From positions 23,562,001-23,626,000 of the forward strand of contig CM059432.1 of assembly GCA_030390025.1 (NCBI GenBank): a stretch of DNA of 64,000 nt, written 5' to 3'. The translations under genes were made by a program, and so were the position numbers. Below the pieces are notes generated by a model. That model worked only from the letters and a program-made list of their open reading frames with translations. It searched no databases and was not told the DNA's origin. Each line of letters starts with the position of its first letter. The stretch's first letter is position 1. This document shows, piece after piece, positions 1 through 64,000 of this stretch. This DNA comes from Squalus acanthias (Eukaryota).

Positions 1-32
1 CGGAGCTATCGATCGCCCCTTCCTCAGGTGAA
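1..32 (-). ncRNA. Hammerhead ribozyme motif cut by the window edge
   Basis: Minus strand reads UCAC-CUGAGGA-A-GGGGC-gaucgaua-GCUCC-G; the remainder of GAAA lies outside the window. Confidence 0.6.
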
Positions 33-768
33 GTAAAGAGATACAGAATCGCCAAAGCATATATAGATAGAGAACAATGCATGTGTTACTTACAAAAGCA
101 GACGACTACATTTAAATCACCCTGACTGTTTATCTGCCGAGGTGTGACAAAAGGCAATCAGGTCACATCAAAGACATAGCAAGATACAACTGAGACAATG
201 AGGTGGAGCCACAGGGGGTCCAATGTGTCAAAAGCCGCAGTATGGGAAACGATAAACTTTAAAAATTTTACTTTTTTACTGGGAATCACATCTGTTAACA
301 AGCCAACGGCGACTCGAGTCTGGATCACGTCATGTATCGTGACATAAACCCAAGACCCCGGTTGAGGCCGTCCTCATGAGTGCGGAACTTGGCTATCAGT
401 TTCTGCTCGATGATTTTGTGTTGTCGTGTGTTTCTAAGGCCGCCTTGGAGAACGCTTACCCGCAGATCCGAGGCTGAATGTCCTTGACTGCTGAAGTGTT
501 CCCCGACTGGGAGGGAACACTCCTGCCTGGTGATTGTTGCGCGGTGTCCGTTCATATGTTGTCTCAGTGTCTGCATGGTCTCGCCGATGTACCATGCCGC
601 GGTGCATTCTTTCCTGCAATGTATGAGGTAGACAACGTTGGCCGAGTCACATGAGTATGTACCATGTACCTGGTGGGTAGTGTCCTCACGTGTGATGATG
701 GTATCTGTGTTGATGATCTGGCATGTCTTGCAGAGGTTGCCGTGGCAGGGTTGTGTGGTGTCGTGGTA
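1..768 (-). mobile_element. Penelope-like retroelement 3' part: GIY-YIG endonuclease C-terminus, 3'UTR and terminal repeat (runs off the window)
   Basis: Minus frame ~735-325 reads CKTC..CDSANVVYLIHCRKEC..WYIGETMQTLRQHMNGHR..HF..H..E..GLN, a PLE GIY-YIG domain. Bases 1-150 are homologous to 24612-24752. Confidence 0.92.
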
Positions 769-1179
769 TTTAATAGGCCAACTCTTCTTGCCTCCTACTC
801 ACTGAATCTGTCAATTCCTTCTTTCTCCACCAACGTATCTAATTGCCCCCGATCCAATTTATACCAATTGTTTCAGTGACTGTCCACAACTCTATTACCC
901 ATTCTGTGAAACAGCTGTATGTGACTTCCCTTCTTACTCTTCACCTAAGTTTTAACCTGTCCTCTGGTCTTTGAACCTTTCACCATAGTGAATAATTTGT
1001 CCAGATCAGTTTTGTTAGTTTCTTTCTTAATTACTAAAAATTACAATTAGATCATATCAATCATCGGGTATTTCCCAAACACAAACCCCAATTTCTTTAT
1101 CCTTTCCAAATATTTTTTATTTCTAATAAAGAAAGAATTTGCATTTATGTAGCACCTTTCTTGTCCCATGCATTACTTT

Positions 1180-1560
1180 TACATAGGATTACATAGGATA
1201 TACGGCACAGAAATAGGCCATTCGGCCCAACCAGTCCATGCCGGTGTTTATGCTCCACACGAGCCTCCTCCCGTCTTTCTTCATCTAAATCTATCAGCAT
1301 AACCCTCAATTCCCTTTTCCCTCATATGCTTGTCCAGTCTCCCCTTAAATGCATCTATACTATTTGCTTCAACCACTCCCTGTGGTAGCGAGTTCCACAT
1401 TCTCACCACTCTTTGGGTAAAGAAGTTTCTTCTGAATTCCCTATTGGATGTCTTGGTGACTATCTTATATTGATGGCCTCTAGTTATGCTCTTCCCCACA
1501 AGTGGAAACATTCTCTCTGTATCCACTCTATCAAAATTTTTCATAATTTTAAAGACCTAT
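1180..1560 (-). mobile_element. CR1 LINE 3' end
   Basis: ORF 1281-1544 (TRGH..RRNFFTQRVVRMWNSLP..FKGRLD), CR1 3'UTR and microsatellite tail. Confidence 0.9.
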
Positions 1561-1662
1561 CTCGGTCAATCCTAGATTATGTAGTCAAGTGCTGGAGTGG
1601 AGTTAGAACTCACAATTTTTTGACTCTGAGAAGACAGTGCTATCAACTCAGCCAAACTTACA

Positions 1663-2480
1663 GGGGGTAAATTTAACCTCCCAAAATGGTTGGGTTAGAT
1701 GTAATTTTTTTTTCAAATCTCAAACCTGACCCCAACCCACCTCTAACCCGCCCACTTCCGGGTTTAACGGAGGCGGGATAAGTGCTGAGCAGCCAACCCG
1801 CTCCCAGGGGGCGGGTTGGCCATTGAAATATTAAATAGTGAGGCTGGGAGCCTCAAATTTAACCTGTCTTAATCTGGCTGGCTAGTTTTTCCGGGCCTCG
1901 GGAAACTCGGCAGCTCAAGGGAGGCGAAGACAGCTTCGGGGAAGAGGTAAGTGCTTTACAGCACTGCTATGGGCCAGGAGGAGCAGGAGTGTGTCCTCCC
2001 ACCAAGCTACCTTCTTCCATGCCATCCCCTGCCCCACCCCTATTCAAACACCACCCCCCCCACCCCCTTTTGAGATTGGGGATCTGACCCCTCCGGGATC
2101 CAAACCCCTCTCCCCCGGATTTGGGGGTTCGACGCCCCCCCTCCCACGCCCCCCACCTCTGGGTTCAGTCGTTGGACCCCCTCCCTGGGATCGGGGTTCC
2201 GACCCCCCCCTGGGATTTGAACCCCTCCCTCCCTCGGATTCGGGGATTCAACACCCCCGCCCCCCCCCACCACCCCCCCCTCCGGGTTCGTTGGTCGGAC
2301 CCCCTCCCTGGGATCGGATCCCTCCAGATCCGGACCCCCACCCCAATGCTCCCACTAATGCAGCAGCAGGTTCCTTACCTTCTCCTGTGGTTGCGACCTC
2401 CTCCAGAGTGTTCCCTGCCTGACAGGGAGCCTGTCAATCAGGCTGGCTTCCAGGTGGGGAACCTGTTTAAAAAAAATACT
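1663..2480. mobile_element. Partial Harbinger-type non-autonomous element with internal C-rich tandem repeats (~2060-2345)
   Basis: Begins GGGGGTAAATTT like the other GGGGG-type TIRs here; GC-rich subterminus resembles the 9525 and 15403 elements; no right TIR found. Confidence 0.5.
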
Positions 2481-3069
2481 TTTAACATTGATCTGTGTTT
2501 GTAAGAAGGAATGAATAAGGAACGGCCACTAAACCTATCTCACTCATCCAATGTATTGATCAACTTTCAGGACCTGCGCTCACAATTTTTATCCTGCTTT
2601 TGCGAGGCCATATCCTTTCACTCCCAGTCAGATCTAGAAATGTCCATTTCTATTATGAATTCTTCAGCCAAGTCTACAATCACTGACACCATGTTCCATA
2701 ACACATAATTGTGTGAAGCAATTACTTTTTATGTCTTCAGTTTGAGGTTCCCTGACTTGTAATTATCACCCCAAGGACTTCATGTCTTCCATAGCAGGAT
2801 CCTTTATGATTTAAAAAAAACTTTCTTCATGTGTCTTTTCCATATAGAAACCCATTGACTTATGCCTTACTGTGGCGTTAGCTATAAGTTCAGTCAGTTA
2901 TTGCTCATCCATGTTAACCAACTGCATAAAACTGTCAACCATACAAACACTTCCAGGGTAGAGACTACAGGGAACTTATTTTACTTGACTATGAATACAA
3001 CATTGCAGTAATATTGATATACCCTTTCCACTACCTCTGTCTTTCATGTGGGAAGTTGTCCAAACCATT

Positions 3070-3380
3070 AGGAACAGGTGTAGGCCCTTCTCGCCTGTTC
3101 CACCAGTCAAGTAGATCGTGGCTGATCTGTATCTTAACTTCATTTATCCGGCTTGGTTCGGTAACCCTTAATACCCTTGCCTAACAAAAATCTATCAATC
3201 TCAGTTTTGAAATTTTCAAATGACCTAGCTTCAACAGCTTTTTTTGGGGGGGTTGGTAGGGGGCTGGTGGGGTAGAGGGGAGGTGGGGGAAGAGTTCCAG
3301 ATTTCCACGACCCTTTATGTGAAGAAGTGATTCCTGACATCACCCTTGAACGACCAATCTCTAATTTTAAGGATCATTCT
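3070..3380 (-). mobile_element. Old CR1 3' fragment
   Basis: AVEARSFENFKTEIDRFLLGKGIKGY plus CR1 3'UTR. Confidence 0.8.
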
Positions 3381-4923
3381 TCTATTAAGCCCCATTATTT
3401 TAATTGCGATTGTTACGATTACTGTGATTTATGACCACAGGGTAGCGAGCTGTTGATGGTTATTATCGTTTAAAATACTGCACCACATCTGTGCCGTGCA
3501 TCATAATATTATGACATTGCCAATTGTAAGGTCACCTTGGGGGAAAAAAACGTCGGGTCCTCAGAATGTGAGTCTTACAGAGCTGTACTTCTTGTCGATT
3601 TTATATTACTTTTTTCTGTTATATATATTTTTCTGTGCTGCTGAATTATAAATTGCATTGTAGCCCACAGTGTAAAGAGCACTGCGGGATGATGCATAAC
3701 CGAATGAATTGGGAAGGAGCAAGCACTGCTTTGGGAATCAGAATCCCCGAGAAGCAGCACTAATGGAATCAATTTTGTTTGGTGACCTCAATGAATAGAT
3801 CTATAAATTATGCTACTAATTTTAGGGTCACTGAAATGATTGCAGCGCTCAGCCAATATCTTGAGTGAGCGAATGAATATTAAGATAAAGGCACCTTAGC
3901 TGAAAGGTTTGCTTCAGTACTAATGGATTTCCTACGCACTGCGTGTTCTACTGATTTGCCAAGTAACCTTTAACTGTTTAAGAGCTATATGGAGATCTGT
4001 TGGGGTCTGTCAGTCACCCTCCCCCTCCTCTCGCCAATATTCTATTCTGACTTGAGCTACGGTATAGTTTTATGGGCACTGGCCATCTTCTGCTACTTTG
4101 CTAAAATGGCCACGCTCCCACGTGTGAGTTTAGCGTGAGCAGGTTATTAAACCATGGAGGACTTCACCGCGAAGCCCGATCCTGTTGTCACCCAATGTTC
4201 ACTTTGCAGTAGCGGTCCCCGGTTAGCTGTCGAGGCTCTCCTAGCTTGCTAGCTGGGATACTGAGACCAATTTAGCGCCTCTACTGTCACTCTGTCTGAG
4301 ATCAGCTAACTCAGCATAGACCACAGGATGAGAGCAGATGCAGGTACAACATTGAGGATTATATGCCAATTCAGTAATGCACACTTCCCCTTTAATAGAC
4401 TGCTGGCGCTGATGCTACAGTATCGAAGGCAGTGGCTCTGTATCAGAAGAACTATATCGCAATTCAGATCAAATCCAGGAGCTTCCTGGCACAATTTCAC
4501 GCTGGATAGTTTATCTATTGAGCCAAAGAGATGTTCTACCACTCATTCATATTAGCATATTACCATGATTTGTGCTTTAAACCATGATTTATAGGCAGCC
4601 ATTTTGTGATGTTAATTTGTTTGATTAACATTGCTCGTGTTTGTGATATGGTAATGGAACGTCACGGTGCCCTCTCAGGCTAATACACAAAATATCTTTT
4701 GCCAGGTATTTCTAAAGCATACCCGTGGATCCCCTGTGGCATTGTTCATGGAAGTTCAAATCAAAGCAAATTTTCCTCAAAGGCATTCAAAAGCAGAAAG
4801 TGAAAGAACATCGTTGAGAACGATCAATAGTCAGAGGGGCAGAAAGTTACCAAAAATCAGCAATTTAAATTTGAAAGTCACGCATTCACAAAAAACATGT
4901 AACCGTGAATCATTTTGCTATGT

Positions 4924-5540
4924 TAGCCGTGGCTCAGTGGTAGCACTCTTGCTTCTGACACAGAAGGTTGTGCGTTCGTCCCACTCTCGAGACTTGAGGA
5001 CAAAATGTCGGCTGAGACCACTGTATCCTGTCATTTTTTGGGGGGCCACGTGGCCCCTTTAATGGGCGGCGCGGCCCATTCAGAATTCCGCACATGCGCG
5101 TATTTTTTCAATTTAAAAGCCGGTTCACCGACTGCGTAGGACCCTTGGAGCGATGCACGGCCACTCAACTTGAAGGGAACATTGGCTGAGACTCCAGTGC
5201 ACTATTGAGGGAGTTGAAAGTGCCGCCTTTTGGATGGGACGTTAAACCGAGGCCCCGCCTGCCCCCTCAGGTGGACGTAAAAGATCCTTCGGTACTATTT
5301 CAAAGAAGAGCAAGGGAGTTCTCTGGGTGTCCTGGCCAATATTTACTCCTCAACAAACATCACTAAAACAGATTATCTGGTTATTATTACAATTTGTGGA
5401 AGCTTGCTTTGCGCAAATTGGCTGCCACGTTTCCTAAATTACAACAGTGACTACACTTTAACAGTACTTCATTGTCTGTAAAGCGCTTTGGGATGTCCTA
5501 AGGTCTTGAAAAGCGCTATATAAATGCACGTCTTTCTTTT
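4924..5540 (+). mobile_element. tRNA-derived DeuSINE-type SINE interrupted by a hAT MITE
   Basis: A-box tggctcagtgg, B-box-like gttcgtccc, central ggatgggacgttaaaccgaggcccc, L2-like tail gcgctatataaatgca..tctttcttt. Confidence 0.75.
5019..5184. mobile_element. hAT-type MITE
   Basis: Exact 8-bp TSD GCTGAGAC (5011-5018, 5185-5192); imperfect TIRs CACTGTATCCT / AGGGAACATTG. Confidence 0.8.
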
Positions 5541-5859
5541 ACTTAAAGATAGAAAAGGGGCAAACTGAAGCAAGGGAGAAGAAAATGGTAAGCAGCTGTT
5601 CCAAACTGATGTCCAGGATGAAGTTTAGGGATGTTGGTAGTGTCCTGGGGCTGAGGTATTGTAGGTTTGGGAATCTGGGACTTCTGCTGCTCCATCTCTT
5701 GGTTGAAGTGTGGAGCTGCAGGTATGACTGGGGGCCAGTGATACCTGTAGCTGCTCACTTAATAATTGTCCAGTGCATGACATACAGAACAAATTTCATA
5801 TAATATAGATTTAACATTCTAAGAGAGTGACAAAGACTCACTGATAAGTGAGCAGGTTG

Positions 5860-6288
5860 ATTGACACCCCACCCACCACCTTAAACATTCACTCCCTCCA
5901 CCACCGGCGTACCGTGGCTGCAGTGTGTCCCATCTACAAGATGCACTGCAGCAACTCGCCAAGGCTTCTTCGGCAACACCCACCAAACCCGCGGCCTCTT
6001 CCACCTAGAAGGACAAGGGCTGCAGGCGCATGGGAACACCACCACCTCCAAGTTCCCCTCCAAGTCACACACCATCCTGACTTGGAAATATATTGTTGTT
6101 CCTTCATCGTTGCTGGGTCAAAATCCTGGAACTTTCCCCCTAACAGCACTGTGGGAGCACCTTCACCACACGGACTGCAACAGTTCAAGAAGGCGGCTCG
6201 CCAACACCTTCTCAAGGGCAACTAGGGATGGGCAATAAATGCTGGCCTTGCCAGTGACGCCCAGATCCCATGAATGAATTTAAAAAAA
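5860..6288 (+). mobile_element. CR1-group LINE 3' fragment (distinct family)
   Basis: SLHHRRTVAAV..YKM..SWN.P..FKKAA RT C-terminal pattern, tail atgaatgaattt(a)n; the same tail occurs at ~7760 and ~61380 (minus) and ~37530-37630. Confidence 0.75.
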
Positions 6289-6724
6289 GGTACATCATTA
6301 AGGATTATGTGCCAATTCAGTAACGTACAATACAGGAGCCACTGACAGATAACAACATCTTACTTCTTTTATTACATATCACATCTCATCAATTTTATTC
6401 CTTTTCCAAGACTCATGCGCACAGTGCAGACTGGGAATATTCTGACGAGTGGCTAACAGCATAGTTTTGAATTTTTAAAATATATTTTTCCTTTCTCATT
6501 TTCCCCATGATTCTGAAGGCAATAACTCACGCTAAGTTGGGTACTGGTGGTCCTCCTGTGCTTAAACCAGTGTAAACCTCCTCCTTCCCCCATTCACCAA
6601 CCCCCAGTAACTGATTTCAATGCCTCAGTCACAGAACTGGCTGAGATCTGCTTACTCAAAAGAGACCAAGGATCAAACTTGTGATATTGGCAGTCTGTGT
6701 GGGTCAGTTCTACATTGTATGGCC

Positions 6725-7120
6725 TTGCTGCGAACACTCTCATCTCTGGGTACGAAGGCCCCATTCCACAACTTGAATGCGCAGTCCAGTGTAATACTAA
6801 AGGGGTGCTGCATTGCCGGAGATGCCATCCTTCAGATAAGACCTTAAACCAAAGTCCCTGTTTAAAGTTCCCATGGAACCGTTCAAAGAGCTGGCAGTGA
6901 TGTCAACATTCCACCCTCAACCAACACTGTTAAAAGCAGAATAACTGGTTCGAGCCAACATTCCTCACCAGAGCAGTATAACTGGTCAGTCATGTTTACG
7001 TAATGTTGCTGGATTGGAATGGTTGTCCCGTCTGCATCTCAGAAGTAATTCATCGTGTGAAGGGCTTTGAGACGTTTTGATGATCTGATCAAACGCTATA
7101 TAAATGCAAGTATTATTTTT
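6725..7120 (+). mobile_element. Degenerate DeuSINE-type SINE
   Basis: Colinear similarity to 4924-5540, ending cgctatataaatgcaag. Confidence 0.6.
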
Positions 7121-7759
7121 CTTTTGTGATGTATTGCTCCAGTGAGCCACTGGGGTGTGGGGGAGGCTGACTGTTTTTAACCTTCTGGTGCTAGACCTGA
7201 AGCTCTAATGTTGTTGCTTTGTTTTCTGTTTCAAAAACAGAGATCAAGACAAGGCCAGTTGGGCATAAACATGCCCTTAATGCAGCACAATTTTTGGAGT
7301 TTGCCAAACGGTATTTTGTGGCACTATTTGGATAGCGCTACCAAAGTGCCGGCTCAGACACAACGGGCCGAATGGCTCCTTCTGTGCTGTATCATTCTAT
7401 GATTTTATATTTTTGAAATTGAAGCTTACGCCTAACCGCAGTTTACTACTTCATTTGACTCCAGTAAAACTGGGACATCAGCCAAAGTAATACTACCAAA
7501 TGTCTGGAGGGGAAGAATTTCAATATTTGCTATTGGCTCTCCCGTGGTATTGATCATGGAGTGTAAGAGGGATATGCTGTTTTCTCTCATGTAATGTATA
7601 GCCTTTTGTTTTTGAGGACTACTAATTTACAGTGAGTGAATAAGTCAAATTGGGTACTTTTTTTTACAGACTGTTTGTGTTATTTGGCTTGAGTAGTGGA
7701 GAGGTATAAAACATTGAAGCAGCAAAGAGGATGGGGGTTTTGAGAGTTTAAAAAAAAAT

Positions 7760-8140
7760 TATTCATTCATGTGGATGTGGACGTCACCGGCAAGGCCAGC
7801 ATTTATTGCTCCTCCCTAATTGCAATACAACTGAGTGGCTTGCTAGGCATTTCAGGAGGGCAGTTAAGAGTCAGCCACATTGCTGTGGGTCTGGAGTCAC
7901 ATATAGGCCAGACCGGGTAAGGACGGCAGATTTCCTTCCCTAAAGGACATTAGTGAACCAGATGGGTTTTTACGACAATCCGGTAGTTTCATAGTCACCG
8001 TTATTGATACTAGTTTTTTTTATTCCAGATTTTATTTAATTGAATTTAAATTCCCCACCTGGGATTTGAACGTATGACTCCAGATCATTAGTCCAGGCTC
8101 TGAATTACTAGTCCAGTAACATAACCACTATGCTACCATT
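7760..8140 (-). mobile_element. tRNA-headed SINE with LINE-derived tail
   Basis: Minus strand starts ggtagcatagtggtt (A box) .. gttcaaatccc (B box); 3' end equals the tail of the 5860-6288 LINE; second copy at ~62950-63270. Confidence 0.7.
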
Positions 8141-8921
8141 ACCCCTATGTAGGGGAGTAGGCAGTAAAATGGAAGTGTGGGTTGGGTGGGGATTGGTGGA
8201 AGTTCAAAGATGAAAGAAGAGAAAAAGTTAAGGGTTACAGAGAGCTTGGAGGGGAGTGACAACACTGTGGTGGGGGTGCTAAGGTTTTGCAGCACAGGGG
8301 ATGGTCTTCGAGTTTGGCAGCAGTAAGGGAGGTGGTTCTGAAGTTTGCAGTAATTCATTGGAGGCCCTGGGATATTGAGGCACTGGGATGGCATCTTGAT
8401 GTTTACTCACAAGGGGCAGGGTTGTGAGCTTTGGTAGTATTGAACAACTGGCCTTGGGGTTTGGTAGAACTGGGGTAGGAATCGTGGCGTTTCAATACTG
8501 GGAGGAATAGACCTGTCATTTGTGGCTGGGATTCTTCCCACTTAACTGCAGATAGCCTTGCAAGTCAAGGGTAGGGTGGCGCTAGCTGGGCAAGCAGTGT
8601 GAAGCCTATCAGTGCTCTGTGCACACTTTGGGGTTTAAACAGGCTTGATGATCTAAAAAAATAATAATCATTTCTCATTCTATGTTTCCTATATTCGTAA
8701 TTCATGCTGTAGAAACCCTGGATCAGGAAACTGAACCCATTAATTGAGCAGAAGGAAGTCCAGAGATGTCAATTTGTGTTGGCATTTGTCCCTACATTAC
8801 TACAGTGACTACATTTAAAAGTAATTAATTGGCTGTGAAGCACTTTGGGAAGCCTCAAGGATGTGCAAGGTGCTGTATAAATGCAGGTTCTTTATTTGTG
8901 CTTTCTTTTCTTTCCAATGCT

Positions 8922-9348
8922 AGTGGCATAGTGGTTAGCACTGGTGCCTCACAGCGCCAGAGACCCGGGTTCGAATCTGACCTCGGGTGACTGTCTGTGT
9001 GGAGTTTGCACATTCTCCCCGTGTCTGCGTGGGTTTCCTCCGGGTGCTCCGGTTTCCTCCCACAGTCCAAAAATGTGTGGGTTAGGTTGATTTGGCTATG
9101 ATAAATTGACCCTTAGTGTTAGGGGGGATTAAGTATGTGGGGTTATGGGGATAGGATGGGATATGTTAGGGGGAATTAAATACGTGGGGTTACGGGGGTA
9201 GGGTGGGATATGTGTACTGTGGGGATTAAAGCAGGGACAGGGTACTGGATTTGGATGATCAGCCATGATCGTATTGAATGGCGGAGCAGGCTCGACGGGC
9301 CGAATGGCCTACTCCTGCTCCTAGATTCTATGTTTCTATGTTTCTATG
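8922..9348 (+). mobile_element. HE1-type V-SINE
   Basis: tRNA head (A and B boxes), V-domain tgtgtggagtttgcacattctccccgtgtctgcgtgggtttcctccgggtgctccggtttcctccc, CR1-derived 3' end with (ttctatgt)n tail. Confidence 0.9.
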
Positions 9349-9524
9349 CATGTTGCTTTTCCTTTTTGGAAAAGAAATTGGTCCTGTGTTTCAATATTCT
9401 GTATTTTTCATCTCCCAAATTTCCGCCTTGCAGATCTTTCCAATTTGAGGGTAATAACCTTATAGCTAATCAATTGCTCACTCGCCTGCATTGTTTACTA
9501 CGCAAACATTTATCTCATTACTTA

Positions 9525-10352
9525 GGGGGTGATTTTGCCAGCCCTGGGGAGGCGGGTATGGAGGCGGGACTGCCGGGAAAATGGCAGAATTTGGGAACGG
9601 GTGCCCAACCCGCCCCCATGCCATCTTGCCAGGAGGCGAGTAGCCGTCCCGCGCCGGGTCCCGTCTCCTTGGAGGCGGGAAGGGATTAAAGCCTATTAAC
9701 TGCCTGTTAACAGGTAGTTAACAGGCAGAAAATAGGATTATCCCCTTTTTGCCCTCACAAGTGCGGGCTTCCCGAAGGCTCCAAAACCTGCCAACTCAGC
9801 GAGGTGAGTACTGGGTCTGCGGGGTTTGGAGGGGTCCAAAAGTGTGCTGTGAAGATAAGTGATGGGTGCAAGAGTGGAGAGGTGAGTATCTGAGGTAAGT
9901 GCAAAGTGTTAGTAAAAGTGTACTTACCTTTGTTTCTCCCTGCAGGCTTCAGTCGGTGTGTTTGTGGAGAGTCTCTGACCTCCGTGTTGCAGATGACAGA
10001 TGGCCGTTGCATTCTCCAATGCAACAACCATCTCATTTCTGTAAAAGAAAGAAGTTTGATGAGGTCTTGAATTCAAGACCTCATCAAACTACAGAGAATG
10101 TCAGTGTTTGACAGCTTCACAGAGCTGTCAAACGATGACAATTCATCTGTCAAAAATTTTTGACTGATGAAACGTCACTCGCTGACGTTCTCTGCAACCG
10201 GCTTTCCCTTAATTGGCCTGCTAAGCCTGCTGGGCGATCAAGGTCAATCAAGGGAAAATAGCGTAGTTGGCCACAAATCGATGGAGGCGGGACATCGACC
10301 CGCCAAGCAGCAGTCCCGCCTCCAACGCGCCCCCATTAACAAAATCGCCCCC
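9525..10352. mobile_element. PIF/Harbinger-type MITE (family A)
   Basis: TIRs GGGGGTGATTTTG / CAAAATCGCCCCC with exact 3-bp TSD TTA. Confidence 0.88.
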
Positions 10353-10547
10353 TTAGTTTACTGATATATTTTGTATTAAATAGAATAAATGGAATGCTTG
10401 TGTTAGCCTTCAGGCCCTGGTGGAGATAAGAACATGAATAAGTGATCACCCATCCTCATGAGTGACATGCACAAGTTTTTCCTGACTTTAACTGGAGAGG
10501 AAAAGTGTTACAAATTCATGTTTGCCTTGGATAGGGTTTTGGTCACT

Positions 10548-10995
10548 CATAGGAACAGGAGTATGCCATTCAGCCCCTTGAGCCTGTTCCATCATTCAAT
10601 TAGACCATGGCCGATCTGTACCTCAACTCCATTTACTGGTATTTGCTCCATGTGCCTTGATGCCCGAGTCTAATAAAAATCTATCGACCTCAGTCTTGAA
10701 AATTTCAAGTGTCCCAGCATCCACAGACTTTTGGGAGAGATTTCCAGATTCCCACTAGCCTTTATGTGAAAAAGTGCTTCCTGATTTCACTCCTAAATGA
10801 CCTAGCTTTAATGTTACGATTACGTCCCCATGTTCCGGACTCCCCCACCAGAGGAAATAGTTTTTTTGTATCTACCCTATCAAATCCCTTATTCATTTTA
10901 AAGACCTTGATTAGATCACCCACCCTTTAACCTGCTAAATGCAAGGGAATACAAATCAATTTTATGCAACCTGTCCTCATTTTAACCTTTTAACT
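10548..10995 (-). mobile_element. Old CR1 3' fragment
   Basis: CR1 3'UTR and RT C-terminal similarity. Confidence 0.75.
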
Positions 10996-11658
10996 GAGCA
11001 TTTTATGTTCAAGAATGTGCTCATACTATCTAACACCTAACTATATAATAGCGTAACCTGGGGATGTACCAACAGGACCCCTTTGTGATCTGAACTGGAT
11101 TTTCTGTCTTTCGCACATGCCCTTATGTCTGTTTTCCTGATCTTTTGAAAGGTGGGCTGAGAAATACTTAGTGAGAGGCCAGATATAATTTGTTAAGCTT
11201 CTTTATTTCACAGATAGTAAGTGAATGTACAAAGTAATAGATGTAACAAAATATCACTTAATCAAACTAACTTCTGTTCCCTCCTCATGAATAAGAAAAA
11301 GAATGAAGGAACCATGTGGGACAGGCTTGATGGACCAGCTGGTCTTTTCCTGCCCGTCATTTTCATTTGTTCGTAGTTGGTAGGACTTTTAGTTTGTCTT
11401 AGCGTTGTATCTGCAGGGCCTGGCTGTTCACTTTTTATTTTAAAGGCAACTGCTCGGAGGTTACTGTCCTCCATCTCATCAGACATCACCAACTGCCCTC
11501 TCAACATGTCGGTCGGTCTTTGTTCTCTACTGTCCCACAGAAAGTTAGGGCTTGGTTTCTGATCCTTCACCCTGTCCGAAGATTGGCCAGAAGAGCCGCA
11601 AAGCGAGCCTGTTACACCTAACTACTCTCTCCTTTTGAAACTAGCTTTGGGCAAAGCT

Positions 11659-14600
11659 CATAGAGTCATAGAGTTATACAGCACAGAAAGAAGCCCTTCG
11701 GCCCATCATGTCTGCGCCGGCCATCAAGCCCTGTCTATTCTGATCCCATTTTCCAGCACTTGGTCCGTAGCCTTGTATGCTATGGCATTTCAAGTGCTCG
11801 TCTAAATGCTTCTTGAATGTTGTGAGGATTCCTGCCTCTACCACCCTTTCAGGCAGTGAGTTCCAGATTCCAAACACCCTCTGGGTGAAAAAGTTTTTCC
11901 TCAAATCCCCTCTAAACCTCCTTCCCCTTACCTTGAAACTATGCCCCCTGGTTATTGACCCCTCTACTAAGGGGAAAAGTTCCTTTCTATCTACCCTATC
12001 TATGCCCCTCATAATTTTGTACACCTCAATCAGGTCCCCCCTCAGCCTTCTCTGCTTTAAGGAAAACAACCCCAGCCTTTCCAGTCTCTCTTCATAGCTG
12101 AAGCACTCCAGCCAGGTAACATCCTGGTGAATCTCCTCTGCACCCTCTCCAATGCAATCACATCCTTCCTATAGTGTGGCGACCAGAACTGCACACAGTA
12201 TTCCAGCTGTGGCCTAACTAGCGTTTTGTACAGCTCCCTCATAACCTCCCTGCTCTTATATTCTATGCCTCGGCTAATGAAGGCAAGTATCCCATATGCC
12301 TTTTTAACCACCTTATCTACCTGTCTTGCTGCCTTCAGGGATCTATGTACACGCACACCAAGGTCCCTCTGATCCTCTGTCCTTCCTAGGGTCCTACCAT
12401 TCATTGTGTATTCCCTTGCCTTGTTAGTCCTCCCAAAATGCATCACCTCACACTTTTCAGGGTTAAATTCCATTTGCCACTGTTCTGCCCATCTAACCAA
12501 CCCGTCTATATTGTCCTGTAGCCTGAGGCTTCCCTCCTCGCTATTTACCACCCCACCAATTTTCGTGTCATCTGCGAACTGACTGATCATACCTCCTACA
12601 TTCATATCTAAATCATTAATGTGCACTACAAACAGCAAAGGACCCAGCACTGATCCCTGCGGTACACCACTGGACACAGGCTTCCAGTCACAAAAACAAC
12701 CTTCGACCATCACCCTCTGCCTCCTGCCACTAAGCCAATTTTGGATCCAATCTGCCAAATTGCCCTGGATCCCATGGGCTCTTACCTTCTTGACCAGTCT
12801 CCCATGTGGGACTTTGTCAAAAGCCTTACTGAAGTCCATGTAGACTACATCAACTGCACTACCCTCATCCACACACCTAGTCACCCCCTCAAAAAATTCA
12901 ATCAAATTGGTTAGACATGATCTCCCCCTGACAAAGCCATGCTGACTATCCTTGATTAATCCTTGCCTCTCCAAGTGGAGACTAATTCTGTCCCTCAGAA
13001 TTTTTTCCAATAATTTGCCTACCACTGATGTTAGGCTCACTGGCCTGTAATTCCCTGGTTTATCCCTACTACCCTTCTTGAATAATGGTACTATGTTAGC
13101 TGTCCTCCAGTCCTCTGGCACCTCCCCTGTGGCCAGAGAGGTTCTGAAAATTTGTGTCAGAGCCCCTGCAATCTCCTCCCTTGCCTCACACAGCAGCCTG
13201 GGATACATCTCGTCTGGGCCTGGGGATTTATCCACTTTTAAGCCCGCTAAAACCGCGAGTACCTCCTCCCTCACAATACTAATTTGTTCAAGTATATCAC
13301 AGTCCCCCTGCCTGATTTCTATGCCTACATCGTCCTTCTCCATAGTGAACACAGATGCAAAATATTCATTTAAAACCTCACCTACATCTTCCGGCTCTAC
13401 ACACAGATTGCCACTTTGGTCCCTAATGGGCCCTACTCTTTCCCTGGTTATCCTCTTGCCCTTAATATACTTATAAAACACTTTGGGATTTTCCTTTATT
13501 TTGTCCACCAGTGTTTTTTCATGCCCCCTCTTCACTCTTCTAATTTCTTTTTTAAGTACCCCCCTGCACTTTCTATACTCCTCTCGGGCTTCCACTGTTT
13601 TTAATCCTTTGTATCTGCCAAAAGCCTCCCTTTTTTTCCTAATCCATTCTCGTATATCCCTTGACATCCAGGGTTCCCTGGGCTTGATGGTCCCACCCTT
13701 GACCTTTACGGGAACATGTTGGCGTTGTATTCTCTCTATTTCCTTTCTGAAAGACTCTCACTGCTCTGATGTGGATTATCCTACAAGTAGCTGATCCCAG
13801 TCCACTTTGGCCAGATCCTGCCTTATTAAAATCGGCTTTCCCCCAATTTAGAACCTTTATTTCCGGTCCATCTTTGTCCTTTTGTATGACTACCTTAAAT
13901 CTCACCGAATTATGGTCACTGTCACCAAAATGCTCTCCTACTAACTCTTCTACCACTTGCCCGGCTACATTCCCTAGATTTAGGTCCAGTACCGCCCCCT
14001 CTCTTGTAGGACTTTTACATGCTGGCTCAAAAAGCTCTCCTGGATGCACTTTAAGAATTCCGCACCCTCTAAGCCTTTCACACTCTGACTATCCCAGTTA
14101 ATATTGGGGAAGTTGCAATCCCCTATAATTATTACCCTATTATTTCTACACTTCTCTGAGACTTGCATACATATCTGTTCCTCTATCTCCCCCTGACTGT
14201 TTGGGGGCCTATAGTACATTCCCAGCAAAGTGCTTGCCCCCTTTTTGTTTTTAAGTTCTACCCATATGGCCTCATTAGAGGAACCTGCTAAGATATCATC
14301 CCTCCTTACAGCAGTAATTGATTAATATTGTGACACCCCCTCCCCTTTTACACCCCCCCTCTGTCTCGCCTGAAGATTCTATATCCCGGAATATTCAGCT
14401 GCCAGTCCTGCCCCTCCCTCAACCATGTCTCTGTGATAGCAACAATATCATACTCCCATTTGTTCATCAACACCTTCAATTCATCTGCCTTACTCGCAAG
14501 ACTCCTTGCATTAAAATAAATGCCATCCAGCCTTGCCATATTCCCTTGTGCCGTTACATATTTGCTCTGCCTTCCAGGCTGACTTGTTTTTTCCTCTATA

Positions 14601-15335
14601 TTTGGCTGTGCATTACCCCCTACTATCGCTCCACTCCGTATCCCATCCCCCTGCCAAGTTAGTTTAAACCCCCCCAACAGTACTAGCAAACCTCCCCGCA
14701 AGGAAGTTGGTCCCATTCCGGTTCAGGTGCAACCCGTCCAACTTGTACAGGTCCCACCTTCCCCAGAGATCCAGGAAACTAAAGCCCTCCCTCCTGCATC
14801 AACTCTTTAGCCACGCATTCATCTGCTCTATCCTCCTATTTCTATACTCACTAGCACGTGGCACCGGGAGTAATCCAGAGATTACAACCTTTGAGGTCCT
14901 GCTTTTTAATCTGCTACCTAGCTCCCTAAATTCTTGTTGCAGGACCTCATCCCTCTTTCTACCCATGTCGTTGGTACCAATGTGAACCACGACCTCTGAC
15001 TGTTCGCCCTCCCCCTTCAGAATGCCCTGCAGCCGTTCAGTGACATCCTTGACCCTGGCACCAGGGAGGCAACATACCATCCTGGAGTCACGTCTGCAGC
15101 CACAGAAACGTCTATCTGTTCCCCTTATGATAGAATCCCCTATCGCTATTGCTCTCCCACTCTTTTTCCTCCCCTCCTGTGCAGCTGAGCCACTTGTAGT
15201 GCCACGGACTTGGCTCTTGCTGCATTCCCCTGAGAAACCATCTCCCCCAGCAGTATCTAAAACGGAAAATCTGTTGGAGAGGGAGATGGACCCAGGGGAC
15301 TCCTGCACTACCTTCCTAGTTCTTTTACTCTTCAA
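11659..15335 (-). mobile_element. 5'-truncated CR1 LINE: ORF1 esterase domain plus frameshifted ORF2 (APE endonuclease-RT)
   Basis: ORF1 SGNH-like motifs GDSIIRG, CLPGARV, HIGTND (14799-15335); endonuclease NARS/ITETW/GDCN/SDHN; RT PGNYRPVSLTS, DFSKAFD, GVPQGSVLGP, FADD (12057-13667); 3' tail. Several frameshifts. Confidence 0.97.
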
Positions 15336-15402
15336 CAGGAAGAAACATTCAAACCCTCTACAATATGAATGCTTACTTGAAGCAACAGAAATTAGATAAA
15401 TT

Positions 15403-15955
15403 GGGGGGCGCGATTTTAACCCAACCCACTCAGTGGAAACCGGGCAGTTGGGCTTTGACCAGGAGCTGACCTTTCGTAATTTTAACCTGCTCCACTGAGC
15501 TGCAGCCCAAAGCCAGTGGGGCCCTCTTCACTTATACTTAACGTGTCCCGATGACGTCATCAGAACACGACTGCAATTTTTGCCAGGCCGCTTCAGCGGG
15601 AAGCGGCAGTGAACTTCCCGCCAGACAAACCCAGCGTGAAATCCGATTGTGGCTAAAGAGGCCCAAAAGGATAAGTTTTTAGTTTGATTTTTTTGACTTT
15701 CTTTGTGGAGCAACATGCTACTCTCGGCCCCACGAATAAAGCTGCAATCTTGATCCACCTCTCACTTGTGGGACCCTCAATAGGCAGCCCGGCGGCTCAC
15801 TCCGCCATTCACCTGCTGTCAGCAGGCGGCCTCTGGACCGCGTGACTTTCCATCACGCCCTGCCCGGAATGGGTGGGAAGTCGGCTGGTGGGATTTAAAT
15901 TACTCTGACCACTGCTCACCTGCCTAAAACTGAGCTCAAGTTAAAATTGAGGCCA
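15403..15955. mobile_element. Harbinger-type MITE
   Basis: Imperfect TIRs GGCGCGATTTTAAC / GTTAAAATTGAGGCC; GC-rich interior with TGACGTCA at 15552. Confidence 0.65.
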
Positions 15956-16425
15956 CAGGACTCGCCCATTGTTCCAGATTGTCATGGGTAACTGTTGCAA
16001 TGCCAGGTTCATTTACATATCAATCCTCGCTCTGTCTCAGTGGAGCCATGCTGCAAGAGGACATCTAACCTTGGTAAACTCCCTTTTAAATTAAAATCAA
16101 AACCTTTCATATCCAAGTCATTTCTGTGAAGAAAAAAGTGATCAAACATCACAAAACATGATAACGGGCAAGGAGGCTGCTGCTTAAAGCTTTAATGTGA
16201 AGAGAAAAAAAGGGAGGAATGTTGATCTGAATTTTAGATTTACCTCAGCTCCCATTCAAGGGATAGACTCTAAAGCTTCTGTGGGCCTCAAGTTATCAGC
16301 AATTTCTTGACTATTTTGACTTCTAGCTCTTCTCCAATCTGAGCAAAGCTCTTTGTTTCTTGTCCAGCAATCACATTTCTATCCTTTCTGTTACATTTCC
16401 TCATACTATATGCCTGAATTTATCT

Positions 16426-17025
16426 TCCTTCTTCTTCTTCTTAGGCAGTTCCTCAGAACCGAGGATGACTTGCTTCCACATTAAAAATGAGTTCTCAGGT
16501 GACTGATGAGTCCAATGCGGGACCTACAGTCTCTGTCACAGGTGGAGCAGACGGTGATTGAAGGGGCAGGTGGGTGGGGTGCTTGGGTTGACGTGCGCTC
16601 CTTGCGCTGCCTGCGCTTGGCTTCCGCTTGCTCCCGGCGAAGAGACTCAAGGTGTTCGGCGCCTTCCCGGATGCTTCTCCTCCACTTTGTGCAGTCTTGG
16701 GCCAGGGATTCCCAGGTGTCGGTGGGGATGTTACACTTTTTCAAGGAGGCTTTGAGGGTGTCCTTGAAACATTTCCTCTGCCCACCTGGGGCTCTCTTGC
16801 CGTGCCGGAGCTCCAAGTAGAGCGCTTGTTTTGGGAGTCTCGTATCGGGCATGCGGACAATGTGACCTGTCCATCGGAGCTGACCGAGCGTGGTCAAAGC
16901 TTCGATGCTGGGGATGTTGGCCTGAGCAAGAACACTGATGTTGGTGCGCCTATCCTGCCAATGGATTTGCAGGATCTTGCGGAGGCAGCGTTGGTGGTAC
17001 CTCTCCAGTTCTGGGATCCTCTTCT
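16426..17025 (-). mobile_element. RTE-clade LINE 3' end
   Basis: LERYHQRCLRKIL..LRWTGHIVRMPDTRLPK..GGQRK.FKDTLK..CSTC..HLRTH followed by a (GAA)n tail. Confidence 0.92.
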
Positions 17026-17039
17026 GAGATACCTTATTG

Positions 17040-18960
17040 AACACCGTCTAAAAAATCCATCTACACTATATCTACTGCATCCTCTTTATCAATCATTTTG
17101 CCTTCAAAAAACTCAATTGAATTTGTCAAACACAACTTGCCTTTAACACTTCTGTCTGCTATCTTTAATTAATCCACGCACTTGTAGATGATAACTAATT
17201 TCATCTTGAATTATAGATTCTAAGATTTTGACTACAATTGACGTAAGACTAACTGGCCTACCGTTACCTAATTCTGTCGATCTTGAATAATGGTGTTACA
17301 TTGGCTACTTGCCAGTTCAATGACATGATTTGCATATTTTTCAAGGATCGAAAATTTGTGCCCTGAGTCTCTGAAATCTCTCTGATTTCTTTCAACAGTC
17401 CAGGATATAAGCAGTCATGCTCCTGAGACTTATCTACCTTGAGTTTTGCTATTTTTTTCAGACCCAATTTATTTTTATAGTTATCTCTGATATTGTTTTA
17501 TAACCTCCTCAAGTACACCATTATTCTCACTTCCACCATCCTTTGTAAAAACCAATGCAAGGTATTTAATATTTCTGCCATATCTTCATCCTCCACAATT
17601 TGACGACTTCCTCATCCCTGTGTAGACCTACCTGCCCCATAGCCATTCTCTTACTTTTTACATGCTTATCAAAGCCCTTTCTCTAGCCTTTTTTCATATT
17701 TTGTTTTTGCCCTTCTCGTCTCCCTTTCCACTTTCCTACTGCACTTTCTACATTCCTCATGATTATCTTTTGTATTGTTAGCCCTAACTTTATCATATGC
17801 CTCCCTTTTTAGTTTCAACTTAAATTTAATCTTTCTATCCACAAAACTCTATTGTTGATGCTCCCCCTTTTTTCCATAGGAATGTATTTGTTTTGTACTC
17901 TCTGCTCTCATATTTCAAGATTTGTTGATCTCTCGACCTATTTGCTAACTTTTTGGCCCGGTCCACTTGAGCCAGATCCCTTCTTACCCCGCTTACCTTC
18001 TTTGCCATTTTTCAGTTGAGCACTCTTATCTTTGATTCTTTATTATCATTTTTATTCTTATATTGAGCCTAACTGTGTTGTAGTCGCTGTTTCCCAATTA
18101 TTCTCCTACTTTCTCATCAGTTGCTCCACTCCATTTCCCAGAGCTAAACCAAGAAATGCTTCTGGTCTTGTTGAACTAGAAACATACTGATCTTGGAAGC
18201 AGTTCTGGATGCATTCTAAAAGGCAATCCCGACTTTGATTGCATGCATTACCTTTGTTCCGGTTTATTTTGGATAGTTCAAATTGGCCAATATTGTTGCC
18301 CTGTTGTTCTTCCATATCTCTGGCTGCAGTTGTTCTAGCCTATCTCTGCATGAAAATCTCCCCCTGCTGTCTCATTTCCACTGTTTGGTCGCCTGTAATG
18401 CACACCTACAATTGTACCATTTTCCTATTTATTTCTTAACTCTATTCATATGGATTCTATCTTAACACAAACCTCTAGGCCATCCTTACGTTCTAGCAGT
18501 GATAGAATACTTTAGTGACATTGCCACCCTAGCCGCCTTTTCCTTCCCCTATCTCTCCTGAAAATGTTACAACCAGGCGTATTAAGTTCTAAATCCTGTC
18601 CAAACTTAAGCCACAATCTGTTATATCTATGGTATCATATCCCTCCATATTTATTCATGCTTCTAACTCTCCAATTTTGGCTTGATTGTTTTGTGCATTC
18701 ACATACAAACCATTCAATCCTGACTCCATTTTTTTTGAATATTGACCCTTATTCTTTTTCCTGAATTTGTCATTTAATTTTGTGAAGTCCCTTGCCTCTT
18801 CTGCACCAAGTACTTTTATCTTTCACTGCTTCATTGCCTTTTTCTTTTGCTTTCTCCTCCGAAAATATATTCTCACTATTTATTTCAGTTAAGCCTTCTG
18901 CTCTTCCAACAGCTTTACTAATCCTGTTGCTCCTCCCTCATCTCAAACCTAGACTTTCTC
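17040..18960 (-). mobile_element. Highly degenerate CR1 ORF2 remnant
   Basis: Residual KLKVDKS..LYPGLLKE, WQVANVTPLFK, LECIQNCFQDQYVSSSTR motifs. Confidence 0.75.
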
Positions 18961-21419
18961 CAAACCCCCTACCGTTTTGATTAAAAAAAAAAATTATTAT
19001 TCAGAATGATTTAAAAATACACCTACCAGCTCCCCCAACGACCCATTTGGCAAATGAAGTGTGCAACTGAACCATACAAAGCAGAAGGCTCTGGTCCAAT
19101 TTCTGGGCAGTGTTGAGTTGGACAGTCTTGATTGAGATAACAGTGCGGGCACCACAATTGGCATCAATCAGTTAGGTTAGGGAGGTGAAAATCGGCCCGG
19201 GTTTCTGCTCCCAATCGCTATGCAGTGACCGCTGCTGAAAGTGAGTCGCCTTGAACTTCAAGTGAGGGCCTATGAGGGTAAACTGGCATGCCGGCACTTA
19301 CTATTTATGCTGACCACATGGGTAAGGTGTGGGAGATGATCGGTGCCAATGGAATTGTACTGCAGCATGAGCCAGTGTCTTCAGGAGAGGAGGAGAGAAA
19401 ACTGACAAATGAAAGCACTTCCCCAAATCCCACTAAGGGAAGGCAATCTGGCGTCACAGTAATCAAGTGACATGCTTGTTTTGCAGTGCCTTTCCTGCGA
19501 TCAGAGTGGGCTTTTTGTCTGAATATCTTCAGTTATCGAGATGTAAAATTTCCACGGTCTGCCGCAGAATGAAATGCATCATAATTAAACGATGTATTCT
19601 TTTCTAGTATGTTCTTACAAACCAAGCCAGCTTTCTGCTGAACTGAGGTTATTATTTACACTTGCAGTGCATAAAGTGTGTAGGCAGAGAACTGTGGAAG
19701 CAAAATATCTTCCCACTGTTGACTTCACAATATTACAATGACATGATTTATTGCCAGCCTTAAGACCCACTGGGGAAAAAAAGTCAGTCCCAAATTACCC
19801 TTTCCATCCCCCCACCCCCGGCATCTCACTGCCATTTATCTCCATCAGTCCTGGATACCAACCTTCATTCAGCTCCACCCTTCTCCCATCACCACCATGA
19901 GGAATGGGTCTATCTTAAAGAAATACTACAATTTCGCCCGCCAGGGTGAGTTGGAACTGCAATGTGTCTGTCTTTTCCATCTCCATTATGGGTGAAGTAC
20001 AACACTCGTATATAGATGAGTGGTGCATGCAGTGATGGATGGTCTTCATATTAGAGTCCTGTTTGAGGCAATAGGTCCTGGAACAATTGCAGTGTGTCAG
20101 CATCCTCTGGGTACATTAAATGCATAATGTATCTATCAATGTTAACATACTGTAGGAGCTGTAATGTTTATGGATGCTTTTAATATACTGAATTGATGTG
20201 CTTTCAAAGTGATAAGCTATTTTATTGCATTGGCTGAATCAGAATTCACTTTTCTTTGAAAGCAATGCATAGTAAGCATATTGGAAGCCACTGGATTGTG
20301 CTGAGGCTGACGTCTTTGTTGCTCAATTAATACCCTACTTACCATTATCCTTAAAATGATTTAATTAAAGTGATGTACCCCTTTTGCCAGCCCACGCATG
20401 TTTTATTGAAGATCCTTTTGAACAAGTGAATCTACACAACATAGCACAATATGCGTGCGTGTCTTCTCTTTGTCCACAGTATTATATGCTTTCCTCAATT
20501 CCTGCCTTTTCTATTTTTCCTCACCTTTTCTTTTCCGATCCTAGAAATGCAATGACACTGGTTCAGGCACAGACGCATGGACACCAACAAAATGTTTGTT
20601 TAACTCGTCCAAGTGGACATTCGTCAAGTGTTAGTTTAGAAACTCAACTTCAAAGCAGATTTCTATGTTGTGTGAATTTCCAGGCTTTTTAGATGAATAT
20701 TGTGTTCTTTAAGTCTTCACTTTCGGCTATCCTTGAAAAGCTTCCTGTGACTGTCTATGGCTCTTCCTGTTATTAGCTGCCTGTAGAATACTGTGTTGAA
20801 AGGACCTTCCTCTTGCATTCAGGCAAATGTGGAGAAATGACAAGAGTATGTAGTGAAGATCTAACATAAGCACAGTGGGCAAATAGCCTCCTTCTATGCT
20901 ATAAATTTTGTGATGCTTGCCCAACTGAAGCTTTGCTTGTGTAACCATTACTTAGATGCTGGTCATGTTGGCATGCTGCAGCCACTTGTCACTCTGTATT
21001 TCCACATTACATTAGTGAGATAATCTGTTATTTTGCTGTAATATTTGTCTGTTTCACGTACCGAAGGTAGAGTCCCAGCTGTGCAACATATAAATGTATC
21101 CCAAGCTTCGGGCTGCAGTGCATCCAAACAGGCAGCCGGACGCCACGTTGGCCTTTTTGATGTGACTGTTGGGGTTAGGACATATTTCTTCTGACTTTCT
21201 GCTCCATTATCCCCGATAACAGAGTTCAATTGGAGCGTAATGGAATACTGATGTGAGCAGAGATCATTTATGGTTGATGTCTGCCCATAATATGCATAAC
21301 TCTTATTTCTGTCAGTCATTATGACAGGTGCAGGGAAATTCTGCTAGAAACAGGCGGTATCTTCTGAACAATTTTACGGTGCAGTGGAGTAAGTCAATTA
21401 TGTGCCCGTGCAAAATGAG

Positions 21420-22820
21420 CAACCAACAACAACAACTTGTATTTATATAGCACCTTTAACGTAGTAAAACATTCCAAGGCACTTCACAGGAGTATTATAA
21501 GACACAAAATTTGACACCAAGCCACATAAGGAGAAATTAGGGCAGGTGACCAAAAGTTTGGTCAAAGAGGTCGGGTTTGAGGAGCGTCTTAAAGGAGGAA
21601 AGAGAGGTAGCGAGGCGGAGAGGTTTCGGCAGGGAATTCCAGAGCTCAGGGTCTAGGCGACAGAAGGCACGGCCACCAAAGGTTGAGCGATTTATAATCA
21701 GGGATGCTCAAGAGGGCTGAATTAGAGGAGCGCAGATATCTCGGGGGTGGGGGGTTGTGGGGCTGAAGGAGATTACAGAGATAAGGAGGGGCGAGGCCAT
21801 GGAGGGATTTGAAAACAAGGATGAGCATTTTGAAATCGGGGCGTTGCTTAACCGGGAGCCAGTGCAGGTCAGCAAGCACAGGGGTGATGGGTGAATGGGA
21901 CTTGGTGCGAGTTAGGACACGGGCAGCCGAGTTTTGGATAACCTCAAGTTTACTTAGAGTAGAATGTGGGAGGCCAGCCAGGAGTGCGTTGGAATAGTCA
22001 AGTCTAGAGGTAACAAAGGCATGGATGAGGGTTTCAGCAGCGGATGAGCTGAGGCAAGGGCGGAGACGGGCGATGTTACGGAGGTGGAAATAGGCGATCT
22101 TAGTTATGCTGCGGATATGTGGTCGGAAGCTCATTTCAGGGTCAAATATGACACCAAGGTTGCGAACAGTGTGGTTCAGCCTCAGACAGAAGTTGGGGAG
22201 AGGGATGGAGTCAGTGGCTAGGGAACGGAGTTAGTGGCAGGGACCGAAAACAATGGCTTCGGTCTTCCCAATATTTAATTGGTGAAAATTTCTGCTCATC
22301 CAAAACTGTATGTCGGACAAGTAGTCTGACAATTTAGAGACCGTGGAGGGGTTGAGAGAAGTGGTAGTGAGGTAGAGCTGGGTGTCATCAGCGTACATGT
22401 GGAAACTGATGCTGTGTTTTTGGATGATGTCGCCAAGGGGCAGCATGAAGATAAGAAATAGGAGGAGGCCAAGGATAGATCCTTGGGGGACACCAGAAGT
22501 AAAGATGTGGGAGCAGGAAGAGAAACTGTTGCAGGTGATTCTCTGGCTACGGTTAGATAGATAAGAATGGACCAGGCGAGTGCAGTCCCACCCAGCTGGA
22601 CAACGGTGGAGAGGCGTTGGAGAAGGATGGAGTGGTCAAACGTGTCAAAGGCTGCAGACAAGTCAAGAAGGACGAGGAAGAATAGTTTATCTTTGTCACA
22701 GTCACAAAGGATGTCATTTGCGACTTTGATGAGAGCTGTTTCGGTACTGTGGCAAGGGTGGAAACCTGATTGGAGAGATTCAAACATGGAGTTGCGGGAA
22801 AGAGGAGCACGGATTTGGGA
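21420..22820 (-). mobile_element. L2 LINE 3' portion
   Basis: QSGFHPCHSTETALIKV..LDLSAAFDT, YADDTQLY, HAFVTSRLDYSNALL, LHWLPV; (GTT)n tail. Confidence 0.95.
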
Positions 22821-23159
22821 TTTGGAATCAAATTGCCAGGCAGCTATTGGATGTGGAAGTGATGATTTAAAGGGGAAGACAATGTACTGTTTTTGAAGGA
22901 TGCTTTGTGAGTAATCTTGTGCATCTGTTTTTTTTTAAAAAACCTTTATCTTCTGCCACAGCTCTGGCACTGCCGTATTCATGTTCTACTTTATGTTTTA
23001 GAAATGAGGACAATGGGTTTCCCTGTGAGAATCCTGATCTGATTGTTGCCTGCAGAAAGAGACGGAGAAGCAACAGAGGGATGTAAGGTAGCTGAGGTTA
23101 CACCAGAGATGGACTGCATTTGTTTGTTGCTATCCATCCAACGGCAAACTTAGGCTGAG

Positions 23160-23350
23160 GAGCACTTATTTGGATTTGTCAGAAGAACTCTGTTAATAGG
23201 CTCCAGCTCACTAAGGAGGTAGTGCCAGAATTGGGCTACGTACTGTAATTTGATTTGCAGCCAAACTCCACCACAGGCAAGGCGTTCGCAGAGGCTGTGA
23301 CGATTACAGTAGTCCTTACGTTTTAGGCCTCGAGCTCATTTCAGGCATGC
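23160..23350 (+). pseudogene. Ancient Harbinger transposase N-terminal remnant
   Basis: Broken translation LDLSEELC/RLQLTKEVVPEL..DLQP..AEAVTITVVLTF*ASSSFQ aligns by eye with the transposase at 38900-39090. Confidence 0.6.
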
Positions 23351-24600
23351 TGCCCTGCTGCCACATTGGGAAGGTACCAAACAGGTCAGCCTTCCTTACA
23401 TTCACCGAGTACATCATAATGCCCATAATGAAATAGGGGTCTGGTACTGAACATCCATTGTTGTTAACGGGGAACAGAACTTGAGAGCTGATCTGGAGCT
23501 AAAGAAGTCCCAGAAGTCATGCTAGTGGGTGGGTGACGTAAGAAAACTATTAGGCACTTGGTCTAAGCGTTAAACAAAGCTTTAATCAACTGTTTTCCAA
23601 CATGGAGATCTAGTTGTCCTTCCCTAGTTCCTGTTAAAGAATGTCCTGAGCAAGCTGGGCCCATGCCCGAGTATTTATACTCTCTCTGGACAGCGGCACC
23701 AGCAGGCCGCCCAGTATTATGTCATAAGTCATTTCCCATGAATGACAAGATTCATGTCATTGGGTACTTTGCAGTCGCAGCCTGCCGCATGATGTTCTGT
23801 GGTCCAGAATGCTCCAGAGTGACACTCATGTCTAGCTGAATTCATGCCTCCTACTCGGCCATGGAGATATAATCTATCATCAGAGAGTGACTGAGCACAA
23901 GTATGAGTTGATCAAAGAAAGTCAACATAGAATCTTAGCATGATACAGCACAGAAGGAGGCTATTTGACCCATCGTGCCTGTGCCGGCACTTTGGTCGAG
24001 CTATCCATTAGTCCCACTTCCCTACCCTTTCCCCAGAGCCCTGTAAATGTTTCCCTTCAAGTATTTATCCAATTCCCTTTTGAAAGTTACTATTGAATCA
24101 GCTTCCACCACCCTTTCAGGCAGTGCATGCCAGATCACAACAACTCACTGCGTAAAAAAATTTCTTCTCATCTCGCCCTCTGGTTCTTTTGCCAATCACC
24201 TTAAATCTCTGTCCTCTGGTTACCGACCCTTCTGCCACTGGGAACAGTTTCTTCTTATTTACTCTATCAAAATCGTTCATGATTTTGAACACCTCTATTA
24301 AATCTCCTCTTAACTTCCTCTGCCCTAAGGCGAACAACTCCAGCTTCTCCAGTCTCTGTACATAACTGAAGTCCCTCATCCCTGGTACCATTCTAGTAAA
24401 TCTCTTCTGCACCCTCTCTAAGACCTTGAAATCCTTCCTAAAGTGTGGTGCCCAGAATTGAACACAATACTCCAGCTGAGGCCTAACCAGTGTTTTTTAA
24501 AGGTTTATCATAACTTCCTTGCTTTTGTACTCTATGCCTCTATTAATAAAATTGAGAGGTCGCACAACACCAGGTTATAGTCCAACAGTTTTATTTGAAA

Positions 24601-24638
24601 TCACAAGCTTTCGGAACTATCGCTCCTTCCTCAGGTGA
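24601..24638 (-). ncRNA. Minimal type I hammerhead ribozyme motif (mirror copy)
   Basis: Exact reverse complement of 24835-24872. Confidence 0.85.
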
Positions 24639-24834
24639 AGTAAATTGGATACAGAATCGTCAGAGCATATATAGATGGAAAAAAAAGCATGTGTACTTTA
24701 CAATTGCAGACCAATAAATTAAATCATCCTGACTATCTGCCGAGGTGTGATAAAGATATTGGTCTGCAATTGTAAAGTACACATGCTTTTTTTTCCATCT
24801 ATATATGCTCTGACGATTCTGTATCCAATTTACT

Positions 24835-24872
24835 TCACCTGAGGAAGGAGCGATAGTTCCGAAAGCTTGTGA
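24835..24872 (+). ncRNA. Minimal type I hammerhead ribozyme motif
   Basis: UCAC-CUGAGGA-A-GGAGC(GAUA)GUUCC-GAA-AGCU-U-GUGA: stem I UCAC/GUGA, intact core, 5-bp stem II, palindromic AGCU in place of stem III. Confidence 0.85.
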
Positions 24873-25189
24873 TTTCAAATAAAACTGTTGGACTATAACC
24901 TGGTGTTGTGCGACCTCTCAATTTTGTCCACCCCAGTCCAACACCGGCATCTCCGCATCATGTCTATTAATAAAGCCAAGGATCCCATATGCTTTTTTTA
25001 ACAGCCTTCTCAACTTGTCCTGTCATCTTTAAATATTTGTGCACATACACCCCCAGGTCTCTCTCTTCCTGCACCCCCTTTAAAATGCTACCACTTTGTT
25101 TATATTGGCTCTCCTCATTCTTCCTAGCAAAACGTATCAGTTCACACTTCTCTGCATTAAATTTCATATCTGTCCAATTTAGTTCATTT

Positions 25190-26228
25190 TTCTGATGAGG
25201 CCACTAGCATGGTGGATAGGGGAATGTTTATGGCTGTTGTCTATATGGACTTCCAGAAGACATTCGATAAGGTTTTGCACAAGAGATTATTAGCAAAAAT
25301 CCAGACGTAATCTTGTGACGTGGGTTGGTAATTGGTTGGCAGGTAGGAGACAGAGTGCAGGGATAAAGGGCATGATTAGCAGGATGTGACAAGTGATGTT
25401 CACCAGGGACCTGTGCTGGGTCTCAGCTTTTCACCATATCTATTAATGACTTGGATGCAGTAATAGAGTTGTATGTCCAAGTTTGCAGAGGACATTAGGT
25501 TAGGAGGCAAAGTAAGTTGTGTAGATGGGAATGATAGTTACAAAAGGACATAGACAGATTAAGTGTGTTTGGCAAAACTATGGCAGGTGGAGTTCAATGT
25601 GGGGAGCTGTGAGGTCATCCACTTTGGATCCAATAAAGATATTTGTAATATTTTCTTAATGGTGAGAGACTAGAAGCTATGGAGGAACAAAGAGATTTGG
25701 GTGTCCATGTACACAGATCGTTAAAAGCTATTACACAGGTAGAAAAAGTACTCAAAAAGATTAATTGAATGCAGACCTTTATCTCAAGGGGGCTGGAATA
25801 CAAAAGTGAGGAAGTGATGATTCAGTTGTACAAAGTCTTGGTCAGACCCCATCTCATGTACTGCACTCAATTTTGGCCACGAAACCTCAGAAAAGGTATA
25901 TTGACCTTGGAGGTTCCTTGGAGGAGGTACAGTGTAGATTCACCAGAATTATAAGAGGGCTTAAAGGGTTACATTTTGATCAGTTGCATATACTTGACTT
26001 GTATTCCCTTGAGTTCAGATGGTTGAGGGGTGATATAATTGAGGTGTTTAAAATGATGGAGGGAGTCGACAGGGCAGATACAGAGAAACTATTTCCTCCA
26101 GTGGGAGAATCCAGAATAAGGGAGCATAATCTTACAAGTAGAGCTTCACACAAAGGGTAGTGGACATCTGGAATGATCTCCCTCAAAAGGCCGTGGATGT
26201 TGGATCAATTGAAATTTGCAAGACTGAA
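25190..26228 (+). mobile_element. Degenerate CR1 RT fragment
   Basis: YMDFQKTFDKV, FISRGLEYKS..LYKVLVRPHL, YSLEFRWLRGDIIEVFK. Confidence 0.85.
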
Positions 26229-26229
26229 T

Positions 26230-26346
26230 ACTCTCCCCGCTTAGTCCAAAGGTTATGGTTCAAGCCCCACTGCAGGACTTCAGTACATCGTCTAGGCTGA
26301 CACTTCCGTGCAGTACTGAGAGAGTGATACATTGTTGGAGGTGCTG
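26230..26346 (+). mobile_element. DeuSINE-type SINE 5' portion
   Basis: ggttcaagcccc B box and ggctgacacttccgtgcagtactgag, as in 4924-5540. Confidence 0.6.
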
Positions 26347-27839
26347 TAGGGTTCCCAACTCTCCCGCGCGGACTCTCCCGAAACCGGCAGTTTGTCTCCC
26401 GAGCACTGCCGCTGGCAACTCCGGAGAAAAGTTTGTTCGGAGATGAACTACCTCGTTATTTCATTTAGACGGAGAGATTCAAAGATTGCAGGGCTGACGT
26501 TTTTAAACGGTGTAGCAGCCAATTAGCTGTTCGCGCCCACCCCCCACCAACCGCTGCTCCGGAGTTCTGGAAGTTTGATTTGGGAGAGCTGTTGCCTGGG
26601 AATGCTGGGACCAGTTACAGCTTGTAGTTGAGCTGCTGTGGATCGGAAGAGGACAATTCAAGTTTGTGTCCAAACACAAGCAATTGTTTGAAATGAATCA
26701 CTGCCTTACTCAACATTTAATTAGTTTCGCTCAGGTGCACCTTGCCTTATAAAACCATGGAGCAGTTTATTCTTGGAGTTTCACTTGCCAGGGTTTCAAG
26801 TTGAACTTGCACGATACTGGTACAAAGCTGAAAGCAGCTGCATCATTTTTTTGCCAACGAAAAGCGATGCGTTTAATTGGATTACATTTGTTTCGAGAAC
26901 TGGGGGCCTCGGGAGTTGGAAATCGGGGGCGGGGGCGGGGTGGGGGGGGGGTCCCTGGGAGTGTGGGTGGTGGGGAGCTCAGCATTCAGGCTTCGGGGAG
27001 AGAGGTAGACTGGGGGTTGCGGAATGGATCGTCTGGGAGAGCGGGAGACTGGAAAATGGGAGCTCGGGAGAGAAGTTCGGGGAAGAGAATGGGATTGGGA
27101 GTAGGGGTGGAGAGAGGGAGACTGGGTGCTGGGGGATTGGGGCTTGAGCGGGGTGGGGGGTGCAGAGAGGGAGACTGGCAAATGGGTTGGACGTGGAATG
27201 AATATTTTTTGCAGAGTCGAGAGCAGCAGCAACGTGTTGAGTGGGAGCAGCACCTTGAGAGGAGCAGCCAATAAAAGGGTGAGAAAGAAGAGTGCAACCT
27301 GCTGACTGGCCAGACTTTGTGCAGTGCAGGGGGGGTTCTGGCTGTAGTTTCAGGGTGAGCATCAGTGGGCTATAGGATTACTACTAGTTACAGGTAGGAT
27401 ATTGGGGTGTTACCCCTATTACTATCAGTTGCATGTTGACTAACATGTGAATTATTGTATTACTGTTGGTTGTGAGGGAAATCTTAAGTTTTTTGAGTAT
27501 TACTATTCGTTATAGGTGCACTTTCAGTGAGTTACAATTAGTTATTGGTGGAATCAAGTTTCCTCCCACCTCTGGTTCCCCCCTGTGAATCCCTCTCCCG
27601 TCCTCGGTTTCCCTCCTTCACCTGCTCGCGGGTGGTCTCTTGGTTCTCAGAACCTCTTGCGCAAAACCAAGAGTAAAGATACTCAACTACAGGGGACCCA
27701 ACCTCTATAAGGTAAATGCAGTGACATTTGCAGATGGCACAGGATCAGATGCACGCGATCAGATGTCAGATGTCATGTGGGCAGGATGCCACGTGATCAA
27801 ACCTTACAGGAATGCCTCCAACCAGAGTTGGCAATCCTA
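26347..27839. mobile_element. Non-autonomous hAT-type DNA transposon (1.49 kb)
   Basis: TIRs TAGGGTTCCCAACTCT / AGAGTTGGCAATCCTA; exact 8-bp TSD AGGTGCTG (26339-26346, 27840-27847). Confidence 0.88.
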
Positions 27840-29137
27840 AGGTGCTGGCCCAGAATTTGGGTAAGGCCCATTTTCGGGCGAAGAAGCTGGACTCCTGAGG
27901 CTCACTTGAGATTGGGACTCCTGCCTCATTTTAGTAACTGAGGTGAGCTGCCAGTGCCTGTTGCGCCTCCAGAGGGAGCTTGCCGCTTTGCTCTGCTCTA
28001 ATCTGGTCCAGCTACCTTGCTCACAGTGGCCCTCGGGTAGATCCTAGGATGGGGAGTAAATTAAAAAAAAAATGTATATTTTGGTGATGGCCTCCAACGA
28101 TCATCCGAAAGAGTGTGTTTACATTCGAAGGGATCCTTTCAGAGTTGCATCCATTTGTGACAGTCTGTGTCACAGAACGTTTTATCGTGTTTTGTTTAAT
28201 ATTAATTATGTAGCCATTCGCAATTCATAGTAGGCAATTAGAAGCTACTTCAAAGACTCCTTGGTATGATAAAATTGTGTATCGAGTTTCTTTATATATG
28301 ATCAGAAATGAATTCAGTTATTGATGCAGAATCTGGTGTGCAACTTGTGTTTTCGTGTTCTGTCAAAAAAAAAAGAAGGGGTATGTCTGATGCATCAATG
28401 CAAGTGTTTACAATTGTTGCATCAGTATAGTTTATATACTGTGTGTTAAGGTAATTTAATGAAGTGCACCAGTGCCTGAATTGGTAAATGCACCGTCCTA
28501 TGACATATTAAGCCAGCAGGGTGATAGTTGTGATCACAGTTGGTGCTGAATTAGCCGATCCAAGCCCAAGGTAGAAATAGGGGTTTTATATATTGGCTTT
28601 AATACCCCTGGGCAAGCAAAGGGCGATATTTGATGAAAGTGCTTGTGTGTGAACATTGAGTGAAGGCTTCATAAGGCTACACCACAAAGCTTCCTATTGT
28701 GGAATATCTTGCTGACCCTCTCCATCTAGGCTCACACATGAAGAATGGCTACTTCTTTGAGGTACAGAAAGGTTGCTGGTTCCCATGGTTGCTGGTACCG
28801 TAGCATGAGTTGTTGCTTTGAGAGGAGAAAAGGGATCGGGGTACTTAACTAAAACGGAAGTATTGGAGATTGGCTTTACATAAACAGTGATCAAGTTTCT
28901 TAGCAATACATGCAACAGGAGGCTGGATGGCTTAAGTAAGAGAGCATAATGTGTTTTGAGGAAAGAATTGTAAAACAACAGATACCATTACAGTGATGAA
29001 ATGGAGTGGGGTGATATAAGGATTATCTTCATTGTTTTTTAATTGCAGCATTTTCTAACGTCACTGAAGCATTTTCTTGCTGTGATGTAATTTGCTCTTT
29101 GGTTTCTTTGCTTCCAGGTGATGCACTGGGATAGATC

Positions 29138-29214
29138 ATGTCTGAAGTACAAGGAACTGTTGAGTTTTCAGTCGAGCTGCACAAATTTTACAATGTGGAC
29201 CTCTTTCAGCGAGG
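29138..29214 (+). CDS. FAM135B: FAM135B first coding exon (exon begins 29118 with 20 nt of 5'UTR)
   Basis: Translates MSEVQGTVEFSVELHKFYNVDLFQR(G), the FAM135 N-terminus; GTVEFSVELHK fits FAM135B rather than FAM135A. Acceptor tttctttgcttccag ends 29117; donor GG|gtgaga at 29215; 77 coding nt, phase 2. Confidence 0.93.
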
Positions 29215-29628
29215 GTGAGACTCATTTTAATGCTGCATTTCCTTGTTTATGATTGTTTTGTGTTGTATACCATTAGCAAGACACATCAAACTACCTGGAT
29301 GCTGAATATACTGTTAGCATATAATGTTAATACACATTGTGGGGTTCACTGGTGCTGGCCGTTCCCATAAGCAGTCTTGCGTTCAGCATTGTATCCTTAC
29401 TGCTTATTATCTTATAATGCAGTGACATAACCCACAGGTGTAACGGTCGTATCCCTTGCGATCTGAGCATTGTGTATTTCAAACGTGCTCTTACAGGCAC
29501 CTCCAGTTTTTCAGTGGAGAGACTGAAAACACTTTCGTGAAACAAGGTCAGCTACGAATCGTTAAACTGCTTTATTTTATAGGCAATCAGTGAATATGCA
29601 AGTTATAATTAAATCTCACCTTGACTAA

Positions 29629-29854
29629 TAAAAAAACAAAATACTGCGGATGCTGGAAATCTGAAATCAAAAACAGAAAATGCTGGAAATACTCAGCAGG
29701 TCAGACAGCATCTGTAGAGAGAGAAACAGAGTTAACGTTTCAGGGTGATGACCTTTCGTCAGACGAAGGGTCATCGACCTGAAATGTTAACTCTGTTTCT
29801 CTCTCTACAGATGCTGTCTGACCTGCTGAGTATTTCCAGCATTTTCTGTTTTTT
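29629..29854 (-). mobile_element. Second-family Penelope-like fold-back insertion with hammerhead cores at the axis
   Basis: 16-bp TSD ATCTCACCTT(G/A)ACTAA (29613-29628, 29855-29870); ~92-bp inverted arms centred on 29761; one-sided tail 29629-29668. Confidence 0.85.
29731..29762 (-). ncRNA. Hammerhead core (5' strand of stem I lost at the inversion)
   Basis: Minus: CUGACGA-A-AGGUC(AUC)ACCCU-GAA-ACGU-U-AAC. The plus arm 29762-29791 has GACGA-A-GGGUC(AUC)GACCU-GAAA. Confidence 0.65.
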
Positions 29855-30799
29855 ATCTCACCTTAACTAACTTTAGAACACACAGAAAATAATAAATATA
29901 CATCACACTATCCCTATAAGCTGGCTCGCATAACTTTTCCTGGTCAGTCTTTTGGTTTTGACCAGCTCTGGGCTTTAGGTGAGTGAGCTTTTCCTCACTA
30001 GCCCAGGCTGCCTTCCCTGATTGACTGACCATCACATAGATCCTTTTGTCCTTTTTCTCCCTGTGTTTTTAAGAAGTGGCAAGTATGTCTCTTTACCGTC
30101 TTTCCCGCATAGTGACTCAATAAAACCAGCAATATCTTCCCCCCCCCCCCCCCTCTCTATTTTGAAGTGTTGGCTTCAAAAAAACATCATCTGCTATTTA
30201 CAAAATGAATAAGAGCCATTCTGGCTTGATGAGTCATTGGTGTCAGTATTAACTGCCCCCAACTGGCGCAAACGGGGCGGGGCACAGTTAAAATGAGTTT
30301 GGTCACTTAACCCCTTTGATCCCTCCACTTTCCCACTGTGTCCCGATCTTAACCTGCTCCTTTGAGCAGGTGAGCGAGACACCCACAGGAAGGCAGTGGG
30401 GTCCTTCTTTAAATATGCAGATCGGGTCTGACAATGGCATCATCGGGACCTGATCTGTAATTTTAGTCCAAAGACCTGAGAGGGGGAGCAGTGATGGCTT
30501 CCCAGTCAGACTCTTCCTGCCAGGAGCTTGATCCTGGGCCAGAAGAGGCCCATCAGGTAAGTATAAACATTTTTATTTTAGATTTCCTTATGTGCCAGGA
30601 GGAACAGCAATATGCCCAGAAACCAATTTTGCCAATATTGAAACCAAACTGGTAAAAGTACACCGGTACTGATTGAACTGTTGGCATTAGCAGCTGGTAT
30701 CAAGATCACCAAGGACACTGATGGTTCCAGTTCTGCCAATGTTACTAATTTATTTATTTACGACGTATGCCGGGAACAAAACCATCTTTTAAACATGCA

Positions 30800-31012
30800 A
30801 GTCATAGAGTCATACGGCACAGAAGGAGGCCATTCGGCCCATCGAGTCCGTGCCGGCTCTCCGTAGAGCAATCCAGTCAGTCCCATTCCCCCGCTCTATC
30901 CCCGCAGCCCTGCAAGTTTATTTCCCTCAAGTGCCTATCCAGTCTCCCCTTGAAAACATTGAGTGTCTCCGCTTCCACCACTTCCGTCGGCAGTGAGTTC
31001 CAGGTCCTCACC
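30800..31012 (-). mobile_element. CR1 3' end
   Basis: Tail gtcatagagtcatac plus CR1 3'UTR. Confidence 0.85.
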
Positions 31013-31109
31013 AGTGTGGCGAATAGACATCCATTGTTAGCATCAGGAGCTTTCAAGTCTGTTCCAGCACAGTGATGTGCAGAGCAGAACTTCCTCTATT
31101 CTGCCCATT

Positions 31110-31883
31110 GGGCCAGAAATTCGGCTCCCTGGCTTCCCGCGGGTGCAAGGATCGCGCGCGCACCTACCTACCGCGCCTGCCGTTGACCTCTGGGCCCACG
31201 GGGACTTCAGCTCCTGGGCCTCCTGCAGCTGCCGGTGTGCAGTGCTTGTGTATCCCAGGGGCGTAGTTAGTGCGATGCGTCCCCTGGGATCACGTGGGCC
31301 ATGGAGAGCCAATGGCAGCAGACCATCTTTCATTCATAGATTTGACAGGAAGACCTGTCAAATCTATGAATACAGATCGGCCCCAAAACATCCCTAAAAC
31401 TACAAATAATTTTTTTTTTTAAATCACATTTTTAAAATAACTATAAATTACATTAATTAACTATTTTAAACAAAAATTTAAATTTTTGAAAAAATTAATT
31501 ACACTTTTTTTAATGGGGTTAAAACTAAACTTACCTTTCTTTAAAGTAACTAAAAAAGATAAATCTGTGGAAAAAAATGTTTAAATTTTAATAAAATCAA
31601 CACTTACCTTGTTAAAAGAAGGCCTTGCGCCTCCTTTTTTCAATGTGTATCTTCTCCGTGCTTACCCTCACGGAGGAACCTGTAAAAAAAAAAAACCCGA
31701 AGTGCGAGGCGAACGCGCTGGCCCTCCGGCGTGCGTGTTCGACCTCTGAACCCCTTCCTTCAGGGGAACGGAAGTGCCGGTTTCCCGCGCATGCGCAATG
31801 CGTGCAAGAAACCGGCACTTTCGTTCCGTCCACGGGTGAGTACATAGTGCGTACTCACCCGTGGCGAGCCTAATTTCTGCCCC
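31110..31883. mobile_element. Harbinger-type MITE (family B, copy 1)
   Basis: TIRs GGGCCAGAAATT / AATTTCTGCCCC, flanks ATT/AAT; colinear with 60370-61132. Confidence 0.85.
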
Positions 31884-32847
31884 AATGTGCCTCAGCCTCA
31901 ACTGCAGGAGAGCGCCACCTACTGCACCAGCGTGACATTTTTCTAATTCTGACCTGAGTCACCCTGAAGTCTCTTGAGTCAAATTATGGGTCTTGTGCTT
32001 TGGGAACTGAATTGAGTTTTCCCACTCTCCTTTTGCATGGAGACCTTACAGCCAGCAGAGCGAGGAGATTTTCATTATGTGCACTATATGCACAGGCTGC
32101 ATTTGAGCCTAGATCCCTGAGCTAAAAGGACAGTGTCCAACATACTGCATCATGAAGACTATTTTACTCCGTTGTTGCTGATAAATGGACCTTTTGTTAT
32201 TTATTTGCAGGTTACTGGTATCTGTTGTTTTTGTTTTAAAAATAACAAATCATGAAACACAGCTAGAGCCCTATGAGAAGGAGAATTTACTCTTGGCAGG
32301 AGCTCTAGCCCATTGTATCAGGAGAAATGTAATGGTGCACAATATGTCAAAAGTTGTACTAGGTTTGGGGCATCCATCCAAAAAACCCCAGAGTATGCTC
32401 TGAAATCGTAACTGTAATGGTTGTGGTTTCTTCCTTGTTCATTTGGTTACCATCAGTCAAACTGTTCTCGACAGCAAAAACGAGTTTCAGCTGTAGTATA
32501 AAAACGGCTGATGTAAGCGTAACCCACAAAGTGGTAAGTTGTACAAGTAAAAAATTAATTCCGGTGGCCTGTGTTATCACCCTTCGCATTTTAATGACTG
32601 AATCTCATCAGCTCTTTTCAATCGTTAAATGTAGTATTCTTGACTGATTGTCAGCTATCCCATGACATTTCTGGTCTTCTTGCAGCTAAGGAATCATTAC
32701 GGTTCACACATTGTTAAATTGTCCCTACCTGATGCTAAACATTACAGGCCCCCTACAATGTTGAGTGAGTTTATACAGCAAGTAGCTATGTCATATATAC
32801 AGTAAAGGGTCCCAGGTTTGAAGTAGCTGATCTCACTCAGAATCATA

Positions 32848-33716
32848 GGGGGAAAAATTCAGTATCGCCCCGTTTGGGGCGCAATTATCGGCGCTGTGCA
32901 AAGTTTAGCGCCTGGCGCTAATTATCGCCTTCGACTGCAAACTTGGCTTTTATCGCCCCTGGAGGTGATTGGAGCGCTAAGTCAGGCGCTACACACCTGT
33001 CTTAAGGCGCAAAGGTCGAGGAGCGAGGCGCTACCTCAGAGCGCTGGCGAAGCTCATGTGATGTCAGTTAGCAATGGAACACAGACACAATGGCGCCGGC
33101 CAGTTCTTAAAGGGGAGGGTTGATCTTGCTCTCCATCCACATCCTGCTCATTGCAGCCTTGAATCTCGGCCTGGAGAGACCTGTACGTCAAATCTGCTGG
33201 AAAGAACAATGGAGAGAACCAGGGAAAGAGCTCAGAGTGCAGCCCCCACAGTCTCTTCTAAATAGATGCAAGGAAGGGCAAATCAAAATGAACCTGCAAA
33301 GTGCTGCTCAGTACCCAAAACTCCTTCACACAGCGTTGAATCTCTCCAGAAGTCTCTCTCTCTCTCTCAGAATGCATGGTGCAAAACTGTCACCAACAAA
33401 AAAAGGCAGGAAGCGTTCGCCTTTAAATAGCGCTCCCCCAGTCCCTTCCTGACTGCAAAACCTGTCGTTGCTAGCGGCAGGCAGTAAGGCAGGAGGCGCC
33501 ACTCAATATCCGCTCCAGGGCGTTGCGCACTCGACTGACGTCACGATCTGCCGGCGCAGGAGATCGTGGCGGTAGTGTTTAGCGCCGCCGCAAAATGTCT
33601 GGTCAATTTCGCGAGAGGCGCAGATATCGCCGCGCCCGGGCGCTAGTTGCTTTGCGCCCCATTAACGCCCTCTTAAGGCGCTAACGGGAGGCACAAACCA
33701 ACTGAATTTTCCCCCC
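32848..33716. mobile_element. Harbinger MITE (family C, copy 1)
   Basis: 16-bp TIRs GGGGGAAAAATTCAGT / ACTGAATTTTCCCCCC, TSD ATA; right part is the reverse complement of the Harbinger left end at 38277+. Confidence 0.9.
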
Positions 33717-34055
33717 ATAGAATCATAGAATGGTTAAAGCATGGAAGAAGGCCATTCGGCCCGTCGAGCCCGTGCCGACTCTCAGCTAGTCCCACTCCCC
33801 TGACCTTTCCTCGTAGCCCTGAAATTTTTTTCCTTCAGATACTTATCCAACTACCACCCTTTCAGGCAGTGCATTCCAGATCTTAACCACTCGCTGCGTA
33901 AAAAAGTTTTTCTTACGTCGCCTTGGGTTCTTTTGCCAATCACCTTAAATCTGTGTCCTCTGGTTCTCGACCCTTCTGCCAATGGGAACAGTTTCTCTCT
34001 ATCTACTCTGTCCAGACTCCTCATGATTTTGAACACCTCTATCAAATCTCCTCTT
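33717..34055 (-). mobile_element. CR1 3' end (tail split by the MITE)
   Basis: LRGDLIEVFKIMR..SRTRGHRFKV; (atagaatc)n tail. Confidence 0.88.
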
Positions 34056-34220
34056 AGTGGCGGAGGGGTGCTACAATAGATCTCAATGCTTTGAGTTAGG
34101 AAAGAGAAAACTGGCCTGGTCCTGGGCGGCCAGTGACAGTTCCAAAGTGGATTCACTGTGGCTGTGTGGGACATTAAAGATGTCGGCCCACTGGCACCAA
34201 TATAGATAAACATTTGCCTA

Positions 34221-34381
34221 CTACAAAAGCAAAATACTGCGGATGCTGGAAATCTGAAATTAAAACAGAAAATGCTGGAAATACTCAGCAGGTCAGGCAG
34301 CATCTGTGGAGAGAGAAACAGAGTTAACGTTTCAGGTCGATCTGAAACATTAACTCTGTTTCTCTCTCCACAGATGCTGCC
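34221..34381 (-). mobile_element. Second-family Penelope-like fold-back insertion (short)
   Basis: Same sequence and tail as 29629-29854; 14-bp TSD TAAAC(A/T)TTTGCCTA (34207-34220, 34382-34395); inversion point lies inside hammerhead stem II. Confidence 0.82.
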
Positions 34382-35385
34382 TAAACTTTTGCCTATATCT
34401 TTCTCATGCCTTCTTACTGCCTCACTTAGCTTTTTTCACATTCTTCTGTTCTTGAAATGTATTTTCATTGCCTCACTTAGATGATCTTCATATATCACTG
34501 AGCGGTTTTTACCTCTATCCAGCTTTTCAAAATAATCTGTTTGCTGGGCATTCAAGCCATTATCTCCTCTCTGTGACAGCATTAATGCATTCTAATTTGT
34601 GACTCCAACCTGTTGTTCTCTTTTCTCCTCTACCCTTTTGTTGTGTCGAGTCCCATTTAGGAGCTTGCTTATTTTTTGAGCTACGTATTTCCAGCATTCT
34701 CTGTTGGTAATTTTAGATTTCAAGTGTTTGCTGTTTTTCTTTTTTGTTGTTCCCAGTCCTGATGGCCAACAACCACTCCTGGAAGTGCACATGGGCTTCT
34801 GTTGCCTGCCTCAGAGTTCAGAACCCCTATGCTTTCTTGAGGTTTTGCATTGTGCTTAAGGTTTGTTGTTTAGTTAGGATAGAAGTTTTACTTGTATCTA
34901 ATCCATGGGCGGTGGGCGGTTTAGGCAATGGTGGAAAATATTTCATTCTCAGAACTGATTCCCTCATAGAATCACACAGCACAGAAGGAGGCCATTCGTG
35001 CCTGTGCCTGCTCTTTGGTAGAGCTATCCAATTAATCCCACTCCCCTGCTCCTTCCCCGTAGCCCTGTAAGTTGTTTCCCTTCAAGTATTTATCCAATTC
35101 TCTTTTGAATTTTACTATTGGATCTGCTTCCACCACCCTTTCAGGCAGTGCATTCCTCATCTTAACAAGGACAAAAATTCATCTCCAGCACCCCGAAAAA
35201 GTTTCCAAAGCAATCCCGCAACTTTGTCAAAGGTAACGTTACAGGGAAATGCTGGAGAATTTGAAATGATAAATTGCAGCTGCCAGGAAAGATAAGGGTG
35301 TAGTTTGTGAGCCACATCTAATGTTAGGAATGTACGCCTGAATACACAGAACTGTACCTGTTTGCCTTTCTGTTATAGAGTCATA

Positions 35386-36277
35386 GGGGGAAAAATTAGG
35401 TCGCGCCCCATTTGGGGCGCAAATATCGTCTGGACGCAAATATTAGCGCCTGGCGCTAATTATCGCCACTGACTGGAAACTTCACTTTTACCGCCCCGGG
35501 AGGTGAGTGGAGCGCTAAATCAGGCGCTGCACACCTGTCTTAAGGCGCAAAGGCCAAGGAGTGAGGCGCTAACTCAGAGCGCTGGCGAAGCTCATGTAAT
35601 GTCAGTCAGCAATGGAACACACACACAATGGCACGGGCCAGTTCTTAAAGGGGATGGTTAATCTTGCTTTCCATCCACATCCTGTTCATTGCAGCCTTGA
35701 ATCTCGGCCTGGAGAGACTTGCACATCAAATGTGCTGGAAAGAACAATGGAGAGTACCAGGCAAAGAGCTCAGAGTGCAGCTCCCACAGTCTCTGCTAAA
35801 TCGATACAAGGAATGGCAAATCAAAATGAACCTGCAAAGTGCTGCTCAGTACCCAAAACTCCTTCACACAATGTTGAATCTCTCCAGAAGTCTCTCCCTC
35901 TCTCTCTCAGAATGCGTAGTTCAAAATGGCACCAACAATAAAAGGCAGGAAGCGGTCACCTTTAAATAGCGCTCCCCCTTTCCCTTCATGACTGCAGAAC
36001 GCTCCCCTCAACCTGTCGTTGCTAGCGTCAGGCGGTAAGGCAGGGGGCGCCACTCAATTTCCGCTCCGGGGTGCCACAAGGGCGTTGCACCATGGAATGA
36101 CGTCACAATCTGCGCGCGCAGGTGGTCGCAGCGGTAAAGTTTAGCGCCGCCACACAATGTCTAGTTAAGTTCCCGAGCGGCGCAAACATCGCTGCGCCCG
36201 GGCGTTAGCGGCTTTGCGCCCCATTAGCGCCCTCTTAAGGCGCTAACGGGAGGCGCAACCAACTGAATTTTTACCCC
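35386..36277. mobile_element. Harbinger MITE (family C, copy 2)
   Basis: TIRs GGGGGAAAAATTAGGT / ACTGAATTTTTACCCC, TSD ATA; colinear with 32848-33716. Confidence 0.9.
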
Positions 36278-36735
36278 ATAGAGTTATACAGCACAGAAAG
36301 AGGTCCATCGTGTCCGCACCGGCCATCAAGCCCTGTCTATTCTAATCCCATTTTCCAGCACTTGGTCCGTAGCCTTGTATGCTATGGCGTTTCAAGTGCT
36401 CATCTAAATGCTTCTTGAATGTTGTGAGGGTTCCTGCCTCTACCACCCTTTCAGGCAGTGAGTTCCAGATTCCAAACACCCTCTGGGTGAAAAAGGTTTT
36501 CCTTAAATCCCCTCTAAACCTCCCGCCCCTTACCTTGAAACTATGCCCCTGGTTATTGACCCCTCTACTAAGGGGAAAAGTTCCTTTCTATCTACCCTAT
36601 CTATGCCCCTCATAATTTTGTACACCTCAATCAGGTCCCCACTCAGCCTCCTCTGCTCTAAGGAAAACAACCCCAGCCTGTCCAGTCTCTCTTCATAGCT
36701 GAAGCGCTCCAGCCCAGGTAACATCCTGGTGAATA
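36278..36735 (-). mobile_element. CR1 3' end, same subfamily as 11659-15335
   Basis: Near-identical to 11668-12133. Confidence 0.92.
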
Positions 36736-37278
36736 CAGCCTGTTTACCATTGACGGTAAAATATTCATATTCATTATGAGGACCTCCTGTTCCCCCTGAG
36801 GAGAGAGGGAGGTGACAATAATGAATATATCTGTCACTAGCTCTCGGGTGGATCACGCTTTGTTTCTCCCTCCCCGCTCCACCAATTCAATTGCTGCTCA
36901 CATCAGCATTTCATTCTTCAAGGAAGCCAACTTGAGCTACGAAATGTTCTGATGCAGGAGCCTGAATGGTCTAGTAGTGTTGGGTGACTGAACTGTTGGT
37001 GCAGTGAGAAGGGCTGTTTAGATATTTTCACAATTTATTTTTCCTGGCCAATTTCATCCCCTCTTCAACAATACTCTCCAGTACCTTGACCCAGTGGCCA
37101 TTCTTTATCTGTGAGACTGTACCTTGCTGACAAATGATGCTAATGCCAGCAGTTTAAAAAAAATGTCCCTGAAAGCTGTTTGATTGCCATTAACATGTGT
37201 CTGGTTTGCTATTGTCCTTCAGGGAACGTGCCACTTCTTTCTGGTTTGCCCTGTAGGAGACTTGAGTCTACACCACGG

Positions 37279-37461
37279 AGGATAGAAATTTTACTTGTAT
37301 CTAATCCATGGGTGGTGGGCAGTTTAGGCTTGCACTGAGTGTCAGTGGTGGAAAATAGTTAATTCTCAGAACTGATTCCCTCATAGAATCACACAGTACA
37401 GAAGGAGGCCATTCGGCCCATCGTGCCTGTGCCTGCTCTTTGGTAGAGCTATCCAATTAAT
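37279..37461 (+). repeat. Direct duplicate of 34876-35036 (flank plus CR1 tail)
   Basis: Shared aggatagaa.ttttacttgtatctaatccatggg...ttctcagaactgattccctcatagaatcacacag...gagctatccaattaat. Confidence 0.85.
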
Positions 37462-38448
37462 AGCACTTGCGTAGTTGCTCGGTGAGGCTGGGGGGTCAGG
37501 CTTAATGCCCTCTGAAGTGGTCGAGAAAGCCACTGGAGTAGCACAAACAATCACTGCATCACCAAAGGCAGCAAGGGGTGGACAATAAATGCAGTCTTGC
37601 CAGTGTCATCCACACTCAGATCAAATAAAAGAAATAACACTATCATTCAGGGGGTTGGTGTTGTCTGAGGACTGCCAGCCAAGATTGAATAGTGGAAAGG
37701 TGACAATGGATTAATATTACTGAGATTTACTTAATTTATCTTTGGGGGAATCGGGGAATGCTTATGCAGAATTTAGCTTCATGAGTTTAAATGTGTCAGT
37801 CCGATAGAGTCCATGATGGAGTAGATTATACCTAGTTTGTAGAAGGAGAGTAGGCAAAATGGGACAAATGTTGTTTCCTCATTTCATGCTTTCTGATATT
37901 CTTATACCTCTACTTAACAGAACACGGACAAGGCATTATATTCAATGCCCTTCCCCACCCCAGCCATGAATAAAACCCTAAGCATAAGAGGAAGAACTTG
38001 GCCTAGAAATTGTATTGCTCCTGAATTACGATTAACGATGGTGCATGATGTGTTTGTATGACATACTTCTGTCTACTAATTCAGTGGAGATATTAAACCA
38101 TTTAAAATAAATGGGTTATAACACTTGCATTAAACTAGTAGTCAAAGGAATATCATATGAACATATTAAATATTCATCTGCTAAAAAGCTAAGCGTAATT
38201 TCTAAGCTATAGTTGCTGAAACTTGCAGGTGATCAGGTTGAAGCTGAAGCACCATTGCCATAGTTCAATACATCATAGAGGGGAAATCCGGTACTGTAAC
38301 GCCTCCCGTTAGCGCGTCCGGGGACGCTAATGAGGCACTACCGGCTTTGCGATCAGGTGCGGCGATAGTACCGACGCCAGCGAAATTGAGATGGAGTTTT
38401 GCGGCGGCGGTAACCACTAGCGCCACGCTCTCCTGCGCCCGGAGATCG

Positions 38449-38581
38449 TGACGTCATCCGGCTGCGCAGCGCCCCAGCTCAGAAATTCACTCTTACCCCC
38501 TGCCTGAGTGCCTGCTGTTAGCAGCGACAGGTAGAGGAGATGGTCTGCAGTTAGATAAGTGCTGGGGTAGTGGTATATAAA
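38449..38581 (+). promoter_or_regulatory. Putative Harbinger transposase promoter (CRE + TATA)
   Basis: TGACGTCA at 38449 and TATATAAA at 38574; the same 125-nt spacing is seen in the second element (45597, 45722). Confidence 0.5.
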
Positions 38582-38758
38582 GGTGTCAACATCCATTTTT
38601 TTTTTAGTCGGCAAAGAATGCTGCCTTGTCAGTTTGACATAGGCAGATAGGCATTTTGAGCGATTTCAGTGGTGTTCACTTGAAGGAGTCTGCTGCCTCA
38701 GAAAAATTATTCAGTTTCATTTAGGTGAGATTTTAAAATGCAACATTTCCATACTATA

Positions 38759-39868
38759 ATGGGGGCTGTACTGGCACTGGACCTCGCCCTCCAGCATCAA
38801 CGTCGGAGGCAGAGAGAAAGATTGCAAAATGTGGCCAGAGGGAGGAGGGTCAACAGGGTTCTCGACAGGAGGCCTGACCCTCCCAGGGTATTCCAGCAGC
38901 ATTTCTCCTACATCAATCTCACTGAGGAGCAGTGCCTTAGAAGGCTCCGCTTCACCAAGGACGTGGTCACACAGCTCTGCCACCTCCTGCAGCCAGACCT
39001 CGAGCCTCACACCAGGAGCACCAGGGCTCTCTCAGTGGCAGTCAAGGTCACCATCGCCTCAATTTCTACGCCAGCGGATCCTTCCAGTGTGCAACAGGAG
39101 ATATTTCTAACATATGGCAGTTCGCCGTCCATTGCTGCATCTGCGAGGTCACAGATACTCTCTACAGAAGGAGAAGGGACTACTTTCCTTCCCAATGACC
39201 ACAGTGAAGTAGGACGAGCATGCGTATGACTTTGCCAGGATAGCGGGCTTCCCCATGGTGCCGGGCGCCATTGACTACACCCATGCTGCTTTGCAGGCAC
39301 CGCATAACAATCCTGAGATCTTCGGTAACCGCAAAGGCTACCACTCACTTAATGTCCAGTTGGTGTGCGACCACAGACAGCGAATCCTCACCGTCAATGC
39401 CTTCATCCTGCGCCAGACCGCTGTGCCAGCACTCTTCCAGCCACCACATCAACTCGTGGCTGGCTGCTGGGAGACAAGGGCTATCCGCTCTCCACCCGGC
39501 TCATGACTCCCCTCCGCAACCCCAACACTCCTGCCCAGCACTCATACAATGAGAGCCATGCTGCCACCAGGAACATCATCGAGCAGACCATCGGAGTGCT
39601 CCAGCAATGGTTCTGCTGCCTTGACCGCTTGGGCAGAGCCTCCAGTACTCAGCTGAGTGGGTTTCACTTTTCGTCGTCGTCGTCTGCTGCATGCTGCACA
39701 CCTTGCCATCATGAGGGCACAGCCATTGCCACCAGGCATAGCTGCACCACTTCAGGAGGAGGACGAGGAGGAGGAGGAACAGGAACACGAACATCAGTGA
39801 CGGAGGAACCCGCCACTCCATCGGCCTTATGTAACCATGACTGCCTCATCAGACTTCGGTTTCTATGA
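38759..39868 (+). pseudogene. Harbinger DDE transposase (HARBI1-like), frameshifted
   Basis: [69 protein letters not shown] spread across several frames. Confidence 0.92.
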
Positions 39869-40033
39869 TTTCGAGGCCACTTCCCGGTTGTTCAGCCCGT
39901 CCCCATCAATCCATCAATTTCTCATTCCATGCCACACCCCAAAGCTGAAATGAGATACATCACCATATCTGTAACATTGCAAGAATAAATTTATCCAAAA
40001 TCAGTGTACACATATATACAACAACAATATTAA

Positions 40034-41583
40034 CTAATCACCCTTGTGCAAACCCTTACTTCCCCTCTTTACAGTGCCTTTTCCTAATCTGCTGCTCCTA
40101 CGTAGTGTCTCCCCAGTGGTTGCAGCAGGGATGGTGAAAGGCTGCTGAGTGTCGGTACCAGAGACTACAGATGGCCGTGCAGGATGCCCTCGACCAGCTC
40201 TGGGCCTGGAAGGCCCGGCTGTACCCTGCGACACCTCCGGATGGACGGCGGCTGTCCACATGACAGCACTAAGACGTTGTGTCGCTTCTGCCTGTGCTGC
40301 AGTGGAAGCTGCCACATCGCCCATGACACGTCATGAGGTCTGGATTCGCATGGTCTCTCTGGGGGTCCACCATCCTCTGCAGAGTGGAAATGATGGGTTC
40401 CATGGTGTGCACAGAGCTTTGTGCAATGTTGGAGGCGAACTCCTCCACGCTCCTTACCATTACCGAGAGGCTCTCGGGCACCCTTGCCATTGCACCTATC
40501 ATCTCGAAGTGCATGGCCATCATCCTTCTTGTGAACGCCTCCCCATCGAGGTCCTCATCTGAGTCCTGTGCAGCAGAACTCGCCCTCCAGGGAGCTGGCT
40601 CCCGAGCTACCCTTCCCCTCTGTCCTTGCTGCAGCCCGCTCATCCCCAGTGTATCACCCAGTACAGACCCCTCTGCTAAACTTGCCTCTAAAGATTGCGT
40701 AGTGTCAGTATCTGAGGTGGTGCCTGCGGGTGAGAGATGCAGTGACGCGGTGCTTTGCTCCTCCTCCTCTTCTCCTTCCTCACACTCAGTGGGAGGCTCA
40801 TGGACAGACTGGTCATCAGGTTGTTTATTCTCTGAATGCATAAAGGCACGAGACTCACGTTAAGGTGAGGGCAGGGGGACAGGAAGGGAACAAGGAATGC
40901 AGACAGCATCAGGAGCCGGAAAGTGGGAAAGGCTTGTGGTGTGAGGGGGAAGTGGGATGAGAGAAGGAGAGGGGATGAACATACCGTTGTTGCCCCCAAC
41001 GGGGTCGACGTTGCCGACGGCCACGCCACCCACCACCTGGCACCCAATGAGTCGCAGCACTCGCTCCTCCAGGTTTGCAAGCTGCTGGAGCTGCGCATCA
41101 TCCCCGCCTGTTCTCTGCTGCTCCCTCCTATTGTGGGCCATCTTGGCCTGCAAGAGAAACGAATATGTGTGAGTCAGAGTGTTTGGGAGATATGCCTGCT
41201 GTTGTTGAATAGCTGTGATTGTAGGCAAGGCATGAGATGTGGATGTAAGTTTAAGTAGGTGCAGATGCTTGGTGGGGGTGTGGTGGTTTGTGCAGTGTGT
41301 ACAGACTGAGGTTCAGCTGCTGGTATGTAGACCTGTTGAAGCATGTACTCACCTTGACCACCTGAGTGAGGTCATTGAATTTCTTGTGGCGCTGTGTCAG
41401 GCTGCGTTCGCCCACACTACTGGCCGAGACCCCCTGGGCCACTTCCCTCCACATTGCCCTGAAGACCTGGGGCAATGGCCTCCTTCCAGTGTCCGGAAAC
41501 AGCACTGCCCTCCATCGCTCCACTCCCGCGACCAATGCCATGAAACCACGAGCTCTCTCCCTGGGAGTGGGATCAGCCAACAC
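40034..41583 (-). pseudogene. Harbinger Myb/SANT-like DNA-binding gene, three exons
   Basis: Exon 1 ..WREVAQGVSA..RSLTQRHKKFNDL..K|gtgagt (ends 41353); exon 2 41147-40985 (163 nt, AKMAHNRREQQRTGG); exon 3 from 40831 (acidic, low complexity) with a frameshift near 40320; splice phases are consistent. Confidence 0.85.
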
Positions 41584-41705
41584 GATCAGGGGATTGAGTT
41601 GTTAGCAGGTCGCCTTCACAGCCAGCAATGCTGATAATGAGGATCTGCACAATGATGCAACCTCCCCTTTAAGAGCTGGAAGGAGCCAGTTTGAAGGATC
41701 ATTCC

Positions 41706-42363
41706 CGATACTTAGGATTAGGAAGGCTAATGGAATGTTGGCCTTTATTGCAAGGGGTATGGAGTATAAAAGTAGAGAAGTTTTGATGCAACTTTACAGG
41801 GCGCTAGTGAGACCGCACCTGGAGTACTGCGTACAGTTTTGGTCTCCATATTTAAGGAAGGATATACTTGCATTGGAGGCAGTGTAGAGAAGGTTCACTA
41901 GGTTGATTCCTGGGATGAAGGGGTTGATGTATGATGAAAGGTTAAGCAGGTTGGGCCTATACTCATTGGAGTTTAGAAGAATGAGAGGTGACCTTATTGA
42001 AACATATAAGATTCTGAGGGGGATTGACAGGGTGGATGCTGAGAGGATGTTTCCCCTAGTGGGGGAATCTAGAACTAGGGGTATAGTTTCAGAATAAGAC
42101 GGAGCTGAGGAGGAATTTCTTCTCTGAGGGTCGTGAATCTTTGGAATTCTCTACCCCAGAGAGCTGTGGAGGCGGAGTCATTGAATATATTCAAGGCGGA
42201 GATTGACAGACATTTGAACTACAAGGGAGTCAAGGGTTATGGGGAGAGAGCGGGAAAGTGGTGTTGAGGCCAAGATTGGATCAGTCATGATCTTATTGAA
42301 TGGCGGAGCAGGCTCGAGGGGCCGATTGGCCTACTCCTGCTACTGTTTCTTATGTTCTTATGA
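41706..42363 (+). mobile_element. CR1 3' portion nested in the Harbinger
   Basis: LGLYSLEFRRMRGDLIETYKILRG; tail ttcttatgttcttatg; ATTCC on both sides. Confidence 0.9.
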
Positions 42364-43557
42364 TTCCATTGCACCTGAAATTCATTATCGCTCTGCTGGT
42401 AGCACCCTGCTGAGGTCATTAGCGCTCCAGGTCTTTCCTGGGGCGCTAACAGCCAATTTAGGAGAAGCTCAGAATCCTTAGCGTCTGGCCCTACTTTTCA
42501 TCATTTCAAAAATTATCGCCCCAAATGAATTTCTCCCCCCATGAGTTTTCAGGCACAGAAGTTGCTTTATAAATTGTGGGAATCACAATCCTGTGCTCAG
42601 TGGAGTTGCAGTTTGCAGGCGTTCATATTTTATTGGGTTAAGGTTTTGCACAAAACATGACAAAAAGAAAATCTAATTGATTTAAAAAAAAAAGGAATAC
42701 ATCAGGAAGTGTTTGATTTGACTCGCTGAGGCACGTCAATGAATTTATTTAAACTACACTGTTCTATTTTGGCAGGATTGTATTGTGCTGAGGGCCATAG
42801 AGGCTTGATGATCTGTGAATTTTGTACTCCTAAACTCCGAATGCATTATTCATTCATAAACTGTAAATATTTCTTCCTCGATGCTTTTCTTCCTCCTTCC
42901 ATCCTCGCTGTGCTGAACTCACGCCTCAACACAGAGTCTCAATTTTCCCAGGACTTCGAAACTGCAAATGCCCTCAAGTTACCTGGAGGTGCAATCACCG
43001 CTACACTGTCGGTGCAAATCCCTTTGGTTTTGTATCAAGACTGCAATTATAGTGTAAATTCAGCCTGAGTCAGGGCCTGACTGCCATCGGCGTGATGAGG
43101 AGTGAGATTCCCAGACGAGATAATCTATTTTGCATAAGAGTCAATTTTGGCCTTGATGCCTGATTCACACACTCAATTTTAGCACTCGTGCAAAGGCAAA
43201 GCTGCTTTGCACTCATACTAATCTTAAAGTGTGAATGTCCACTAGTCTTCCCTTCCTCTTATAATTTACAGGCTTTTAACCCAAATTTGGCTTCAGCTAA
43301 AGATTTATGTCATGATTTTCAGCCTCGTTGCTGACCTGCACTATGGGTCTTAGCTCGTCACCTATGTTTGTCAATAATGAAAATGACCGCGGCTCTGTTG
43401 AACTGAAACATTACTTTCTTTCCTTTTTATTCCAGCTCCCTTGAGATATAGGCCAACAGTCCAGTAGCCTTTTTGATTACGTTTTGTCCCTGTGCAATGG
43501 ATTTTAGTGATTTGTGTATCTGGACACTCAAATCCCTTTGCTCATTCACAGTTCCTA

Positions 43558-44862
43558 GGGCCTAGAAATGCATCTGTTGAGTGCCACTCCATAGCGCCAT
43601 GAAATGCCGATAAAATGGCCGCCGCTGCTCTTTTGCCAGCTGGTGGCGGGTCCCGCGGCGGCGGCCATATTCCTCTTCCCCTTTGCGCTGTCAGTAACTG
43701 GCAGCGCCCTGGAGAAATAAATGGAGGCATGGTGACGTCAATCAGCGTGCAACGGCGACTTAATGTCACCAACGCAAACTTCGACCCTAGCGCTGAATTC
43801 AGTGCTGGCTCCTAAGCACGCCAGGATAACCTGGCGTGCAAGCAGGCTGACAGTGGCGACTTCAGCAGCTCTTAAAGGGACACACAATTCATTCAGGTAA
43901 GTTTGAATTTAAGGGGACTGTTTTTTTTTGATTTTATTGAAGTGGTGGCTTGCTGCAATAGATGTGAAAAGTTTTTTTTAAGTGTGTAGGGAGTGCTGCT
44001 GGATGTTTGCAAGGGCTCGGATGGTAAATGAAGGCCTTTGAGACGACGGAACATGCTGCAAATACTCAGCAGGTCACGCAACATCCATGGAGAGAAAAGC
44101 AGAGTTCATGTCTCAGGTCGACATGCTGCCTGACCAACTGAGTATTTCCAGCATTTTATGCTGTCATTTCACATTTACAGCATCCGCTAGCAGAGAGATG
44201 AGGCAGACACAGAAGTGGAGGAAGCCGAAGAGGAGGAATCAGACGGAAGGATGCATCCCAGACAGCCCCTTTGTGGCTGGGATATCCTGGATGGAATCAT
44301 CAGCCTGAGGTTCCACTGGCTGGGCAGGCTGCCTCTTGTTGACCCACTGGCTGGGCAGGCTGCATTTCTTGGGTGTGTGAAATGAGGAAGGCACAAGGGT
44401 AGAGTTATGGTGACGGGAGGGCGGGAAAGCAAAATGTGCATACCAGAATGATGTAAAAGAATACCCGCTACCCGCATCTTGTAATCTTTCAGCCTTGAAT
44501 CTGGCCAAGGGCTCAACCATACCCCTGCCAAGAATGTCCTGCACTGTCTCCTTGAAGGGGGTGAGGTGAGGCTAGGAATGGGAGATGTGCCTCGTCATTG
44601 GTGCAGATTGTTGGTAGGTAAGTGATTGGGGGTTGTGCATTGAGCAGTGTGTGAGGCTAATGGTGCAGTTGGTAGGAGACGGCTTTTGAAGATGCATTCA
44701 CTGACCTTGACAGAAACTTCAGGATGGTGTTGCATGGTAGGTGAGCGCTATGCCACCTATCTCCATGCCCCCCAGACCAATTTCACTCGCTTAGCGTTGC
44801 GGCCATTTCCAGTGGCCGGTAACATCGGCAACTTTGCTGGCGAACACAAATTTTTTTCCCCT
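43558..44862. mobile_element. Non-autonomous Harbinger derivative
   Basis: Starts GGGCCTAGAAAT, ends aaattttttttcccc; 44690-44720 resembles the Myb-gene exon-1 donor region at 41340-41380. Confidence 0.55.
44050..44187 (+). mobile_element. Old second-family Penelope fold-back copy
   Basis: atgctgcaaatactcagcaggtca ... tgaccaactgagtatttccagcat plus tail ..cagcatccgc, homologous to 29629-29854. Confidence 0.7.
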
Positions 44863-44884
44863 CTCGTCTCTCACCATTAAGAAA

Positions 44885-45444
44885 ATATTGCTAGTTGTCT
44901 TTCTTGGATCCAACTGGATGATCTCACACTTCGCCATAGTTTTGCCGAACAAACCTAATTTGTCTATGTCCTTTTGTAACTATCATTTCCATCTACTTTG
45001 CCTCCTAACTTAGTGTCTTTTGAAAACTTGGATATACAACTCTCTATCACTTCATCCAAGACGCAGAAGGATCGGTAAATAATTATTAGCAAAAGTAAAA
45101 GAGCATTAATATGTCTGGTGTAAAGCTGAGACCCCAGTACAGGTCCCCGATCAAGATCACTCACTACACCCGCCAAACATTCCCTTTATCCCGACACTCT
45201 GTCTCCTAACTCCCACCCAATTACCAACCTATGTCACAAAGTTTCCTCCAATTCCATGCTCTTTTATTTTTGCTAATTATTATTTACTGATCCTTATCAA
45301 ATGTCTTCTGGAAGTCCGTATAGACAACATCCACAGACACTCCCTTATCCACCATGTTAGTGATTAGAAAATTTAACTCGATTAGTCACAAATGACCTAC
45401 TCGTGGCAACTCCATGCTGACTCTCTTTGCTCATACTTGTCCAA
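44885..45444 (-). mobile_element. Old CR1 RT fragment, host of the next Harbinger (resumes ~48310-48400)
   Basis: GPVLGSQL, ISKFSKDTKLGGKV and YTDFQKTFDK-like segments. Confidence 0.75.
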
Positions 45445-47940
45445 GGGGGAGAAATTGGGTGCCTCCGGGAGGTGCCAATGAGGTGCTACCGGCTTTGTGA
45501 CCGGGCGCGGCGCTAATACCGACAGCCGCGAGATTGAGCTGGAGGTTTGTGGCAACGGTAACCACTATCGCCACACTCTCCTGCGCCCAGAGATCATGAC
45601 GTCATCCGGGTGCGCAGCGCCCCGGCTCAGAAATTCACTCTCGCCCCCTGCCTGAGCGCCTGCCGTTAGCAACGACAGGTACAGGAGGCGGTTTGCAGTC
45701 GGATGAGCGCTGGAGGAGCGCTATATAAAGGGGCCAACTTCCGGGTTTTTTTTGTCAGCAAACAATGCTGCCTTATCAGTTTGGCACAAGCAAACAGGCG
45801 TTTTGACCCATTTGACCGTTTTCAACTTAAAGGAGTATTCTGGCTGAGAAAAATGTATCACTTTCATTTGGGTTACAATTGATAGTGCAACATTTCAATC
45901 ATTTAATGGGGACTGCACTGGCACTGGGTCTCACCCTCCAGCGTCACCATTGGAGGCAGTGGAGGCAGAGAGAAAGATTGGAAAACGTGGCCAGAGGGAG
46001 GAGGGCCAACAGGGCTCTCAGCAGGAGGCCTTACCCTCCCAAGGTATTCCGAGAGCACTTCTCCTACATGCGTCTTTCAGAGGAGCAGTGCCTTAGAAGG
46101 AGGTGGTCACAGAGCTTTGCCACCTCCTGCACCCAGACCTCCAGCCTCAGCACAGCACCAGGGCATTTCTCTCAGTGGCAGTTAAGGTCACAGTCGCTCT
46201 CAATTTCTATGCCACTGGCTCCTTCCAGGCTACAACAGGGGATATTGCAAACATTTCGTAGTTCGCCGACCATTGCTGCATCCGGGAGGTAACAGACGCT
46301 CTACAGAAGGAGAAGGGAGTACATCTCATTCCCCATCACCAGAGAGAAGCAGGTCGATGCTCATGTGGCTTTGCAAGAATAGTGGGCTTCCCAATGGCAT
46401 TGACTGCATCTACGTGGCATTGCGGGCACCTCATCACAATGCAGAGGTGTTCCGTAACCGCAAAGGCTACCACTCTCTGAACGTTCAGTTTGTGTGCGAC
46501 CACAGACAGCGCATCCTCGCCGTCAATGCCCGTTATCCTGGCAGCAGCCACGATGCATTCATCCTGCGACAGTCCCAGCACTGTTCCACCCACCACATGA
46601 AGCTCGCGGCTGTCTGCTTGGAGACAAGGGTTATCCACGCGCCACCTGGCTGATGACATCCCTCCGCAACCCCAACACTCCTGCTCAGCACGCATACAAT
46701 GACAGCCATACTGCTACCAGGTACCTGATCAAACACACTATCGGGGTATTAAAGCAACGGTTCTGCTGCCTTGGATATTATAGGAGCCCTGCGGTGCTCC
46801 CCTGATTGAGTCTCCGTTTTCATCGTTCTGTGCTGCATGCTGCACAACCAGTCCATTCTGAGAACCCAGCCATTGCCACCAGGGATTGGAGGTCCATCTC
46901 AGGAGGCGGAAGAGGGAGAGGAGGAGGATGAAGAGGGAGAGGAGGAGGAAGAGGGGGAGGCGGAGGAGAATGATGAAGAGGAGGAGGAGCAGCAGCAATG
47001 GAGGAGTAAGGCACTCAATCTTGCTTCTGCCAGGGCCGTGCGTGAGAGCTTCAGCGCTTCCAATCAATGATATATCACATGGCGTTTGCGCAGCACAACC
47101 ACATCATTACATCCAGCTCGCAGCCCCTATCACCGGGCAAAGGTCAAATAAACATCACAAAATGTGGATCGTCAAATGAACAATTTAATATCGATAACAA
47201 CTCTTTATTATGAAACACAAATATTCATAATGAAATACAACAATATATTTACAAACACATCAATGTATTAACACACACTACCCCCATTTACTAATGAAGT
47301 ATTCTTTACTCCCCCTTCTTCAATGATTTCCCTCCCCTTTTGAGCTCCCCCCTCCCAAACCTCCTGCTCCTCTGTAATGTGGCCCCAGTGGCTGCAGCAA
47401 GGCTGGTGGAAGGCTGCTGAGTCTGGGAGCCAGAGACTGCTGATGGCCTTGCAGCATGCTCTCGATCAGCTCTGGGCCTGGAGGGCCCAGCTGCAGACTG
47501 CACCAACTCAGCAGGGCGGCAGCAGTCTGGGATGGCTGGGTTACAGGCTACGACAAGTGCAATAGCGGAGTGACCGTGATGGGAGCAGGAATGCTCGAGC
47601 ACAGATTGCTGGCCTGCTGCGGCACCGTGAGATCCCTGTTGGACTCTGGGCGGCATCAATCTGAGACTGCACGAGAGCACTCTGAGGTTGCATGCCAGCA
47701 ACCACTAACTCCATTGCAGCACTAAGCCGTTGCATTGCTTCGGCCTGTGCTACAATAGCTGCTGCCACCTCACCCGTTTCACGCCACATGAGGTCTGGGT
47801 CCCCACGGTCTCTCTGCGAGTCGACCATCCTTTGCAAACTGTCAAGGATGGGCTCGATGGTGTGCTAAAGTTAGCGCCCAGACGATGTCAGCGCCCCAAA
47901 ATGGTTGATACCGAATTCCCCTCCCCCGCCCCCCCCCCCC
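45445..47940. mobile_element. Internally deleted Harbinger transposon
   Basis: Left TIR GGGGGAGAAATTGG, right ccgaattcccctccccc plus poly-C; TSD CAA; colinear with the 38277 element; Myb-gene 3' remnant at 47306-47860 (minus). Confidence 0.88.
45906..47070 (+). pseudogene. Harbinger transposase, disrupted
   Basis: [63 protein letters not shown] (catalytic E appears as K), acidic tail. Confidence 0.9.
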
Positions 47941-47967
47941 CAAGTGCCTTGACCCTGATGAAGATTC

Positions 47968-48308
47968 CAGTGTTTTTCAAATCCCTCCACGGTCTCCCTG
48001 CAACCTATCTCTGTAATCTCCTCCAGCCTACAACCCTCCGAGATCTCTGCGGTCCTCCAATTTTGGCCTCGTGCATGCCCGATTTTAATCGCTCCACCAT
48101 TGGCGGTCGTGCCTTCAGCTCCCTAGGCCCTAAGCTCTGGAATTCCTTCCCTAAACCTCTCTACCTCTGTTTGATCAAGCTTTTGGTTATCTGTCCTAAT
48201 ACCTCCTTCTGTGACTCGATGTCAAATTTTGTTTGATAACGCTCCTGTAAAGCGCCTTGGGACTTTTTACTACGTTAAACGAGCTATATAAATGTAAGAT
48301 GTTGTTGT
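47968..48308 (+). mobile_element. L2 3' end
   Basis: FKSLHGLP..YLCNLL..GGRAFSSLGPKLWNS; (gtt)n tail. Confidence 0.88.
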
Positions 48309-48448
48309 CGTAATTTCCCCACAACTGATGTTAAACTGACAAGTCTGTAGTTTCCTGGTTTCACCTTCCCTTCCTTCTTTGCAATTTTCCAATCCAAAAG
48401 AACCTGGTGTTATCCAATATTTTAATCAGCAGTATCTTCACAAAGCTA

Positions 48449-49777
48449 TGAAGTGATTATTACTAGTCCTAGCCCCTTTTGGGCTACCCCGGATCAGGCG
48501 TATTCCCCAGACGTTCACCTTCAACTAAAGTTAGAGGTAGCCGAATCCGAAAGATGCTTAATTGGGTCTAAAGGTCCAGACTATCTCTCCCTAAAGGAAA
48601 GGAACAACCTGAAGATGTTACCGTCCTCCAGATAGCACTTTTAATATGTTTAGCTAGACTGTAACCTTCCGGATATTATGAGGGTCCGGAAAACTCCCCC
48701 AGAATTCTGCAACTCCTCACCAAAGAGTGTACAGAGATTGAGTTTGCGAGTTTGATACAGAAGTACTATGTGAGACAATTTTTAAAATATATAGATTTAT
48801 TAAAGAACCAACATGTAATTTACAGCTGTTGATTCAATCGCAACATTAACAATTCCAAAAAGAGTAAGCTTTTTACAATCTTATCAGAGATCCTTATTCT
48901 CAAATCTTAACTTCGTTACATTTTTACATTTCTTAGTCTTATTCCAGGATATCCACCAAAATCAAACACAAGTACCTTGATCCCCGAGATACAAAGAGTT
49001 GAAGACTTACAGAGCTTGCCTCTGAAGCCTGAGAATCGCTTTGCTCCTTTCAGCGAATCTCTCTTCCCATTTGAAAGTCCAATTTTTATACCCTTTCTCA
49101 GTGGTATATCCTTTGAAGTTTTCTGCTGATGTAACCTAATTATCTCTAGTCATTTTTCTGCTGACCCCTTCTATTCTTACAGTCAGTTCAGCTGGTAGCA
49201 AGCAGACTCGTGTCTCTCCTTTAGGTGTTTCAAGTTCAACACAAAAACAATGTGATGGCTGGTACATCTATTTGATGTCATTTTTACGAAAGTCTTCTGT
49301 TTGTATCTTTTTACGACGTGTAAATTAAAAACACCTCAACCGGGTGCACCATTGTCTTCTTAGCTACCTCAACTGGTTGCATTAAGAATTATGTCTACTG
49401 TGTAGGTGTCTCAAGCTTATCATAAAAAAACGGTTGTAACGGGTGCATCTATTTGATGTCATTTTTACGAAGGCATATGTTTCTTTAATTTTCTGTGATT
49501 CTTTACAAAGTGTTGGTTTAAGACACTTTAACAGGGTATACCATTGTGTTCTTTCCAATGCTTCAGACTTCCAGGAACCTCCAACCTTCTGTTTCTGAAA
49601 GGCTATTGATTCAGTGTCAACAACTTATCTTATCTCAAAAGCCTGTATGCTGTTTACAGCTTTTCCATTGTTGAGGCTTTTAGATTTTCAAGCCCAGTTT
49701 GTCATGTTTTGATAAAGTCAGAATATTTTATAGAACGGTGTATTTTTCTGAATAGGTATATTGCTTATTCCTTCACA
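48449..49777 (-). mobile_element. Solo LTR (~1.33 kb), retrovirus-like
   Basis: TG...CA termini with TSD GCTA (48445-48448, 49778-49781); minus-strand TATAAAAA (49090-49083) and AATAAA (48801-48796); internal U3 duplication. Confidence 0.7.
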
Positions 49778-50099
49778 GCTACAAGCAGTTGTTGGTTGAA
49801 TGCGATGATGTGTATTGGAATTTTATAACAATGCTTTTTTTCCCCCTTTGCTGCACATTTCTCTGCTAATTTTCTCAGATCTTCTTCAGAAGGTGTGATG
49901 TCCTTGGTATAGCTATTAGAAGTGTGTGTTTCTTTATTTCCTAACCCAATCGCTAAAGTGATCAACCTTTTTTTTTCATTCAGGTATTACTTGTCAAATT
50001 TTTCACACGCTTTAATTGGAACTGAACGTTTACAGCGTTAAAATTATTATTTAAAGATTTACTAAAGTAAGAAAGACTATAGGATAATGTCTGCAGGAT

Positions 50100-50836
50100 T
50101 AAATGGTCATAAAGAACTGGGCAATATTAACATATCCCAGCACCTACTCACTTTATCCATTCCAAGCAACAGTCGAGAGACATTCATCTCATAGGGAATT
50201 AGATAGTGAGGAAGACGAGAGTACAGCTGGTGGTGACATAAGAGGGAGAAAATGTTGCAGGCATAAGGGTCCTCGGGTGAATAGCCTGGCATCTGCTACT
50301 CCGGGGCGCTACATTTAAAAAAAAAACGATGCTTGTAGAGCATCGAGCATTGGGGCAGGCATTGGGGGCCACATTGTGGATACCACCTATGACTCCTTGA
50401 AGTTTGGGAAATCCTGCATTCATTCAAATTGCTGTGCTCTGTTCTGTTGTCAGCGGTTATGCATGGGGAATCTGATGAAATTGCCAGCCGCAGAGAACAC
50501 TGAAAGCGGGACATGCTTGAGGCAACTAAATGGAACTGTTTTTACACTCATCTGTCGGTGGCTTCCGTAAAGGCCACTGAAGAATTTTGAGCAGGACACA
50601 CACAACGACTGCCGAGTAATTTTGGAAATGGGTCCTTGATCAGGAGTCAGGCCCCTCATGAACATATTAAAGGGGCCTAACGTCTGAAGATGCCTAAAAT
50701 ATGGCCCCCCACGAATTTAGCAGCGGGACCAATGCCAGTGCAGATTGGGCGCAGGTGGTCCCACTGCTGAATTGGAATGCTTTGTGCCCGTTTTACGACT
50801 GGAAAAACAGGTGCAACTGATAACAATTTCTACTCC
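50100..50836 (-). mobile_element. Degenerate Harbinger remnant
   Basis: AGFPKLQGVIGGIH resembles the GFP..GAIDGTH motif; TIR-like aatttctactcc at ~50824-50835. Confidence 0.5.
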
Positions 50837-51987
50837 AACGCAAGGAACAGGATAATGATGGAAAAAGGGGTCTATGACATCAGCTTGTTGTTACTGCCTC
50901 ATTTAATTGTCCCAGCTCAGAAATGGGCAGTGATCTCCGCCATCCGTTAGAAAGGACGGCAGAAAATTGGGCAGATGCCAAAGTGGGCTGGAAACTGTCA
51001 CAATGGAATATCCTCCTTCCACCATCCAAAATACGGATTGAAAGTGGCTGGAAATCTACGCTGAAGAATGGCCTCTTAGGTGAGTTACCAAAGGGCACAG
51101 TGCAACTGAAAAATTGGACCCCGCCATGACTTCAGAAAAAGAGAAAACTGGAGGGGGAAAAAATAAAATCTCCCCTATCAGCAATTACTTACTGGTGAAA
51201 GCAAAATCCATCTTCAGTGTTTCGATGAAAGTAACTGGAGAAAATGGAATGGCTTGCCACAAGCAGACCTTAAGATATTAGATTGCAGGATTTAGATTGA
51301 TTGCTTTTAAACCACTTTAGCCAGCAAGCTGCTTGTCAGTTTCATTTTCTTAAATTCTAAATCAATGTCTCATCTCTCTATAGTTAATTAAATGGTGGCT
51401 ATTACCGCAGTGTGCACTGAGTTTGCTGGCCTCAGCCAGTTGTGGCGCTATCCCTGGCCCCAATGTCCTTGGACTGGGGAGAGCAAAGATTAGTCAAGTT
51501 TCCTGATTGCCATCCACTGATCTCTTCTGAAAAATAAATCTGCAAGAAGGTTGGTTGAAGCCAGCATAGACTTGGCTAAAATGCCTTTCACCGTTGAATA
51601 GCCTGGAGAAATTCACCATCTATGCTTCCATATGAAGAATGGCTAATTGGGTCTAAATTACTGCGCATCTACCTCTTGCACCGTACAGAACACTTTGCAT
51701 CTCTTTCTGTCATTTTGGAATCTGTTGACGGCTACTTCTCTGAAAGTAGTTGCTAGAATTCAACCCGTGGTCATTTTTTTGTCCTCTCTCTTTGTCTTCT
51801 TGGGACTGTTGTGATGAGGTACTGGAAGGCTACTGGCAGCTTCAGAACCGTATCCTACAGGAGGCGGCAGCTTCAGGCTAGGAGAGGAGCAAAAGGGAGG
51901 AAAATAAATGCATGTTTATTTTTCTGTCACTGTATTGCCTATACCTTGCACTGTCTGTCATGCTTGAGTGATCTCTCCAGCTCTTTA

Positions 51988-53312
51988 TAAGAACATAAGA
52001 AATAGAAGAAAGAGTAGGCCATTCGGCCCTTCAAGCCTGCTCCGCCATTCAATAAGATCATGACTGATCTTCTACCTCAACTCCACTTTCCTGCCCTATC
52101 CCCATATCCCTTGATTACCTTAGAGTCCAAAAATCTAACAATCTCAGCCTTGAATATACTGCACGACTGAGCACCCACAGCCCTTTGGGGTGGAGAATTC
52201 CAAAGATTTGCAACCCTCTGAGTGAAGAAATTTCTCCTCATCTCAGTCCTAAATGGCTGATCCCTTATCTTGAGACTATGCCCCCTAGTTCTCGACTCTC
52301 CAGCCAGGGGAAATATCATCTCAGCATCTACCCTATCAAACCCTCTCAGAATCTTATATGCTTTATTGACATCACCTCTCATTCTTCTAAACTCCAGAGA
52401 GTTTAGGCCCAATCTACTCCATCTTTCCTCATAGGACAGCCCTCTCATCCCAAGAATCAATCTAGTGAAGCTTTGTTGCACCGCCTCCAAGGCAAGTATA
52501 TCCTTCCTTAGGTACGGAAACCAAAATCTTACACACTATAAGTGTGGTCTCATCAGAGCCCTGTACAATTGCAGGAAGACTTCCTTATACTTGTACTCCA
52601 TCGCCCTTGCAGTAAAGGCCAACATGCCATTTGCCTTCCTAATTGCTTGCTGTACCTGCAAGTTAACTTTCTGAGTTTTGTGTACAAGGACACCCAAATC
52701 CCTCTGAACATCAACATTTAATAGTTTCTCACCATTTAAAAAATATTTTGTTTTTCTATTCTTCCTACCAAAGTGAATAACCTCACATTATACTCCATCT
52801 GTCACGTTCTTGCCCACTCAGTTAACCTGTCTGTATCCCTTTGTAGCCTCTTTGTGTCCTCCTCACAGCTTACTTTCCCACCCAGCTTTGTATTGTCAGT
52901 CAACTTGGATACATTACACTCAGTTCCCTCATCTAAGTCATTGATATAGATTGTAAATAACTGAGGCCCAAGCACTGATCCTTGCGGTACCTCATTAGTT
53001 GCAGCCTGCCAACCTGAAAAATGACCCATTTATTCTTACTCTCTCTTTTCTGTCTGTTAGCCAGTTCTCAGTCCATGCTAATGTATTACCCTGAATCCTG
53101 TGAGCCCTAATTTTGTGTAATAACTCTTGTATGGCACCTTAGCGAATGCTTTTTGAAAATCCAAATACACTACATCAACTGGTTCCCCCTTATCTACCCT
53201 GTTAGTTACAACCTCAAAAAACTCTAACGGATTTGTCAAACATGATTTCCCTTTCATAAATCCATGTTGACTCTGCCCAATCATATTATGATTTTCTAAG
53301 TGCCCTGTTAAC
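51988..53312 (-). mobile_element. CR1 3' 1.3 kb
   Basis: SQHGFMKGKSCLTN, VPQGSVLGP, RRNFFTQRVANLWNS; tail. Confidence 0.93.
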
Positions 53313-53734
53313 ATTGAGTTTCATTAGGAGATATTAGGACAGGTAATCAAAAGCTTTGTCATAGAGGTAGGTTTTAAGGATCACATTAATGAAGGAGAGA
53401 GTGGTAGAGGGGTGGAGAGGTTTAGGAAGGGAATTTATTTGTCTCCATCAGAAAGTTGTTCGGCTCCACACATCTTCCCTTCGGTAATGAACCAATTTTG
53501 GAACAGAAAATTATGTTTATTTTCAGGGGCTGAGCTCCTTGTTACTATCCCAGAATCATATTCTGTTGAAGTGAGGCCAATGTGAGATCACAGTCTGGTG
53601 CCACTGTCCCACCTACTGAGTGGTTCATGCATTTTGCTGCCCACTCACCTTAAAGTAGCTTTCTTTTCACTTTTTTCCCAGTATTACTTAGTAGCCTCGA
53701 TTAAAAAAAAATTATTATTCTTGTTTTCAGATCT

Positions 53735-54072
53735 CGCCATGGCCTTGCCCCTCCCTATCGGTGTACCCTCCTCCAGCCCTACAACCCTCTGAGATCTCTG
53801 CGCTCCTCTAATTCTGGCCTCCTTCATCGATTTTCACCGCTCCACCATTGGCGACCGTAACTTCAGCTGTCTAGGCCCTAAGCTCTAGAATTTCCTCCCT
53901 AAACCTCTCCACCTCTCTACCTCTCCTCCTCTAAGATACTCCTTTTGGTCACCTGTCCTAATAGCTCTTAATGTGGCTCAGTGTCAAATCTTGTTTGATA
54001 ATACTCCTATGAAGAGCCTTGGGATGTTTTAATACGTTAGAAAGGTGCTATATGAATGCAAGTTGTTATTGT
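53735..54072 (+). mobile_element. L2 3' end (a further minus-strand L2 fragment lies at ~53320-53435)
   Basis: Matches the reverse complement of 21420-21810. Confidence 0.8.
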
Positions 54073-54167
54073 AGAGTATCAGGTCTCACTCCAGCCCTGG
54101 CGAGAGGAGATTAGAGCGCTGGCTCAGAATAGTGGGTTGATGTCCAGTGGAGGTAATTGCATCTGAT

Positions 54168-54512
54168 GGATCCTGAAAAAGACCCGTTTATCCCTACTCT
54201 TTGTTTTCTGTCTGTTAACCAATTCTCAATCCATGCTAGTATATTACCCCCAATTCCATGTGCCCTAATTTTGTTCACCAACCTCTTGTGTGGGACCTTA
54301 TCGAAGGCCTTCTGAAAATCCAAATACACCACATCTACCGGTTCCCCTTTGTCTACTCCACTAGTTACATCCTCAAAGAACTCCAATAGGTTTGTCAAAC
54401 AGGATTTCCCTTTCATAAATCCATGTTGACTCTGCCCAATCTTACTATTAGTTTCTAAGTGCCCAATTATTGCATCCTTTATAATAGATTCCAGCATTTT
54501 CCCAACTACTGT
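54168..54512 (-). mobile_element. CR1 RT internal fragment
   Basis: QSQHGFMKGKSCLTNLLEFFE..YLDFQKAFDKVPH. Confidence 0.92.
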
Positions 54513-54774
54513 TAACCTTCAAGTTAACCTTGCCCAAAACTAGCATGGTCAGGTTGCAAAAATGTCTTTTATAAGGCTGGCCAGAACGATTCAGGCCATG
54601 CTCAGAAAATAAGGAGGGCAGAACTGCAGGTAGGGATCAAGAGTTAATATCTACCAACCAATTTCACAAATAGGCAGCTGATGTGTTTGCTGTATTTCGA
54701 TAGCATCAGTTTTGGGCAAACTCTTAGAACCCATAATTCAAGATCAAAATAGAAATGCAAGGGTTAATCCTCAG

Positions 54775-55675
54775 ACCACCAGCATTGATTCATCAAAGGC
54801 ACGTTGTGTTTGACAACTTTAATTGAGTTTTTTGAGGCAGTGACTGAATAGACTGAAAATGCAGTTGATGTATTGCATATGGATTTTCAGGAAGTGCTCA
54901 ATAAGGTGTTTCACAAGAGACTTGTTATAAAAATTCAGGGATATGATAAAAGAGAAATGTAGCAGTTGATTGATGGACAGTGTTTAAGGTAAACGGTTGT
55001 TGCTCAGTCTGGAGAAGTGTCGGAAGTGCTCGACCTCAGCAGACAGTTCTTGATCCAGTTTTGTTCTTTGAAGTATATAGATGTTTTGGAACAGGGAACA
55101 AAATCTCAAAATTTGGTGAAGGCACAGAATCAAGAGTTTTGGCAAACAGTGAGGAGGAAGACAGGTGGCAGATGCAAATTAATGTGGATAAGTGTGGGTC
55201 AATTCATTTTGGAAGGAAAAAAACAAGAAATGTGAGCAGTTACTTAATGCAAAGACACTGAAGTGTGTGCATGAACAGTGAGGCCTGTGGGCTCAAATAC
55301 AGACTTCCTTGAAAGTATAAGTGCAGGTAGATGAAACCACAAAAAGGCCAATAGAATTACGGGTTTTATAAATAGGGGCATGGAGTACATGGGTAAAGAA
55401 ATAATGCTAAATTTACACAAAACCATAGTTAGGCCACAATTAGAGTACTGTGTGCAGTTTTGTGCGGCCAATATTATAAAGGGGACATTAAAGCCACAAA
55501 GAGCGTAGGTTCACCAGGATAATGCCAAGAGTAGGAAATTATTGTTTCAGGGAAATGCTTCAGATACTGGGGCATTTCCACTGCAGCAGAGAAGTCTAAC
55601 AAGAGATTTAATAGAGGATTTTTTAAATTATGAAGGGTTTTGGTTGAGTGAATAGGGAAAGACTATTTCCTCTGC
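54775..55675 (+). mobile_element. Highly degenerate CR1 RT fragment
   Basis: Residual QH*FIKGTLCLTTLIEFFE, GFINRGMEY, VRPQLEYCVQF. Confidence 0.75.
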
Positions 55676-58073
55676 AGAAAATATTGAAAATGCAAAGAAT
55701 GTCAGTCAGTATATGAAAGAGAAAAGATGGGCTTTTTCATCTTCCAACTAATGAGTATACTCCTTGGGGGTTAGTGGAAGGGGCGGAAGTGTTAAGTCAG
55801 GACTCCGTAGGGTCAGGTTGTGCACTTCCAGAACCAATTCAACTCTCCATGGTGATAATCCAAAATCTAAACCAGGCAGGTCTGAAGCACAAAAGGACAC
55901 TATTGATGATTGACTCGCCAGCCTGGCTCATTAATGGGACCTGGGGGATGGGACCCTTGCCACTCAGTTACCCTGTAAGGCAATGCCCTAACAATTAGGG
56001 TGATCCTAGCTGACAAAGCAGCTGGAAGTTTGCCACTACTCTGTGGTATTAGTTGATTGATATTCAGCAGTACCCCATGCACAAAGAGGGGTTCCAAAGC
56101 CTTTTGCCAACCTGTACCTAGTGGTATGTGTCCCTTTTGAGAAGCATGTGTACACTCCATGCTGGGCACACACAAACTATCTTTCTTGTTTTCGATGTGG
56201 AGGGAGGGTTAAATATGTGAGAATTCTGAAAGTCAAAAAAGTAAATCCGATGTGGCTCCAAAATGGAAAGGGAACACAGATTGACACCTACTGAGACCCC
56301 ATTGGAAAATAGAGCAGGCAGGGAAGGTGTGAAGTCAGTGTTCGTACAGTAGGCTGAACCCTGGATGCAAAATGAGATACAGTTCCTGAAATTTGCTTTG
56401 AACATGGTTGGAATAGTGTTGGAAACCAAAGATTGTCTGAGTAGCCATCCTTTGTGTGTAAGCTTGAACAGCGAGCGTTCGCAGTTTATTTAACGGACAG
56501 CATTCCAGCCGAATGCTCTCCTTTTCTCAGCCGATGTTCACACAGACATCTTGCAGCAGATATCATTGGCTCGTAATCGAGTGTGGGAACCCTGGCCAGC
56601 TTTATTTTATTTTCTCTAGCCGGGCTTGCATCCGAGTTGCTGTCGCCTGAGATCAGCTAATTCAGCATAGACTGTGAATCAAATGGGGAACCTTCTGTTC
56701 TATATACCCCGCTGTTATAAGTTTTGGGCTCGCCTTGGATATCCTTTTAGGTACAGTGCTGCTGGTCAATCCTGTAAGCGGCCTTAGCAGCTTATGTTCT
56801 GCCTGCACAGCCCAATAACTAATTATATAATAGTGTAACTGTAACAACAGGATCCCTTTGTGAGATGGACTGGATTTCATGTTTAGCCTCGCATCCAGTT
56901 CCCCAAACTTTCCGTAGGAGGACTGAACTGTGCAGTGAGGCGAGGCCAGATTCAAATCATTGAGCTGCCTCATTTCATAGACAGCAAGTGAACGTTCAGA
57001 CTAACGGATATCATCAAATCTCACCTTGATTCAGCTAACTATACACTCTCCTTGAGAATAATAAAAATATGGCACACTATTTCTTTAGCAGCCTCACTTA
57101 ATTTTTTTCTGGTCAGCTGATTGATTCTTACGGGGTTAAGGCATCTCTTCACTCGGCCCAGCTTTTTTTTCAGACCTAGCTAGCTGACTGCCCATGTATC
57201 CCTTGTCATTTTTTTCCGAGTCAGTGGTAGGGCAGTCCTTCTGACTTTTCTTCCCCTGCAATGATTCACCAGTAAACCTGTCAATGAAACTGGCTACTTA
57301 AAATAGAATTCTATAGAAATGATAACACAGAAACTGGCCATTCGATCCAACTAGTCCGTGTCAATGTTTATTCTCCACATGAGCAGTGGTCCTAATTATT
57401 AGTGCCCGCTTTGTTCCATGTCCCTTTATTCCCCTTTCCTTCAATGACCTATTTATCTTATTCTTAAATACTGACATGGTCGCTGCTTGGTTGTAAAGAG
57501 TAACATAGGAACATATAATGTTTTTAGCCCAGGTGGAGAGCATGCATTCCTTTTTGCCTGCAATGAATTTGAGCCCCTCTCAAGGTCTGATATTACACAG
57601 CACCATTTTCCTGCAGTTGGAAAGAAGATCAGGCAACTCAAGAGTTAGTCGTTTGACGATGTTGAGCTTGGTTTTAATGACCTGCAAATTTTAAGGAAGG
57701 ATTGTTGAAGTTCCACAATTTTGAAGTTTTATGGAAGAATTAGTGTAGGGGACTGTGCAATGAGTCTTGATTTCAACACAGTCAGAACGTAGGAAGGGAG
57801 AAAATCATGTAGGATGGCATATTTGGACATAAGAGGAAAGTTCAGAGGAGTGCTGGCCATAGTAATATGAATAAAACAGAGAGACAAGATAGGTTATGGC
57901 AAAGAGTGGGAGGTTGGATACTATAGGCGAAAGAATCTTGACTCTATTATACTGTACCATCAGTATAAAAGTGTTCTGCTGTAATTCCTAGAACATGTTT
58001 CACAATGAAACCATAAGATCTGCTGCCAAAGCAACGGGTTTCTCTAATCTTTCTTTCCTGTTCTGTCCTCCAG

Positions 58074-58153
58074 GTATTACCAGGTGCGCACAGCACTGAA
58101 AATCCCACCCCGAATTCCTCACAGGCTGACGGCAACACTGACAGGACCCACAG
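58074..58153 (+). CDS. FAM135B: FAM135B second coding exon
   Basis: Polypyrimidine acceptor ttctttcctgttctgtcctccag, 80 nt, donor G|gtaaga. Phase-compatible with the previous exon, giving (G)YYQVRTALKIPPRIPHRLTATLTGPT, which matches the FAM135B YYQ..RIPHRL motif. Confidence 0.93.
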
Positions 58154-59303
58154 GTAAGAAAACAGGATGCAGAATGCTGAGCTGGTATCGGTGAATTACT
58201 GCCTCATACCAGAGACTGCCTCGCAAGAAACACAGTCGGAAATTGATTGTGAGAACCTTCTCTGCTACTGGGATGTTCTGTTTTTTTCTCCCAGATGTTT
58301 AAATATAATTTCAAACAATCCACTGCAATTTTCTCTACCCTTCTCTTACAGCCACTGATTCATGCTGGTGTCACAGTTGCGGGGGGCGCCCTCTGTACCT
58401 TGCCTGAAAGGCCATTCTTTGTGTGTGAGCTTGCATAGTGTATATCAGCAAGCTATTCATCCCATCCTCATCTGATGCACTTCCCAGTAGGAGTCACTGG
58501 ACAGCGTTCAAGAGCAGGAACCATGGCCTGAGGTTGCTGAGCTCAACTGTAGCATTGTAGCCGGTATCCGAGCTGAACTGAGCCAACTCAGCACAGACCT
58601 GCTTTCCTTCCGAGCTGCCAGTCAAACTCTAGGGCACGGTTAGGACCACAGTGTGCAGTCAGTGCCTTGCACTGATCTGGCCACCAGCAAGCCTGCACAG
58701 CAGATGTTGCAGTAAGCAAGGGTACATTTTATGTCGGAAAGCATCTGGAATCCATCCTTGGTTAATGCCGGTGCACAGCACGGAGCCACAAAGCTGCCAT
58801 GGCTTCGGCAAGGTGCAGAATGTTCTGGCACATACTCAATGAATTAAACGCTCAGACTGGCGGGTGGAATGCACAGCAAATGCATCATTAGAAGGCAGTT
58901 GTACCTGAAGGTAGCATTTGTAATTCAGTGGGCATTCTGGTAATTAGTTGAGTTGGGAGGACGAGTTTCTTAAAGTCCAACAAAACCAAGCAGGAAGCTT
59001 TGAATACTTTTAATTAGGCTTTACAAAGCGTAGCTGATATACATTGAGCCTGCCGTGATTGTCCTGTGACATCCTCCCGCAGTGACTTGATCGCTGCTGA
59101 CAGCCAGCTGTTAGCATTATTTAGTGGCAGGAAACATTACAAGTGTTTACCAGTAACCTGCTGCGTAAGAGGAGAGTAACATTGCGGAACTGGCAGAAGA
59201 ACAAATGTAACGGTGTCACATTGAGAATGTTTTTGACAAAATAAACAGATATGGTCGGGAGAAAAAAAGAGATAACTTGCTAAAAGGATTTGTGGGATGT
59301 TGA

Positions 59304-59655
59304 CATAGATTTACATAGAATTATATTGAATATACGGCACAGAAACAGGCCATTCGGCCCAACAGTCCATGCCGGCATTTATGCTCCACTCGAGCCTCCT
59401 CCCATCCTTCCTCATCTAACTCAATCAGCCTAACCCTCTATTCCCTTCTCCCCCATATGCTTATCTAGCTAGATGCACCCTTAAATGCATCGATACTATT
59501 CGCCTCAACCACTCCCTGTGGTAGCGAGTTCCACATTCTCACCACTCTCTGGGTAAAGGAGTTTCTTCTGAATTCCCTATTTGATTTCTTGGTGACTATC
59601 TTATATTGATGGCCTCTAGTTTTGCTCTTCCCCACAAGTGGAAACACTTTCTCTG
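59304..59655 (-). mobile_element. CR1 3' end, same subfamily as 1180-1560
   Basis: ORF 59465-59647 is nearly identical to 1281-1544. Confidence 0.9.
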
Positions 59656-60369
59656 AGTTTAGACTGCTGTTGTAATTAGCAAGTTGCTAATTTATACTGC
59701 AGACTGCAAATCCGCACCTTTGCAGCCACGAGAGCTCTGTGCGTGCGTGCGTGCACACTTGCACCAACCTCTGCTCCGAGCTGAATTACACCCTGCAGCT
59801 GTTGGCCTAAACATCATGCTTGACCCCAGCCTTGGAAATCAAGAACGATGGGGAACCCAGTTGCTTTGAAGTTAGACTTAAACAACATTTTTAAACGTTT
59901 CTTTTGATTGAAGAATTTTGATTTGCATAAGGACCTTATCGCACAATAATTCTGTGCCTTTCATATAAATTTACTTTTTGCCTCTGTAATTTGTCCCGCT
60001 CCCACCATTGCTGCTGAGATTGCGGGTGGTGTTGCTCCACTAATGGGAAGGGCTAGGAGAAATGTTCTTCTGTTGTTCAGGCATGGAAACAGTGGTGGAA
60101 GCAGAACCCAAAAAGCTTTCAAAAGGGAAGTGGATAAATATTTGGGACAAGGGTAGTGGAATGAGACTAAGTGGATAGCTCTTTGAGAGCTGGGACTGCC
60201 ACGATAGGCTGAATGGCTTCCTCCTATGCTATAACATTCTATTGTTGCTGGCAGTGCCCCCTATAGCCAGCTGTGCCAGGAGGCACTAGACGTGACCAGG
60301 TTGTGTAGAAGAATCGCCCAGGCATGCCTCTCCCCGCTAACATTTCCCTCCTCTGTGCAGGAACACAAT

Positions 60370-61132
60370 GGGCCAGAAATTCAGCTTTCAGGCTTCCTGC
60401 AGGTGCAAGCATCGTGCGCGTACTTGCCTACCGCGCCTGCAGTTGTGTTTTGGGCCCACGAGGACTTCAGGTCCTGGGCCTCCTCCAGCTGCCGGCACGC
60501 AGTGCTTGTGTATCTCAGGGGCGTAGTTAGTTCGAAGCGTCCCCTGGGATCACGTGGGCCATGGAGAGCCAATCTTAACAGGGCATTTTCATTCATAGAT
60601 TTGACAGGAAGACCTGTCAAATCTATGAATCGAGATCGGCCCCAAAACCACACTTAAACTTCAAATACATTAAAAAAAAAAATCACATTTTTAAAATAAC
60701 TATAAGTTAAATAAATTAACTACTTTAAACAAAAATAAAAATTTTTGAAAAAATTAATTATACTTTTTAACGGTGCTAAAAATAAACTTACCTTTCTTTA
60801 AAGTATCTAAAAAGATAAACCTGTTGAAAATGTTTTTAAATTGTAATTAATTAACCACTTACCTTGTTAAAAACAGGCCTTGCGCCTCCTTTTTAAAAGC
60901 GCAGCTTCTCCGTACTTACCTTCCCGGAGAAACCTGAAAAAAAACCTGAAGTTCGCTGCGTGCGCGCTGCCTCTCCCGCGCACGCATTCGACTTCTGAAC
61001 CCCTCCCTTCAGGGGAACGGAAGTTCCGGTTTCCCGCGCATGCGCAGTGCATGCAGGAAACCGGCACATCAGGTGGCCTTACGGGTGAGTACACAGCGTG
61101 TACTCACCCGACAAGAGCCGAATTTCTGGCCC
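60370..61132. mobile_element. Harbinger-type MITE (family B, copy 2)
   Basis: TIRs GGGCCAGAAATTC / GAATTTCTGGCCC, exact TSD AAT. Confidence 0.9.
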
Positions 61133-61481
61133 AATATCGACTCTGCTTGACACCTCAGACTAGAAACCAAGTAGAGTGGGGGCTTCCCACTTATTGCCAC
61201 CAAGAGCCAGTAGCTGTTTGTGTTCTAATGTTCTTTTCATCCACACTACCTTTAGAATATTCTTTTGATTAATGCTGATTTTCTTCCTGATTTAGTACTT
61301 GTATTTAAACAGTGACTTAGTATTATTGATTTTGCATTGGTGCTGATTTAGACAGAGGCTGATATGAGCTTTTTTTTATTAGTTCGGGGATGTGGGCATT
61401 GCTGCCCAACAGTTATTGCCCATCCCTAATTGCCCTTGAGAAGGTGGTGGTGAGCCGCGCCTTCAACCGCTGCAGTCCGTG

Positions 61482-62910
61482 TAGAATGGTTACAGCACAG
61501 AAGGAGGCCATTCGGCCCATCGAGCCCGTGCCGGCTCTCTGCAAGAGCACTTCAGCTAGTCTCACTCTCCCACCCTTTCCCCATAGACCTGCAAATTTTT
61601 TACCTTCAGGTACTTATCTAATTCCCTTTTGAAAGCCACGATTGAACCTGCCTCCACCAGCCTTTCAGGCAGTGCATTCCAGATCCTAACCACTCGCTGC
61701 GTAAAAAAGTTTTTCCTCATGTCGCCTTTGGTTCTTCTGCCAATCACGTTAAATTTGTGTCCTCTGGTTCTCGACCCTTCCGCCAATGGGAACAGTTTCT
61801 CTCTATCTACTCTGTCTTGACCCCTCATGGTTTGATCTCCTCTCAATTTTCTCTGCTCTAAGAGAACAACCCCAGCTTCTCCAGTCTATCCATGTAACTG
61901 AAGTCCCTCATCCCTGGAATGATTCTTGTAAATCTTTTCTGTACCCTCTCTAAGGCCTTCCTATAGTGCGGTGCCCAGAATTGGACGCAATACTCCAGTT
62001 GAGGCCGAACCAGTGTGTTTTATACAGGTTCATCATAACTTCCTTGCTTTTGTACTTGATACCTCTATTTATGAAGCCCAGGATCCCGTATGCTTTTTTA
62101 ACTGCTTTCTTAACCTGCCCTGCCCCCTTCAACGATTTGTGCATATACCCCCAGGTCTCTCTATTCATGCACTCCCTGTAGAATTATACCTTTTAGTTTA
62201 TATTGCCTCTCCTTGTTCTTCCTACCAAAATGTATCAATTTGCACTTTTCTGCATTAAATTTCATCTGCCACTTGTCCGCCCATTCCACCAGCCTGTCTA
62301 TGTCCTCTTGAAGTCTATCACTATCCTCCTCACCATTCGCTGTACTTCTAAGTTTTGTGTCATCTGCAAATTTTGAAATTGTGCCCTGTACCCGCAAGTG
62401 TAAGTCATTAATATATATCAAGAAAAGCAGTGGTCCTAGTACTGACCCTTGGGGAGCACCACTGTATACCTTCTTCCAGTCCGAAAAACAACCGTTCACC
62501 ACTACTCTCTGTTTCCTGTCACTTAGCCAATTTTGTATCCATGTTGCCACTGTCCCTTTTATTCCATGGGCTTCAACTTTGTGGCACTTTATCAAACGCC
62601 TCAACCGCATTGCCCTCATCAACTCTCTCTGTTACCTCATCAAAAAATCAATCAAGTTAGTTAAACACGATTTGCCTTTAACAAATCCGTGCTGGCTTTC
62701 GTTAATTAATCCACTCTTGTTCAAGTGACTGTTAATTTTGTCCCGGATTATCGTTTCTCAAACCTTCCCCACTACCGAGGTTAAACTTACTGGCCTGTAG
62801 TTGCTGGGCTTATTCTTACACCCTTTTTTGAACAAGGGTGTAACATTTGCAATTCTCCAGTCCTCTGGCACCACCCCAGTATCTAAGGAGGATTGGAAGA
62901 TTATGGCCAG
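61482..62910 (-). mobile_element. CR1 3' 1.4 kb
   Basis: PEDWRIANVTPLFKKG..NYRPVSLTS, GAPQGSVLGP, KFADD, RVVRIWNALP. Confidence 0.93.
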
Positions 62911-62949
62911 TGTGGTGAAGGTACTCCCATAGGGAGTTAGTATCCTTCT

Positions 62950-63270
62950 TTGTAGTGGTTTGGTGCAACTGAGTGTCTTGCTAGGCCATTTCAGAGGGCA
63001 GTTGAGAGTCAACCACATTGCTGTGGATCTGGAGTCACATGGAGGCCAGACCAGGTAAGGACAGCAGGTTTTATTCCCTAAAGGACATTAGTGAACCAGA
63101 TGGGTTTTATGACAATCCGGCAGTTTCATGGCTGATACTAGCGCTTTATTCCAGATTTATTTAATTACCTGAACTTTAAATTCCCCAGCTGCTGTGGTGG
63201 GATTTGAACCATGGATTAGGTCAGACCTCTAGGATTACTAGTCCAGTAACATAACCACTATGCTACCGTA
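62950..63270 (-). mobile_element. tRNA-headed SINE (copy of 7760-8140)
   Basis: High colinear identity to 7825-8137. Confidence 0.75.
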
Positions 63271-63441
63271 GCCGACAGCAGATGTTCCCTGTTCAAAGCA
63301 GAAAATTGTCGTCACTTCCTCAGCCTTGACTCTGTTTATCTCTACAGTTTACTGAGGGATCCATACTTCTTGATTAATATACTTTACTGCTGTTGTGCCC
63401 ACATTTTCATTTTAAGCAAGAAGAAAAAGAAAATTGATTGC

Positions 63442-63820
63442 TCCCCCAGTGGCTCAGTTGGTAAGTATACTGTATACAGACTAGGACGTTCCATATTTGA
63501 CTCCCTGGCATGTGCTGAGTTAGCTCTTCTCAACTGGGGTAGTGAGTCCATTGCTACAATTGACCTCAGTGCCCCATGGATAGTGAAGGACAAAATCAAG
63601 CCAAAGTTTACTGCTTCGGATTGCGATCTAGTAACTCCCGCTGGAAAGTTCACATGTTTGGTCATCAGATGCTGACAAGACCAAACTCAGCCACGTGGCT
63701 TCCCAGGATCCAGTTGCCTGCCCATGCTCACTGCCTAGGGTCTCATATGAAGAATGGCCACTTGGCGCCCATGGAACAGTATTCAAGGAAGGAGTCAACG
63801 TCTTCAGGAAGGGAGGGGAG
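63442..63820 (+). mobile_element. Old tRNA-derived SINE family (related copies at ~4000-4330 minus, 19070-19400, 28530-28840, 51410-51650, 56450-56700 minus, 58410-58600 minus)
   Basis: A box gtggctcagttggt; shared core tgtgctgagttagct and atgaagaatggc across copies; family not named. Confidence 0.55.
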
Positions 63821-64000
63821 ACAAAATAGTGTTTTTTAAACAATTCAGTAACAACCAAGAGTGGGCGTGGGCTATTTGATGTACTGAAGCCTGCTCCACC
63901 ATATTCAGGCATGGCCTCTTTTTCATTTTAAGCCCAATAGCCTTTGTTTTTTTTTTCTCTATGATCTAATTATATAAGGAACTAACCGACCCCTTTAGTA

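Follow-up and report, generated by a model that had tools for sequence, protein, structure and literature searches.

The insert that interrupts a decayed LINE fragment in the window (the whole stretch of 64,000 nucleotides analysed here, G000:C8:23562001-23626000) consists of two 5'-truncated copies, placed head to head, of the 3' end of a young Penelope-like element (PLE). Its identity as a fold-back insertion of a young PLE, proposed in the initial annotation, is virtually certain, and it was probably produced by reverse transcription primed from both ends of a palindromic target. The features of the insert and its surroundings are listed below, with positions counted from the first nucleotide of the window.

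24027 to 25170, minus strand: decayed LINE fragment, presumably of CR1 type, into which the element inserted at the position that the family uses most often; approximate bounds
24535 to 24538, plus strand: left half-site of the target palindrome, TGCC, from the sequence and the family motif
24539 to 24550, plus strand: left copy of the 12-bp target-site duplication; its last 3 nt match the element (microhomology, tail-less start site)
24548 to 24755, minus strand: PLE 3' end in inverted orientation and lacking the tail; it spans -242 to -35 of the parent, counted from the ATG of the ORF
24601 to 24638, minus strand: minimal type I hammerhead motif, minus-strand copy
24717 to 24756, no strand: loop of 39 nt of element sequence (inverted copy only) plus an untemplated A at 24756
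24757 to 24962, plus strand: forward copy of the PLE 3' end with its tail, parent coordinates -203 to +2
24800 to 24836, plus strand: TATA-like box at 24800 and initiator-like A at 24832, 32 nt apart, a predicted element promoter
24835 to 24872, plus strand: minimal type I hammerhead motif, plus-strand copy, with a predicted cut after 24868
24926 to 24962, plus strand: one-sided 37-nt tail, ending at 24960-24962 in the start codon of the parent ORF
24963 to 24974, plus strand: right copy of the 12-bp target-site duplication
24975 to 24978, plus strand: right half-site of the target palindrome, GCCA
29118 to 29214, plus strand: neighbouring coding exon with acceptor, ATG at 29138 and donor (context only)

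Every structural claim made earlier for the insert, namely perfect arms, a spacer, a one-sided tail, a target-site duplication and a hammerhead in each arm, was reproduced. The inverted arms (24548-24716 and 24757-24925) are 169 nt each, 100% complementary and 40 nt apart, and the 37-nt tail is present on the right side only. The exact 12-nt direct repeats of the target-site duplication enclose an insert of 412 nt (24551-24962), the first 3 nt of the left arm being at the same time the last 3 nt of the left duplication copy. The 40-nt spacer kept its length and was refined in content: it is not unique DNA and consists of 39 nt of element sequence extending the left arm and one untemplated A. 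The predicted promoter pair of the right arm is mirrored in the left arm, with its initiator-like A at 24641. Read without the insert, the flank corresponds on the minus strand to the C-terminal part of a decayed LINE ORF2, and we take this LINE to be a CR1.

Both arms match the 3' end of a young subfamily copy (L028) with 0 mismatches over 208 and 204 nt. The first relatives found were 86-95% identical, and the subfamily with the exact letters was found later; homogenisation of the arms by gene conversion, considered while those first relatives lacked the letters shared by the arms, was dropped once the matching subfamily appeared. The parent is represented by a 3,138-bp unit from a tandem array on C2 (L088), in which the two complete units compared are identical. 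Head-to-tail arrays of such units occupy L088/L089 (G000:C2:211211000-211229900), and tandem and inverted arrangements of 3,138-bp units are combined at a C1 locus (L090/L091, G000:C1:223717000-223731000). The insert differs from the intact unit by 2 mismatches per arm, located in the right arm at positions 24813 and 24857, and the C-to-T change at 24857 turns a G-C pair of stem II of the hammerhead into G-U.

The parent unit carries one intact ORF of 892 aa (L088:2581-5256) that encodes a reverse transcriptase (PF00078, E 2.7e-8, 34.2 bits with a cut-off of 29.6) and, in its C-terminal 142 aa, a GIY-YIG endonuclease (PF01541, 22.9 bits with a cut-off of 22.6). In a 105-row alignment of the query and 104 of the 120 relatives listed, the DKG and YIDD motifs and residues Y805, G807, R816, E866 and N881 are conserved; the CCHH residues C796, C800, H820 and H836 are conserved in 99-103 rows, and the CX2-5CxxC linker between reverse transcriptase and endonuclease (C753-X4-C758-XX-C761) in 102-104. 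The parent hence has the single ORF with reverse transcriptase and C-terminal GIY-YIG that characterizes endonuclease-positive PLEs, as well as the linker of the Neptune/Nematis type, and the insert itself is devoid of coding sequence. The nearest named protein relatives, among the matches listed, are shark proteins with 82-94% identity. These relatives, together with the intact identical tandem units, speak for the possibly active shark PLE suggested earlier; of the proposed very recent insertion, youth and a possibly active parent stand, and the age is only bounded, by 0 differences over 412 nt. One shark gene model, epn2 (P0014), includes 29% of the PLE protein at 94% identity and is probably an annotation chimera.

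The tandem or partial-tandem units, the inverted truncated copy, the one-sided tail of 30-40 bp and the target-site duplication agree with what is expected of PLEs. In the parts of the literature at hand on endonuclease-bearing PLEs (PMC8557442, PMC3846280, PMC2377424), an inverted pLTR with a 30-40-bp tail is described, and the family shares with those elements 5'-truncated copies, tandem units with an adjacent inverted copy, a one-sided tail reaching the ORF start, a target-site duplication and TATA/Inr-like motifs in the pLTR. Their duplications are variable, 8-10 bp in the rotifer examples, whereas here they measure about 12 bp and lie in a two-sided palindrome. A non-LTR retrozyme, defined in the source available to us as non-coding head-to-tail tandem repeats, each with a hammerhead (10.64898/2026.07.22.740005), was ruled out, as the two copies lie head to head on opposite strands and the parent is coding.

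The genome-wide search for the arm, as proposed in the initial annotation, returned 16,465 exact occurrences of a 20-nt arm-end word. The first 100 of these matches fall into 76 loci, with 23 head-to-head and 0 tail-to-tail pairs among them, which scales to a family of about 12,500 loci. The expectation that the locus is unusual was not borne out: the exact 31-nt hammerhead core occurs 1,874 times in the genome, and pairs of minimal hammerheads on opposite strands, 100-700 bp apart, have already been described (PMC4209133, as far as that source was available). With thousands of equivalent family loci and an architecture already published, the locus is an ordinary one. Two smaller observations concern where copies lie. 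At L053 the element has inserted into another member of its family, within the 3' untranslated part. At L184, L185, L189 and L194 the family ends adjoin one short repeat, where duplications are unreadable; the same repeat is found in ~67-bp tandem arrays beside the copies L021, L024 and L025 and represents a further recurrent target or partner repeat.

Comparison of family members revealed two fixed start zones on the element, one near -38 and the other at 0 to +5 (counted from the ATG), with one zone used per end of an insertion. With the duplication set to 12 nt, the junction could be placed at the tail-less end in 72 of 81 insertions, at the tailed end in 66 and at both in 58; the first templated base clusters at -38 in the former, and the last templated base in the latter falls mostly between -1 and +5. 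Microhomology between target and RNA at the junctions is 1-3 nt long, with a mean of 1.74 nt at the tail-less site against 0.77 nt in shuffled controls (n=72) and 1.41 against 0.43 nt at the ATG site (n=66), the sites not being independent in either case. In 39 two-arm insertions the tail is present only in the forward copy, and in 38 of them the inverted copy ends 35-45 nt short of the tail end. Arm lengths differ from locus to locus, loops range from 1 to 1,996 nt, and the gap or overlap between the head-to-head copies is 0-5 nt in 35 of 39.

Each arm of the insert in the window holds sequence that is absent from the other, and thus neither arm is a fold-back copy of the other; furthermore, a tail-less copy that is longer than the tailed one, as here, requires two primings on RNA. 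Fold-back self-priming of the cDNA after a single target priming, or synthesis on an antisense template, has been suggested for the mirror arm of rotifer Penelope elements (PMC3846280, in the part at hand) and would suit the junctions that are near-perfect palindromes, with a loop of at most 6 nt in 11 of 39 insertions. It is nevertheless unlikely to account for this family: the longer copy is the forward one in 14 of 39 insertions but the inverted one in 25, this insert included, and what extends further 5' in the tail-less copy could not be copied from the tailed one, nor the tail from the tail-less copy, while both ends have their own start zone and their own microhomology with the target. 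Two-ended priming, the reading that we prefer as probable, would proceed as follows. The element's endonuclease, taken to act symmetrically and probably as a dimer, would nick the two strands of the palindromic target at points 12 nt from each other and so leave 3' overhangs of 12 nt. One target end would then prime reverse transcription at the tail-less site (around -38) and the other at the ATG, and the two cDNAs, having stopped at different points, would be joined head to head. Sequential nicking by one enzyme would give the same footprint as a double nick.

A palindrome, TG(G)Y-N12-R(C)CA, is common to the reconstructed empty sites and appears in the window as TGCC-12-GCCA. Maximal duplications measure 11-15 nt with a mode of 12 in 43 of 43 two-arm discovery sites; as they are 13-15 nt long in more than half of the sites, the nick positions, or the extension before the switch to RNA, may be variable. 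When each homology cluster of discovery sites is counted once, 18 of the 25 independent clusters have both TG (at -4/-3) and CA (at +14/+15) flanking a core of 12 nt (null mean 0.24, maximum 4 in 5,000 draws), compared with 0-5 clusters for other core lengths (8-11 and 13-16 nt). For validation, 60 further loci were taken from the first arm-end matches; 11 had no duplication, 49 had one, and 39 of these measured 12-17 nt, the 10 outside this range being excluded from the count. Both half-sites were found in 26 of the 39 (null 0.40, maximum 4 in 5,000), and one or both were absent in 13. When the analysis was confined to duplications of exactly 12 nt, which set the register independently of the motif, both half-sites were present in 16 of 23 clusters against a background of 0.55%. 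Neither half-site predominates (weighted counts 33.5 and 34.7 of 43). After symmetrisation the matrix gives (C/A)TG(G)(C/T) on one side and its mirror image on the other, separated by a 12-nt core with 73% AT (background 56%). The samples come almost all from one chromosome, and the 81 sites form 43 clusters, since many of the sites are copies of a few repeat positions.

A linker of this kind has been hypothesised to bias insertion to microsatellites (PMC8557442), and published PLEs, in the sections at hand, show moderate target preference or the microsatellite bias of the linker clade (PMC8557442, PMC3846280, PMC2377424), whereas no microsatellite preference is seen here: judged by eye, the 81 printed reconstructed sites show no such bias and are AT-rich instead. 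The palindrome may be specific to this family, since PAc, a Poseidon-type PLE of Anolis carolinensis, is described as using a short AT-rich motif and a reverse transcription start that is non-homologous to the target (PMC11167929, in the part at hand). Neither a palindromic target motif nor two-ended priming was found for PLEs in the literature searched. Relative to that literature the TG(G)Y-N12-R(C)CA rule is new, and a prior description may exist.

Out of the 81 insertions, 19 including that of the window lie at one CR1 position, in both orientations, and this position is the best fit to the palindrome. Its filled junction occurs 785 times (one orientation, exact), against 8,097 exact occurrences of the empty site and 44,442 with two mismatches. 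The 30 hot-spot examples fetched differ in arm length and subfamily, with a median flank identity of about 90%, and hence represent separate events. Together with two further clusters of 8 sites each at other LINE coding positions, such figures could suggest that the element targets CR1 as such, as a safe haven or through a long CR1 sequence, and not the short degenerate palindrome. This appears distinctly unlikely. The hot spot took 14 of 42 insertions in discovery and 5 of 39 in the validation set alone, and most clusters (38 of 43) consist of one site away from it. When the hot-spot cluster was withheld from training, the weight matrix gave the site 11-18 bits and an expected share of 5-30%, a range that includes the 23% observed. 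No CR1-specific mechanism is therefore needed to account for the hot spot. A short motif and an abundant LINE would accordingly be enough to create an apparent 'transposon-in-transposon' hot spot without dedicated targeting.

The composition of the core seems to matter as well. In another CR1 subfamily (L050, L188, L210) the element has landed 15 nt away from the hot-spot position. There the half-sites of the homologous site are good but its core is richer in GC, and insertion took place at the adjacent AT-rich core, an indication that core composition contributes to the choice. Among the fetched hot-spot copies (L108-L137), the tailed end mostly reaches +5, where the final two bases of the element are identical to the pair that precedes the left duplication copy; this could arise from a nick placed 2 nt farther outward, or from brief extension on DNA before the switch to RNA. 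In some of these copies the forward part is the tail alone.

Whether the PLE encodes a sequence-selective, two-fold symmetric machine that reads TG(G)Y-N12-R(C)CA, generates 12-nt 3' overhangs and uses two fixed priming sites on its RNA is a question on which we see the chances as even. If so, such a machine would account in one step for three marks of PLE insertions across animals, namely inverted repeats, a one-sided tail and a target-site duplication. By reading a split palindrome and priming from both ends, such a retroelement would depart from the priming used by L1 and R2. In L1 twin priming, both target nicks prime cDNA synthesis and an inversion results, the two cDNAs covering different parts of the RNA. 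The cDNAs of the shark PLE, by contrast, overlap almost fully, so that a duplication and a hairpin arise, and their two start zones are fixed.

On the origin of the inverted repeats and one-sided tails of PLEs there is one in vitro study, that of PAc, and it goes as far as nicking and first-strand synthesis. In that work both strands were cut and extended, and PAc resembles the shark element in two reverse transcription start sites that bound the tail, in a predicted dimer and in a hammerhead that is dispensable for PAc insertion (PMC11167929, in the part at hand). Reverse transcription of PAc begins within the ORF, at +111 to +118, and an ATT motif is preferred (PMC11167929), whereas the start zones here are -38 and the ATG; the shark element also shows short microhomology and, unlike PAc, encodes a protein with the cysteine linker of the Neptune/Nematis type. 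In the main text on PAc the word 'duplication' is absent and 'inverted' is used only for a blocking group, so that this text holds no account of inverted insertions (PMC11167929). On the simplest reading, the two-ended model would join the PAc results, extension of both strands and two start sites, into such an account. The young family with its thousands of clean insertions offers a footprint that predicts the nicks, the overhang, the two primer sites and the preferred substrate, and the intact 892-aa frame and the defined target make the symmetric-machine reading directly testable.

The hammerhead motif comprises stem I (4 bp), CUGAGGA, an additional A, stem II (5 bp, one of its pairs G-U), GAAA, an AGCU palindrome and a U at position 17. 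The claim of a minimal hammerhead in each arm was upheld, with the core, the extra nucleotide, G10.1-C11.1, the palindromic helix III region and helices I and II all present. The short helix I, the position of the extra nucleotide between 9 and 10.1, the G10.1-C11.1 pair, the palindromic helix III region and the opposite-strand pairing of motifs are shared with the minimal hammerheads described for metazoan PLEs, whereas stem II has 5 bp here and 7-8 bp in the schistosome consensus, and cleavage here is a prediction (PMC4209133, in the part at hand). When the motif was folded alone, predicted pairing probabilities were 0.81-0.87 for stem I and 1.0 for stem II. The suggested search with hammerhead models did not recover the motif: the Rfam scan of the insert gave only hairpin-type models below their gathering scores and no hammerhead match at E<=10, and the miRNA-type matches among them were discarded as generic hairpin matches. 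Stem covariation among genomic copies, raised as a criterion in the initial annotation, was observed with a constant core: the fetched loci contain a C-G to U-A double change and three G-U variants in stem II, a C-G to U-A change in stem I and a loop II of 4-9 nt, in a search pattern that demanded at least 3 pairs per stem and so favoured this result. The fetched loci hold other hammerhead families too, including one with C at core position 4 and another with different stem I and stem II sequences.

In read-through RNA of either strand, the folding comparison places the long hairpin 72 kcal/mol better than the hammerhead fold, and the antisense arm is transcribed first whichever strand is read; the hammerhead is thus predicted to be locked. 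This makes the self-cleavage of a host pre-mRNA considered earlier unlikely, and its counterpart, a long dsRNA hairpin sequestering the ribozyme, becomes the predicted RNA state. At this locus the hammerhead would be a passenger, predicted to be sequestered in any read-through RNA. The element's own RNA may behave differently. Of 99 arms from the validation loci, 26 have their end between -133 and -124, where the initiator-like A sits 32 nt behind the TATA-like box, and we infer that this pile-up marks the putative transcription start, which would place the ribozyme, unsequestered, at the very 5' end of the element's RNA. Arm ends close to the predicted cleavage site (-95 to -91) are rare (5 of 99; 8 ends at -109, probably an alignment break at the variable loop II, were left out), and hammerhead-cleaved RNA was rejected as the template on this count; uncleaved RNA would be the usual one. 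Minimal hammerheads are reported to show no cleavage as monomers and weak cleavage as dimers (PMC4209133), and the anole PLE hammerhead needs protein for cleavage (PMC11167929), in the parts of both sources at hand.

The coding exon placed 4.1 kb downstream of the insert on the plus strand was confirmed with its acceptor, its ATG at 29138 and its donor. We take the exon at 29118-29214 to be FAM135B-like; a Pfam search with its 26 residues gave no match. An action of the insertion on this neighbouring gene, by ribozyme cleavage, by a dsRNA hairpin subject to editing or feeding small RNAs, or by a divergent promoter pair, could draw on the perfect 169-bp hairpin predicted in read-through RNA and on the outward-pointing TATA-like/initiator-like pair of each arm, from which RNA would start with an unpaired hammerhead, the plus-strand arm pointing towards the exon 4.3 kb away. 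We regard it as very improbable, and the earlier suggestion found no support: the locus is one of thousands of equivalent ones, the copy is too young for any conservation test, and the monomer inactivity, dimer weakness (PMC4209133) and protein requirement (PMC11167929) reported in the available parts of these sources argue against cleavage. Most likely, the locus has no host function.

An assembly artefact, or a MITE-like DNA element bounded by terminal inverted repeats, is scarcely credible as the source of the palindrome, for although the arms are perfect and no contig from four sequencing runs spans the locus, the exact duplication lies at the family-typical target, the tail is one-sided, arm lengths vary across the family and the parent encodes a reverse transcriptase. 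A MITE or foldback DNA transposon was ruled out by the same one-sided tail, by the loops of 1 to 1,996 nt and by the locus-specific arm lengths. Among the 24 sequencing runs listed, none contained half of the sampled words and none was labelled as RNA. Contigs of four runs held joints that skip the insert, with sides below 30 nt and at repeat-level depth, and hence not specific to the locus. In the run of organism B, cover was 15.7 over 24638-24754 against over 200,000, at 97% likeness, which would fit a lineage-specific subfamily, low cover alone being no proof. A run presumed to be RNA contains family sequence, but also the flanking LINE. Elsewhere in the window, an older degraded copy of the same PLE family, 85-96% identical to the intact unit, occupies positions 12-767 on the minus strand and carries the end of the ORF and a variant hammerhead.

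What the first reader, a model, noticed from the sequence alone, without database searches (positions are those of the whole stretch)
29613..29870. Second hammerhead-bearing fold-back family inverts right at the ribozyme core
Seen: a family unrelated in sequence but with the same architecture (tail, inverted arms, 16-bp TSD). The axis of symmetry (29761) falls on the CUGA of the core, removing the 5' strand of stem I. Same extra A after CUGANGA and a palindromic ACGU. It lies ~415 nt downstream of the FAM135B donor. Inference: PLE origin rests on architecture only; no coding partner is in the window.
Basis: partly seen in the sequence, partly recalled or inferred. Interest (0 to 1): 0.7.

Follow-up and report, generated by a model that had tools for sequence, protein, structure and literature searches.

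The report
Penelope stub folded at hammerhead edge
This 226-base mirror-image insertion is a pair of stubs from the end of a very common Penelope-type jumping gene, and it folds at the front edge of its small hammerhead ribozyme because half of the short copies that reach that point end there, likely because the RNA they were copied from starts there.

Summary
In detail: 94%-complementary arms around 29761, a ~33-nt tail on one arm, a 15/16 TSD and a minimal hammerhead core on the minus strand lacking its 5' stem I strand. It is neither a separate family nor a MITE. The arm is the terminal repeat (pLTR) of an autonomous Neptune-type Penelope-like element (RT + CxxxxCxxC linker + GIY-YIG; 93% identical arms on ORF-linked copies; ~180,000 insertions estimated). 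Inversion points vary (-585 to +52; core C = +1). Both arms end at the core in 2 of 18 curated fold-backs, at least one arm in 10 of 18. The extra feature is a 5'-end hot spot: 18 of 36 solo copies that reach the core stop at -10..+6 (4.2 expected, P 2e-8), against 1 of 27 copies that had read through the ORF. Fold-backs pair one tailed with one tail-less arm (15 of 16). Best reading: two cDNAs started at the two internal RT sites, ran off a shared RNA 5' end and were joined head-to-head; that 5' end is inferred. The architecture is published; this scan noted the hot spot earlier in three windows of other genomes.

The parts
29613..29628 (+). left target-site duplication (14-16 bp)
   Evidence: 15/16 identical to the right copy
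29629..29662 (-). PLE tail (element about +100..+132; start of the ORF in full-length copies), on this arm only
   Evidence: 3' ends bimodal at +98-100 and +130-132
29629..29763 (-). left arm: 5'-truncated pLTR copy, element 0/+1 to about +132
   Evidence: 93% identical to ORF-linked copies L036, L054, L060
29730..29762 (-). minimal type I hammerhead remnant: core 29762-29756, extra A 29755, stem II 29754-29742, GAAA 29741-29738, palindromic stem III, predicted cut between 29734 and 29733; 5' strand of stem I missing
   Evidence: cut site inferred from the hammerhead consensus
29759..29763 (.). inversion junction: 5-nt interrupted palindrome (element 0..+4) shared by both arms, axis 29761
   Evidence: (5-nt overlap of the arms)
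29762..29854 (+). right arm: tail-less 5'-truncated pLTR copy, element +3 (or 0) to about +95-99; core damaged
29855..29870 (+). right target-site duplication

Best explanation
This is one insertion of a Neptune-type Penelope-like retroelement, made of two short pLTR copies joined head-to-head, likely formed when the element's enzyme primed both target strands from its two internal start sites and both copies ran off an RNA predicted to begin just in front of the hammerhead core. Shown: family identity, two 3' ends (+99 and +132), one tail per fold-back, TSD, a 5'-end hot spot at -10..+6 in short copies, and its absence in copies that read through a whole ORF. Inferred: the GIY-YIG domain makes a ~14-nt staggered cut; RT starts at +132 on one strand and +99 on the other; the main linear RNA starts near -3 (an initiator-like YYANWYY has its A at -3), so short products stop there; the two cDNA ends anneal through small interrupted palindromes around the core and are repaired into a hairpin-shaped insert. 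Long products would come from tandem read-through or circular RNA that has no 5' end at that place. This copy is inert: no ORF, and neither strand can form a complete ribozyme.
For: Autonomous partner: L061/L062 with 1002/1004-aa open frames between two hammerhead pLTRs; RVT_1 E 2.4e-5 and GIY-YIG E 4e-4, both under Pfam's cut-off; DKG, YIDD, CX4CX2C, YCIRC/YIGET; 66,193 endonuclease candidates; tandem units 3,199 nt apart. Of 59 random solo copies 30 are tailed, 27 tail-less, 2 between. The partner arm is tailed in 1 of 16 distinct fold-backs picked by a tailed arm, P 2e-4. Solo 5' ends: 18 of 36 at risk stop at -10..+6, 4.2 expected, P 2e-8; 9 of the 18 have a TSD abutting that end (read by eye); both tailed (12) and tail-less (6) copies stop there, so it is a place and not a length. 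ORF-start copies: 1 of 27 at risk stops there, Fisher P 6e-5; three head-to-head ORF-bearing pairs join at -46|+46, -209|-27, -90|+66. Arms of one fold-back share subfamily variants (L104, L213; two 5% variants here). PMC11167929 (parts 1-2 of the text): an anole PLE cuts and extends both strands, starts RT at two internal sites that bound the tail, and product length follows the RNA 5' end through the ribozyme.
Against: No RNA 5' end was observed: all runs were contigs and several only guessed to be RNA. In D. virilis Penelope the start site lies 46 nt before a 75-nt intron whose end meets helix I, i.e. about 120 nt upstream, not at the ribozyme edge. No DPE-like motif is seen at the expected distance (read). 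The same bases form a pyrimidine tract plus CAG acceptor. A start at -3 predicts more full-length copies ending there than 1 of 27, unless those come from other templates. The ORF-start sample is one young subfamily (87% identical to this arm), ranked by the search tool, with two loci from one array. The two arms here differ at 4 of 93 sites, two of them at family-variable positions, which a two-template origin would also give.
Confidence: 0.55

Rival explanations
1. Self-priming: one cDNA or an antisense template folds back at a short palindrome near the core and copies itself; the endonuclease then trims one arm at +99.
For: Proposed for head-to-head PLE palindromes in PMC3846280 (passages). 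Junctions often sit on natural palindromes: this copy, window 34339, L148, L166. Arms share variants.
Against: Does not explain the same hot spot in solo copies. Needs a second step to end the copied arm at the same +98-100 site that solo copies use. Several junctions are blunt, very unequal or hold inserted bases (L025, L165, L029, L214).
Confidence: 0.17
2. Template boundary: the protein holds the ribozyme region of the junction where it started and, like telomerase, stops copying at its 5' edge; junctions reached later are not bound and are read through.
For: Explains 18 of 36 against 1 of 27 equally well. PMC11167929 reports a protein-assisted hammerhead and a binding region next to it. 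PLE RTs are telomerase relatives.
Against: In the same paper 5' truncations from -126 changed product length, so that enzyme read past its ribozyme in vitro. The predicted local fold is weak (-9.7 kcal/mol, z 0.25). Half of the copies pass.
Confidence: 0.13
3. Splice-site edge: the CAG at -4..-2 is a 3' splice site and copying of spliced RNA loses homology at -1.
For: Pyrimidine tract plus CAG in all subfamilies; the Penelope intron ends at helix I; donor-like sites at -394 and -502.
Against: TSDs abut the stub with no shared upstream exon; 8 of 18 hot-spot ends extend to -3..-10 by alignment; no GT..AG joint to -1 among the joints shown (15 of 77 shown; 3 shown).
Confidence: 0.1
4. Ribozyme self-cleavage makes the 5' ends.
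For: 4 of 59 random solo ends lie at +26..+29, next to the predicted cut.
Against: The cut would be after +29, about 30 nt from the hot spot; the +24..+40 window is not raised (6 of 45 at risk).
Confidence: 0.03
5. A MITE-like palindromic element that moves as a fixed unit.
For: One fixed fold-back (+15-17|+50-52) recurs in 5 of 154 random loci and at window 44043.
Against: Those six share flanks of a larger carrier repeat; all other fold-backs have different junctions, 12-16 bp TSDs where clear and ORF-linked relatives.
Confidence: 0.02

Closest known systems
Complex insertions of endonuclease-bearing Penelope-like elements (inverted 5'-truncated copy, 30-40 bp tail at one end, TSD; PMC8557442, PMC3846280)
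   Same: Head-to-head inverted pLTRs with a palindrome at the junction, tail on one arm, TSD, partial tandems, strong 5' truncation.
   Different: Here both arms are cut down to the ribozyme. The passages I read do not report a pile-up of 5' ends at the ribozyme edge or count tails per fold-back. TSDs are 12-16 bp against 8-10 bp in the rotifer examples.
Neptune clade PLEs (CX2-5CxxC linker between RT and C-terminal GIY-YIG; PMC8557442)
   Same: Domain order, linker motif, hammerhead in the pLTR.
   Different: No tree against named elements was built; no microsatellite targeting is evident in the flanks printed.
Minimal type I hammerheads of metazoan PLEs (PMC4209133)
   Same: Core boxes, one extra base after CUGANGA, short stem I, palindromic stem III for dimers; pairs on opposite strands and many solo motifs were already reported there.
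   Different: Stem II has 5 bp and closes with G-U or A-U instead of G-C; this copy lacks the 5' stem I strand.
Poseidon element of Anolis (PAc; PMC11167929)
   Same: Two internal RT starts bounding the tail; an AUG or ACG lies in the ribozyme core in frame with the ORF.
   Different: Other clade; that enzyme read through the ribozyme in vitro.
Non-LTR retrozymes (bioRxiv 10.64898/2026.07.22.740005; part 1 and passages read)
   Same: Non-coding, hammerhead-bearing PLE derivatives.
   Different: Retrozymes are head-to-tail arrays of complete ribozymes; this is a single head-to-head insert with a broken one.

Membership tests
EN+ Penelope-like element | Sequence occurs as pLTR flanking one ORF with PLE-type RT and C-terminal GIY-YIG | tested here: met
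   (Pfam hits are below gathering cut-offs; motifs DKG, YIDD, YCIRC/YIGET present)
EN+ Penelope-like element | Partial tandems and inverted 5'-truncated copies | tested here: met
EN+ Penelope-like element | Optional 30-40 bp tail at one end | tested here: met
EN+ Penelope-like element | Variable-sequence TSD | tested here: met
Neptune clade | CX2-5CxxC linker between RT and EN | tested here: met
   CX4CX2C at residue 835 of 969
Neptune clade | RT phylogeny with named Neptune elements | not tested
   no named reference set was fetched; one search gave unnamed shark, ray and gar proteins
Minimal type I hammerhead (family level) | Conserved core and stems, variation confined to N7, loop 2 and neutral pairs | tested here: met
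   core 89-99% conserved; variable sites +5, +9 (G/A against U), +14..+16
Minimal type I hammerhead (this copy) | Complete stem I and core on one strand | tested here: not met
   minus strand lacks the 5' stem I strand; plus strand core reads CAGA
Minimal type I hammerhead | Self-cleavage, as a dimer | not testable with these tools
   needs an in vitro assay; Rfam gave no hammerhead hit, only miRNA-type hairpins below gathering score
MITE | Fixed ends and fixed short TSD, no link to an RT | tested here: not met
Non-LTR retrozyme | Head-to-tail units each with a complete hammerhead | tested here: not met

The most novel reading that the evidence does not exclude
The front edge of the hammerhead acts as a telomerase-like template boundary for the Penelope RT: the enzyme bound at a pLTR-ORF junction copies only ~100-130 nt from each of its two start sites, stops at the ribozyme edge and joins the two products, and only reactions that escape this boundary go on to full-length copies. 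The ribozyme would then be a copying signal rather than mainly a cutter.
Probability: 0.13. Interest if true: 0.7.

Novelty: new member of a known kind. Interest (0 to 1): 0.36.

Why it matters
The copy itself is an ordinary dead insertion. The population behind it is useful: how PLEs form tails and inverted repeats, and what their hammerheads do, are open questions in the papers read. This genome holds a young subfamily with many intact 1004-aa frames and an estimated 180,000 insertions whose ends give three sharp constraints: two 3' starts, one tail per fold-back, and a 5' stop at the ribozyme edge that long products ignore. One 5'-end mapping experiment and one in vitro reaction would separate an RNA start from a template boundary.

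Tried and rejected
Rfam found no hammerhead model at E<=1, only miRNA-type hairpins under their gathering scores; miRNA reading rejected. A genome-wide tally of inversion spacings by one gapped pattern could not be run, so counts rest on samples. A DNA search with the 34.2-kb copy's tail found nothing because common words are skipped; no information. RNA runs were contigs only: loose ends recur near +97-99 and +130-132 and opposite-strand joints at -2, +4, +7, but starts and splicing cannot be judged. From coordinates I first read a head-to-head pair of ORF-bearing copies on C5 as symmetric at the core; the sequence shows -46|+46, so that was dropped. A structural stall was considered: local folds are no better than shuffles. 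Rows dropped before counting fold-backs: of 15 raw pairs in random loci, 5 are one event carried by another repeat (counted once) and 5 are unclear or complex (L092, L108, L115 twice, L233); of 18 raw pairs in searched loci, 2 are duplicates; the 4 pairs found only were kept out of the 18-event tally because that query needed the core; 2 of 61 solos at locus edges were left out; long inverted pairs with gaps over 150 nt (L010, L012) were scored as solos in the searched sets. Paper searches: Penelope-like+shark+Neptune 0 papers; Penelope+truncation+hammerhead+hotspot 0; Penelope+twin priming+inverted 2 unrelated listings; some searches gave the papers cited. Subscription papers, Repbase and supplements were not seen and may already describe this family.

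Full report
Observation. The insert spans 29629-29854 between near-identical 16-mers at 29613 and 29855; none of 20,000 random flank pairs in the window gave a 15/16 repeat. The arms are 94% complementary around 29761 and fold at -167 kcal/mol, z -25. A minimal hammerhead core reads on the minus strand from 29762, so the axis is the U of CUGA. The left arm has 33 more bases than the right. The element starts 414 nt after a splice donor at 29215; the host gene name FAM135B is recalled. It is unrelated by BLAST to the other hammerhead fold-back at ~24548-24925. Three more relatives lie in the window (34223-34382, 44043-44187, about 34685-34745).

Identity. A search of the own genome (3.7 Gb) with the arm gave 1,409 candidates, 40 scored, 30 fetched. 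In about a third of these the arm continues upstream into a shared pyrimidine-rich region and, in L010, into a GIY-YIG frame. That protein found 66,193 candidates. L061 and L062 hold 1002- and 1004-aa open frames between two hammerhead-bearing repeats; the upstream repeat runs through the tail into the ORF and the downstream one ends near +99. Pfam gives RVT_1 (E 2.4e-5) and GIY-YIG (E 4e-4), both below cut-off; DKG, YIDD, CX4CX2C and YCIRC/YIGET are present. The window arm is 93% identical to the repeats of ORF-linked copies L036, L054 and L060 and 87% to the youngest subfamily; L036 carries a 591-aa RT-EN frame. Relatives occur in sharks, rays and gar. By the linker criterion in PMC8557442 (passages and section 10) this is a Neptune-type PLE; no tree was built. 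The only PLE coding remnant in the window is a 34%-identical endonuclease piece at 361-756.

Ribozyme. Over 129 copies the core is 89-99% conserved, while N7, loop 2 and a G-U/A-U pair vary, as expected of the minimal hammerheads of PMC4209133 (Results and Discussion read), which also describes the extra base, the palindromic stem III and pairs on opposite strands. In this copy the minus strand lacks the 5' strand of stem I and the plus strand, the host's sense strand, has a damaged core, so it should be inactive (inference).

Where copies end (core C = +1). I took 154 evenly spaced 10-kb stretches (1.54 Mb) and found 61 solo copies and 15 raw head-to-head pairs, about 49 per Mb or 180,000 in the genome as a rough figure. 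3' ends fall at +98-100 or +130-132 (30 tailed, 27 tail-less, 2 between, of 59). 5' ends pile up: 18 of the 36 copies that reach +6 end at -10..+6, against hazards of 0.00-0.13 in the other 17-nt windows; 4.2 expected, P 2e-8. Nine of the 18 have a TSD abutting that end (by eye), so this is not an alignment-end effect, and both tailed (12) and tail-less (6) copies stop there. Among 30 copies picked by the ORF start, 3 end downstream of +6, 1 ends in the zone and 26 pass it, down to beyond -1360: 1 of 27 against 18 of 36, P 6e-5. This set is one young subfamily, includes the query locus and two loci of one array.

Inversion points. In 18 curated events (6 from random loci, 12 from 29 loci picked by a tail-side query) arm ends range from -585 to +52. 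Both arms end at -10..+6 in 2 of 18, at least one arm in 10 of 18. Three head-to-head pairs of ORF-bearing copies join away from the core. So this copy's axis is a common outcome of the hot spot, helped by a 5-nt interrupted palindrome at 0..+4 that both arms share, and not a family rule. In 16 distinct fold-backs chosen by one tailed arm, the partner is tailed once (P 2e-4 against 30 of 59). Clear TSDs are 12-16 bp, most often 14, of varying sequence; several pairs show only short or no TSD. Arms of one event share subfamily variants. One fixed fold-back recurs five times plus once in the window, but inside a larger carrier repeat.

Mechanism. PMC11167929 (parts 1-2 of 4) shows for an anole PLE that both strands are cut and extended, that RT starts at two internal sites bounding the tail, that sequence from the ORF start is needed, and that product length follows the RNA 5' end. 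Applied here (inference), one reaction uses +132 on one target strand and +99 on the other, and the two cDNAs are joined at their far ends, giving one tail per fold-back and a ~14-bp TSD. The hot spot is most simply a shared RNA 5' end near -3, where an initiator-like motif sits; long products would come from tandem or circular templates. Against this: no 5' end was observed (searches are contigs), and D. virilis Penelope starts about 120 nt before its ribozyme (PMC2377424 passages). Rivals are self-priming (PMC3846280 passages), a protein-set template boundary, and a splice-site edge; ribozyme cleavage is 30 nt off; a MITE is excluded.

Novelty. Tail, inverted pLTR, palindromic junction, TSD and minimal hammerhead are all described. 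I found no paper on a 5'-end hot spot at the ribozyme edge in the searches, but the library lacks subscription papers and Repbase, and supplements were not read. Three earlier notes of this scan report the same pile-up in windows of other genomes; I saw them after my counts and they are not independent support. Verdict: new member of a known kind with a testable regularity; interest 0.36.

Noticed in passing
window 44043-44187; L070, L088, L118, L120, L136: One old PLE fold-back (+15-17|+50-52) is carried inside a larger repeat with shared flanks, 5 times in 1.54 Mb plus the window; the carrier was not identified.
   Followed up: partly
window 34223-34382: Second fold-back of the same family with a 14-bp TSD, axis on a 4-nt palindrome in loop 2, right arm ending early at +60.
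   Followed up: yes
window 24548-24925: Fold-back of another hammerhead family; both arms keep an intact core with different stems.
   Followed up: no
window 361-756 (-): Endonuclease remnant of another PLE family, 34% identical to the L061 protein.
   Followed up: no
L064 4630-4739: A short ribozyme stub (-10..+99) has inserted in frame into the RT region of a copy of its own family.
   Followed up: partly
G000 many contigs, e.g. C30:11679985-11686562, C4:15716336-15722912: A very young subfamily with many intact 1004-aa frames and three-unit tandem arrays of 3,199-nt period; likely still active.
   Followed up: partly
L266 1636 to 1296 (element +271 back to -70): A backward joint in contigs of two studies; genomic partial tandem or circular RNA, not resolved.
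   Followed up: no
L036 2055 and 2445-2446 (element -394 and -3..-2): A donor-like site in the endonuclease end and the acceptor-like CAG before the core are in the same reading phase; splicing would fuse tandem ORFs. No joint seen.
   Followed up: partly
window 10053-10090: Short perfect inverted repeat, axis about 10071.
   Followed up: no
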